Source: Auanema rhodensis
Lineage: Eukaryota; Animalia; Nematoda
DNA: 64,000 nucleotides
Direction of reading: 5' to 3'
NCBI GenBank assembly: GCA_964057225.1
Contig: OZ059894.1
Location: 9,982,001-10,046,000 of the forward strand
Shown here: piece after piece, positions 1 through 64,000 of the stretch
Layout of the letters: each line of letters begins with the position of its first letter
Position numbering within the stretch: the first letter of the stretch is position 1
Position numbers and translations under genes: made by a program
The notes under the pieces: generated by a model
The model's database searches: none
What the model saw: the letters and a program-made list of their open reading frames with translations, nothing else
What the model was told of the DNA's origin: nothing

Positions 1-3000
1 TTCAAATTTAAAAATATACTCATCATCTCTCAACTAAGATTATACAAAAAGTAAATATTAATATAAATAGAAGAACATAAGAATTATAAGTAGAAGAGAT
101 TGATATATATGGGTGAAGAAGTATGTATATAGACTGTCTGCCAGAAATAACAATGTCCGGATAGGAGAAATTTCAAATTTTGCGGGGCTTATCTGCATTT
201 CGACAATTTGGGGCTTCATTAAATTTCATATTTGCTACAAGTGACGACAGAAAAAAAAGAAAAAAAAGAACGAAAGATGAAGCATTCCTTGGTTTTTCTT
301 GTCAACTCATCGAAATCGCTACAGCTTAATCAAGAGAAAAACAAACTATTTTCTCAGGAGCACGATTAAAACAAAACTCTTGGAACAATTGAAAAAAAAT
401 GTTTGAAGAGAGATAACAAGCAATCGAACAGATATGCGACAAGCTGGATTGCGTTGGTGTGATTTTCAGAATTTTCAGCAATCATTAATCAGCTGCCGTG
501 CAAATGGCAAAGGTCCCGGTCCAGTGCTGAGCATCGCTACTTTGCTGTGTCTTTCAACTAATTGGACAATCATATGTTTAAGAAAAGACACATTGTCACA
601 CAGTTAAGATGTATAGTATAGAAAATGAAGATAAAAAAATATATAAAATAGCAGATCAGAAAGATGAAGAAAAAGATAAAGAATGAGGAGAATGAATTGA
701 GAAGTGTGGGTGGGTAAGTAGCGATAAAGAGAGGGTAATAAAAACCAAAGAAATAGTGAGGATAGGGAGGAGATACATGGGAGGGTAGAGGATGTAACAA
801 AGATCTTATTGGCTTGTTAGCTCCACCTTCAGAAAGCATAAAAAGTATAAAGATATTTGAGTATGTTGTTCATGTATGCATCTCCTCATAACTTTTGTTC
901 AAAAAGGAGGGAACAAATTGATGAAAAGCGACTCAATTTCATTTTCATCAATCTCCTTTTATACACTTTGCTTTGAACTTTTCGCTTTTTTTTCATTCAG
1001 TCTTTGTTCCCGGTTCCTATCTTTCTCTCTGTGATTGCTTCCATCTAAACTTAGTCTTACTCTGACACAATTGAGGATCCTCAAACCCCCTTATTCGTTT
1101 TACCAACAATTTGAAACAAAAGAGAATTTTAAGAGATTGAACATACATATGAATACTAAGAACAATACAAGAAAATGAGAAAAAACTGACTTAAACAAAA
1201 AATTGCCAAACTACAACCGTATCTGAGCGAATAATATATGAAAAATGATTTAGATCACGCGAGATTTACGTGAAATTCACGTAAAAAATGAAAATGTATG
1301 CTTACAATTAGAATTTCTTCTTGATGCCATCTGCCTCTGATGCTTCTTTTTCATCTTTTTTTCTACTTGCTTGGTTGATTCCACGAGAACATAGACAATT
1401 AACCATTTCAAACAGGTGTTAGAGATAGAAACAAGCTTTGATGAGAAGCTGCTCAATCACACAAACACACACACGTACATACACATACTCTCCGCCCGAG
1501 GGCAAAACGATAGCATGGAAAAGATAAACGAAATAGAGAAAGAACATAATACAAGAAATGGATGACGAAGTAAACATCTAGCTGAGAAAGCAATAACGTA
1601 TTTGAATTTGAATGAATAAATTTGTATTATGTAAATTAATATGAACATCATCAATACTTATACTTTCGCTAACACCTAAACCATTCGTAGCCACTCCCTT
1701 GCTCCCACCTCTTACTCCTTTCTCTCAATACTCCAAGACACATAAGACATATTCTAAGAGAAGAAGATGAAATGAAGGACTATTCCAACGAAAACTAAAT
1801 AGAATCATGCTTTCACTTCATAGCCGGAGAGCTGAGAAAAGGAAATCAGAAGAAGATGACTTTACGCTGCTGTACGGGTCAACGAACGGCGCCTGCTCAC
1901 TCAATCTATTTTTATATGAGTATGGCTGTGAGCAGTCAGTGATTTGTTCAATCTCTCTTCATCTCATTACTATTTCCTAGCTTCATCCTATCGTTTCTTA
2001 CTCTTTCTTCAATTGTCTTGGATAGATCCTCATGCTCATTTATCAGTTCGCCGTGTGACAAGTGTTAAGATTTCATTCCTACACATAGATGAAACAATTT
2101 ATTATGTCAGATAAACTTTAAGCGTTCTTTAGTACATTATAAGTGAATTTCTGTCACATCATTGACCTGATGATATTAAGGTTGATCTTCAACTTCCACC
2201 CTATTTTTCAAATCTCGCAAATGAGCTAATTCTGATCTGCAAATGAAACGTTACTGAAACACTTCAATAGCTACGCATGTTTTGCAAGAAAAATTTAGCT
2301 AGAAGCATGTTGATTTCATTATTAGCCTATCATTTATTTCAAAAAACTATGGAAACCTAATGAAAGCTTATATGGAACAAGTACAACATCATGTTCGCTA
2401 TTTGGTAATTATGTGCACACATAGAAGCATTTAAAACCATAAAAGCTGTTCAGCAAGCATTATCTTTGCCACAATGATCATGGCGGGGGATAATTTGTTC
2501 TGTTTTTGAAATAAAAAACGTTTTTTATGACCTTCCGGGAGCTTCTAAGCTATAACTTATAACTTCAGGCTAAAACAACTTACAAAAGTTTAAACAAACT
2601 TAAACTTATTGCTTTGGCAACGATTCAAAATATTTGAATTCGAAAACACTAATAAAGCTCTCAATAGGCAGAAAAAGCCTTATCTATATACTAGTCTTTA
2701 AGCTATTTTCCTAAGTTTTTCTTTTCAGATGATTTTAATAAGCGAACGATCAACATTTTCAGATCGTAACCTAGAAAAACATACTTAAAATTGCCATAAA
2801 ATACATGAAAAATTAATTTTCAAAGAACAAAAAGGACAAATAGCAATGCATTATTGAAAATTTCACACGCAAGCAGCTTAATGTGATCATGAATGAAGAA
2901 TAGAGAAATAATTCTGAATAACTCTTCGGCTATGTACGTCATAGTACCATTTAACATGGATGTTTGAATAGTATTTTTTAGATCTTAAGTAGATACTTCC

Positions 3001-3819
3001 AACATTCAAACTTCTGCTATGTATGACATACAGAATTAATGATCTTCGAGCTTAGCTGTTTGTGGTCGATAAAAGAATATAATACAGAATCCTAGAGAGA
3101 AGAAAGCTTCAAACGATAATCCAGCGTCAAACATGACTCAAAGAGAGACGAAAGCAACCGCATGTCATTGACATAGGATTTAAACTGAATTAGATAGTCT
3201 TATAAAGCGAAATATAGGCAGTGCGCTTTTGCCCTACAATCAAACGAATAATATTACAGAGGGAAATGCTATGAAAGAAAAGTTTAATAGTCGTTTATCA
3301 AAAATCAAAAGTATTATGCACAACCGCTATGAATAAAAAGTTAAAATGAATAGTATGTTAAAATCATTTTCATGATAAAGCCAGCGCGAAGCGGTTGTTC
3401 TCCAGACAACAATTCAAGAATATGAAAATATTTCCTTCAGAAAATGTTGGAAAGGATGTGATATTAGACAAAAATAGTAACTCTGACTACGCGGCATTTA
3501 CGGTACGAGATGGATAGATAGCATATGGATATCAATGAAGATATATGTATATGTATATATGAGGGGAGTAAGACTATCAAAAGTTCATAGTCAAGAATGA
3601 GAACTGATGTTAATTAGTTAGAAATACAAGATTATACAAACGAATCTTATGCACACGAATGGTACACTTAAACATGAATACTATGCGATATCTGAACGAA
3701 TTAAAGACTTCAAACGAAAAGTTAACAACACCAATAACAAAAGATAACAATCACTAAGAAATAAGTACAGAGTGAACAATAATAACAATTTACAATGAAA
3801 TAGTACTAATTCCGGGAAA

Positions 3820-6800
3820 CTAACTCAGTGAAATTAGTGCGGGATCCAATAAGTTTGATGCTCCTTCAGCCGAGTTTGGTCGAATTGAAGGAGATGGAAG
3901 AGGAGAGGCTGAATTATTAAAATTAATGTCTGTGAAAAGAGACGAAAAACATACATTTATATCCAGTGGCTGATGGAACGCGAGGTTCTCTGAAGCTCTC
4001 TTTACGTGCAACTTCGTCTTTGGCTTTACGTGGTTCATAGAATGGAGGCAAAGATCTTTAAAAATAAGAAAAATGAAGTTTTCAATAAGCAATTGACTGA
4101 CTTTTTCAACATCTGATCGAATCGGTTACGAGCTTGACTAGTAGATAAAGTCATGTCCGAAGACAATGTCTGCATGGCAGGTGGAGGCGGTGAAAATGGA
4201 CCAGCATATCTTAGAGAATTTATAGTTAATAAATTAAATAAAAATTTAAAAGAAACCTTTTCTTTTTCGCCCGACCGACTTCTTCCTTTTCTGCAGCTAT
4301 CTTCTGCTTATCTCTAGCACTAAAAGACAAAATGTTAAAAAGTAAATGCATGTCTTAATTTACCTGAACTTAGTGGGATCCACATTATACACATTATTGA
4401 GTTCGACCGGAATTAATTGAGATCTCTCTCGTTTTGTTTCATCTAATATTAGAAAATGATGAACTTGCTCCTGTAATGAATCAAACTTAAGCAGAAAAAA
4501 CTAAGTTAGTCTTACAACAAGAGCTCTATGTACAGTTTTTTGAGTTATGCACATTTTGTTTAAAACTGTGTTTGAAGCCATTAAATTGGCATCAGTATGT
4601 GCAACTACCACCAAGCCAGTTGGAACTAAAATACCGAAATTAGTTTGTTTTTCTCACAAAAACACTTCTACCAATCATGTGAGAACGCAATTCTTTCATT
4701 GCTACTGGGTCAAAATCCTCGGCTTCTGATCCTACGATAAACAATGACGGGCAATATGTCAAAAGAATGTCATCATCCGCGGTCTTAATGTATTATTTAC
4801 TAATGACGTTTTCAAGTTAAAAACTTACACCACGAGGTCCCTCCGTTGTAAGCACAGGGAAAGCAAGGTCGATTATAGCTGATACTCCATGAGTTAATTG
4901 AACAGCCTAAATGACTTTGGATCAGAATCACAAAAAATAGGAACTAAATTACTCTATGATTGAAGAAGCACGTGGTTTGCCAACCCACCAACACAATTCG
5001 CTTATCACGGTGAGTTTTAGTGAATTGTTTAATCTTAAAAACATCCAACAATACTCATTAATTCCTGCCGATCTCGCTTACCTTTTGCACAATCTTATCA
5101 ATCATTGTATCACAAATCTGAGCTACAGAACAACTCTCATACTCTTCATTAAAACTCATACGCATAATTTCGGAATCGGGATGACCCATCTGTTTTAGCC
5201 ATCTGTAATGTGAAGCTTAGCCGATGGTGTTATTTGGAATCTTGTACTGACCTGAAAACGTTTTCGTGATAGCGCGCCTTCAACACAAAATCTCCAGCAC
5301 TAATAGCAGGTGAGACAAGAAGAAATACGACATCAGACAGCAGGCAACTCTACAATTAAGTTTATTTATATTTAATCATATTTATAACAAAGAGTGTACT
5401 ATACAACAACAAACAATTATAATTAAGTGCTCACAGTAACAGTTCGGTTTAGCATATCCAGATCAGGGTCAACAACTTTCGTATTCGTGAACTCTGTCAG
5501 CATCTCCACCACGTCGGGCCAGGGATATGAATCATTGGCACAGTTCTTTATGATCTTCCCGATATAAGAGTTAGTCTATTACACGAGTTATTACCGCAAT
5601 TTAAAATAGTTACGTACCAGAGTTTTGCAGTATCGGAGAAGAATCAAGTACGAGGCTAGAAAATGAGTTGGTAAAGCTTCCACAAAAACTTTATGAGCCC
5701 AGAAGACACAAGTCTGTTGTTCCTAGAATAAAAAAAATAAGGAAAAGTTCAAGAAAAGATGATTCACTTCACTGAACATATTGAAAACATCTCTAAGCAA
5801 AGTAGCATTTCGCAACGTGCTGTTATAAATAGTTACATTTGCATTTCTAAATAAAATAATAGATTAAAACAAAGAATCAAGAAATTTTCTTACTTTCCCA
5901 AAGTAACCTCTTCAGATACATATTGATCTGTGATGATGTCCATCGCCTGATTCACTATGGCTTGTCGTAATTCATTCTCTTGTCGTATGCTAAACAAGAT
6001 AATATGTAAAACAAAAATGCTCACAGCTTACATATCATAAAAGTCCGAAACACTGTATGAGCCGTCTGGTTGACACGGCCTCACAAGTATTGTTCCAATA
6101 TGATTAGCAAGAAGTTGTGCATCAGCATTTATAACTACAGCAGTCTCATTAATATCTCGTGGGTCTTCAGTTGTTATATCTATATTATCGGTAGCATAGG
6201 ATGTATCCATCTGTTCTGGTCTAAATTAGAACAAGGATAAATAATATATTCTTATATTTTAACTTACATAGTTCTGTACAATAAGTCTCTATAAAAGAAA
6301 TCCTGGGGTTGCGAAGAGTCACTAGGCATAGATACGCATAGAGATTGTGATAATCCAGCAGGTTTGTTCTCCAGGAAACTTGAAAAAGGTATAACTTTTT
6401 CACGTTGCTTCTCCTTAGTATCAGCAGCTCTATCATGAGCATAGTAATCGTTTTCATTACGCACCATAGTGTATCCATCTATATAAAAAATAATTCAATA
6501 GATAACACTGTAAACCTATACCATGTCGACGTTTTCGCTTATCATGTGCATTCTTTTCTTCTTGCAAATCACTGTCCATTTCCCTCTGGAACTGCATTGC
6601 AAGATACTCGAGCGCTTTCCGAGTCTTCGTTTCTTTAGACTCACTTTCCTGTAAGAACAGAATATCAATAAGTATGTACAATTATAAACTACCTCGCTCT
6701 CGGAAGGCTTGCGAATTCCTTTAGAAGTTTTCATAAGGTATTCATTTTGCTTATATAACCCTCCCTTCTTGGTTCTTTCTGCTCTTCCGCCTGACAACGT

Positions 6801-9800
6801 ATCAGAATCTGTGGCCATTGATTTTGGTTGACGCTTATGAGAACTGTAAGAAAAACAAACAATTTTTTTAAAAAAATTTAAGCCTACGTAAGAGTATGAC
6901 TGAACACTGGAGGGGTTTCTCCTTTGGCCAGACAAGCCGCTTTCAAAACTTCATATTCCGCTTTTTTCTCCAAATATCTTTGTTTAGCAATGCCCATAGC
7001 CCTATATATAACATTAAGAAATATCCTTTGGGTGGCGCTTACCTTTGCCGGCGATCTTTCTTAGAAATGGCTCCAGAGTGACGAGATACTCCATCTTGAC
7101 AAACTTCTAATAATATTCGATCCATAACTGCATATACAACGACTCCAATTTTCTCCACGGTTCCTAAAAATATGGTTTTATACATAACTTAGAAAATGTA
7201 TTACCATCAGCATGAACATGATCTTCTAAAACAGGTTTAACAGAAGGAGTATATCCATAAACCCAAGATTTGCTACTTTTCTTCTTCAACTTGAGCTAAT
7301 AACACCAATATATAAAATTAACTTTAAAATTTTTAATTTGATTACCTCTCTCTTTAGATCATCGGTAGGCGTACTATCCATTCCGAAAATATCTTCCTCG
7401 AGAAAAGGAGTAATTTCTCTTTCTAAATCGTCAATGTCTTCTGTTTTTGGCTCAGGAATCAACACATCGGGAACAGCGACAGATTCAGAAACAGTAGCAG
7501 TAGCAGCTTCGGGAACATTAGTTGATTCAGGAGTAGCTGCCTTTGTAGGTACTCCTGCTCCAGAAATAATACTCGATCTTTTACCATCAAGTCGCAGTTT
7601 CAGTCGAATTGGTTGAATAGATTCTGACTTTCTACAAAAAAAAGACGTCCACATTTGTCTAGCAACGAATGGATACCGTTTGTTTCCTGATCCACTAGTC
7701 TTGGTTTTAGATCGATTCACCTTAGCTGTAGGAGTGGGTTCGGCTGGAGTCTCCTATAAAGAAATAGCACGAATCAAGCATAAGTAGGAAAGAGTAAACC
7801 TCAGAAGAAGAAGCAGAAGCCGCACTTGAAGAAGCAAGCTGCTCAACCTTCCCCACAGGTCGATCAGTAACAAAATCTTGAAACCTAACAGGTTTCACAA
7901 TTCGACGAGAAGAACGGACAGCTAAAAGTAATTTATTGCCAAGTTTACTTAATGGGAATACTTACGAGCATCTGCTTTAGCCTTTAAGGCAGGAGTATTC
8001 AAAACAACAGGTATGGGTTTCACAGGTGATCCATTCTGTACAAAATAATTAACTTGGTTGATAATCTTAAACAAAAATATTCACCTCATTGAGCAGTTTA
8101 CCCTTGCTGCGACCAGGCTTCACTTGAGGAGTAACACTTGCAGATTCTTTTTTATCTTTATCGTTGTTCACGACTGCTTTCTCTTCTACTTTTAAAGCTT
8201 CTTTTTCTTTCTCCTCTTTTTCTTCTTCTTGTTCCTTCTCTTTCTCTGCTTCCATAACAATCTCATTTTCTACTAGGGGCTTTTCTGCAACCTTCTCACT
8301 CTCCTTATTTAGCTCTTTAGGGTCTACATCCGCAGTTTTTTCCTGATAAGTACACATATTATGAAACAAAATTTAAAATGAGAAACCTCCGGTTGTGAAC
8401 TTTCCGACGCCGCTATCATTAATAATCCTGCAGCAGCATTCTGCGTATCACTATCCATTTCTTCCAGCTTTATCTCTTTAGCTTAAAATTTAAAAAATAA
8501 AAAGGTTTGAATGATATTAGCAATACTTTTAGATTCATCAGATTCGTCCGGTTCAATAACTGGATCAGTGCTTTCCTTAACCTAGAAACCAAATCGTGAG
8601 AAAGGTAAAAGAACATAACAAACTAACAGATTCCTGTATCGTTTCCGACACCGACGGCTCACTTGTACCTTGTATTATTTTAAGACTAGAAGAACTTTTT
8701 AAATCTGGCGAAGGGCTCCTCACACGTTGATATAATCTAAGAGAAAATTGAATAAAATAATTCCAAAATATGAATACTAACTTTGCATTACGAACAATAT
8801 CTAATGCAGAATTAGGACGAGCAGAAATTTTGAAATCTGATTTGGAATCTCCTTTACCTTCCCCCTTTAAAGCAGTAATACTACGAAGTTTTGGTGACAT
8901 CATCGACTGGAGACTTCGCCTAGGTCTGTAACACTAAATTTAAAATTAAAATTTTAGATATTTACTTTGTTGTAAGATCCGAGAGCGCTGATGCAATAAT
9001 TCCAGCTTCACGAATACTGAAAAACAATAACAAAATTCAACAAGAAAATATTAAAGAACTTACATAGTGGCTGTGTCCTCTGTTGAATCAGTTTTATCAC
9101 TTGTAACACTCTATATAAACCGATATATATCAAAACATTGAATAATATGACATTACCGTGCGATCATCAGCAGTGACAGCGGGTTTTTGTGAAGTTTTTT
9201 CACTATCACTTTGCTATATACAAATTAGATAACGTTAATAAGTATGACAAATACCTCAGAAACTTTAGATTGTCGACGAGAAGGACCCACTAACTGTGAA
9301 ATAAAATCGCGCCCTTTGCCGGCAGCTAATCTCTTCGGCCGGGAAGAACTCTGAGGGGTATTCCCAGCTTCCGAAGATTCAGATTGCATCACGATCGACG
9401 TATCAGCTGTCTGATCTAAACGAACGCATGGTTGATTTTTTTTTGAAATTTACAAGCCTTCGCTGGCGATTGAGGCTGAAGAAACGGGTGATTCTTCTTC
9501 AAGTTTAACCACTTTGTCAACTGATTTTTTCCGAGGAAGCTCAAATAATACAAGGTAAGACATTTCAAAATAGAGACAACAATACCTTCAGCTTAACTGC
9601 TGCAGTTTTCTTCTGTGTACCAGTTGAACTTTTTTTAGACGGGGGTTGTTGTAGAGTAGGTGAGCTAGTTGAAGCTTTTTCGCTTGATGATATATTAATA
9701 TTAAGACTAGGTGAAGTGCTTGGGTTAGGTTCGGTAACCTGAAAACAATTTCTTGAATAATATTTTCGAATATTTATGAACCTTAATCCCTAATTTTTTA

Positions 9801-10472
9801 TAGTCTAGGGCGAAATCTTCAACGTAAGAAAACTTCTCTCTTAATATTGCTCCTAGATGACTAAGGAAAATCTTAAAAAATGCAGGGTTTCAACAAAATA
9901 TTTGTAAAACAAAAATTCGTACAACTTCACGTGAAGGTTCTGCGACGATACCAGGGGCTTCCTTATTTACAGAAGTTGTGTCGTTGGCAGGGGAAAATCT
10001 AAAAAAATATGGTAACATATATATACTTTATTATAATTGTTAAATAGTTTGTAAAAAGACAAGCGGACCTTTTTACTGCATGTTTGCTCCTTGATTTTGA
10101 TACAGAACGTGGAGTATTTAAAGATTCTGTTTCGATTTTTTCTTTACTATTATTTCTTAAATAAAAAATATTTTCTATTCAATTATTTAGAAACATACAA
10201 ATCTTTTGAAACAGTTGATCTTTTAAACTGCGGTGTATGTGATACTTCAGGGGAATATTCCTTTCTCTTCTGTCGTATTCGGGCAGAATTATCTTGAAGA
10301 AAACAAAGTCTTCTCTTTTAATAACTGCTCACTCACTTTTTCTCGAGGAAGCTGGCTCAGTTGAACTGCTTTCGTGTGCACTTTCACCGTCAAATTCTTG
10401 ATCCATAGACGTACTTACAGAGCGAGACGATTGTGCATCTACATTGAAATCAAACTTCTTATTACGTTCCAT
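3820..10472 (-). CDS. KANSL3: KAT8 regulatory NSL complex subunit 3 (KANSL3/SUMV-2-like), multi-exon, with a long low-complexity N-terminal region
   Basis: Spliced minus-strand exons at ~4400-4910 give AIIDLAFPVLTTEGPRG / ADDDILLTYCPSLFIVGSEA / TGLVVVAHTDANL...ITQKTVHR, matching the KANSL3 alpha/beta-hydrolase-like domain (human [28 protein letters not shown]). ATG at 10472 follows a TTTCAG acceptor (~10498); stop at 3820. That the S/T/E/K-rich exons at 7100-10470 belong to the same gene is inferred. Confidence 0.75.
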
Positions 10473-10559
10473 TATTCATCCGATACAGCAATTTTACCTG
10501 AAAGCGTTTTCAAACTAATTTTCCCCCGGCAAAATGAAAATGGCTCTATTGATTCTAAC

Positions 10560-10960
10560 AAAATTGTATAACTTTGAAAATGCTTTCTTATTATATATTT
10601 ATGCAAATAATAATACAAATACTAAACGATTTTTTATAAGAAACAATCAAAATTGTTATATAAACAGTATAATTCAAAAATTTAAATTTCCTTCTTTTCT
10701 TGAATGAAGAAGCTTTTGGCAACCAGCCATGCGACATCGCTGCGGGACCAATAAATCATGCTTAGGAATATAAAAATGACGGTTGCGGTAAAGAAACATA
10801 CGGCTGCAACGAAATGTAACTATGTTCCAACGATGAATCATGAGATATTTAAATAAAAAAGATTTTAATATAATTTATACTAATCCTGTATTCTTGGTGT
10901 AGTTTTCCATGTTTTTTAAGAACTTAACTAAAGAAGTTTAAACGAAAATTATTTTTACAG
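10560..10960. promoter_or_regulatory. Probable bidirectional promoter between KANSL3 (-) and ADCK1 (+)
   Basis: The two genes are head-to-head ~520 bp apart; an AT-rich stretch surrounds a CG-enriched core at 10720-10830; outron-type acceptors lie on each strand. Confidence 0.45.
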
Positions 10961-10992
10961 AAAGCTTATGCCGGTTATTTTGTGACATTAAT

Positions 10993-13147
10993 ATGCATTT
11001 TACACCTATTCTTGCTCACTCTTTCCGTTTAGTTAGAACACCTAGGATAAAGAAAGCAGTATGACTATTCCATATTATGCAAAGTTTTTGAAAAATAATT
11101 TTATAGTTTCTGTATGGCACCAGTATTGCTACTGTGGCTGGTGGATTTGCTGTTGTTAGATCGGTTGACACTGTTGAAGATTTGAAAGAGATCGGTTTAA
11201 TCAGATTCGGTAGAGCCTATATTACGGTACGATATTCAAATTAGATTTGAATAATTTGGCTGAATTAAGGTCGGGAAAATAATTTATGATTACAAAACTT
11301 CGTTACGAGGATTAGATGACATATCAGAAGAATACGCAGAAAAGATTAAAGGTTGTCATAAACGTAGTGCGGAAAGGCTTCTTGAATTAGCGCAAAGAAA
11401 TGGTGGAACATTCATCAAGGTACTGTAGCATACATAATCCTGCTTATCTGATAGCTATTAGGTTGGGCAACATATCGCAGCAATGGAATATCTCGTCCCA
11501 GTAGAATATACAGAAACTTTAAATGTACTCATGTCTAGAGCTCCTCAAGCATCCTTTGAAGATGTTAAATTTGTTGTAGAAGAAGAATTGGGGAAGCCTG
11601 TATATTTTGCTTTTTATTTAGAATTGATAAAATATTCTTCAGATCGATGAACTATTCGATGATTTTCAAAGAACTCCTGTAGGAGCCGCAAGTCTTGCTC
11701 AAGTTCATCCTGCTCGATTAAAAGTATACTCAAATATGCATTTGTTTTATAGCTAATCTATATAGGAAACTGGTGAAAAAGTAGCAGTGAAAGTTCAACA
11801 TCGAAGAGTTCTTAAAAATAGTCGTACTGATATGCACACAATGGAAGTAAGCTTGCTTAACAAGTTTCTATAAAACATTTAAAAATTAGTTCTTGGTCAC
11901 TGCTGCGGATAAAATATTTCCTGAGTTTAGTCTTATGTGGTTAGTGAAAGAAGTGAAGAAAAACCTACCGAACGAACTTGATTTTCTCCACGAGGCAAAA
12001 AATGCTGATAAAGTTCGAAAGCTCTTCCATCACTTATCATTCCTGAAGGTATATTTCCCATATTCGTGAGAATTTCTTCAAAGTTGTTTCAGATTCCTCT
12101 TATTTTCTATGAATACAGTACTCCTAGAGTATTAACAATGGAATTCTGCGAAGGTGCCCAAGTTGATAACTTGGAGTACATGAAAGCTAACAAGATAGAT
12201 AGACACGATGTATTATTTCATATTATTCTGAATATCTTAGAGTTTTTATTATAGGTTTGCAAGAAAATGGCAAAAATGATTTCTGAAATGATTTTCCTTG
12301 CTGGATATTTGCATGCTGATCCACATTCTGGTAATGTACTAGTGAGTAAAGTGAATGGCCGGACTCAAATCACTTTATTAGATCATGGGTTATATCTCGT
12401 AAGTTTTGCTTCATAATATTTTTGGAAAATTTGAATCCAAACAGAAAATGGACGACGATTTTAAAAAGCTTTACTCTGACTTATGGATAGGATTATTAGA
12501 TGCAAATCAGGAACGAATCAAGGTAAGTGGAATATGCGAATATATTTTCAGTTTTTGATCCTTTAGGATGCCGCTACACGGATGGGAGTAGGAGAGCTTT
12601 ATGGTCTTTTCGCATGTATTGTCACTCGAAGATCTTGGAAAGCTGTTACAGAAGGCATCAATAAGAGCAAAATAGATAAGAATGAGGTGGGAAAAAAACA
12701 TTTGGTAAATAATTTTCTTTTTTTTCTAGAAACAAGAGCTGAGACAATATGCAGTTTCTTTACTTCCTCAAATTAGTGAAGTGAGTTGACTTCGCAGTCT
12801 ACTTTAATAATGTAACTCTTTGTAGGTTCTTTCACGTATGCCGCGAGAAATGCTGCTCATACTGAAAACAAATGATCTTCTAAGAAATTTGGAACATCAG
12901 TTGTCAGTATATGGACGTGAAGATTCTCTGATTGAGGTATAACCACTGTATCTCAGAAATTATCGTAACAAATAATTTGTTTCAGATGTCAAAATGTGTT
13001 ATTCGATCAAACTATGATAATGCTTTAAAAGCAAGCAAGTCCTATGTCAATTCCTTATTCGTACGTGTTAACTACTTTTGGCACTATTTCAAAATCAGGT
13101 CATATGAAATATTTTTGATTTCAAAAGATTGTATAGGTTTAAACTGA
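10993..13147 (+). CDS. ADCK1: aarF/ABC1 domain-containing atypical kinase ADCK1
   Basis: Spliced exons encode NGGTFIKVGQH, GAASLAQVH, VAVKVQH, ELDFLHEAKN, HADPHSGN and LLDHGLY, all typical UbiB/ADCK motifs. Stop TGA at 13145-13147. Confidence 0.9.
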
Positions 13148-13493
13148 GAATTTTATTAGATTTGTATAGCTCTCTATATTTTTATTGGAATAATTTTTAG
13201 CTTGGGTCAATAAGATTTTATTTTTTCAAATAGCCATATGTATTAAAGAAGCCAAAATAGGAAATATTTGTTGAAAATGCAAAAAAAAGTTTATTAAATG
13301 GATAAAGATATTACAAATGAGTTAATTGTGGATTTAACGTCATGAGCGGAACAAAGAAGGGTATTTGCAAGATCACAGAGATACATCAGGATAACAGCGA
13401 GACCAGACAGTAGCTATATATAACAGATATGTTGTAGTAAGTAATCAAAGTAAGTAAATAAATAAGTAATATAATTTACAAGGCATATATGTA

Positions 13494-16400
13494 CTATTGG
13501 AAAAACTCATCGAGTGCTTGATGAGGCCTCATTGGACGTCGTTCGGAAGCCCTCCTTATAACACCGCTATTTTTTTGGGGAGGACGAACTAAAGGTTTTT
13601 TCTGAGGTGGGGCTGCTCTCCAATCTACACGTGGTCCCATAGAGTTAGGCCGACGGAACTAAAAAAAATATTATGATTAAAACAGAAACCCCGCTGGCAA
13701 TCGACGACTACTACAGTTCACACAACACGATTGGCGTGAGGAATGAGATTCAAACGTTTGAATGTTTGAATCAATCACACCTTTTTCGCATAATATAAAT
13801 AAAACACAACAAATATAATTCAAGCACACAGCACATCTCATGTCATTAAGCAAGCATATTTATATTTAAAAATTACTTTTTGACGTTACAACACTCAATG
13901 CTTACCCTCAGCAGCAAATTTATATAATGAGTATGCTGCTTCCATTCTTCGCCGTTCTCTCAGCGCACACTACATTATAATTTGAATAAAGGTAAAAGAA
14001 ACAAAATTGTAATATTATGTAGAACATATTTATATATATTTATGAAGTTTGTAAATATCGTGAAACATACCTTAGTACTAGCTATGTAAGCAGCTTTTAC
14101 AGTCATGACGACAGCGGCCAATAAATTCCTGGCAGTTTGAATCAAAGACATAGCTGAATCCAATCCGGATACAACTAATTCATTTCCAACTTGTTGAACA
14201 TCAGCTTTTACCTTTAAATATAGAACAATGTATTGTATATGATAAAACCAAAATAACATACCTTACTACAAATGTTTAACTGCTGGCAATACAGGGGAAT
14301 CTTTGATAAATATGCCATCAAATCTTGTTTAGTATATGAATCAGCTGACTCATCAGCAATTTGAGTGGCTAATGTTTTGAGCTGAAGACAACATACATTA
14401 ATATGAAAAAAAAGAAGATTTTAAACCTTTTCACCAGCGACTGAAATTTCTTGGGCAGCCCCAATAACATCCATTGTAGTCTTTAATGGACCTCGACCTC
14501 TATAAAAGAATTATTGAAAACTAAGATTTTCTGAATAACAAACCTAGTGAAATCAGTCATATTCATCATTATCATGCACATGTGCTTGGCCAACACAATG
14601 ATGTCATTACCAGTTTCGTCCCATTTAGCAACTTCTCTTTCGAACTTAGTTTGAGTAATCTGGAAATAAAGCCTGTGAAAAGACAAAAATTTTGAATCAA
14701 AACCTTAAACACATCAATTTGCTCTTGAATTTTCTTCTTATCTTCTTCTGGAAGTCTTCGCATAATTTTCTGTTGATTCTCTCCTTCGGAAACCTTAAAG
14801 CTCAAATATAAAGTAACGTAGTGAAAAGAATTATCACCTTGCTAGCATTGTCGTGTAGAGTATGTCCATCTTCTTCATATTCATTATCAGAATCAACTTC
14901 ATCTGGGTTTCTGTTGATGAGTAAAGCATTTCGAATCTCTTTCACAGCATCATGAACAAGAGTACAAACATCAACAAATTCATCAGAATCACGGTTTCTG
15001 AAAAAAGGTAATCGATAATATATAAAGATTACTAAGAATAATATACCTTTGATTTTGATCGCGTTCTCCTTTTATTTGAGCTTCATGAACACTTTGAATA
15101 ACATCGCCAGCTCTATTAGCAAACTCATTCAACTCTGAAGAAAAAGTGTTAAATATCAAAACAGTTATTGTAAACTCACTTTCCCCTCTGAGTTTTGTGG
15201 TAGCGACTCGGATCCTCTCAGAGTAGCTGTTAACTGGAAGAGCATCCAATTCATTTTCAACAACAGAGCATACACGTAGAGCTCTTCCTCGAATAGCTCC
15301 AGCGCATCCGTCCAAAAGAGTAGAATCAGATACATGAATAGCCTAAGAAGTTAAATATTAAACAATGAAAAGCAATACTGTAAAGTACTTCAATTCCTCT
15401 CATGGCGTCTTCTCCAATATGAGCTTCACTAACAGCCAAGAAGTCATCCAAAGTAATAATAGAATCGACAGCCATTGTCAGGAGACGCACCTAAAAGATA
15501 TCATCTTTAAATTGCATAAGATTATGCTCGTTTTACCTTCGATAGCCATGCTTCACGATATGCTTGCATATTTTTCTTCGCGACTTCACTGTCCCCTTGC
15601 TCGCAAAGAAGTAAAGCAGCATTCACTACCTCAGGCGCAAGCTTCTCCAAGGTATTAGCAGTATATAAAATAACACGAATACCCTCTACATCGGTTGACA
15701 TTTCACAAGATCTTCTTGCAACCTACAATAATTGAAAATAATATTGTGTAAATGAGTTGTTCATATACAACCACTTCTATGGCATTATATTAAAATAAAA
15801 TATAATATAGATCACATGTGAAAAATATGCATAATTTCATGCTCATTATAACTATTATCATAAAAAATATAACATACTTTGACCAATTCATTAGCATGCT
15901 TCAGGAAATGATCAGCAGAAATCTTGGTTCGTTCAATATCTCGAGATTCAGCAGCAGCTATCAAATTTAAAAGTGGCGAATTCAAGTCCAAGAATCCATC
16001 ACTAACATGATCAACAATAGCACGACGAAGTTGCCTAAAATAACAGTTAAAGTATTATTTGAGTGAGAACATTAGAAGTCACCTTCGAAGATCCTTTGAC
16101 TTGTTTTTTACCTGGACCATAGCCAAATCTGCATCATCTGAAGTTTCTTTCCTTCCCAGCTAAATGACGAATAATAGATTGTAAGGTAAAATGAAAGCTT
16201 ACATTTTTTTCAAATTCATTTAATAGATCTTGGAGAGCTTGTCGGAGATTATTGCATTCGTCTGGTATAGCAGACTTACGACTAGGTCTTGTGAATTCTA
16301 CAACAAAACGTAAAAAGAAAAGTTATAACAATTCATACCATAATTAGCGAGAATTCCCGCTCCTCTAGCAATATTCTCAACCATAGATTCTAACTTCGAA

Positions 16401-17601
16401 TTGTGAATCTGAGGTTTGTAGGATGTCTGGTCAATAGCATAAACATTTCCCTATAATCAAATGGTAAGCAAAATAATAAAAAAAAAGAAGATGAAACCTC
16501 GAAATCGTCAAGCATTCCTGCCAAGTTCTTCTCATGCTCATCAATTCTGGCGAAGTAATTCAGACGTTCACCATTCAGAATTTTGGACATAGCATTAAGA
16601 GAATTAGATGCTTGACCATATGCGTATGTACACATGTGTCTGGATTCTTCGCATTCAGGATGGCGAACGAAGGCCTTAAATTCAAAGACGTTGAAAAACA
16701 CCGGAACAAATCACACTACCTTAGTGGAATTCAAAATCAAGGGATAACTCCCTTTCAAAGTACTGAAAGCTGCTAACATATCATCTCTACTTGCTGGATC
16801 ACGCAAATCTTGGATTCGACGTCTGAAATTATTTTATAGAACACAGCAATTTCTATCTCATGAACCCACTTTATTGTCTCTTCAATTTCTTCAATTTCAG
16901 CCATTAGAGTAGAATATCTTTCGATGACTTCTTGATTCGATTCAGAGTTACGTAGATGATTCAACGTTTCCATTGCATTATCAAGAATATCAGTTAAAAT
17001 AGATACATCAAGTTTATCAGCAAGAATCAAAAGTTGAGCAACAGCCTGAATAAATTTAAAAAATATACTGCAGGAAATGAAATATGATACCTGAAGGAGG
17101 AACTGGCCAGCTTCTACTACTTCCTTCCTGCGCTGTGGAGATCTGCTATCTTTAACAAAATCTCTTCCAATTTTGGAGAGGAATTGTGCTTAAAACTTTG
17201 ATAAACAAAGAAATTTTGAAATAATTACTTACAACTATGCTCAACTTCCATTATTGACTGCCTTAACATCTCTAGAGGCTCACCCTATAATTTTGAAAAG
17301 TCACAAAATTCGAAAGAACCTACAAACAAACCTTAGCAAGAGGATTTTCTTTTATTGCAGTTTGTGCTTTTGTTATTAATCTATCAACAGCATATTCAAC
17401 AGCTTCTACTAAACTGACAGGGCTTCGCCCTTTTGGAAGAGTGAATGTTTCTGTGATATTAGTAATCTAAACAAAAATGTAATTCATCTTTCTTCTCCGA
17501 TTAAGTAATACCTGGGATATGGTTTCGTATATCAGAGTCTCTACCGTTTTTGTTTCAACATTATCAAAATTAAAATTCATCTGTGCTCTGGCGATCGCCA
17601 T
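13494..17601 (-). CDS. hmp-1: Alpha-catenin (vinculin/alpha-catenin family)
   Basis: Exons encode FEREVAKWDETGNDIIVLAKHMCMIMMNMTDFTRGRGP, LDSAMSLIQTARNLLAAVVMTVKAAYIASTK, AIVDHVSDGF and a C-terminal KKPLVRPP..IRRASERRP like nematode HMP-1. Confidence 0.93.
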
Positions 17602-20109
17602 TAGTCTTAAATAACAAAATTAAATAAACAATTCACAAGTATGAAATCAAATTACACTTGAAAGAAAGAGAGAAACAGAGAAAAGGGGATTAACAGAGCA
17701 AGAAATGAAAATATCAAATGAAAACAAACACATGTGCAACCAATCTAATCGCCAAGAGGGAAAAAATAAATTGACCTTTGCGTGGTCATTCTATCTGGCC
17801 AAACTAGATAGAAATCATGATTAATTCAAAAAACAAATAAGAAACAATATGACTCCACGGAATATAAAAACATCGAAGAGGCTTTTATTACCTAATTAAG
17901 AAGCACACTAAAGTATGAAGAATAGAAAATTTTCGTGGAATCAATATTTCATTAGCAATGACGCGTCCAGTAAGAATCTTAGGGTCGAGGTCAAATTTGG
18001 TGGTCCGAAGACCATGTGAGGGAAAGGAAGAGTGATGAGGGTCAGAAACATGGATTTAAGACAGACGGAAGAGTCATTCAATTATTGAATGAGAATAATT
18101 GCATAAGAATAACGCTTGTTCCCTTAAGAACAATATACATTTAGACATTAAGCTCATATGATGGTCAACCAAAACAAGAAGAAAGCCAAATTATAAACAA
18201 AACAAATAATTGAGAAAGTTTTGTAATCATCAGTGCAAACTGCGTACGTGGCTGAATAAGATATTACAACAAATGTCATTATGAAATAAATTTTTTTTTC
18301 TATCATTAATCATGAAAGGAATGCCTTATTTTGATGATTTAATCAAGCTATGTTGAAAAAAGCATGACCTTTGTGTTCAGTTAACTTAGATTAGTGTAAG
18401 ACACATTGAAATGAATAATTAATGAAAAAAGGTTTATTTGAAACAAAAATGATTTGTTTTTTGATTGAAAATTCTCGAAGGTGGAACAATCTGCATACAT
18501 GAATATAAGATATCTGCATTCTTCTTGAAGGACACGTCATGACGCCTTTTAAGGAATGTACGTGATTTCTCGTTAAGATAATCCTCAAGTCAAAGACGAC
18601 CCCTCTCTATCGCTTGCGGTAAACAAACGGACGTTAATCGTTTCCATGCGTAAGAATCCATTTTAGAGAATGAATCATCTCAAAAAAATGTTTAATGCAA
18701 TACGAGTTATGAGAAGGCGGTGAAAAAAAATTTAATCCTTTGCAAAAGAAATTGCGGAAATTCCATGGAGAGACCGTGTGAGAACAACATTGTTACCATT
18801 CTTTTTGTTTATCATTGTTTTCCGAATAAAAATAACTGAAAATCATAAGCTGGTAGGAATTATTTTCCGATCGTTTGTAAACCAATATTTGAGATGAATA
18901 TCAAGGGTTTGCGAGGAATTCTATTAGATCTATAAAAATGTGAAAGATGCTAGCCAATTCCTTGAATTAAGCTACAATTGAATTATTTATACAAAGAGAA
19001 GAGATAGAGTTTGCTACTCACAAAGGCCTAAAAACTACACACTTCCGAGGATAGTTGTATCTAACCATTTAACTTGAGTGAGAAAGTTAAGCGAGTTGGA
19101 AAATTTGTTGATTTCTTTGATCGGGGAAACATGTTTTGATTCATTTTCTGCATGAGCTGTTCGGAAATATAGATCTGAACTATGTTTCTTGTTGATTCAA
19201 TAGAGAACTCTTTCAAAAAAAAAAAAGGCAAATTCGAAATAGACAACAGATCATTGGAATCATAGCTGGACGAGAGAAGATGAGATCTATAATTGTATGA
19301 TAGAGTATTCATGCCTTCCATTACTCATCCGATTGTGTGAACTGGGAAACAGTGTGCTCGTAACATGCTCTGAATCATCTAAACTTTCAAATTCCCACAG
19401 CTCATACGTCTATTCCTTCTTCATGTTGTCATAGGATGTAAATAATGTTGAAAACGCCAGATGAGCCTCGACAACCTTCTGCCATATATCGACTAGCTCC
19501 TCCCACCATTTGCTAGTGTTGTTACTAGAATGGAAGCTGTTTCGATTCTTTCCATTTCTCTCGAAACACCTGCTTGAAACCAATTATGCAGTTTATGCAT
19601 GGCCATCTTCAGCTTGAAGCTCTTGCTTCAGCAAACTGACTTTGACGCCTCCATTTTCTTTTGAATATAAAAAGAAGAAAACAAAGTAATTTATGTTATT
19701 TTTGCTGCAAAGATTGCTTGTGGGAATATTTGGTTGGCTGTCAAGAAGTATTCGTTTCCGCAATGCGCCACCCTCGCACTCCGTTGTATTGTATTGCAGC
19801 GTTTCGATGGCTTTATGTTCATTTTCAGAATACCGGTTATACCTTCTCAAATCTCTCAGTATCTCTTTGCCATTAGCAAATTGTATCGTGAATGCTCTAA
19901 TTATATATTGATTTTTCATTTGTAACATTTCTCCTTTCTCGAGGAAAACCCTTCAATTAGAATAAAATAGTATATCTCTTCGATTCAACCTCATTGATGT
20001 ACATTTGTAAAATTCTGATTATGTTTTATAATATTTTATTGAAAGCTCATCATTTGTCAGTTCTCATTTCATTCAATTCTGTTTCAATCCATCCGATTTT
20101 CTTTTTTTT

Positions 20110-20420
20110 CTTCCATCATCTCTCTATCTCTTTCTTTATCCCTCCCTCTCTCTCTATCTCTCTCGCTCCCTCTCTCTATCTTTTTAAATACCTCTAGCTC
20201 TCTCTATCTTTTTAAATTCCTCTACCTCTCTCTATCTTTTTAAATACCTCTAGCTCTCTCTATCTTTTTAAATTCCTCTACCTCTCTCTATATTTTTTGA
20301 TACCTCTACCTTTCTATATCTTTTAATTTCTCTCCTCCTCTCTCTCACTTTCTCTCCTTCTCTCCCTCACTTTTTCTTTTTCTATTTTCCTCTTTCTCTC
20401 TCTCTCTCTCCTCCTCCCTC
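20110..20420 (+). repeat. CT-rich low-complexity tract containing a ~26-bp minisatellite (CTCTCTATCTTTTTAAAT(A/T)CCTCTA(G/C))
   Basis: About 5 near-identical units at ~20170-20310, decaying into (CT)n on both sides. Confidence 0.85.
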
Positions 20421-20546
20421 TAAGCCTTTGTGAAATATTTAACAACTATAATCAATAATCACGGTCCTGCGCAAAGCTTATTGATCGTTAGCTCAGTGTT
20501 TCTCCTTCATATACTTAATCTCAGTGTGAAATATCACATTTCAGGA

Positions 20547-22046
20547 ATGTCCTTGGAATTTCGGGTAGGAACTAAGAGTGATAATGATATTGTTCATCAA
20601 TTCTTGTTGGATCATTTCCGGGTAACAGAACCAATTACATCATCTTTACGTTCGTATTATATCTTATATAGCTTCGTTAACTTACTAGTAGTACCCAGCA
20701 TGGTCTCAATCTGTCTTCTCTATTCAGTATGACCTGGAGACTATTGACAAATAGCATACTCTCATTGTGAGTGTGCACCCATACCAGATACGGCGCAAGA
20801 ATTAGCCGCAATGCAGGCGCGAGTTAGATTCTTTAGCTTTGCGCAGTGGCGATAACGTGATCAATGAGGCTTTGCCGAGATGCGTTTATTGCTGGTTGAA
20901 AACTTTTCCCAATTACCCGCGATATCTCCTGAAACACGGATGGTATACGCAATTTTTGAACGCCCACCCGGGCAGAAAGTCCATATAAAGAACACTTGAG
21001 TGTTGTTCAGTGCTTTTTATTCAAAGTTATGTTTGAATGAAATAAACTCCTCAGTTCCCCTCGCAGAGTGGAAGAATATATATTTTAAGAATCACATGCC
21101 ATATTTTATTTTTTCCTTTTTTTTTAAATTAACCATGCAAATAGTGTAAAAATAATTCAAAACTTCCTGACATTTCCTCACAATAATAAACGAAAAATTA
21201 TTTAAATTAAAAATTGAATTTTTGCGAGAGAAATATAATTTAATAACTCTTCAGCTTCTTCGAAGGAAGATGTTTTCAATTTTTTCATTGATTTGAGAGA
21301 TGGAGGACTACAAAATGAAACTTGTTCAACACTGGTTTTTGATGGAGCAGGTATTAGAAAAGTCTAAAGTTGATACAAAATCTTGTATTATTTTTGAAGA
21401 ATTAGTTGGCGTTAGTTTGAATTACACGAAAGACTTAGAAGGTATGCCGGATTCTGAAGTTCCTAAATTCGATCCCCATGAAGATTTTGCACAAGGTACA
21501 TCATCAATATCTTGTTTCGAAAAAAAAATATCGTCTTAGCAATTAAATCTGGTCCATACGAACAGCACAATGCCAACCGTCTTGTTGTTTTTGTTGAAAC
21601 TGTAGAAGCTGGTTTACCAAATCTTATTAAAGCTCCAAAGAAAATTTTCAAGATAGATGTGCTTTGTGTTCGCCAGGATTATCAAGGGTAAACGTTTCCT
21701 CATACGGTAGTTTGAAGTAAATCTCACATTTTTCAAGAAAGGGCATAGCATCAAAACTGCTAAAAAGAGCTGAGGCTTCAGCTGCCGAAGCCAAATGCGA
21801 TTTTATAATTTCCGCAGCAACAGCAGTAGCTTCCCAAACTCTATTCGCTAAGGTATAATAGTGATTCACTCTCAAAAATATATTTTTGTTATTCAGAATG
21901 GATTCAAAACAATTCGTGAGCTGCCTTTCTCGTGTTTCCGCGAAAATGGAGAAGCAGTTTATCAGAATTTACCCGATAAGGGTAGATCGGGAAAACTGAT
22001 GGCTAAAGTGGTACAACCACAAGAGGAGGAAGATGATCTGAAATAG
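20547..22046 (+). CDS. GNAT-family N-acetyltransferase, insect AANAT-like (anat-1-like)
   Basis: [89 protein letters not shown]; 605-nt first intron at 20650-21254. Confidence 0.8.
20770..20830 (+). promoter_or_regulatory. Putative snRNA proximal sequence element (PSE) region of the U4 gene
   Basis: GC-enriched block at about -65 to -10 relative to the U4 start, where nematode snRNA PSEs sit. The exact motif was not verified. Confidence 0.4.
20835..20977 (+). ncRNA. U4: U4 spliceosomal snRNA
   Basis: AGCTTTGCGCAGTGGCGATAACGTGATCAATGAGGCTTTGCCGAGATGCGTTTATTGCTGGTTGAAAACTTTTCCCAATT is the U4 5' region (U6-pairing stems, kink-turn loop). Sm site AATTTTTGA at 20951-20959, followed by a GCCC-ACCC-GGGC terminal hairpin. 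Confidence 0.95.
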
Positions 22047-22492
22047 TTGTATAGCAACCTAGATATACTGAACGTTCCATCGTAATGGGAGAAATAGTTA
22101 TAGCTATAAGAAGAAAAATATAAATAAATAATTAAATTTTTAATAAATATTTCAATGTTTAATTTTAAATCAAAGACCAAGCTTAAGAACCGACTATTAT
22201 TCAAATATCTCATTAGCATACTAGGCATATCCCTTTATTTGTATCCTAGAACATGAGCCAAGCGGTTGTACAGATATTATGCTTCCTTTATATATTAATC
22301 ACGATTCAAGATTTGTTGAGAGAGAACTGAATATTACTAAAAAAAACAGCATATAGCACAGCTTTAGTAACAAGTTACTTCAGAATAGCCATAAATCAAA
22401 ATACATAATTAGAGATTTTCATTATTTCTTCATTTATGAATCTATACATTCAAAAGATCTAATCGAACTAGAACCAAGTGTTAAACAAGACT

Positions 22493-23320
22493 TCAAACCT
22501 TGTCTTTCTTATCTAATTCTGTTAAAAACTTTGTGAGTTTCGACCGATTAGCTTGAGCATCTTGTACATTTTCATATCTATCTTCGGGTTTAATAGCATC
22601 TTGAAGTACGGAAGCACCGAATTTTGACAAAACCTGAAATTTGCTTTTGAAAAATGTCCAATGAATATATAGCAATGCCTTATTATCCAAAACAGCATAA
22701 CCTAAACCAATATTTATTCCATCGACAGCTCCTTGGAATCTTTTCCAGTACCAACCAACAAGCCCACATACTAATGCACAACGATCCTGACAAGTAAATT
22801 TAATATTACGAGAAATTTTTCGTTACAAACTATAGTCATTCCTTCTTTATCGCATCGAATTTGATAGCATTTTTTCTGAACTTCAGTGAATGTGGTACCT
22901 GAAGCCCTTATTTAGTACAATATATGATATATAGCCAACCTTCGTTTAGGGAATGAAGATATGCAAGTATAGGTCCTAAAGACATTCCAGCTAGAAGAAA
23001 TCGACCCTAAAACATAGTATTGAAATGAGGAAAAGGGGGACAGAAGCCAGCAGTACCTGTAATTTCCTGCATTTGGCTCTAATTATTTTGGGGCTATTCG
23101 GTGTTGTGTTCTCCGGTGTCAATGACCGTTTAAGATAAATTCTATACAACGGATGCGCTATGCAACCACCCAATATACTAGCCACTTCGGCACCTTTAAA
23201 AAATCCCCATAAAGCATACTCCAGATAGGGATTAGGAACAGTAGCAAGCGATTCGGGAGTTTGAGATTTACGCGAAAACTGAGAAAAGTTCATAAACCAT
23301 GATTCCAATCCTATTCCCAT
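22493..23320 (-). CDS. Small membrane protein, DUF1757-like; probable downstream gene of the BMS1 operon
   Basis: Spliced ORF MGIGLESWFMNF..VPNPYLEYALWGFFKGAEVASILGG..KCYQIRCDKEGMTIDRCALVCGLVGWYW resembles DUF1757 proteins as remembered; ATG is 186 bp downstream of the BMS1 stop. Confidence 0.6.
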
Positions 23321-23506
23321 TTTTACTTAAAAGGTCATAGAAATTTAACTTGATGAACGTGCAAACATAGCTTTCCGGTATTTACCTTGAATTAAATGCT
23401 AATAGAACTAACTTTTGAAAATTCATAAAACAAGCAGAACAACAACAATGAAACAATATTTCAACAAAATTTAACAACAATATGTAACGAATCTAACAAA
23501 GTATAT

Positions 23507-26500
23507 TTATGAAGATGATGCAGATCTTCCAAGAGCTTTTTTCAACTTATATTGTTCACGTTTACTGAGTACTCTGCAGATCTCCTTTCTACGGGCTTTC
23601 ATATTCTTTTCACGTTTCTCCTCGAAAGCAGCATCCTATAAATTTCAATGAATCTTGAACCAATGTTATGAATAACTTACAATTTTAGCTCTCTTGGCAA
23701 GGAACTTTTCATGCTCAGCCTTCTTTTTACCTTCGATGTCCCTACAAATAATAATAAATAAAACAATGTTTTTTTTTTTAGATCTACTCACTTGTTGATA
23801 GTTTTTAGCATAGTGAGAAGACGATGTCTCTTAGCTTCTTCAGGCTCACGAATAACAGCAGTATGCTTAGCAATAAGTTTACCAGTTTTCTAAACATACA
23901 TAGCGTTTATTCATTAGGATTTTGAATTACTTACGGGTTCATTGTTCTCCTGGAATGTAGGCTTAAGTTTGAATGGCAATTGTTTCTGAAGTTTCGCTGG
24001 GATGAATAACGGAGCAGACTCAAACTCAGTTCGTTCAATAGGCTAAAAATTATCAAATAACTCAAAATCAAATAACTACAAATATGTGTACCTTATAGTC
24101 AGAATCAGGCTTAGACGCTGGTTTCAGACCTAATTCAAATCGTATCTTTCCGACCGTACGCATTCCAACCCATGGCTCTCCAGGTTCTAACAGATGATCA
24201 ATAATAGGAGTATAGAAATTGGGCACTGGTACAGTTACCCAAGAACGAAGAAATACAATATCTGAAGAAAAAAGGTGAAAAAAAATAAATAAGGTAAAAC
24301 CACCTTTCATTAGTATACGATCTTCAAATGTGGCTCTGAAAGCTCCAGGAGGTGTTTTGACACATTTCTTGATATGCCCACGAATACCAGATACTGTACG
24401 AATAGAAGCACCCTCAAACTTTGCTACCTCCATAGCAGAATTGAACATTCCCTACAGTATAATTATATAAACTTATTAGCAAAACTGTCTTACTTTGATG
24501 AAAGCACTCTTTTTGAAAATCTTATCGGGTGTACCAACAAGCTTTAATTTTTTAACAACTTGTGCAGATTTATCTAAGTTCAATACTACACCTGTTCCTA
24601 CAATTCTATAGCCTGGCTGAAAAAAAATCACTACAAATAATAAAAACTTATGAAAACATACAGTTTTATCAGAAACCGACTGTACTGCTAAGAAACCGGT
24701 ATTCTGGGCTGTAATTGGTCCCCAGAATTGGGCATGACAATGCATATGCTCAGGGGTATATTTCAAGAAGCGATGGCGCATATTGTGATCCTGTTATACA
24801 ATAATCAAAATAAATACAAAAAGACAAATAATACTTGTATGGAATACACAGAAACTGTCTGGAATCGTCTCCATCCGCAACTTATAATCAGAGGATCTCT
24901 AGATTTTAAAACTCTTTCATGCCATCTGTGACGTTGTATACGAACCTAAAAACTTATCTGATAAAAAGAAATTTATTTTAAACTGACTTGAACAACTCCC
25001 ATATTTTGCTCTCCTGTTAGTAAACCTCCAATAATATATGGGGAAGTTGGATCAAAATTGTTGATGAATTCGCATGGAATATCTTCGACCTCAACACGGA
25101 CATAACGACCAGCACGGAAACCTAAAGAATTTAATTTACGATAAAATAAGATAATATCATACCTTCAATTTTCTCTCGTTCTTCTTCAGGCATGCCTTCG
25201 AAAATACTCTTGTTCAACTGGGCTTGTTCCAACATTTCATTCTAAAAAAATTCAGGAAAATTCAGATTGCAACAGTACTGTGACAAAAAGAACAAACCTT
25301 CATGGTATCATAGAATTTTGATGATTCATCGTATTCATCATTAAACTTTTGCTTAAGCTTAACTTTCTCGACAGCCCTCCTTTCACGAGCAGCAGTTTCT
25401 GCCTTTTCAACAGCAGATAGTTCCGCTCCTAAAATGTTTTCAGTATAAAATTAAAAAAATTAAAAAAAAAAACCTTTTTCTTTTCCCTCCTCGTTTTCTT
25501 CATCTTCTTCATCATTTTGTTCATCTTCTCCGTCGCTATCATCAGAAGCATCATCACCAAGCTCATCTGGAAAAAAGTTAATCTTTTAAAAATAGAGGAT
25601 GAATTTCAAACCCATCAACTCTTTTTCTTCAGCATCTTCTTCAGTCCACGTTCCTGTCACAAAACAATCTTGAATGGATCCGCGGATTTCTTCGTCTGAC
25701 CAATTCAACGCTTGTTTTGAGGATGACGCAATTTGGTTATAGCAAAATCCATCCTCTTGGTCATTTAAAGTTTTATTAGCTGCTTTCTTAACAACAAACA
25801 ATCCATCTCCTAGCTGATCGTTTTCATTGATAGTACCGTTTAAAGAGTCTTCTTAAAATAATCGAATTATTAACATAATTTAAAGTTCTCTAACCTTCAG
25901 AATAAATAATTTTGGTCCAATTCAAGCGACTTTGTCGTTTAGGATTATATTGGTCCATAGCTTTTTTTGCTAGACCACCCCAGTCGTCTTTGAAGTCGGT
26001 TAATCTTGGAATTCCATTATTTTCGTATTCATCATCTCCACTCTATAAGTATGTGATATACTTGGTAAATGAGTACTAGCCTACATCATCATCATCATCA
26101 AACTTGAACTTAAATTTCTCCTCGTCATTACCTTGACCCTTTGAAGGAGCAAATCCAGAATCAATCATGGATCCAGTGTCACTCTAAAAAGTTAAAGTAG
26201 CTTGTGATGGAGTAACCTTGCTACCTCATCATCTTCGAAGCCCTCTTCATCATCGATATCTTCTTCAAAATCTTCCTCATCACTTTCAAAATTACTATTT
26301 TCAATTGGTTTAGAAGTTCCTAATAGTTTGAGAGGTGCATTTTGAATTTTAGCATCCAAAGTCATTTGGACATTATCAAGGCCTTCCACGAGTTCATTAC
26401 GTTTAGACTGAAATAAAACTCATGTTTCACAACAAAGCATAAAAAACTACCTGTTTTCCAGATTTGTTTTCAATATATATAGCATCTTTATCATAAACAA

Positions 26501-27934
26501 TTCCTCCTAAACCAGAGAATGGAGCATAAACCATTCGTTCCTAAACAAAATAGAATTGGTGTTGAAACTAATTACGTAAAGAAATACCTGTTCGTTGAGA
26601 GCTCTACGCTTTCTTTCTCCAGGAAGAGGGCATGGGTCTGGTAGACTAGTTATCTAAATGAAGATATTCAACATGCAAAATTTGATTATAATTATATATT
26701 CTAACATCTTTGATTCTGAGATCTCCAACACCAGGCACATGAATTGCAGAATTATTCACTAAATTTGCTCCATGTACCCATCCGTATAAACAAATGGTTC
26801 TATCCATGTTAGGCTCTTGATGCAATTTCTAACAAGGAAAAAGTAATAACTAATCTATTTCAATAAAAAAATTACTTCAGGATCTGTAATATCCTCGTAT
26901 CTATCGCATAATACATAAGGATGTGCATCTTTCCAAACCATTGGTCTGAACTTCATGACGGAAATAAATCTAACTAAATTCTGAATTTCGCTCTTCTTGT
27001 AATGATCGTGTTCAATTCCGGACAAGTAGAAAAGTTTAGCACCCTATGATAAATACAATTTAAGATATATAAAATATATCCTAACCTGATACAACTCTGT
27101 CCAGAACCGATGTTTCATGATCTTCTTGGTTTTGTTCACTTTAGAAATTCCATCCAAACAATCCAGGTGATTAAGAACTCCTAGAATTCTGGGCATTCCG
27201 TGCACCTAAATAAAATATCTCAAAAAATGAATTTTGAGAACCCTTACTTGACAAATATTAAGAAACTCGAAGGTCTCCATTTCAAAACCATAAGAGGCAT
27301 CAACCATAAGCAAGACGAGATCAGCAATCTTAGCAATATCAATCATTTGATTAATATCGTTCTTAACTTCAATAAACTGAACTCTTCTTTCTTTACCCGT
27401 TACAATGGTAACAGGCCCTAATAAGAATATTATCAACGTGTTTATAAATAAGATAAGTTACCTTTCAATTCTCCAACACCAGTTTTCAAATAAAATTTCA
27501 CTAATGCTTTGAGCAGTGTTGATTTACCAACCTTAAATAATATAAATTTTTTCATCAACGAATATTACAAACCTTGCTTGGTCCTACTATAGCTACAATA
27601 ATGGGTGGAGGGACCACAGCTTTACGATCCATCATAACAATATGCTTCTTACGTTCATTTATATCGGCAGACCTTAAATATTATTGTAACCTTTTTATTA
27701 AAACTTCCAAAAAAAAACCTCTTAATAGCTTTCTCCGCTGCTTTAGCAGATGAGAAAGCAAAAGCCTTAACGTTATTTCCTTTAACTTTGGTTTTTTCAG
27801 CATCTCTTTTTGCTTTTCCTCCAGTTTTATGTACTGAAATATACAATGAAAGCAATATCAAGAAGAACAAAATTACCTCTATGTATTTTATTTTTTTGGC
27901 TCTCGAAAGCGCCTCCAGCTCCTGGGGGAGCCAT
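23507..27934 (-). CDS. BMS1: Ribosome biogenesis GTPase BMS1
   Basis: [18 protein letters not shown] (P-loop), [92 protein letters not shown]. Confidence 0.95.
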
Positions 27935-27939
27935 CCCTC

Positions 27940-28260
27940 TAAAAAAAACAATAAGGAAAAACAACTAATAGCTATATTTTAATAATCTTTAACCACATTT
28001 GAAACTTTAAAAAAACCTAAGAAGCTTAACTAGGTTAATTATGTATGAAAACTAAGATAAAGCGTAATAAATTATTTTAAATGAGATTTACAATGATTGC
28101 GTATCATTCTTCGTCGTTCGATTAAGAATGTGGTCGTAGTTAGGTTTAATTTACAGATTTCAAAAGAAATTAGCTAATTTACCATTTTTGCATAATTTTT
28201 TAGTATTTATGAATATTGGTTGAAATGGATTAAAATATTAAAATTTAATTTTTATAGAGT
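27940..28260. promoter_or_regulatory. Probable bidirectional promoter shared by the BMS1 and ZNHIT6 gene clusters
   Basis: Start codons diverge ~330 bp apart (27934 minus, 28265 plus), each preceded by a TTTTAG/TATAG acceptor. Confidence 0.5.
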
Positions 28261-28264
28261 TAAG

Positions 28265-30707
28265 ATGACAGAAGGAACAGCTTCTCAGATTGTACCAGGT
28301 ATACAGTCTCTCATAACCCATTTGACTTTTATTTTTTAAGATAATAATCAAGAGGACGGTGAAATCATAGACGATAATAGTGCCGATGAATTAGAAAAGA
28401 ACGAAGTTGAACAGTTTACTGGAAACGGTTTGTATGAGAATTTATATATTCACACAAATATGTTTAGCCAGAAAAATAGTTGAAGAATACGATAGCGATG
28501 AAGCTGACTTTAGCGATGAGGATGAACCTCCAGAGGAAATTCTTAATATGATTGCCAGCAAGGTATTTAATAAAAATAACTATCTGTACTAAGCTGAATT
28601 TACGTATAGGGGGTGAAAGCAGAAGAAGAAGAACAGGTTGACCCGACTTTATGTAGAATTTGTAAATCTGAACCACATAAATATAAGTAAGAGATTGATT
28701 GATAATATTTTTCGAAAACAAAAAAATTACAGATGCCCAAAATGTAATATTCGAACTTGCTCTTTAGCTTGTTCAAAAAAGCATAAAGAAGATAAAGAAG
28801 TAGGTTAACTCTTTCATCTGAAATAAAATTCTCATATTTTATCATTACTGTTTGACATGTCGTACGACCGGTAATAATAAAATGAAAAATGAAAATTGTT
28901 CATTTTTGAATGGTACTCTGTTTTAAGTTTACATTCTTCATTTGATTTCAGTGCGATGGTGTACGAGGACCATACACAACAGTACAGAAGCTTTCTCAGT
29001 ATACGGATAGCAATTCTATAGAGGATCAAAAGTTTCTCACACATGTTCAACAGAAGGTTAGTATTTTATGTTTCAAAAAATTTGTTGTTGTTTTAGTTCC
29101 AGCAAGAATCTACTAAAAGTTCCGTACCAAATTGTTCGTCACTCGAGCCAACTTCCATGAAAAGAGAACAGGCCTTTACTCAAGAAAATGAGCCCGTATG
29201 TTAAATTATGCATAGCAAGTTTAATAACCTTGCTTTAGATAGAAGGCGGAGAAGATCATTCTAGTAATGCAGTTGAGTTAAATGCAGATGGTACAAGAAG
29301 CAGAGTATGTGTCACATAGTTTGTTGAGCTATATTAATTATTTTAGGCATGTAATGCTATTGAGAGGTTCTTGCTTCCAAATGCTGCTCGGAGACATATA
29401 TGGCTATCTTTCAGTGCAGAGAAAGGTTTCTAATTTTTTTGTTTTACCATTTCATCTTTGAAATACAGGAGAAGATTGCTCCCGGCATGAACAATTTTCT
29501 GATTCCATTTTTTGGTGCATTGATTTCATCTTCAAAAAACAGATGGAAGATGGTAGTGTTTCTGATTATACGTATAGAGTTCAAAATATTCCTGAAACTA
29601 TTCGTATATGCACTGTATGTTGTTGTTTTTCTTCAGCTATATTCTTTCTATGCTCAGGTTTTACGACAATTTTTATCCCCTCGGAAATATGGTTGTATTG
29701 TATCCGAAAGCGACCTGGATGTGCAAAAACTAGAACCATTTATCAATGCTACTTCGGAAAATATAAATCTTTTCATGAAGGTTCCGAGATACGAAAAAGA
29801 CAGGTACGTGGCTTTTTTAGCCTACCCAGTTGAATATATTCTGCTTAAGATATTATGTAGTTATGGCTGATAAAAATATGTTAGACAATACGAGAAATAG
29901 AGTTATTCTTGATCATCCCAAAATTATTGTTGTTTTGAATAATGAGTTCTTAGACTATCAGGTAACCACAGTTGTGATCTAAACCTCTGAGTTGTCTTTT
30001 TAAGGTTTTGACTGAAGCAGAATCGTTCGAAATTCGTGAACGCATGCAGAATGAAAGAAATGCTATAATTAAACAAGTAATATTGATTTATAATATTTGT
30101 TTTCACAAATATATATTCTTTCAGAATTCTGCCAGAGGAAGAGGTGGGCACCGTGGTGGACACCGTGGAGATAGTAATGGGTTCCGAGGCGGCAGAGGTC
30201 GGGGTGGTTTTAGAGGAGGTTCTAATAACTTCGACAATCGAAGGGGAGGATTTAATAATAGAGGACAGGTAAGCTAATCATTTTATGGTTTTTTATTTCG
30301 TTCTTATGCAGAACAATTCTGGACCCAAGCGTTCATGGAACGGACAAAATGAGTATGATAATGGAATGAAACGAGGAAGAGGTCGAGTCTTCCGTGGTCA
30401 GCACAGGTTTGCCGCAGATTGATACCAATTCCATACCAATCATAATTTCAGGCATAATGATGACGCCTTTGATCCTTTTGAGCCTTTTGAAGGCCCCGTT
30501 TCCCTACCTATGGACTATGGTACTGAAAGTAAATCAGACCATAAACATGATATTAGCAACCATCAAGCTTCAAAAGCAGACGGTTGCGGTAACAGCGTAG
30601 CTGGTGAGAAGCGTTTAATTAAATGAAGTATTTGCAATTTTTCAGGATTTCATTCTACATCAAATGAAGTCTATCAACCTCATTCTAGCGGATCTATCTT
30701 TGATTAA
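28265..30707 (+). CDS. ZNHIT6: Box C/D snoRNP assembly factor ZNHIT6/Bcd1 (zf-HIT) with an RGG-rich C-terminal tail
   Basis: Spliced zf-HIT CRICKSEPHKYKCPKCNIRTCSLACSKKHKEDKECDGVR, then IFWCIDFIF and LDNTRNRVILDHPKIIVVL (BCD1-like); RGG repeats at ~30130-30270. Confidence 0.85.
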
Positions 30708-30902
30708 ATATGTTATGATCTCTGACTTGTTAAGTTGTTATTTTCACTTGTTTTATATTGTTACTTTTGTTGTTACGTTATAGTCTGTTATATTTCTAGG
30801 ATTTATAAATATTTTTTTTACAATTTAATGTTACATTCGACATGGATTATCCTACGCCTTACTTCAAAACTACTCATTGTCTAGTTATATGTTCTATTCT
30901 AG

Positions 30903-33900
30903 ATGGAATGTGATGATCAACCTTCGAGTGAGAGAGATTTTGCTCCTATGGAGCCTGTCAGGCCTTTACAATATAATTGTAAGATAGTTATAGTGTTAGA
31001 CAAGAACTATTCTTTTTCATCGTTTCAGTTGATGAAGCTTTGGAATTAGATGGAACAATAGGTGATGTGGATGCAACAATTCATCTATCTGACGGTGTCG
31101 TCTTATTTTAAAAACTTACTCCAACCTAAGCCTTCAGATGCACCAGAAGATTTAAATGAAACAATGGCAGACAATGAAATAAATTTTGATCGCTTCATGA
31201 GAGGAGAAATTGAATATAATGAATATATGAGATTAACCGGTGGCCAGACAGTAGAAGAAGAGTTAGAAGGTTAGCGATATCATATGTTCTGCGTAATATT
31301 TTGAATTCAGAAGAAGGCCACTTAGAAGATGAAGAGGAGGATGACTTGGATGACGAAGAGGATGACATTACGGGTGGCGAAGATACTGGTGATGAAAGCT
31401 TACCAGCTGGACCAAGTGTTAAAAGAGAGGTAACTATTTGACAGCCTTTTTTTAATGAATATTATTCTTTTCGGCTTCGATGGAGTTTATGCCATTTCCT
31501 GCTTCCAAAGGTAGCGAGTTACCTGTACATGTCAGAAATTTAATGGAAGAAGTATGACCACTCGTTTTAAATCAGTGGATTATGTTGTGCTTTTAGGTAG
31601 TGAATGAAGAAGCAGTTGCGGAACCATCTGCGACTGTGAAGCCTGCGGTAGCTCAAGAAAGAGAGAAGATTCCTCGGAAATTAAGCAAAACTATGGATGC
31701 TCTCTTGGGTCAAGCTAATCTCATATATGCCAGAGGTCAAACTAAAGAAGCGTTAACTATGTTACTTGAGGTATTACATGGTTGAGTGTGTAATTATTAC
31801 AAAAAGACTGTCAGGTTATTCGACAAGAACCTAGAAATGCTGTCGCTTATCAACAAGTTTCTGATATATATTCAGAGTTGGGAGATAAAGAGAAATGTTT
31901 ACAGTAAGTAGTTGTATTTCTTATCAATGTTTGATGTATTTTATTAGATATGGTTTACTTTCTGCTCATCTTGATAACCGCACATCTGCTGAATCCTGGG
32001 CCAGATGGGGTGGTGTTTCAAAAGAACTAGGGCTTATGCAAGAGGCGGCAGCTTGTTATGGAAGAGGTGTAAAGTTTACTTTATGTGCTTGACAACTTCT
32101 TAAATTTTAGCCATTAAAGCAGAACCTCAGAACTGGCACCACTATGAAAAAAGAATTGAAATTTTAGATGAATTAGGTAACTCATATTAAATTTGAAAAA
32201 TTAGTTTTACCTTACTTTTAGGATTGCGGCCAGTAGCCATGAAAACTCGATTACAAGCTGCTCAGCTTATTAGTCATCAAGATACCGGTCTTGATTTTGA
32301 ATGGTTTCACTCGTTGATTAAAGCGGTAGTTTATACAGTTATAATGGATATTATATCAGATATTCAGGTTGCTCAATACTATATTATGATAAATGATGAG
32401 GATCGTGCCATTTCAGCTTTAGAAGCTTTTGTTTTGCGTAGTAAAGAATTTGGAAAGTCAGCAGATGGTCAACATGACACTTTGATAGGTATGAAAACCT
32501 TTGAAGAGCATCAAAGATTTTGACAAAAATATGCTATCAGGTATGTGGATGGCCAAATCTCGTTATAACGAAGCGGCAAAATCTGTTATTGCGTTGTGTG
32601 AAGGAATTCGAGTTGTTTCAAACAACTATGACGACCCTGCCGTATCGGTATATATTTCACATCTTGCTAATATTATATATTTTTTGATTTAGATTAGTCT
32701 TTCGAATGGAACTTATGCTGTTGATCCCTTTCCTCCTCCAGAAGGTTGTCGATTCCTTATTGAGGATTGCTTCACCACAATAACACTCACCCGTTTGATT
32801 GTTTGCTTCATTGGCATAGGACGAAATGATTTGTCAGCGGTAATTCTTGACTTCTTTCAATTTTTCCAAGTCTGATATTTCTAGTCTCTAAAAGAAAATT
32901 TGCTTTCTCGTACTTTATCAAATAAAGGAGAAGAACCATATATTCTGGATGTGGCTAGGGCATATTATAATGTCGAAGCTTATAAAACTTGTCGTGTAAG
33001 CAGTTTTCATTGAAATATGTTTTAGCTTTTCCCTTTTTAGACGTTCTTAGAACAACTGCAAGAATGGCATAATTTATATGAAAACGATGAATTATGGTTC
33101 ATTTATGGAAATACTTTATCTGTATGTATTATTATTTTCGTAATTTTATATTTATTCCAATATCTTAGATTTTGCGAGATAATGGTGCAATGGAAGCTTT
33201 TGAACGAGCCCTACAGGTTTTAATGAATTTTGTTTCATATTATTAATGAATGTATTTTAGATTAATCCATCTCATGTTGATGCCCGTATTAACTTATCTA
33301 CACTGCAACAGAAAGCGGGAGAAACTGAAAAGGCTCTTGAAACGCTGCAAGGGTATGATCTGGATACATGTACACATTTACCGGTTAGTTCTTACAATGA
33401 ATTTGTTTTTTTAATCTACGAATATTTAAGGATGAGCGTCTTCTGATCAGACAAGCTGATGTACTCTTCGAACAAAAGAAAACTGATCAATTTGTCCGAT
33501 GTGTAAGAATGTTACTAACACCTCATTTCTATGAAATTCATCGACAACCAGATTTACTTCATAAACGAAGACAATCTCGCACTGCTTCTGGTATTTGAAT
33601 ATAAAAAAAAGTTCAGAAGTATATTATCATTTCAGGTATACATTTGAGTAATACATTAAGAGTTGTAGCCATGAATACTCTTCAAAATTCAAATTTTGAA
33701 AAATTTGTTAAAAGACTTGGTTCAATAGCAGCGAAAGAAGGACGATCTACAGATGATATAGATCCTACTCTAGTAAACTTCAAGTACATATTAGACATTT
33801 AATTTTTTCTTTCCAGTTGCATGATTATTGCTTGAAACTAATAGAATGTTTTATGAATATGGGCAAATATCAGGTATGTAGTTAAAGGGTGTATGGTCTA

Positions 33901-34993
33901 TAGCTTCAAATTTACAGGATATGCTCATAGTATGTTGTTATGCCTTTTTACAACCACGTTTGAATAAACATAAGAAGTAAGTAGATCTATTAAGTGTTTA
34001 CTTGCAAATATTCTTTTTCAGATCTTCTAACTTCCAAAATATTTTGTACTTTGCTGCAATTAAAGCGAATAGCTGGACGTTGGCTTTTGAATATGTCAGA
34101 TGGTATCACACTATTATGAATGTATGATTTTCTGGTACTTTTCACGTAAATTTAATTTTAACCTTTCAGTCTGCTAATGGACAGGTCATCACCGGAGACA
34201 AGAAGGATGTCCTCCATAAACGAATTTTCAATGCTATGAATTATGTATTCTGTCACTCACAAAACGTATCATATCATAGATATATCATGAGAGCTCTCGC
34301 AAAAGTATTCGTTTCTTCTTTATTTTTTATCCTTATTTATATTTTCATTACAGTCACCGAATAACCTTGCTTTACAAACTATTTCTGGGAACAACTCACT
34401 TATCACGGGTACATATAGACATGCTTTAGGTTATTTCTCCGCGAAGCTCAATTGTTCCAATTATATTTTGTTTAGGTGAATATTTACGTGTGTGGAAGTC
34501 GAATCCAAACAACCCTCTTATTTGCCTTCTCCTAGCTCTAACCTTCACTCATATGTCATGTAAAAAGGACTTAAGTAGCAGACATATGATCGCTGTCAGG
34601 GTAACACTAAACTATATACAATACGATGAATAAAATTATTGAACTTTAGGGAATTGGCTTTATGAAGCTCTATCAAAAGAACAGAACTTGCCTGCAAGAA
34701 GTATATTATAATATCGGTAGAATGTTTCATCAAATGTCCCTTACACCCTTGGCCATACATTTTTATGAAAAAGTTTTAAAAGAGTTTTCACCTACTGTCA
34801 GCGTTCTGGATGAGGAAGGAAATGAGCATTTCGAAAGAGTAGACAGGTATTTTTATATCTTTTGAAGGCTTGTATTATTAAATTTAGATACGATCTTCGG
34901 AAAATGGCAGCTCATAATCTAGCATTAATATATAGATCCAGTGGGAATGAATTTTTAGCTCGACGTATTTATCAACAATTTATTGTTGTTTAA
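30903..34993 (+). CDS. GTF3C3: General transcription factor IIIC subunit 3 (TFIIIC102/Tfc4, TPR protein)
   Basis: Acidic N-terminus; LLGQANLIYARGQTKEALTMLLEVIRQEP; TPRs; SGNNSLITGTYRHALGEY; QEVYYNIGRMFHQMSL..AIHFYEKVL; AAHNLALIYRSSGN..ARRIYQQFIVV*. Confidence 0.9.
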
Positions 34994-35151
34994 TAATTTA
35001 TATTCATCGTTCTTACTTGTTATTGTACATTTTAAGTTACGCTCATTCATAAATGATCTCATTATTCTTCTTTGAAAATATCAGAATGCTGTCATTGCTC
35101 AGTTTCATATTTAGCTTTGTTTTCGTAGTTGCACTTATATTGAATTTCTAG

Positions 35152-35956
35152 ATGTTCGTCTTAGCGCTAATGCAAGACACTGTTACCATTAAGCCTCATG
35201 AGATGGGACAGGACCTAGAATCTGTATGTTTTGCACCATCTTCAGAGTGTATATCAATCTTTCAGACCATACGTAGGCGTCTAAATAAGAGATTTTGTAA
35301 TAAAGTGGTTCCTGACTTGGGGTTGTGTATGTGTTTGTACGATCTAGTTGAACTTGGAGTAACTTATATCTTACCTGGTGAGGGATTAGGTCACAATCGT
35401 GTGAAGGTATAGTTTTCGATCATATTTTCTATTTGCTATCTTGTTTTAAGTTCCGTTTCATTGTATTCCGACCACACGTAGATGAAATTATTGAAGCTCG
35501 CGTCATATCATCAAACCGTCAAGGACTTCATTTGTCTCTTGAATTTTTTGAAGATATATGGGTGCCAGCAGAGAACTTGCCTGACCCACATGTTTTCGAG
35601 GAACATGAACAAGTTGGCTTAATATTTTAATAATTAAATTATTCGTGTCATTAGGTTTGGTATTGGGAATATCAAACTGATGATGGTGAATCTGCTAAGC
35701 TGTACATTGATCCTGGAAAGATTGTTCGTTTTAGAGTAAAGGAGAATATCATGAAGTAGAAATATATATTGTAGTATTTCTTTGAATAGTTGTCTGTTAT
35801 AGAGATATCAAGCCAGATATTACTCCAGACGAAGCGAAAAAAGAGCTTTCTTATCAAATAATCGGAACAATGGCTGAACATGGATTAGGATGTGTAGCTT
35901 GGTGGAGCTCTAATGAAGGAGTTGAAGATGAAGACGAAGAAATGGAAGAGGAATAA
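35152..35956 (+). CDS. POLR3H: RNA polymerase III subunit RPC8/RPC25
   Basis: MFVLALMQDTVTIKPH, LNKRFCNKVVPDLGLCMCLYD, FRFIVFRPHVDEII, LSLEFFEDIWVP, EQVWYWEY, GTMAEHGLGCVAWW. Confidence 0.93.
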
Positions 35957-36344
35957 GTTTAATGTGTTATTTTGCTGTTGTTTGTTGTTTTCATGACTAG
36001 TCCAAATGTGAAATTGTTACCCTTCTATATGAACAGTACTAACTTCCGATCAGCGTTTGGATAAATTCATTTTTTTGAAGCCACTTTCAATTTATAAGTT
36101 GATGAAAGAATCTTTATGTTCTCAAGATTATTTTATTGAAATCCTGATCAAAAGTTGAAGTACAATTTGTAGGCTGACAATTTGTTGTTGTTGTTTTGTT
36201 GTTATTTCGTTGAAAAATGCGTCATTAGTTTAATCTTTATTTAGACGGGTTTTAGTTTATTGCGTAAAATCTTGGGAGAAGACGTAGTTGAAGGAATATT
36301 TGGAGATATTGTTGTTTTTACTTTTCTCGAGAAAACTTGTTTTT

Positions 36345-37343
36345 TCATTTTATGCTGTTGTCTCCGTCTTTTTTGTACTTGGTTGCTTTTCATATTTGTT
36401 GAAACAATACCTGAAATAAATGTCTATACATCATATTATGTTGTGAACTGACTTTCATCGTCGTAACCCGGGAGCTGAGATGTTGGCTTTGTTTCTTCCG
36501 GTGGAACAGTAGGAGTTTCCTGCGGTAATTCCTCATCTGTATTGATTGGAGGTAGGGTTGGTATTGTAGTGATCGCAGTTGTCGTTCGAAATTTGGGGAT
36601 GATGAATTGATCACAAAGAATATGAGTGATAGGTTCACTGTATCTTTCGAAAAACCATGCTCCATTTCGGCAGGTAATCTGAAAGAAAGGAAGCCGCTAC
36701 ATTGATAATCGAATTCTTCAAACTATCTCGTTCAGGTTATAATCTAATGTTCGTCTCATATGAAATGGCTTTAAACCTATTATATCAGGTGATTCCGTGA
36801 AAAACATGATATACAAATCTCCCCCTAAATGCTCCTATAATATAAAACATTGAAACCGATAATTGGTTTTTGCTACCGAACGAGAACATGTAATATTATT
36901 TTCACAATCATTGACTTGAACGGTATCAAATTGCTCTTTTCTCCAGATAATAGAATTATCTGTCCACACCTTCAAGATATTCAATGAAGATCCGCAATCT
37001 GTAGTGAAAGGTTAAACTAATTAGCATAATTTTGATGATAAGCCATCTCATTTGTGATGAATGCCACGTAGAAAACGGTTGCATTTATCGACATTCAGAG
37101 AAATTGAATCGTTTTATTAAAACTTAGTTTTGAATTAAAGCATGCTTCTGCTCTATTTCATGCAAACCAGTTCCTATTCATGAATGAAATAATAAATGTT
37201 TGGGTCAAGAAAATAGAGAAGAACTGTATTTTAAGCTTATGAAAATTGAAATAGATATTGTTACCTGAGCATTCATTCGATTCCACTAGATTAAATCGAT
37301 AACTAAAAATTAAGAAATAGAAGAAGCTGAATTGAGACAACAT
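36345..37343 (-). CDS. Putative secreted Cys-containing protein (C6-domain-like) with a T/P/E-rich tail
   Basis: Spliced frames CGSSLNILKVW..DCENNITCSRS..ITCRNGAWFFERYSEPITHILC followed by TTTAITTIPTLPP; a hydrophobic N-terminal candidate exon MLSQFSFFYFLIFSYRF near 37343. The 5' structure is uncertain. Confidence 0.45.
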
Positions 37344-37947
37344 GAATTGAGGAACTAAAAGACAACATAACTGTCTTCGTTTGAAAACCTGAGATTTGAA
37401 TCTTGAGATTTCTATCCTTCATCCCGTTTGTGACCATAGTACTGGATAATCTTTCAAATAATGGCGTACTAGTTTGATTTTCTAGTCTTGAAACACTTGT
37501 TGATCTAGGTGTTTTGTTCGTGAGTCTTTCATGAACAGAAAACACATTTGTTTTTAAAACTTCTCCCTCGCAATTGCTAAAAATATTTATTTGTCTGGCC
37601 TTATCTTTCTTTTTTTCTGTCACTTAAACTTCATAGTGCAGTTCTTTACCCTGATTTACAAAATGCCACATGGTTGTCTTGATGTTTGCATCTCACGATA
37701 TTGCTTTCCCCAAAATCCACAGTATGATTGACTCATCCGTCTTCTTTGAAAAGAAAACAAGAATAGTCTTAGTTAAAAATGAAGAGTAATTGTATCTTCT
37801 CAAACCATACAAGTTCACTTATGGCCTATATAACCTGACTCTATTGTGGTATAAGAGAGCGAAGAAAAAATAGCAATTTTGTGAAATAATTTCCTTTTTG
37901 TGATGGTCAAGCAGTTTTGGTTCGTCTAATATTTTTATATTTGCAGC

Positions 37948-38370
37948 ATGTGGACACGACTTCTTTTCCTCCTCAGTCTAATATTTACTTTGAGCTGGGC
38001 CAAACTAGCTGAGAGATGCGGTTGGAATATTGATCAGATTGTACGTAAAGCTCTTCAGAAAATTCTTTGAGAAAAAAGTTCTTCAACTTTAAGAAATAAA
38101 TAACAGTCAAGCTATCGTTTCGATTGTTTGGAATTCAATACGGCTCGTTTTAGAAGCTCCTTGTTTGGTCCCTATGTAGCTTGTAATCCGAAAACATCAT
38201 AGCTGTTTTGAGAATTATGCTCAGATACTGTTTTCGGAGATGAAATCTAGTTTTTATTAACATGTCCGTACCGTCAATCCATGAAAATCCGGAGCTGTTC
38301 GAATGTATTTCATATTCTGTCCTCTTCTTGTCCTCTTGTAGATTCGCTCATACAGTTTACCAAACAATAG
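37948..38370 (+). CDS. Putative small secreted protein (~60-85 aa), unknown family
   Basis: TTTGCAG acceptor immediately before ATG; MWTRLLFLLSLIFTLSWA-KLAERCGWNIDQI is a textbook signal peptide followed by a GTACGT donor; downstream exons are plausible but ambiguous. Confidence 0.4.
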
Positions 38371-41300
38371 TTATTCAAATTTAATAAAAGAAGAAGAGCA
38401 TGATGATCTTTTCAAACATTATATAAATATAATACGAAAATGAATTAAAACAAGTGTCATTTTAGACCATGGATAGCTTCCAACAACCTGTTAGCCAGAA
38501 AAACCGAATGTCAGCAGTAGGGCACATCGATGTAAAATGATATTTCTTCTTGAAGTAGGTTATTTATAACGTCTTTATCACACTTGACTAAGAAAATCTA
38601 GCAAAGCCTTGATACAAATCAACTCAATAGATAGAAATGCTTTTGAGGTGTAACAGAAGGGCTGTCCTTGCATCACCTCCTACCCTCTTTACATGCACGT
38701 GTGCCAGTTGGCATTTAACAGAAAGTACCGAAGCCACAACAAACCAATAAATTGACATCTTTCAAAGTTATTTTCAAAAAAAAAAGAACGAATAAACAAA
38801 GAAAATGATGACAGTGGAGGCGTGCATGCGTAGAATTATTATCTACTGCCGTCAGTATTTTGTTAAGTTCCGCGTCATGCTCACGCTCGAGTTTCTTAAT
38901 ATTACTTGTAAAACCAACACACTTTTTATATTCATGTACATACGTTTATCTTTAATCTGACTATTAAAAACAACTAAAATGAGTTCAAAACTTATTTTAC
39001 ATGCAGTTACTTTAAAGTGTAATTCTTAATGAACTCTTTCGTCGTTTTATCTGTGTTGGCACTGCTGTTCAATGCCTCTTTGTCTTGCATCTTTTCTTTG
39101 TTAATTTATCCATATTTACCTCATAATATGTTTCCAGGAACGGACTTCTCGGCACTGAATCTCGGTTAAGGATCCTCATTCAATCTTCGATTCGCTAACT
39201 TTCTTGTGGTACAGTAATAAACATGATTTCAAACTACACCTTTTGAATTTAAATAAAGTTTATAATAGCCTCACAGCGTTATGAGAATCATAACGTTGTA
39301 GGAAAACTAATAAATGATTGAATACTATCTAGAAAATTTGATTTTGATTTCGAGAGGATATTCGTCTAAACCGAGCTAAGCACAGTGCTAAGCTTTCACA
39401 AGTTTTGAAAAATAAAAATAACCAGCTTCTTGAGTGGTATTTTGGATTAAAGGCCCCGTATTTGCTTCCGGTTTCTGGAAGCTAATGAACTATGATAACT
39501 TCGCCATAAATTCAACATATTCGTTTGTCACCTCTCATGTATCACATGCGATGACATCCAGCCCACATACAGGGGGTGGGGATTTCTAAGATATGAAAGA
39601 ATACAGCGATGAAAGGCAGGAGAGTCAGTTTTTCATAACTCAGATAACCTGGACTCTCCAGCTACCGCCTACTATATGGGCAAGTTCTCTAATGATGCGG
39701 CTGTCGAAAGAGAAGCTTCTTCTAAGCTTAGCAAGTGTAAAATTCTGTTTCAGCCCAGTCGAATATTCACCTAAATTGTTTGTCTAAATTCATTATTTTC
39801 TTTGAAACTGTTTACTTGAACATAAAGTCTTCCTCCCCATTTACGGTTCTATTGGTTAATTTCGGAATTTGCGCCAATTCCTAATTAGAATACTTTTTGT
39901 TTGTCACGTTTCTGTGACGCGGTCATTTTCATTTTCTGTTTTTATCGCACAGGTCGTACAATTATTTTTTCGATAACCATATGAAATCCAGCCGTGAGTT
40001 TAATTTTTAGCTTAATCGAACAAAATTCAATTAAATTCCTGATAGTCTCGTATGTATTCTCGAAAGTTCTGTGTTTCTTCTCTCATTGCCTTCTCTCTAT
40101 CCGTGTCGTCAGTTTTTCCCTTGACAAATGAGAGGTGTTCTTCAACAAACGAGAACTAGTGTAATGAGAGCTTGGATATCTTAAATTATTTTCGTTTACT
40201 TTTATTAACGCTCCATTATTTATTTTGAATTTCTGGCTCGTGCGCTGATCTTGTCGACCTGCTAGTAGTTCACAATGTTTCCTTTTTGTAGCAACGCTAA
40301 ATGGGTTAAACTTGCTAGGTTGAATCGCATTATCTTTTCATATCTCTCAGATTCATTTTTAGACAAAATTTTGTGTCCATCTCTGTTCTGAATTATTTTC
40401 ACAAAAAAAATATATAATTTTAACATATATAATAAGACGTTGTAGTTGAATAAAACTCCATTTTTATACATAAATACAAGACTAATACCATTGTGCTATT
40501 TCTATTCCTATTTCTAATTTTAGTAGCCAATTTACTGTCAGTAGCCCAGGTACCGACATTTGTCTTGCGGATTTTCGCGCCTTTTTCGTGTTAGCGTTTG
40601 CCCAAACACTGCACTAGCTGTTCAGATTCTTAGTTCGTCCCACCTTAACAATATTCAAAACGTACGTTAATACGTATTAAACCTTTTAGTTTCTTTTTTT
40701 CAAATTTAAAAACTAGAAATATGGGGCTGGTACATGAAAGTGTACCAACGCCAGAGATTGTAAACATATGCTAGGCATATGTGAGAATATCTTGTTAATG
40801 TTTGTTAGGCATGTGGCTAAAACATCTTCTCACATTTGAATGTGTCACTATTTACTCATAGCAGCAATCTTTTCAAATACTCTTAGTACTTCATACTATA
40901 GGTTGTACTACCTATAATATTGTTACTATACTTTCATAATTGGCACATATTTCACATGATATATTATTTTGGAATTGGGTGGATGACAAAGCCCGATAGA
41001 ACAAAGCGAGCTCACACGAAGTGCAAATATGCATCTCGCCGATACGTCCCGTTGCATCTTGCTACAAATGCTAGGTTCTGCTGTCTGACCTTACGTTGAC
41101 TGAATTCTAAAAATATCTTTTCACTTCCCGGAAACAACTTCATGATTTGAATTTTCAACCACTTTTGTATTATTCAAAAATGTTTCTTTTCTGATTCATT
41201 TCGTCACACACAATTTATTATTTCTTATCTTATAACCATTTTTTATCTAGCGAGTTAAGGTTCTGAATCATTCCCTGTCCGGTTTTCCATCGGGCTTTGA

Positions 41301-42206
41301 GTGGACAATCGGAACCTCGCCATGTATTGCTTGCTGGCGTCTCTTTACAGTTAATGACATTTCTGGAAATTGCAGCCATTTTCGGTTTGAATTTCAGTTG
41401 TGAGTGTCAATTTGAAAATTGTTGTATGGGATTCTGTTTCGTCTCACAAATCAATGATTCACTACGTTTATCTATCTAATCCCGTTTAGTTCGACAGTAG
41501 CGTATAGGTATTGTAGCTGACAATCACATGAGAGATGTGTAATCCTCTAGGAAATGAATATAGACTCTTTGAATATTGAAATGTGTCACTTCTTTTGGTT
41601 CTTATCTTAGCAGCACTTCTATTATGCCAATTCGATCCCGATCGAACTTTTTCTGATATTAGTTTATTGCTTCTTTTTATTCTTTTGCTTGTTTATTTTC
41701 ATTACATTGTTTGCCTTCGAGAAAAAGGTTTTTTCTCTTCTTTTTTTAGACATAAATTTTGTATTTATTGTTATTTCATTTACATGTTCACCTCTTTTTG
41801 TAACACGCATATTCTAGAAAGCAATTAACGCCTAGTTTTGTTTCTCTCAGAGGACCCTTGAAAATCCCTTACTATCCTTTATCTTCTTGTCCTTGAGCTT
41901 GGAGTCGTTTTGTATTCTTCCTTTGCGCACCCGTTCTTGCATTGTTTGATTATGTTGTTGTGGAGTGCTGCTCCGACCACCTATCCTTCTCTTCTCTAAC
42001 GTTTTTCTGACATTGCCTGACTTTCTCTTTATCATTTTTTGAAATTTAGTTTTGGTAGTCGTAAAAGTTGTTTCCTACACTATTTAGACTGTTTCTGATA
42101 ATTGATTGCCATTATTATTATTACTGAACCTACTTGTATTAATGTTCCTACTTTATCTACCTTTTTTCATAATAAAGTTCATGTGACCAGTATTACAGGC
42201 TGTGGA

Positions 42207-46340
<4,134 letters not shown>

Positions 46341-48787
46341 ACTAAAACTAAGCATCATTTCCTATTGAGGGTTTTTAATGTAATTCTCTGTGCATCTTTC
46401 AAACTAATTTTTTGCGTTTTGTTACAAAAAACAATTTCTTTTTATACTCACACCTCAATTAAACTTCAAGTTATTATTTATGTCCTGATACTTCCTGATA
46501 GAATTTATCTAGTCTTATTTATATTTTATATTGCTACCGTTTTATAGGATGACTTTGCTTTCTCTTGTGTAAATAATTAGTGATGTTGCGATAGTGAGAA
46601 TTACATTTCGCTCACATAAATTGTACTCGCGAATAGTAGTAATAAAATAATAATTTACTTTTTTCTTCTGTTAGTTTTAATAATTTTTCTTATCACTCGG
46701 TCGTTCATTATTTCCACTTCATATTGAAGGAAGCTATTCTTTCGTATTTCATTGTGATTCCCGAAAAGTGGTCTCTGATGACTACGAATCCTTTAGTCTA
46801 TTCAGTTTAATAGATATACACACATTGATTGAAATGCTAAAGAATTTTTCAAACTTTCAAATTCTTAGTGTCAATTTATATTTAGAACAGGATGTGTCGC
46901 AATCATCAGCTATTTTCGTTTGTTGTACAAGCAATGCATACAACCACTTGTATATGTTGCTGTTTATACATCATACACAGTTAGAAGTTGATTTTCTCTT
47001 TTTTAGATTTATATCATTTTATTAATTGTGTGCTATGTTTATTTAATCCATGTACGCTAATACATGTGTCGCTATTTTATACTTGTTGTTTCCCAGCACT
47101 TTTGAATCTTCAGATTAAAAGTTCCCATTGAACTTCCAAATTTCAAAAAAGTAGTAGTATGATCGCTGAGCCTAGTTACAATTCACGGAAACTAGTTGTA
47201 CTCAAGTTGACTGTTCTGGTTTCATTATGAGAAACAAGATATGAATGACAGCCTGTTTATAAATTCCAAGCTGTGCCAGCCGATCGCTGTCTTCCTAAAA
47301 CAAGCTTTAAGGCGAATGCTCCTTTGCGGGAAGTCACAGGATAGCTTTATATTTGCAGAGTTGAGCCCGTTTTCCTTTTAAAAAAAAGGCCAATGTTCGG
47401 ACATATCACACATAATAATTCGTTTCCGGCAGTTTCTTGATTATTTCGTAGTTGGACTGATATGACTATTGATTGACACTTTCTCGTTCAGGTTTCCGAA
47501 AGGCAATAAACGATATTTCAAAAATTGCTGAAGGTAGTGATATCACAGCCACGTCTGTCTTCTATTTTATCAAATTTTCTATAATATAGTCGCATGATTC
47601 TCTCAAATTGTTACGAAATGAAATTTGATGATTTCCATATAATTTTCCATATTTGTATTAGTTTTTTCACCTTTCACTTCGACAGTAGCGAACTCTATTG
47701 CGTGTAATTTTCCAGTGAAATACCAACTTGATTGTGAGAGACGAAGAGATGGTGAGAAACAGAGAATCAGGTTGTATAGAAAACCCTATGAAATAGCTTG
47801 CTAGATTGCAGATCAGAGCGGCAGTGGCAAGACACTGATCTATTGTTAGAGAGTGCAGAGAAATAAAGCCCCGCGAGAGAGTGTTGGCCCAGTGGGGAGA
47901 TATTGGCGGGAGACACCATTCGATGGATGGAGTGTGCAGGGCCAGGCGGTCCTGCAAGGCCCATTCTCTATGGAAACCCTCAACTGCACAGTTAAAGTCT
48001 TCATTTTCTTTATCGCTTTCGATCAGAAACTAGCAACCTTCTGATAATATTGGACATTATTTTTTTAGTTTATAATGATTGACCCGTATTTATGCCCATT
48101 GCTGTTTAGCCCCATTTAAGAAAGCGTTACAATTTAAAATTGTATGTGGCTGTTCCAATCTTTCCTTTTTATTTATTTTAGATTATTAATGCCTGTGTTT
48201 AAGTCTATTGTTTTGAGACGAAGGGTATCAAAATTAATAAATACAAATGTATAGTACTGTTCTGTTGTTAGACTTAACAGATAGCTATTTCATTTTTTGT
48301 GTTTTTGTAGAAATGCAAGCTGATTGTGTAGTTTTAAAACACTTTGATCTTAATTTCTTCTTTATTCTAAGACATCTATGCTTATACATCATTCGACGAG
48401 TTTTTAAGGATATGACGTCATTTGTGTGCAGTGTTGAGTCATGTGCCTAGAGGGGAGGGGTGCCTGCAAAACTTAAGTATGAATTTTGTCTGCCTGCCCT
48501 CATTTCTTTTTTTCCAAAGAAAACATTTTAACAACGCTTTGAAAATACTAGATATTTCTTCCCTATTGAGAACAGACATTCTATGCTATTTAGTTTTGCG
48601 TTTACCGCAGCATTCTATTTATTGATTGGGGCCGTTTTGGGACAATTGTTAGTTCATAATTGCCTTTTTAATTACGTATCTCGGATTTTGTATCGTGTTT
48701 ATGTTTCACAAGTGAACTGTTTTTATTTGAAGGAAAATCCTTGAAACTTGGCTTAAACGAACAAATCACTGGGACAGCCAGTTGTGC

Positions 48788-49199
48788 ATGTTTTTGTGCC
48801 CAACGAAACACCACCGATATTTAGATTTTATGATCGACAACCCTCAAGAAGGTAAGCAAATTTAAGATAAAAAATGAAAATCGTTAATCGATTGATACGT
48901 CATTTCGCATTTGCTATTAAGCGTAAGCGGTTGCATGCAAATATTTGAAACAACTGAAAGTATATTCCAATTAAGAAGTAAGAAGTGAAGATTAATATTT
49001 AAATTTTAGGGAGGTTGTCCAGAAAAAGAAAGAAACTGAAGATCGTTAGATCTACAGCGTCCACAGACGCAGATTCCCATACGTCCCTCGTATGCTATTT
49101 GCACCAAACCCAGCAATTATCATCTGAAAACGAAGTTTTTAGTAGCAGCAGGCAAGAAAGCTAAACTTATGAAAGTGTTCATTGACATGATTTAGATAA
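48788..49199 (+). promoter_or_regulatory. Spliced upstream ORF in the eIF5 5' leader (copy 1) with poor-context AUGs
   Basis: In-frame TGC-ATG-T (48788) and TTT-ATG-A (48830); intron 48852-49009; the ORF stops at 49162-49164 if 49152-49195 is retained, or at 49197-49199 if it is spliced as GC-AG. Confidence 0.7.
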
Positions 49200-49211
49200 T
49201 AATCCGTAAAA

Positions 49212-50816
49212 ATGGCTCTTAATGTCAACCGTTCGGTCACTGACCCCTTCTACCGTTACAAAATGCCTAAATTGCAGGCTAAGGTAAGATTTCTGTAGCT
49301 CGTAAGTTTATATCATGTTTTCCTGTAGGTTGAAGGAAAAGGAAACGGAATCAAAACTGTTATTGCCAATATGACTGAGATAGCCAAATCTCTTGAACGT
49401 CCTCCAATGTGTACGCGACCAGAATTTTGAACTGAATAATTGATAATCAACATTACAGATCCTACCAAGTACTTTGGTTGTGAATTAGGAGCTCAGACCA
49501 ATTTTGATGCTAAAAATGAAAGATACATCGTTAATGGTGAACATGATGCACACAAGTTGCAAGATATCCTTGATGGTTTTATCAAAAAGTTTGTTCTCTG
49601 CCCATCATGTGATAACCCTGAAACCGCATTGGTAAATCATTTCCATATTTCGAAAACCTCTAGGGTTCCTGTTTTAGTCTGTTCGCCGCAACTTGATTAA
49701 CAGCAAATGTAAAGCTTGTGGTCACAACTTCACCATTGATAACAAGCACAAGTTGCACACATACATCATTCGCAATCCTCCTAAGGTTGAGATTGATTTC
49801 TGTAAGTTTGTTTAACTCTCAAAGCCAACTTGAATAATCAAATACGTTTTAAGCCAAAGCTAAGGAGAATGGCTGCACTAAGGAGAAGGAAAATAGCGAA
49901 GGAAATGATGACAGAGTAAGACTATTAATGGCTGATGAAGGATGTAACTAATTTCTTTTATAGAGTTCTAATGATGATGATGAGGATGATGAGGATTGGT
50001 CTCCTGAACCTGTTGAAGAAGTAACCAAGCTTTCCGCTGGTATTGGAAAGCTGGTCATTGACAAAGATTTGGATAAAAGTTTGGAGGAACGCCTTGACAT
50101 GCTACATCAATTTGTCATCCAGAAGAAAGAAGAAAATGATATTGGGGATGGAAAGGTAACCTAATATCGGATTCTATAGTAATTTCGCATTTAAGATTCT
50201 GGCTGATGAAGCTGAGCGATTGGAATTGAAACAAAAGGCAGGTACTGTGATGGTTCATGGGCTCTTAGACGAAAATATCTTGACCGAGAAGCAATTGGAG
50301 AAATATCGCAATCCATTCTTGAGAATCACACTCAATGATAAGAAGGTACGAAACATATTTTAATATTCTAGTAATCCAGTTCTTGTTTCAGGCTCAAAGA
50401 TACTTCCTTGGAGGTATTGAGCAACTTATCATCAAGCACGAGAATGATTTGTTCCCAAGAACTGCCCACATCATTAAGGCTATATATGATAACGATATTG
50501 TCGACGAAGAAGTTTTGATCGCTTGGGGTGAAAAGCCGTCATCCAAGTATGTGTCTAAGAAAGATGCCAAAAGGATTATTGATAAATCGGAAAAAGTCTT
50601 GACTTGGCTTAAAGAAGCTTCGGAAGAAGAAGAGTCGGACGAAGAGGATGAAGAAAATGTTGTTGTAAGTCCATATTTTCGTGCCTCTTTTTCAAATTCA
50701 CTTTTCAGTTCGATGATCGTCAGCCACATAGAGCAACTGTCATTCAACCTAAGATTGCTGAAACAATCATTGTTGAAGATGGAGACGGCACTGAAGTTAA
50801 CATTGATGATATTTGA
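49212..50816 (+). CDS. EIF5: Eukaryotic translation initiation factor 5 (copy 1)
   Basis: [72 protein letters not shown]2 domain ([25 protein letters not shown]), ends VNIDDI*. Confidence 0.97.
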
Positions 50817-51159
50817 ATTTTTTTAAACATTATTATAATCACAAACTTACTGAATCCTATGTTGAGGCCTCCATGTGAGCCCTTGTTTCTAACTTTGAAC
50901 TATAATCGCCATCTAATAGAGCATTGATTCTTACTGGAATCTAGCTAATTTGAAGTTATTCTGAGCGGCTATAGTGTTTTTATAAAACTACAATTTGTTG
51001 TCCTCCTCTATAGTTTTTCTTGAAGTGTTCTCTTTTGTATCGTATTTGAATCTTTTTAAGTAAATCATTATTTTCAGTTGCTTATATCGTTGTTTGGGTT
51101 TTTACTATGACAGAATATTTTATAATATGATAAAACAACATTATATAGTTGTTTTAGCT

Positions 51160-53039
51160 ATGGGAACCAGAAGAATATCAACTAGGCATGGGGATTTCAC
51201 ATTGTTTTTTACTAGACAGAGTCCATTTTCAAATTTTTATCCAGTTCGCTTTGATGTCGAGTATTTTTCTGATTACAAGGGCGGACACTTTTCCAGCGTA
51301 GAACAGTATTACATGCAAGTTTTCATAATTAATTTAAATCTGAATATATTGATCCATGTTTTTAAGGTATAATAAGGCTTTGTCATTTGGATGTACAGAG
51401 GAAGCAGAAAATATTTTGAAAGAAAAAGATCCCAGACAAGCTAAAATCATAGGAGCCAGCTTACCTTACTTCGATAAAGAAAAGTGAGACCTTCAAGGTA
51501 AAAACACATAACACACAGTGTTATGTAGATGGGACAAACTGAGTGCAAAGATAATGAAGAATGGCTTAAAAGCCAAATTCTCTCAAAACGATGATTTATT
51601 GTATCTTCTGTTTCTTACAAAAGGTTCGCAACTTGTAGAGTGTTCACCCACTGATAACGTATGGGGCATAGGTATGCGTTCATATTGAATTATTTGGAAA
51701 CAATTCATTGTTAAAGGTATGTCCATCGATGATCCAGACGCTGGAAATCCGAATCGCTGGAAAGGAACGAACAGATTAGGAGTTTTGATGAGTGAGATTA
51801 GAGATAGTCTGTGGGATGAGGAACGACATAGGTAATGGTCACACAATAATATTCTTACTTGAAAAACAGAAGAATTCGGGAAAAGGCAGAAATTAAAATA
51901 TATCAAAGTCATGACTTGGCTGAAGCATTCCATTTGAATGTTTTGAATTTAACTCGGTGTGTTATACCTGGATTTTGGGTTTGAATGTTGATTTTGAGGC
52001 GAAACGAAAAATATTACCGAAGTTTAAGAAAATACGACGACTCCAGCCATAGAAGCAGTAGTATAAAGGTTATCCCTATGTTATTCAGCTTCGTATTTAA
52101 GTTCTCGGTAAAATGAGGTGGCGATCTCGACATGATAGCAAATCGAAATCTCCGAAAAGGACCCGATGTATTTTGTGGGATTGATGTCAGATTGCTTAAT
52201 ATATAGTATTTCAGTTTCAAGCCCTTATGGTTCAATTCAAAGCCCCCCTAGGAATAGTCGCTGGCCTATCAGAGACCGCCAGCACGGAAGGAAAAGGCAT
52301 AGATCAGGTTTATTATATATCCTATTCTTAGCCGTTGCCTGTATTTCAGCCAAGTTTTTCGATTTCAGATTCCCCATCGCCATCCTACAGAGACAGAAAA
52401 TCTGAACATAAACGTGTTTCGAGAAATCATGATGTTTTTCAACCAGTAAAGAATATGCTCAGTTTCCAACATCCCGATCTTCTTTTCTTAGGATGGCTCA
52501 CACGAAAAAGAAAACACAGTTACGAATTCAAATGTTCAGAAGGATGCTGGCGATCTGGATATCAAGCAATCCTCAAAGACTCCGGCTGGAAACAAGGTTT
52601 GTGGAATTATCTAAGCACTGTTTTAAAGGGTTTCATCAGAACAAAAGAGAACCTATCGTATGGGATATAAACAGCAATTCTAACGATAATATTAAAGTTG
52701 TGGAAATCTTCAGTTTGAAAAGACAACATAACACATCATTTTCTGTTTGTTCTGGGAAGATTAATAAGAAAAAGGTCATCAGAAATGATCAGATTTTCAT
52801 CGAAAAGTTGGCCTAGAGATTTCGATTGGATCTCTTATATTAACTACTCTCATTTTAGCAAAAAGAAAGCTGATAATGAACCAAAGATTCTTGCGTTATC
52901 AACGATAAATGATAAGACAGCCCCAGTGGGTTTTACAAATTTTGTGAGGTAACTCAAGCTCAAACTTCAGATTGATAACTTATTGAACCGCATGAGGACA
53001 TTGGTTTGGGGAAAAAGAACTTCGAAAATTACCAAATGA
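51160..53039 (+). CDS. NADAR/YbiA-family protein with a C-terminal Arg/Ser-rich tail (copy 1)
   Basis: [72 protein letters not shown] are NADAR motifs. Downstream exons encode [15 protein letters not shown] and [11 protein letters not shown]; the tail exon boundaries are less certain. Confidence 0.85.
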
Positions 53040-54076
53040 CAGAAATAGAATATTTATATGATCTCAGCTTATAGATCTTCATACCTCATATTCTCAGATG
53101 TTTAATAGATTTTATCCTCCCTGTCTCAATCACAAACTGTATCTCTTTTTTTTTAATTCATGAGAACTTGAAATTATCATTTTCCTGCAGGAATATTTCA
53201 AAAATAGGCTCAAACATTCATGAACAGCCGATTTTTCAATCTTGAAGAGAAAAATTATGCGCTATTTTTATGCTAATTTGACGTGGCACAGAATGAAAAC
53301 TGATTCATTGTAGCTTCAATTATATTTTTTTGAATTTCGACTATTAATTATTTTAATGATTGAGAAAATAATAAAGATATTTTTGACCTACTTCTTGTTT
53401 ACAAGAAAAAATAAGATAAAGGTAAGATCAACTAAAATAAATTGCGTTTGATAGGTTAAAGCATCAAACTACGAAAAGGGTCGTAAATTTAATATTCACA
53501 TTGGTTTGCTAAAGTTCATTAATTTATATTTGAATGCACAATCCTGTACAGAATGATTTATAAATGACATTTTTAAATACTGAATGACAAATAAAGCTTT
53601 TTTTCTCAAGTATAATGGCTAATGGCAGTGTATAAATCTAAATACATATTCAGCTATTTTTGTTTCGAAAAAAAATTATTCTAGAAAATTCAATAAAAGA
53701 GACTTTTAATATTAAATACTAAATAATACTCTCTAACTCCATAACACGAGTTCATGCGATCCATTCTTTGTTTCATTGGAGCAGCGAAGAGATACGCTTG
53801 TGTATTTTAGTTAAAGGGCGGTAACTGAATACCGTTTCTATGTTGAACGAGATTTTCAGTTTTCACTAAAAATTAACATTGTGGGTATTTAGTGTCGTCT
53901 TTTCAAATCTTTTATTGATTGGAATTATTTTAGGACAATCATTTTATATTATTTCTATTTCGTTTTCTTTTTCTATTGTTTCATCATTAAGTTTTCACAA
54001 GTGAACTGTTTTTATTTGAAGGAAAATCCTTGAAACTTGGCTTAAACGAACAAATCACTGGGACAGCCAGTTGTGC

Positions 54077-54488
54077 ATGTTTTTGTGCCCAACGAAACAC
54101 CACCGATATTTAGATTTTATGATCGACAACCCTCAAGAAGGTAAGCAAATTTAAGATAAAAAATGAAAATCGTTAATCGATTGATACGTCATTTCGCATT
54201 TGCTATTAAGCGTAAGCGGTTGCATGCAAATATTTGAAACAACTGAAAGTATATTCCAATTAAGAAGTAAGAAGTGAAGATTAATATTTAAATTTTAGGG
54301 AGGTTGTCCAGAAAAAGAAAGAAACTGAAGATCGTTAGATCTACAGCGTCCACAGACGCAGATTCCCATACGTCCCTCGTATGCTATTTGCACCAAACCC
54401 AGCAATTATCATCTGAAAACGAAGTTTTTAGTAGCAGCAGGCAAGAAAGCTAAACTTATGAAAGTGTTCATTGACATGATTTAGATAA
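54077..54488 (+). promoter_or_regulatory. eIF5 upstream ORF (copy 2)
   Basis: Same sequence as 48788-49199, shifted by 5289. Confidence 0.7.
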
Positions 54489-54500
54489 TAATCCGTAAAA

Positions 54501-56105
54501 ATGGCTCTTAATGTCAACCGTTCGGTCACTGACCCCTTCTACCGTTACAAAATGCCTAAATTGCAGGCTAAGGTAAGATTTCTGTAGCTCGTAAGTTTAT
54601 ATCATGTTTTCCTGTAGGTTGAAGGAAAAGGAAACGGAATCAAAACTGTTATTGCCAATATGACTGAGATAGCCAAATCTCTTGAACGTCCTCCAATGTG
54701 TACGCGACCAGAATTTTGAACTGAATAATTGACAATCAACATTACAGATCCTACCAAGTACTTTGGTTGTGAATTAGGAGCTCAGACCAATTTTGATGCT
54801 AAAAATGAAAGATACATCGTTAATGGTGAACATGATGCACACAAGTTGCAAGATATCCTTGATGGTTTTATCAAAAAGTTTGTTCTCTGCCCATCATGTG
54901 ATAACCCTGAAACCGCATTGGTAAATCATTTCCATATTTCGAAAACCTCTAGGGTTCCTGTTTTAGTCTGTTCGCCGCAACTTGATTAACAGCAAATGTA
55001 AAGCTTGTGGTCACAACTTCACCATTGATAACAAGCACAAGTTGCACACATACATCATTCGCAATCCTCCTAAGGTTGAGATTGATTTCTGTAAGTTTGT
55101 TTAACTCTCAAAGCCAACTTGAATAATCAAATACGTTTTAAGCCAAAGCTAAGGAGAATGGCTGCACTAAGGAGAAGGAAAATAGCGAAGGAAATGATGA
55201 CAGAGTAAGACTATTAATGGCTGATGAAGGATGTAACTAATTTCTTTTATAGAGTTCTAATGATGATGATGAGGATGATGAGGATTGGTCTCCTGAACCT
55301 GTTGAAGAAGTAACCAAGCTTTCCGCTGGTATTGGAAAGCTGGTCATTGACAAAGATTTGGATAAAAGTTTGGAGGAACGCCTTGACATGCTACATCAAT
55401 TTGTCATCCAGAAGAAAGAAGAAAATGATATTGGGGATGGAAAGGTAACCTAATATCGGATTCTATAGTAATTTCGCATTTAAGATTCTGGCTGATGAAG
55501 CTGAGCGATTGGAATTGAAACAAAAGGCAGGTACTGTGATGGTTCATGGGCTCTTAGACGAAAATATCTTGACCGAGAAGCAATTGGAGAAATATCGCAA
55601 TCCATTCTTGAGAATCACACTCAATGATAAGAAGGTACGAAACATATTTTAATATTCTAGTAATCCAGTTCTTGTTTCAGGCTCAAAGATACTTCCTTGG
55701 AGGTATTGAGCAACTTATCATCAAGCACGAGAATGATTTGTTCCCAAGAACTGCCCACATCATTAAGGCTATATATGATAACGATATTGTCGACGAAGAA
55801 GTTTTGATCGCTTGGGGTGAAAAGCCGTCATCCAAGTATGTGTCTAAGAAAGATGCCAAAAGGATTATTGATAAATCGGAAAAAGTCTTGACTTGGCTTA
55901 AAGAAGCTTCGGAAGAAGAAGAGTCGGACGAAGAGGATGAAGAAAATGTTGTTGTAAGTCCATATTTTCGTGCCTCTTTTTCAAATTCACTTTTCAGTTC
56001 GATGATCGTCAGCCACATAGAGCAACTGTCATTCAACCTAAGATTGCTGAAACAATCATTGTTGAAGATGGAGACGGCACTGAAGTTAACATTGATGATA
56101 TTTGA
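54501..56105 (+). CDS. EIF5: Eukaryotic translation initiation factor 5 (copy 2)
   Basis: Coding sequence appears identical to copy 1. Confidence 0.95.
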
Positions 56106-56448
56106 ATTTTTTTAAACATTATTATAATCACAAACTTACTGAATCCTATGTTGAGGCCTCCATGTGAGCCCTTGTTTCTAACTTTGAACTATAATCGCCA
56201 TCTAATAGAGCATTGATTCTTACTGGAATCTAGCTAATTTGAAGTTATTCTGAGCGGCTATAGTGTTTTTATAAAACTACAATTTGTTGTCCTCCTCTAT
56301 AGTTTTTCTTGAAGTGTTCTCTTTTGTATCGTATTTGAATCTTTTTAAGTAAATCATTATTTTCAGTTGCTTATATCGTTGTTTGGGTTTTTACTATGAC
56401 AGAATATTTTATAATATGATAAAACAACATTATATAGTTGTTTTAGCT

Positions 56449-58328
56449 ATGGGAACCAGAAGAATATCAACTAGGCATGGGGATTTCACATTGTTTTTTA
56501 CTAGACAGAGTCCATTTTCAAATTTTTATCCAGTTCGCTTTGATGTCGAGTATTTTTCTGATTACAAGGGCGGACACTTTTCCAGCGTAGAACAGTATTA
56601 CATGCAAGTTTTCATAATTAATTTAAATCTGAATATATTGATCCATGTTTTTAAGGTATAATAAGGCTTTGTCATTTGGATGTACAGAGGAAGCAGAAAA
56701 TATTTTGAAAGAAAAAGATCCCAGACAAGCTAAAATCATAGGAGCCAGCTTACCTTACTTCGATAAAGAAAAGTGAGACCTTCAAGGTAAAAACACATAA
56801 CACACAGTGTTATGTAGATGGGACAAACTGAGTGCAAAGATAATGAAGAATGGCTTAAAAGCCAAATTCTCTCAAAACGATGATTTATTGTATCTTCTGT
56901 TTCTTACAAAAGGTTCGCAACTTGTAGAGTGTTCACCCACTGATAACGTATGGGGCATAGGTATGCGTTCATATTGAATTATTTGGAAACAATTCATTGT
57001 TAAAGGTATGTCCATCGATGATCCAGACGCTGGAAATCCGAATCGCTGGAAAGGAACGAACAGATTAGGAGTTTTGATGAGTGAGATTAGAGATAGTCTG
57101 TGGGATGAGGAACGACATAGGTAATGGTCACACAATAATATTCTTACTTGAAAAACAGAAGAATTCGGGAAAAGGCAGAAATTAAAATATATCAAAGTCA
57201 TGACTTGGCTGAAGCATTCCATTTGAATGTTTTGAATTTAACTCGGTGTGTTATACCTGGATTTTGGGTTTGAATGTTGATTTTGAGGCGAAACGAAAAA
57301 TATTACCGAAGTTTAAGAAAATACGACGACTCCAGCCATAGAAGCAGTAGTATAAAGGTTATCCCTATGTTATTCAGCTTCGTATTTAAGTTCTCGGTAA
57401 AATGAGGTGGCGATCTCGACATGATAGCAAATCGAAATCTCCGAAAAGGACCCGATGTATTTTGTGGGATTGATGTCAGATTGCTTAATATATAGTATTT
57501 CAGTTTCAAGCCCTTATGGTTCAATTCAAAGCCCCCCTAGGAATAGTCGCTGGCCTATCAGAGACCGCCAGCACGGAAGGAAAAGGCATAGATCAGGTTT
57601 ATTATATATCCTATTCTTAGCCGTTGCCTGTATTTCAGCCAAGTTTTTCGATTTCAGATTCCCCATCGCCATCCTACAGAGACAGAAAATCTGAACATAA
57701 ACGTGTTTCGAGAAATCATGATGTTTTTCAACCAGTAAAGAATATGCTCAGTTTCCAACATCCCGATCTTCTTTTCTTAGGATGGCTCACACGAAAAAGA
57801 AAACACAGTTACGAATTCAAATGTTCAGAAGGATGCTGGCGATCTGGATATCAAGCAATCCTCAAAGACTCCGGCTGGAAACAAGGTTTGTGGAATTATC
57901 TAAGCACTGTTTTAAAGGGTTTCATCAGAACAAAAGAGAACCTATCGTATGGGATATAAACAGCAATTCTAACGATAATATTAAAGTTGTGGAAATCTTC
58001 AGTTTGAAAAGACAACATAACACATCATTTTCTGTTTGTTCTGGGAAGATTAATAAGAAAAAGGTCATCAGAAATGATCAGATTTTCATCGAAAAGTTGG
58101 CCTAGAGATTTCGATTGGATCTCTTATATTAACTACTCTCATTTTAGCAAAAAGAAAGCTGATAATGAACCAAAGATTCTTGCGTTATCAACGATAAATG
58201 ATAAGACAGCCCCAGTGGGTTTTACAAATTTTGTGAGGTAACTCAAGCTCAAACTTCAGATTGATAACTTATTGAACCGCATGAGGACATTGGTTTGGGG
58301 AAAAAGAACTTCGAAAATTACCAAATGA
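56449..58328 (+). CDS. NADAR/YbiA-family protein with RS-rich tail (copy 2)
   Basis: Appears identical to 51160-53039. Confidence 0.85.
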
Positions 58329-58819
58329 CAGAAATAGAATATTTATATGATCTCAGCTTATAGATCTTCATACCTCATATTCTCAGATGTTTAATAGATT
58401 TTATCCTCCCTGTCTCAATCACAAACTGTATCTGCTTTGCATGAATTTTGAAGAAAACTCATTGAAATTCGAACAACCGATTTTTCAATTATTATGTATA
58501 AAAATGACGAGCTAGCGTATGCTAATTTTTCAAAAGTCATTGCTGTATTTTAACGTTTTGAATCAAATTAAATAAGTTTAAAAAATATATTATATTTTAT
58601 TTATGAAAAAAAGAAGAGATTTTTAATGTCTGAGACAAACCACCGAAAATGCTACCCTTAGAGTACATCTGAGTGCGAAATAAAGCACAAAATTTTCTAC
58701 AAGGAAACCAAAAGAAATTATGCTTCAAAACATGAAATCGGCGAAAAATATTGAATATAATTGATAGTTTTGAAAAGCTTGACCTACAATGTAGAAAATA
58801 TTAAATAAAACCAAACAAA

Positions 58820-61800
58820 TTAAACGGATGTCCAGTTGAATGGAGCGAGAAGCAAAGATATAGCTTGCATTAGTAACCATCCATAGATCTGAAAAATGTA
58901 CAGGTGTTCCTAATGATTTAGGTGCTCACTCACCTTATATTGAACATAGAATGATCCAAACCAGAAGATATACTGTCCGATAATTTTTGCTAAGGAAAAG
59001 TTTATTCTCTGTCCTTTTTCTCCTGGTTGGAACTCTCCATTTGCATAATAATTGGCTGAAAATTAAAAGTTAGTTGTTTTGTAATTTCGAATTCTCTTAT
59101 CAAAAAGTCCGAAGGTTGGACCTGATTGTAAAGACGAAACTGCCATCTTATCGTTTATGTTAGAAGATAAGTAATTTGTGCGAACCTTTGACACTACCCA
59201 TAATCCTCCCACTCTTTGCCCAAAAAAAAACTTAGTAAAACTTAGAACTGAGAAACGGTTTGTATTTTTTGTGTAATAAATATATGAAATCAAAGTACAC
59301 ATAAGAAACATTATGTGATAATTTCATCAATGATCGTTGCTCTAATTCCTATCAACAAAACCCAAAACGAAAGTGTTTTCTCAATTCGCTAATCGCTTTT
59401 CTCGCATTTCTCTGTATTGATTCCGTTTCTATAAATTACCTAGCATTTCATCCTTCTCTTTATAGACGTTATACATCCAGTCTCGTAACTTTTCTTCATC
59501 GTGGAATGGGACCTAGAAAAAATGTGAGTTAATTGTTTTGTGCTTAGTTTTTAATTGTTTAAAACCAAATAATTCAGCTCATAATTTTCTCTATTCTTGC
59601 TAGTTGTTTTGTTTACTTTTTCGCAATTTTAACCGCAAAAGCAATTTTGATTAATAAAACTATTTTCTGATTGCTTTCAAATTTTAGTCACATATATGAG
59701 TTTTCTCTTGACATTCCTCTGCTAGTTGAAAAACCTTACACTATGTTTTCCAAGTCCCCTTGGATAAACATATAGTAAGGTTTTTAGAGTTTGTAGAGTA
59801 TTCGTCTGCCAAGACTTGTTCAAAAGAAGAATGTGCATTGAAATACGTACACTACGCTTCAGCAACGTCACTCGTTGGAGGTGACTCTCTCATGTTGACC
59901 TCTAACTTTTCAAGATCATTTCATTTTAGTCATATCTTATAAATTACTTTCTTGTGATGTTTACGAGATTGAATATGTTAGAATTCTAGTTTCTTGAAAA
60001 AACGAACAAACTTACTTCACTTGCATCATACATCTTATAGTTCACAGCTATGTCACATTTTTCTCGACTTCCAAATCCAAGTGTAGCTAAACTTAAAGGA
60101 ATACCATTTGGATAGGCAATTGTCATGTCCAATATATACTTGATAGGTGGACGAGATTCTGTAAAAAGTCACAAAATCAGCAAATTAGTTGTTATCGTTT
60201 CGAATTCTTGTTGATGCTTGAAACCGTTCTGCTTGAGGTTAACAAACATGTTAGAATGGTTTGAACGTTCTTACTACTACTAGAATACTACTTTTAGTAA
60301 AGTGAGACCAGATCGTCATATATATTCCTTTAATGATTTAATCTGCCATATAAAGAGTTGAGGATCGTGGAAACCTCTTCTTTCATAAAATCTTTGTAAT
60401 CTCATTTCCTTGCTTTCTAATTTAGGCTCATTTCAGAGTATGACTCGATTGCTGGGCATCGAGTTGGCCCCCCTTAATGTTCCTTTTGAGAGGAGATTAC
60501 AAACTCTGGGAGCTATTCATTTCTTCTTCATATCTTTAATTCTACCAGTTTTTACGTTTATTTTGTTTTTCCTATTGGTATGTTCAAGGCATTTTCAATA
60601 TTTCTTTCACAAAATATATCTAGTTATGGACACCATTATGGCCATTAATGATATTATATAGTCTATGGTTAGTATACGATTGGGATAGCCCGAAAAGGGG
60701 AGGATATAGAAGTGAATGGTTCATGAACCAGCGTATACATAAATGGTACGCCAACTATTTCCCAGCTAAATTGCATAAGACAGAAGCTTTGGACCCCGAA
60801 AAAGTAAGTGAAATATTTTTCTGATAACGAATAATAGTTTTAGAATTATATTATTGGATATCATCCTCATGGCATCATTTCTATGTCAGCTTTCATTAAT
60901 TTTGCCACTAATGGAACAGGAATTCTTGAAAACTTTCCTAATATCAAGTTCCATCTATGCACTCTGGTAGGACAGTTTTGGACGCCATTCAGGTACAAGA
61001 ATTGAATCATGCAACGAAAATAAACAAAAGGTTCAGAAGAGAATGGGGTCTCCTACACGGTATGATTGATTGTAGCAGAGAAAGCATTAACTATTTGATC
61101 AATAAGAAGAACAAGGTTCGAAATTTTGCCTTATCAGCAGAAAATAAATTTTAACATTCAGGGAAATGCAGTAGTTCTCGTCGTTGGCGGTGCTGAGGAA
61201 GCTTTAGATGCCCACCCCGGCCATAATATTTTAACTTTAAACCGTAGAAAGGGGTTCATTAGATTAGCTTTGCAAACTGGAGCACATCTTGTACCATGCT
61301 ACTCCTTCGGAGAAAATGATCTTTATGAGCAGGTCAGCTTTCTAGGAAATAGACATATAGCTTTTTGTTCTAGGCCGACAACCCAAAAGGCTCAAAAATA
61401 AGAAAAATTCAAACATTTTTGAAAGATTTGCTTGGTTTCTCTCCCCCAGCGTTCCATGGAAGAGGAGTTTTCAATTACACCATTGGAATGCTTCCTTACA
61501 GGTGGGAATGAGAATAGAAAATGGATTATGAGCTAAAGCCTTTGTAGAAAACCAATTAACACAGTGCTAGGAGCTCCAATAGCTGTTGAGCAAGTTGAAA
61601 ACCCAAGTGCAGAGCAAGTGGATGCGCTACATTCCAAATATGTCACTGCTTTACAACAATTATTTGATTTGAAAAAAACTGAATTCGGAGTACAGCCTCA
61701 AGCCCAACTAGTCATTCACTGAATTGAGTCTAGAACTGTTAAAATATCATTTAACAGGGTAGATGATATCATCATAGAAGTAACATACGAGTCTAAATCT

Positions 61801-63445
61801 ATAGTGCGAAATAGTCGATCTCTTTTTTTGAAAATTTTTATATATTAATAAAGATGTTTTAACTTACCTTTTACATATTTCTTCTCACGTATAGCCCCAA
61901 CAGTATCTTTTAGCAATTTTAATTTGCTGTGACTACGCTCACGTGGACCTTCATTCTCTTCCTCACGAGGTCCAACCTAAAAAGGTTCATATGATTCGAT
62001 AAAAGATTATATTTTTATTTTTCTGGAGGCCTGTCACGATCCCGTGTGTTATGACAAATTGAAAATAGAGTGTTCTTCCATTTTAACAGCGCTCTGTTTT
62101 GACTGTTAATCACAAATTACGCAGAGTAAGAAGTGTTTCTAGTTATGAGCGATGTGTTATCGAATAATCAAAATATCGAGTTGATTTTTATAATCTCACA
62201 GCCCCTCCTCTCATCTCTATCTCTGAAGTTGAAATTTACAAAAAAAGTCAAAGGGAACCCATTCAAAAGATGGTTTTCGTAAAAATAAAGATGATAAAGA
62301 CCATAAACATGATAAGCTTATCACGATGCTCTTTTGACTGATCGAAAAAGTGAAAAAAAATTTCTTTATCATGTTTCTATAAATGATTTTTTTAAAATTT
62401 AAAACCTCTTCCAAAATAGCTTGAACAGCGCCTTGACGTGGTAAAGTTGTATAAATTAAATGGGGGAAGCCATGTTCTTTTCCATATCTGGAAAGATTTT
62501 TCATTATCTAAATCGTATTAAATCGGATTATTTTACCTTTGACTACTTTCTATGCGTTTGTAATAGAAACCTCCTTCTGGGAATAAAATAACCCAACGAC
62601 GATCGCGATCCCAAAACACTTCACGAAGATGCTTCTTCAAACTAAACAAGAAAACCTTATATCAAAATTTGAAGCTCATAAAGTGCAAACCGAATAATTT
62701 CTTTATCTCTAGTAGCTTTTCCTTGTTGAATAAAATAGTCGCCATGACTGTTCCCGATAATACCGAAAGGAGTCCAACGAAACATAATATCCATTAGCCA
62801 TAGAGTCTGAAAATAACAATAATGCACATAATAAGTACTAAGTATCGTTTCAAACCTTGCGACTTGCAACTCCTTTGCTCTGGAGACAAGCCATAAGAGT
62901 TGGTACATCAGCTGTACTTTGATGGTTACACATCAGTACTACTCTTTCTTCACTATAGTAGGTTTTAACATCGTCTCCATATTCATAAACTAGAAAATAC
63001 AAAATTCAAAGCAAAACATAAGCAACAACACAAACCATCATAACCTGCTGTAAATCCCCAAGAAGCTATGAAACTTTGCAACCATCTATATAATTTTCCT
63101 TCAACGAACCAATATAATCTAGGCCTGCAAACAAAAACATATTGATTCCAAGCTGAATATGAAGTAAATTTACCAAACAGTTCTAGCCCACATTACTGGT
63201 ATCAAATATCCAAAATAAGTTAAGAAAAAAATAGTTACTAAGGATAAGCATAACACTGTTCTAAAATATACAAATTAAAAGTATAAAAGCTAAAAGTCTA
63301 ACCGAAAAGGTATTTTTATTAACCATAAAATTTTCTCAAAAGTCGTCGTACTAGGAGACCTGAGCACAGGCCTCGAGCCCGGGGGCCTATCTTTTATAGG
63401 ACCCGAGGCTTTTTTTAATAATTCCGCAGTTTGTTCGTCACACAT
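58820..63445 (-). CDS. LPGAT1: Lysophosphatidylglycerol acyltransferase LPGAT1-like (acl-12/13/14 family)
   Basis: PlsC motifs [42 protein letters not shown] and [13 protein letters not shown]. Exons at 63445-62406 and 61977-61868, then 60158-58820 after a 1.7-kb intron. Confidence 0.88.
60440..61722 (+). CDS. DGAT2/MOGAT-family acyltransferase, nested antisense in an LPGAT1 intron
   Basis: [78 protein letters not shown]. Confidence 0.92.
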
Positions 63446-64000
63446 CTCAACAAAAGCAAAGATAATTAAAGTTTAATTTAAGTAATTTGAACAATTTGAT
63501 ATGGCGAAATACATTGACATAAAATAAACAATTATTTTCATCAAACAACAAAGACATCACATCTCAAATTTTTTAGAAAGGAACTTGTACATAACAGCGT
63601 TTTCTTTTCAATTACTCAATCGATGAAAATTAAGTTGGAAGAGCAGAAATTAAAATTGCAGTGGGCATAATTACCAAAAATAACTGTGATGTCAAGGTAG
63701 GGGGGGTATGCTGTTGATCTAGTTTTTGAAATGCCTTGACTATTATAAAAACCATAGAATAATCGAAGACAGATAGTGTTTGGGTCCAAAGATAAATTAT
63801 AGTGCTTAACCGGAAATAGAATAGGTCTATATAAGAACAGACGCTGGATTACGGAAAGGATAAAATAACAAAGACATACATATATAGTAAATTAATAAAT
63901 CGCACTGCGAAACGAAAGAAAAAACGAGAAGCAGAACGGCAATACTAGAGATGTTATGAAATAGTTAATAATATAACTTATAGCTTAGTGGGTGAGTGTA

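Follow-up and report, generated by a model that had tools for sequence, protein, structure and literature searches.

The 5′ leader of the eIF5 mRNA of Auanema rhodensis is probably a nematode case of the published eIF5 autoregulatory upstream open reading frame (uORF), the core of which is already known. The gene lies on the forward strand of the window, i.e. the whole stretch of 64,000 nucleotides that was analysed. A probability of about 0.78 is given to the explanation as a whole, which joins an eIF5 feedback leader with an ordinary GC-AG intron; the feedback part of it we infer from work in human cells, from the design of the leader and from its conservation.

Poor-context upstream AUGs (uAUGs) were reported by Loughran, Sachs, Atkins and Ivanov in 2012 as near-universal in 337 eIF5 mRNAs, a Nematoda set included (Figure 1B of PMC3326321). 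According to the same study, the first uAUG has U at -3 in 98.8% of these mRNAs and never a purine, the invertebrate uORF1 has at least 50 codons, and overexpression of eIF5 represses its own leader in human cells, so far the only system in which the dosage of eIF5, and inversely that of eIF1, has been seen to act on expression through the leader. Phylum-specific conservation of the uORF peptide was noted there as well, and its role was argued not to depend strictly on peptide sequence (PMC3326321). Among the papers listed for C. elegans C37C3.2 (six of seven), none is about the leader, judged by title and abstract.

Materials and methods

The transcript evidence consists of the contigs of four runs (X1-X4) of one study, and such contigs hide minor isoforms. 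Relatives were reached by a search with the eIF5 exon-3 ORF, vertebrate-looking matches being left out of the comparison, and the loci compared were L003 (Caenorhabditis-like), L006, L007, L009 and L011. The splice structures given for these relatives were read by us from genomic contigs only. Two further loci, L004 and L005, which were found via the best-scoring protein match (E 5.8e-34), stop short of the first coding exon and were excluded from the leader comparison. As eIF5 loci without a nematode-type leader, L013 (taken as insect) and L014 were used.

Results and discussion

The identification of the gene as eIF5 rests on the Pfam matches PF01873 (eIF-5_eIF-2B, 1.2e-18) and PF02020 (W2, 5.5e-20), and both the N-terminal IF2B/IF5 zinc-binding domain and the C-terminal W2 domain lie in one intact spliced ORF of 411 aa whose translation has no internal stop. 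The coding region (49212 to 50816) is made of nine exons separated by eight GT-AG introns of 40-52 nt, all of which are spliced in the RNA contigs with 0 mismatches, and it is followed by a 3′ UTR at 50817 to 51044, with contig ends at 51019-51044. The gene is present in the window as two near-identical tandem copies: the repeat 53993-58433 equals 48704-53144 except for one mismatch, which is intronic, and a second leader copy stands in it at 54022 to 54500 on the same strand (offset +5289). The RNA contigs fit either copy equally, and the transcript evidence is thus that of the pair and not assignable to one copy.

The mature spliced leader has 277 nt and places two extra exons upstream of the coding start. 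Leader exon 1 (48733 to 48851) carries uAUG1 at 48788 and the in-frame uAUG2 at 48830. It is followed by intron 1 (48852 to 49009), a GT-AG intron of 158 nt with the borders AAG/GTAAGC and TTTTAG/, which lies in phase 1 within a conserved Gly codon of the uORF; its joint 48851/49010 is seen in the contigs of X3 and X4, while those of X1 and X2 show loose ends. Leader exon 2 (49010 to 49151) begins with the block (G)RLSRKRKKLK; uAUG3 and the 11-codon uORF that it opens also lie in this exon. Intron 2 (49152 to 49195) has 44 nt, reads CAG/GCAAGA...ATTTAG/ and is spliced out in all four runs. The joint 49151/49196 was mapped as 49149>49194 with two ambiguous letters, and the intron is assigned as GC..AG because the +2 register alone yields an AG acceptor. 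The exons bearing the uORF are hence part of the mature eIF5 mRNA in the contigs of all four runs.

Three uAUGs are found in the mature leader in these contigs. The first (ttgtgcATGtt) has U at both -3 and +4, so that its core tgcATGt is poor by the criterion of PMC3326321 (U at -3, no G at +4). The second (gattttATGat) has U at -3 and A at +4, and the third, at 49092 (cctcgtATGct), is out of frame and opens a nested uORF at 49092-49127. Position -3 is a pyrimidine in all three, and position +4 is never G. The main AUG at 49212 stands in the strong context gtaaaaAUGg. From uAUG1 the uORF (uORF1, 48788 to 49202) runs for 69 codons when spliced, against an invertebrate minimum of 50, and ends in tandem stops (TAA 49197-49199 and TAA 49200-49202) only 12 nt before the main AUG; from uAUG2 it has 55 codons. 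In 1.6% of shuffles the frame of uAUG1 remained open over 69 codons or more. The weak context of the three uAUGs has a chance probability of about 0.07, a base-composition estimate for a single species and not significant, and in our reading of the sequences the weight of the uAUG evidence comes from conservation.

The original prediction, made from the letters of the window, had named the gene correctly and had described the two in-frame poor-context uAUGs, the uORF of about 69 codons open across intron 1, the 44-nt intron and the TAA-TAA stop 12 nt before an optimal-context AUG, and each of these is borne out by the sequence and, for the uAUGs and both introns, by the RNA contigs. It had also seen a fit to the known design of eIF5 autoregulation, with which the leader agrees as published (PMC3326321) and which is conserved in relatives. 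The third uAUG was overlooked in it.

The comparison with relatives supports the same reading. In L003, L006, L007 and L011, uAUG1 is kept as TTG(TG)C-ATG with U at -3 and a non-G at +4, uAUG2 is kept with U at -3, and intron 1 has the same position and the same phase 1; the weak context of the uAUGs, whose conservation in other nematodes the prediction had left to be looked up, is thus retained in all four. The third uAUG (GT-ATG-C) is present in L003, L007 and L011 and absent from L006. The distance between the end of uORF1 and the main AUG, taken from clear structures only, is -12 in the window and -6 in L006, and in L003 the two overlap by 16 nt.

Within the uORF, the peptide block GRLSRKRKKLK is kept in L003, L006, L007, L009 and L011, and it lies 8-18 codons past uAUG2 in every relative. 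Its 11 codons differ among the six taxa in 10 columns; 14 of the changes are synonymous and one is a conservative replacement (K>R). Such synonymous drift around a constant peptide suggests, indirectly, that the uORF is under constraint at the peptide level and therefore translated. The remainder is poorly conserved in sequence and in length (41-84 codons), the conserved parts being the short basic block, the initial MFL and a VC.L patch. A GRLSRKRKKLK-like motif was not found in about 6-10 kb upstream of the eIF5 start in L013 and L014, and the peptide therefore looks nematode-specific. Pattern scans of metagenome DNA for more nematode leaders gave 0 matches.

These features allow a reading in which the uORF works mainly via its nascent peptide, the uAUG context being one part of the device. 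The polybasic GRLSRKRKKLK, which straddles the phase-conserved intron, could pause the ribosome and hold queued subunits over the weak uAUGs, so that initiation there is boosted and the stringency signal amplified, or the stall could trigger mRNA decay and couple the uORF to it. We regard this as rather unlikely as the main mode of action. The selection at the peptide level is not needed by a pure model in which any long uORF would serve, the block is found 8-18 codons past uAUG2 in each relative, and its absence at L013 and L014 matches the phylum-specific conservation of PMC3326321; however, conservation is poor in the remainder of the uORF, and the same authors argue for a role that is not strictly peptide-sequence-dependent. 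Moreover, the nascent-peptide effect is compatible with the explanation preferred here and not exclusive of it. If it is true, the eIF5 sensor has a peptide-dependent gain stage, which is not described for eIF5.

Another reading takes the 69-aa product as a functional micropeptide, in which RKRKKLK resembles a nuclear localisation signal, and which would lie upstream of eIF5 incidentally. The conserved block would agree with it, but only about 11-18 residues are conserved, the C-terminal part is free in length and sequence, the start codons are kept weak and the ORF overlaps the eIF5 start in one relative, so that this reading appears extremely improbable.

As compared with known systems, the window resembles the eIF5 uORFs of Loughran and co-workers in having several uAUGs with U or another pyrimidine at -3 and never G at +4, in that the longest uORF is the one starting at the first uAUG, and in that this uORF ends too near a strong main AUG for reinitiation. 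It differs from them in that a GT-AG and a GC-AG intron interrupt the leader, and in an mRNA that is probably trans-spliced upstream of the uORF. It differs also from vertebrate eIF5, where the uORF overlaps the main AUG, since here it stops short of it, as opposed to the overlap in the Caenorhabditis-like relative. With the CPuORFs of Hayden and Jorgensen (2007), as these are cited in PMC3326321, it shares purifying selection on the uORF amino acids together with synonymous drift; unlike them, it is conserved only in the three parts named above, and it is not known to act by stalling or through a ligand.

The 5′ end of the mature mRNA is preceded immediately by the acceptor-like tract tttttatttgaAG (48720 to 48732), which is a probable site of spliced leader (SL) trans-splicing. 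Contig 5′ ends fall at 48731 in X3 and X4 and at 48733 in X1 and X2, and in relatives TTTTCAG or TTTAG stands 55, 55 and 42 nt upstream of uAUG1, as against 55 nt in the window. Trans-splicing at 48733 is most likely, by the position of this tract, and as it lies upstream of the uORF the latter would be retained. No SL letters were seen at 48733 in the contigs, which end at the AG or enter a chimeric extension there, and 48733 may be a transcription start rather than an SL site. An Rfam scan of the window found no SL RNA genes, its sole match being a U4 snRNA at 20835-20973. In trans-splicing organisms leaders are usually very short.

The original prediction had gone beyond the known design with a switch in RNA processing that tunes the feedback: owing to the weakness of the GC donor, the acceptor at 49195 would be joined in cis, left unspliced or SL trans-spliced, the last with deletion of the uORF. 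We consider such a switch very unlikely. The GC donor and the 49195 acceptor are both real, and the predicted effect of retention of intron 2 holds on reading the sequence: the uORF stop would shift to 49162-49164 and two AUGs (49169 and 49187) would be added. The uORF nevertheless stops before the main AUG both spliced and retained, so retention would change little. Contigs drop rare variants and minor forms could escape, but a single leader isoform was found in the contigs of all four runs, intron 2 being retained in no contig, and no loose or foreign 5′ letters were present at 49196, which is weak negative evidence as rare forms may hide. By a rough measure, in X1 and X2 the contig with exon 1 is no shallower than the one with the coding region. 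In terms of junctions, the cis joints proposed at 49009 and 49195 were recovered, an SL at 49196 was not found in the contigs, and the 5′ ends at 48731-48733 were seen without SL. The opposite case, in which all eIF5 mRNA is trans-spliced at 49195 with no upstream exons, is contradicted by the upstream exons in the contigs of the four runs.

According to PMC2490688, GC donors are over-represented in nematode genes with alternative splicing, and the donor of intron 2 resembles those introns in being a GC within an otherwise strong consensus (CAG/GCAAGA). Unlike such regulated introns, intron 2 has no alternative product in the contigs and a constitutive neighbour, and its donor is not conserved: L003 has GTAAGT, L006 is intronless and L007 has a long intron with GTATGT. 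The neighbour is intron 1 of the NADAR gene, 2 kb off in the next gene, which is also GC-AG and is spliced in all runs, and given this constitutive GC-AG intron a GC donor is nothing unusual here. In addition, nematode trans-splicing acts on outrons, for which an acceptor whose donor lies 44 nt upstream and is in use is an atypical substrate, and this counts against the switch.

In the autoregulatory reading, an SL added at 48733 would probably cap the leader, and scanning ribosomes would first encounter three weak AUGs, i.e. uAUG1 and uAUG2 of the long uORF (69 and 55 codons) and uAUG3 of the short one (11 codons). Ribosomes initiating on uORF1 would be unable to reach the eIF5 AUG or to reinitiate at it, and those leaking past all three uAUGs would initiate at the strong AAAAUGG. 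High eIF5 would lower start-codon stringency, by which more ribosomes would start on the uORF and less eIF5 would be made. The GC-AG intron would here be an ordinary, efficiently spliced one and not a switch.

Value of the findings

No new regulatory principle is revealed by this leader, because the proposed switch in RNA processing is without support. It adds, with RNA support for the leader, a presumed nematode case of the ancient eIF5/eIF1 feedback on start-codon stringency, and it indicates that an organism with trans-splicing keeps a leader of about 280 nt with a uORF on its eIF5 mRNA. The constraint at the peptide level makes the role of the uORF block testable cheaply in C. elegans.

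Gene and leader structure

The eIF5 coding region (49212-50816, forward strand; 411 aa) carries the domains PF01873 (IF2B/IF5) and PF02020 (W2) and contains eight introns, all GT-AG and 40-52 nt long. The very short introns and the acceptors of the TTTTAG type, together with the relatives described below, identify the source as a nematode. The neighbours are an alpha-actinin-like gene, ending at 46340 on the upstream side, and a NADAR-domain gene downstream with its ATG at 51160. The eIF5 contigs stop at 51019-51044 and the NADAR contig begins at 51156 (AG plus exon, after ttttAG), and this operon-like spacing of about 115 nt suggests SL2-type trans-splicing of the NADAR gene. Elsewhere in the window a U4 spliceosomal snRNA gene was found at 20835-20973 (Rfam RF00015, 114 bits).

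Every coordinate of the original prediction for the leader proved correct when the window sequence was read again. On the forward strand, uAUG1 (48788, ttgtgcATGtt) and the in-frame uAUG2 (48830, gattttATGat) are followed by leader intron 1 (48852-49009, GT-AG) and leader intron 2 (49152-49195, 44 nt, GC-AG, CAG/GCAAGA...ATTTAG). As predicted, the frame opened by uAUG1 (uORF1) is 69 codons long and closes with TAA TAA (49197-49202), 12 nt 5' of the main AUG (gtaaaaATGg), while keeping intron 2 would place the stop at 49162-49164 and add AUGs at 49169 and 49187. A third upstream start, uAUG3 (49092, forward strand, cctcgtATGct), had been overlooked; it lies in another frame, where it starts a nested 11-codon uORF.

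The unit of eIF5 plus NADAR (48704-53144) is repeated at 53993-58433, offset by 5289 nt, with one mismatch, which is intronic (49444). The flanks of the two copies are unrelated and identity begins 29 nt 5' of the mature 5' end (48733). The leader is thus present twice in the window (second copy at 54022-54500), and RNA is not assignable to one copy; possible origins of the duplication are recent segmental copying, gene conversion or an error of assembly.

RNA evidence and the second leader intron

Contigs from four runs (X1-X4), all of one study of 2019 and identified as RNA because they are spliced, were aligned over 46400-52300 with no mismatches. The contigs of X3 and X4 run straight through the joint 48851/49010, and those of X1 and X2 show it by loose ends that match. 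All four runs have the joint 49151/49196; it is reported at 49149>49194, two letters being ambiguous, and is assigned as GC-AG because the +2 register is the only one to end in AG. All eIF5 coding introns are removed. The contigs start at 48731 (X3, X4) or 48733 (X1, X2), immediately after tttttatttgaAG, and in X1 and X2 the depth of a separate exon-1 contig is at least that of the coding contig, these depths being rough. From these joints and depths, the uORF exons belong to the bulk eIF5 mRNA and a single leader isoform is visible, rare forms being hidden in contigs. In X1 and X2 one contig also has the opening 12 nt of leader exon 2 attached to 48733 through a shared GAAAA (48733-48737, 49022-49026); no back-splice signals were found at this junction, and a template-switch chimera arising at the RNA 5' end is its likeliest origin.

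The original prediction had proposed, as its potentially new part, an RNA-processing switch in which the acceptor at 49195 is cis-spliced, left within a retained intron 2, or SL trans-spliced with deletion of the uORF. This proposal fails on the single isoform and on the donor. Among the contigs of the four runs, in which rare forms would be hidden, none retains intron 2 and none has loose 5' letters at 49196. The GC donor appears lineage-specific, the equivalent intron having the donor GTAAGT in one relative (L003), being a long GT intron in another (L007) and missing between the conserved peptide block and the main AUG in a third (L006). GC donors are moreover not rare here, since they occur in 2 of the 17 RNA-supported introns over 46400-52300, the other being NADAR intron 1 (51315-51366, AT/GCAAGT), which is spliced in all four runs. 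Retention would also change little, as the uORF1 stop precedes the main AUG either way, and SL addition does not usually take place at an acceptor that has an active donor 44 nt before it. A minor regulated bypass at 49195 is therefore very improbable.

Conservation in relatives

An ORF kept open for 69 codons past uAUG1 was seen in 1.6% of shuffles, and the poor context of the three uAUGs is by itself not significant within one species; what decides the matter against chance is the comparison with relatives. Relatives were reached by searching with the exon-3 ORF and fetching contigs encoding several matches. Five loci extend far enough 5': L003, whose protein start probably matches that of C. 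elegans eIF5, L006, L007, the very AT-rich L011/L012, and L009/L010 from a soil metagenome (53% GC), whose contig begins within intron 1 and is comparable in exon 2 only.

The leader exon of L003, L006, L007 and L011 has uAUG1 in TTG(TG)C-ATG with U at -3 and U or A at +4, uAUG2 in frame 13-15 codons further with U at -3, and a phase-1 intron within a Gly codon. The next leader exon starts with GRLSRKRKKLK in all five relatives. Among six taxa this block varies in 10 of its 11 codon columns, with at least 14 synonymous changes against one conservative K>R, a pattern that reads as that of a peptide both translated and under constraint and would fix the reading frame across the leader splice junction. 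No similar motif was found 5' of the eIF5 start in about 10 kb at L013 or about 6 kb at L014, loci lacking the nematode-type leader. uAUG3 (GT-ATG-C) is present in three of the four relatives readable there (L003, L007, L011) and absent from L006, whose leader exon 2 is readable through that point. uORF1 ends 6 nt before the main AUG in L006 (41 codons); in L003, with splice structure read from genomic sequence, it has 84 codons and overlaps the main AUG by 16 nt.

In the window, L007 and L011 uAUG1 is preceded at 55 nt by an acceptor-like site, and in L006 at 42 nt, which supports 48733 as an orthologous exon boundary; most simply, we infer that it is an SL trans-splice site, the SL letters not being seen in the contigs.

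Two further features adjoin uAUG1. It is held every time (48785-48790; L003, L006, L007, L011) by the hexamer UGCAUG, also the RBFOX/ASD-1/FOX-1 binding motif, and poor context alone does not explain why -2 is always G and -1 always C. A possible 5-bp hairpin (ACTGG...CCAGT, 48769-48784) immediately 5' of it occurs in the window, L003 and L011 and not in L006 or L007.

Relation to the published system

Among 337 eIF5 mRNAs nearly all have poor-context uAUGs (Nematoda set in Figure 1B), with U at -3 of uAUG1 in 98.8% and never G at +4; the longest uORF in invertebrates is at least 50 codons, its peptide has some phylum-specific conservation, and excess eIF5 represses the eIF5 leader in human cells (Loughran et al. 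2012, PMC3326321). The window agrees with all of these sequence characters, and its leader is the eIF5 autoregulatory leader of that study, whose dosage response would be expected here also. The literature-based part of the original prediction, poor-context uAUGs and a long uORF by the main AUG, was thus right.

As a speculative and rather unlikely explanation for the tight conservation of part of the uORF1 peptide, GRLSRKRKKLK may act as a polybasic pause that makes ribosomes queue at the weak uAUGs or promotes decay. The leader of A. rhodensis is a well-documented new instance of the already described eIF5 uORF system.
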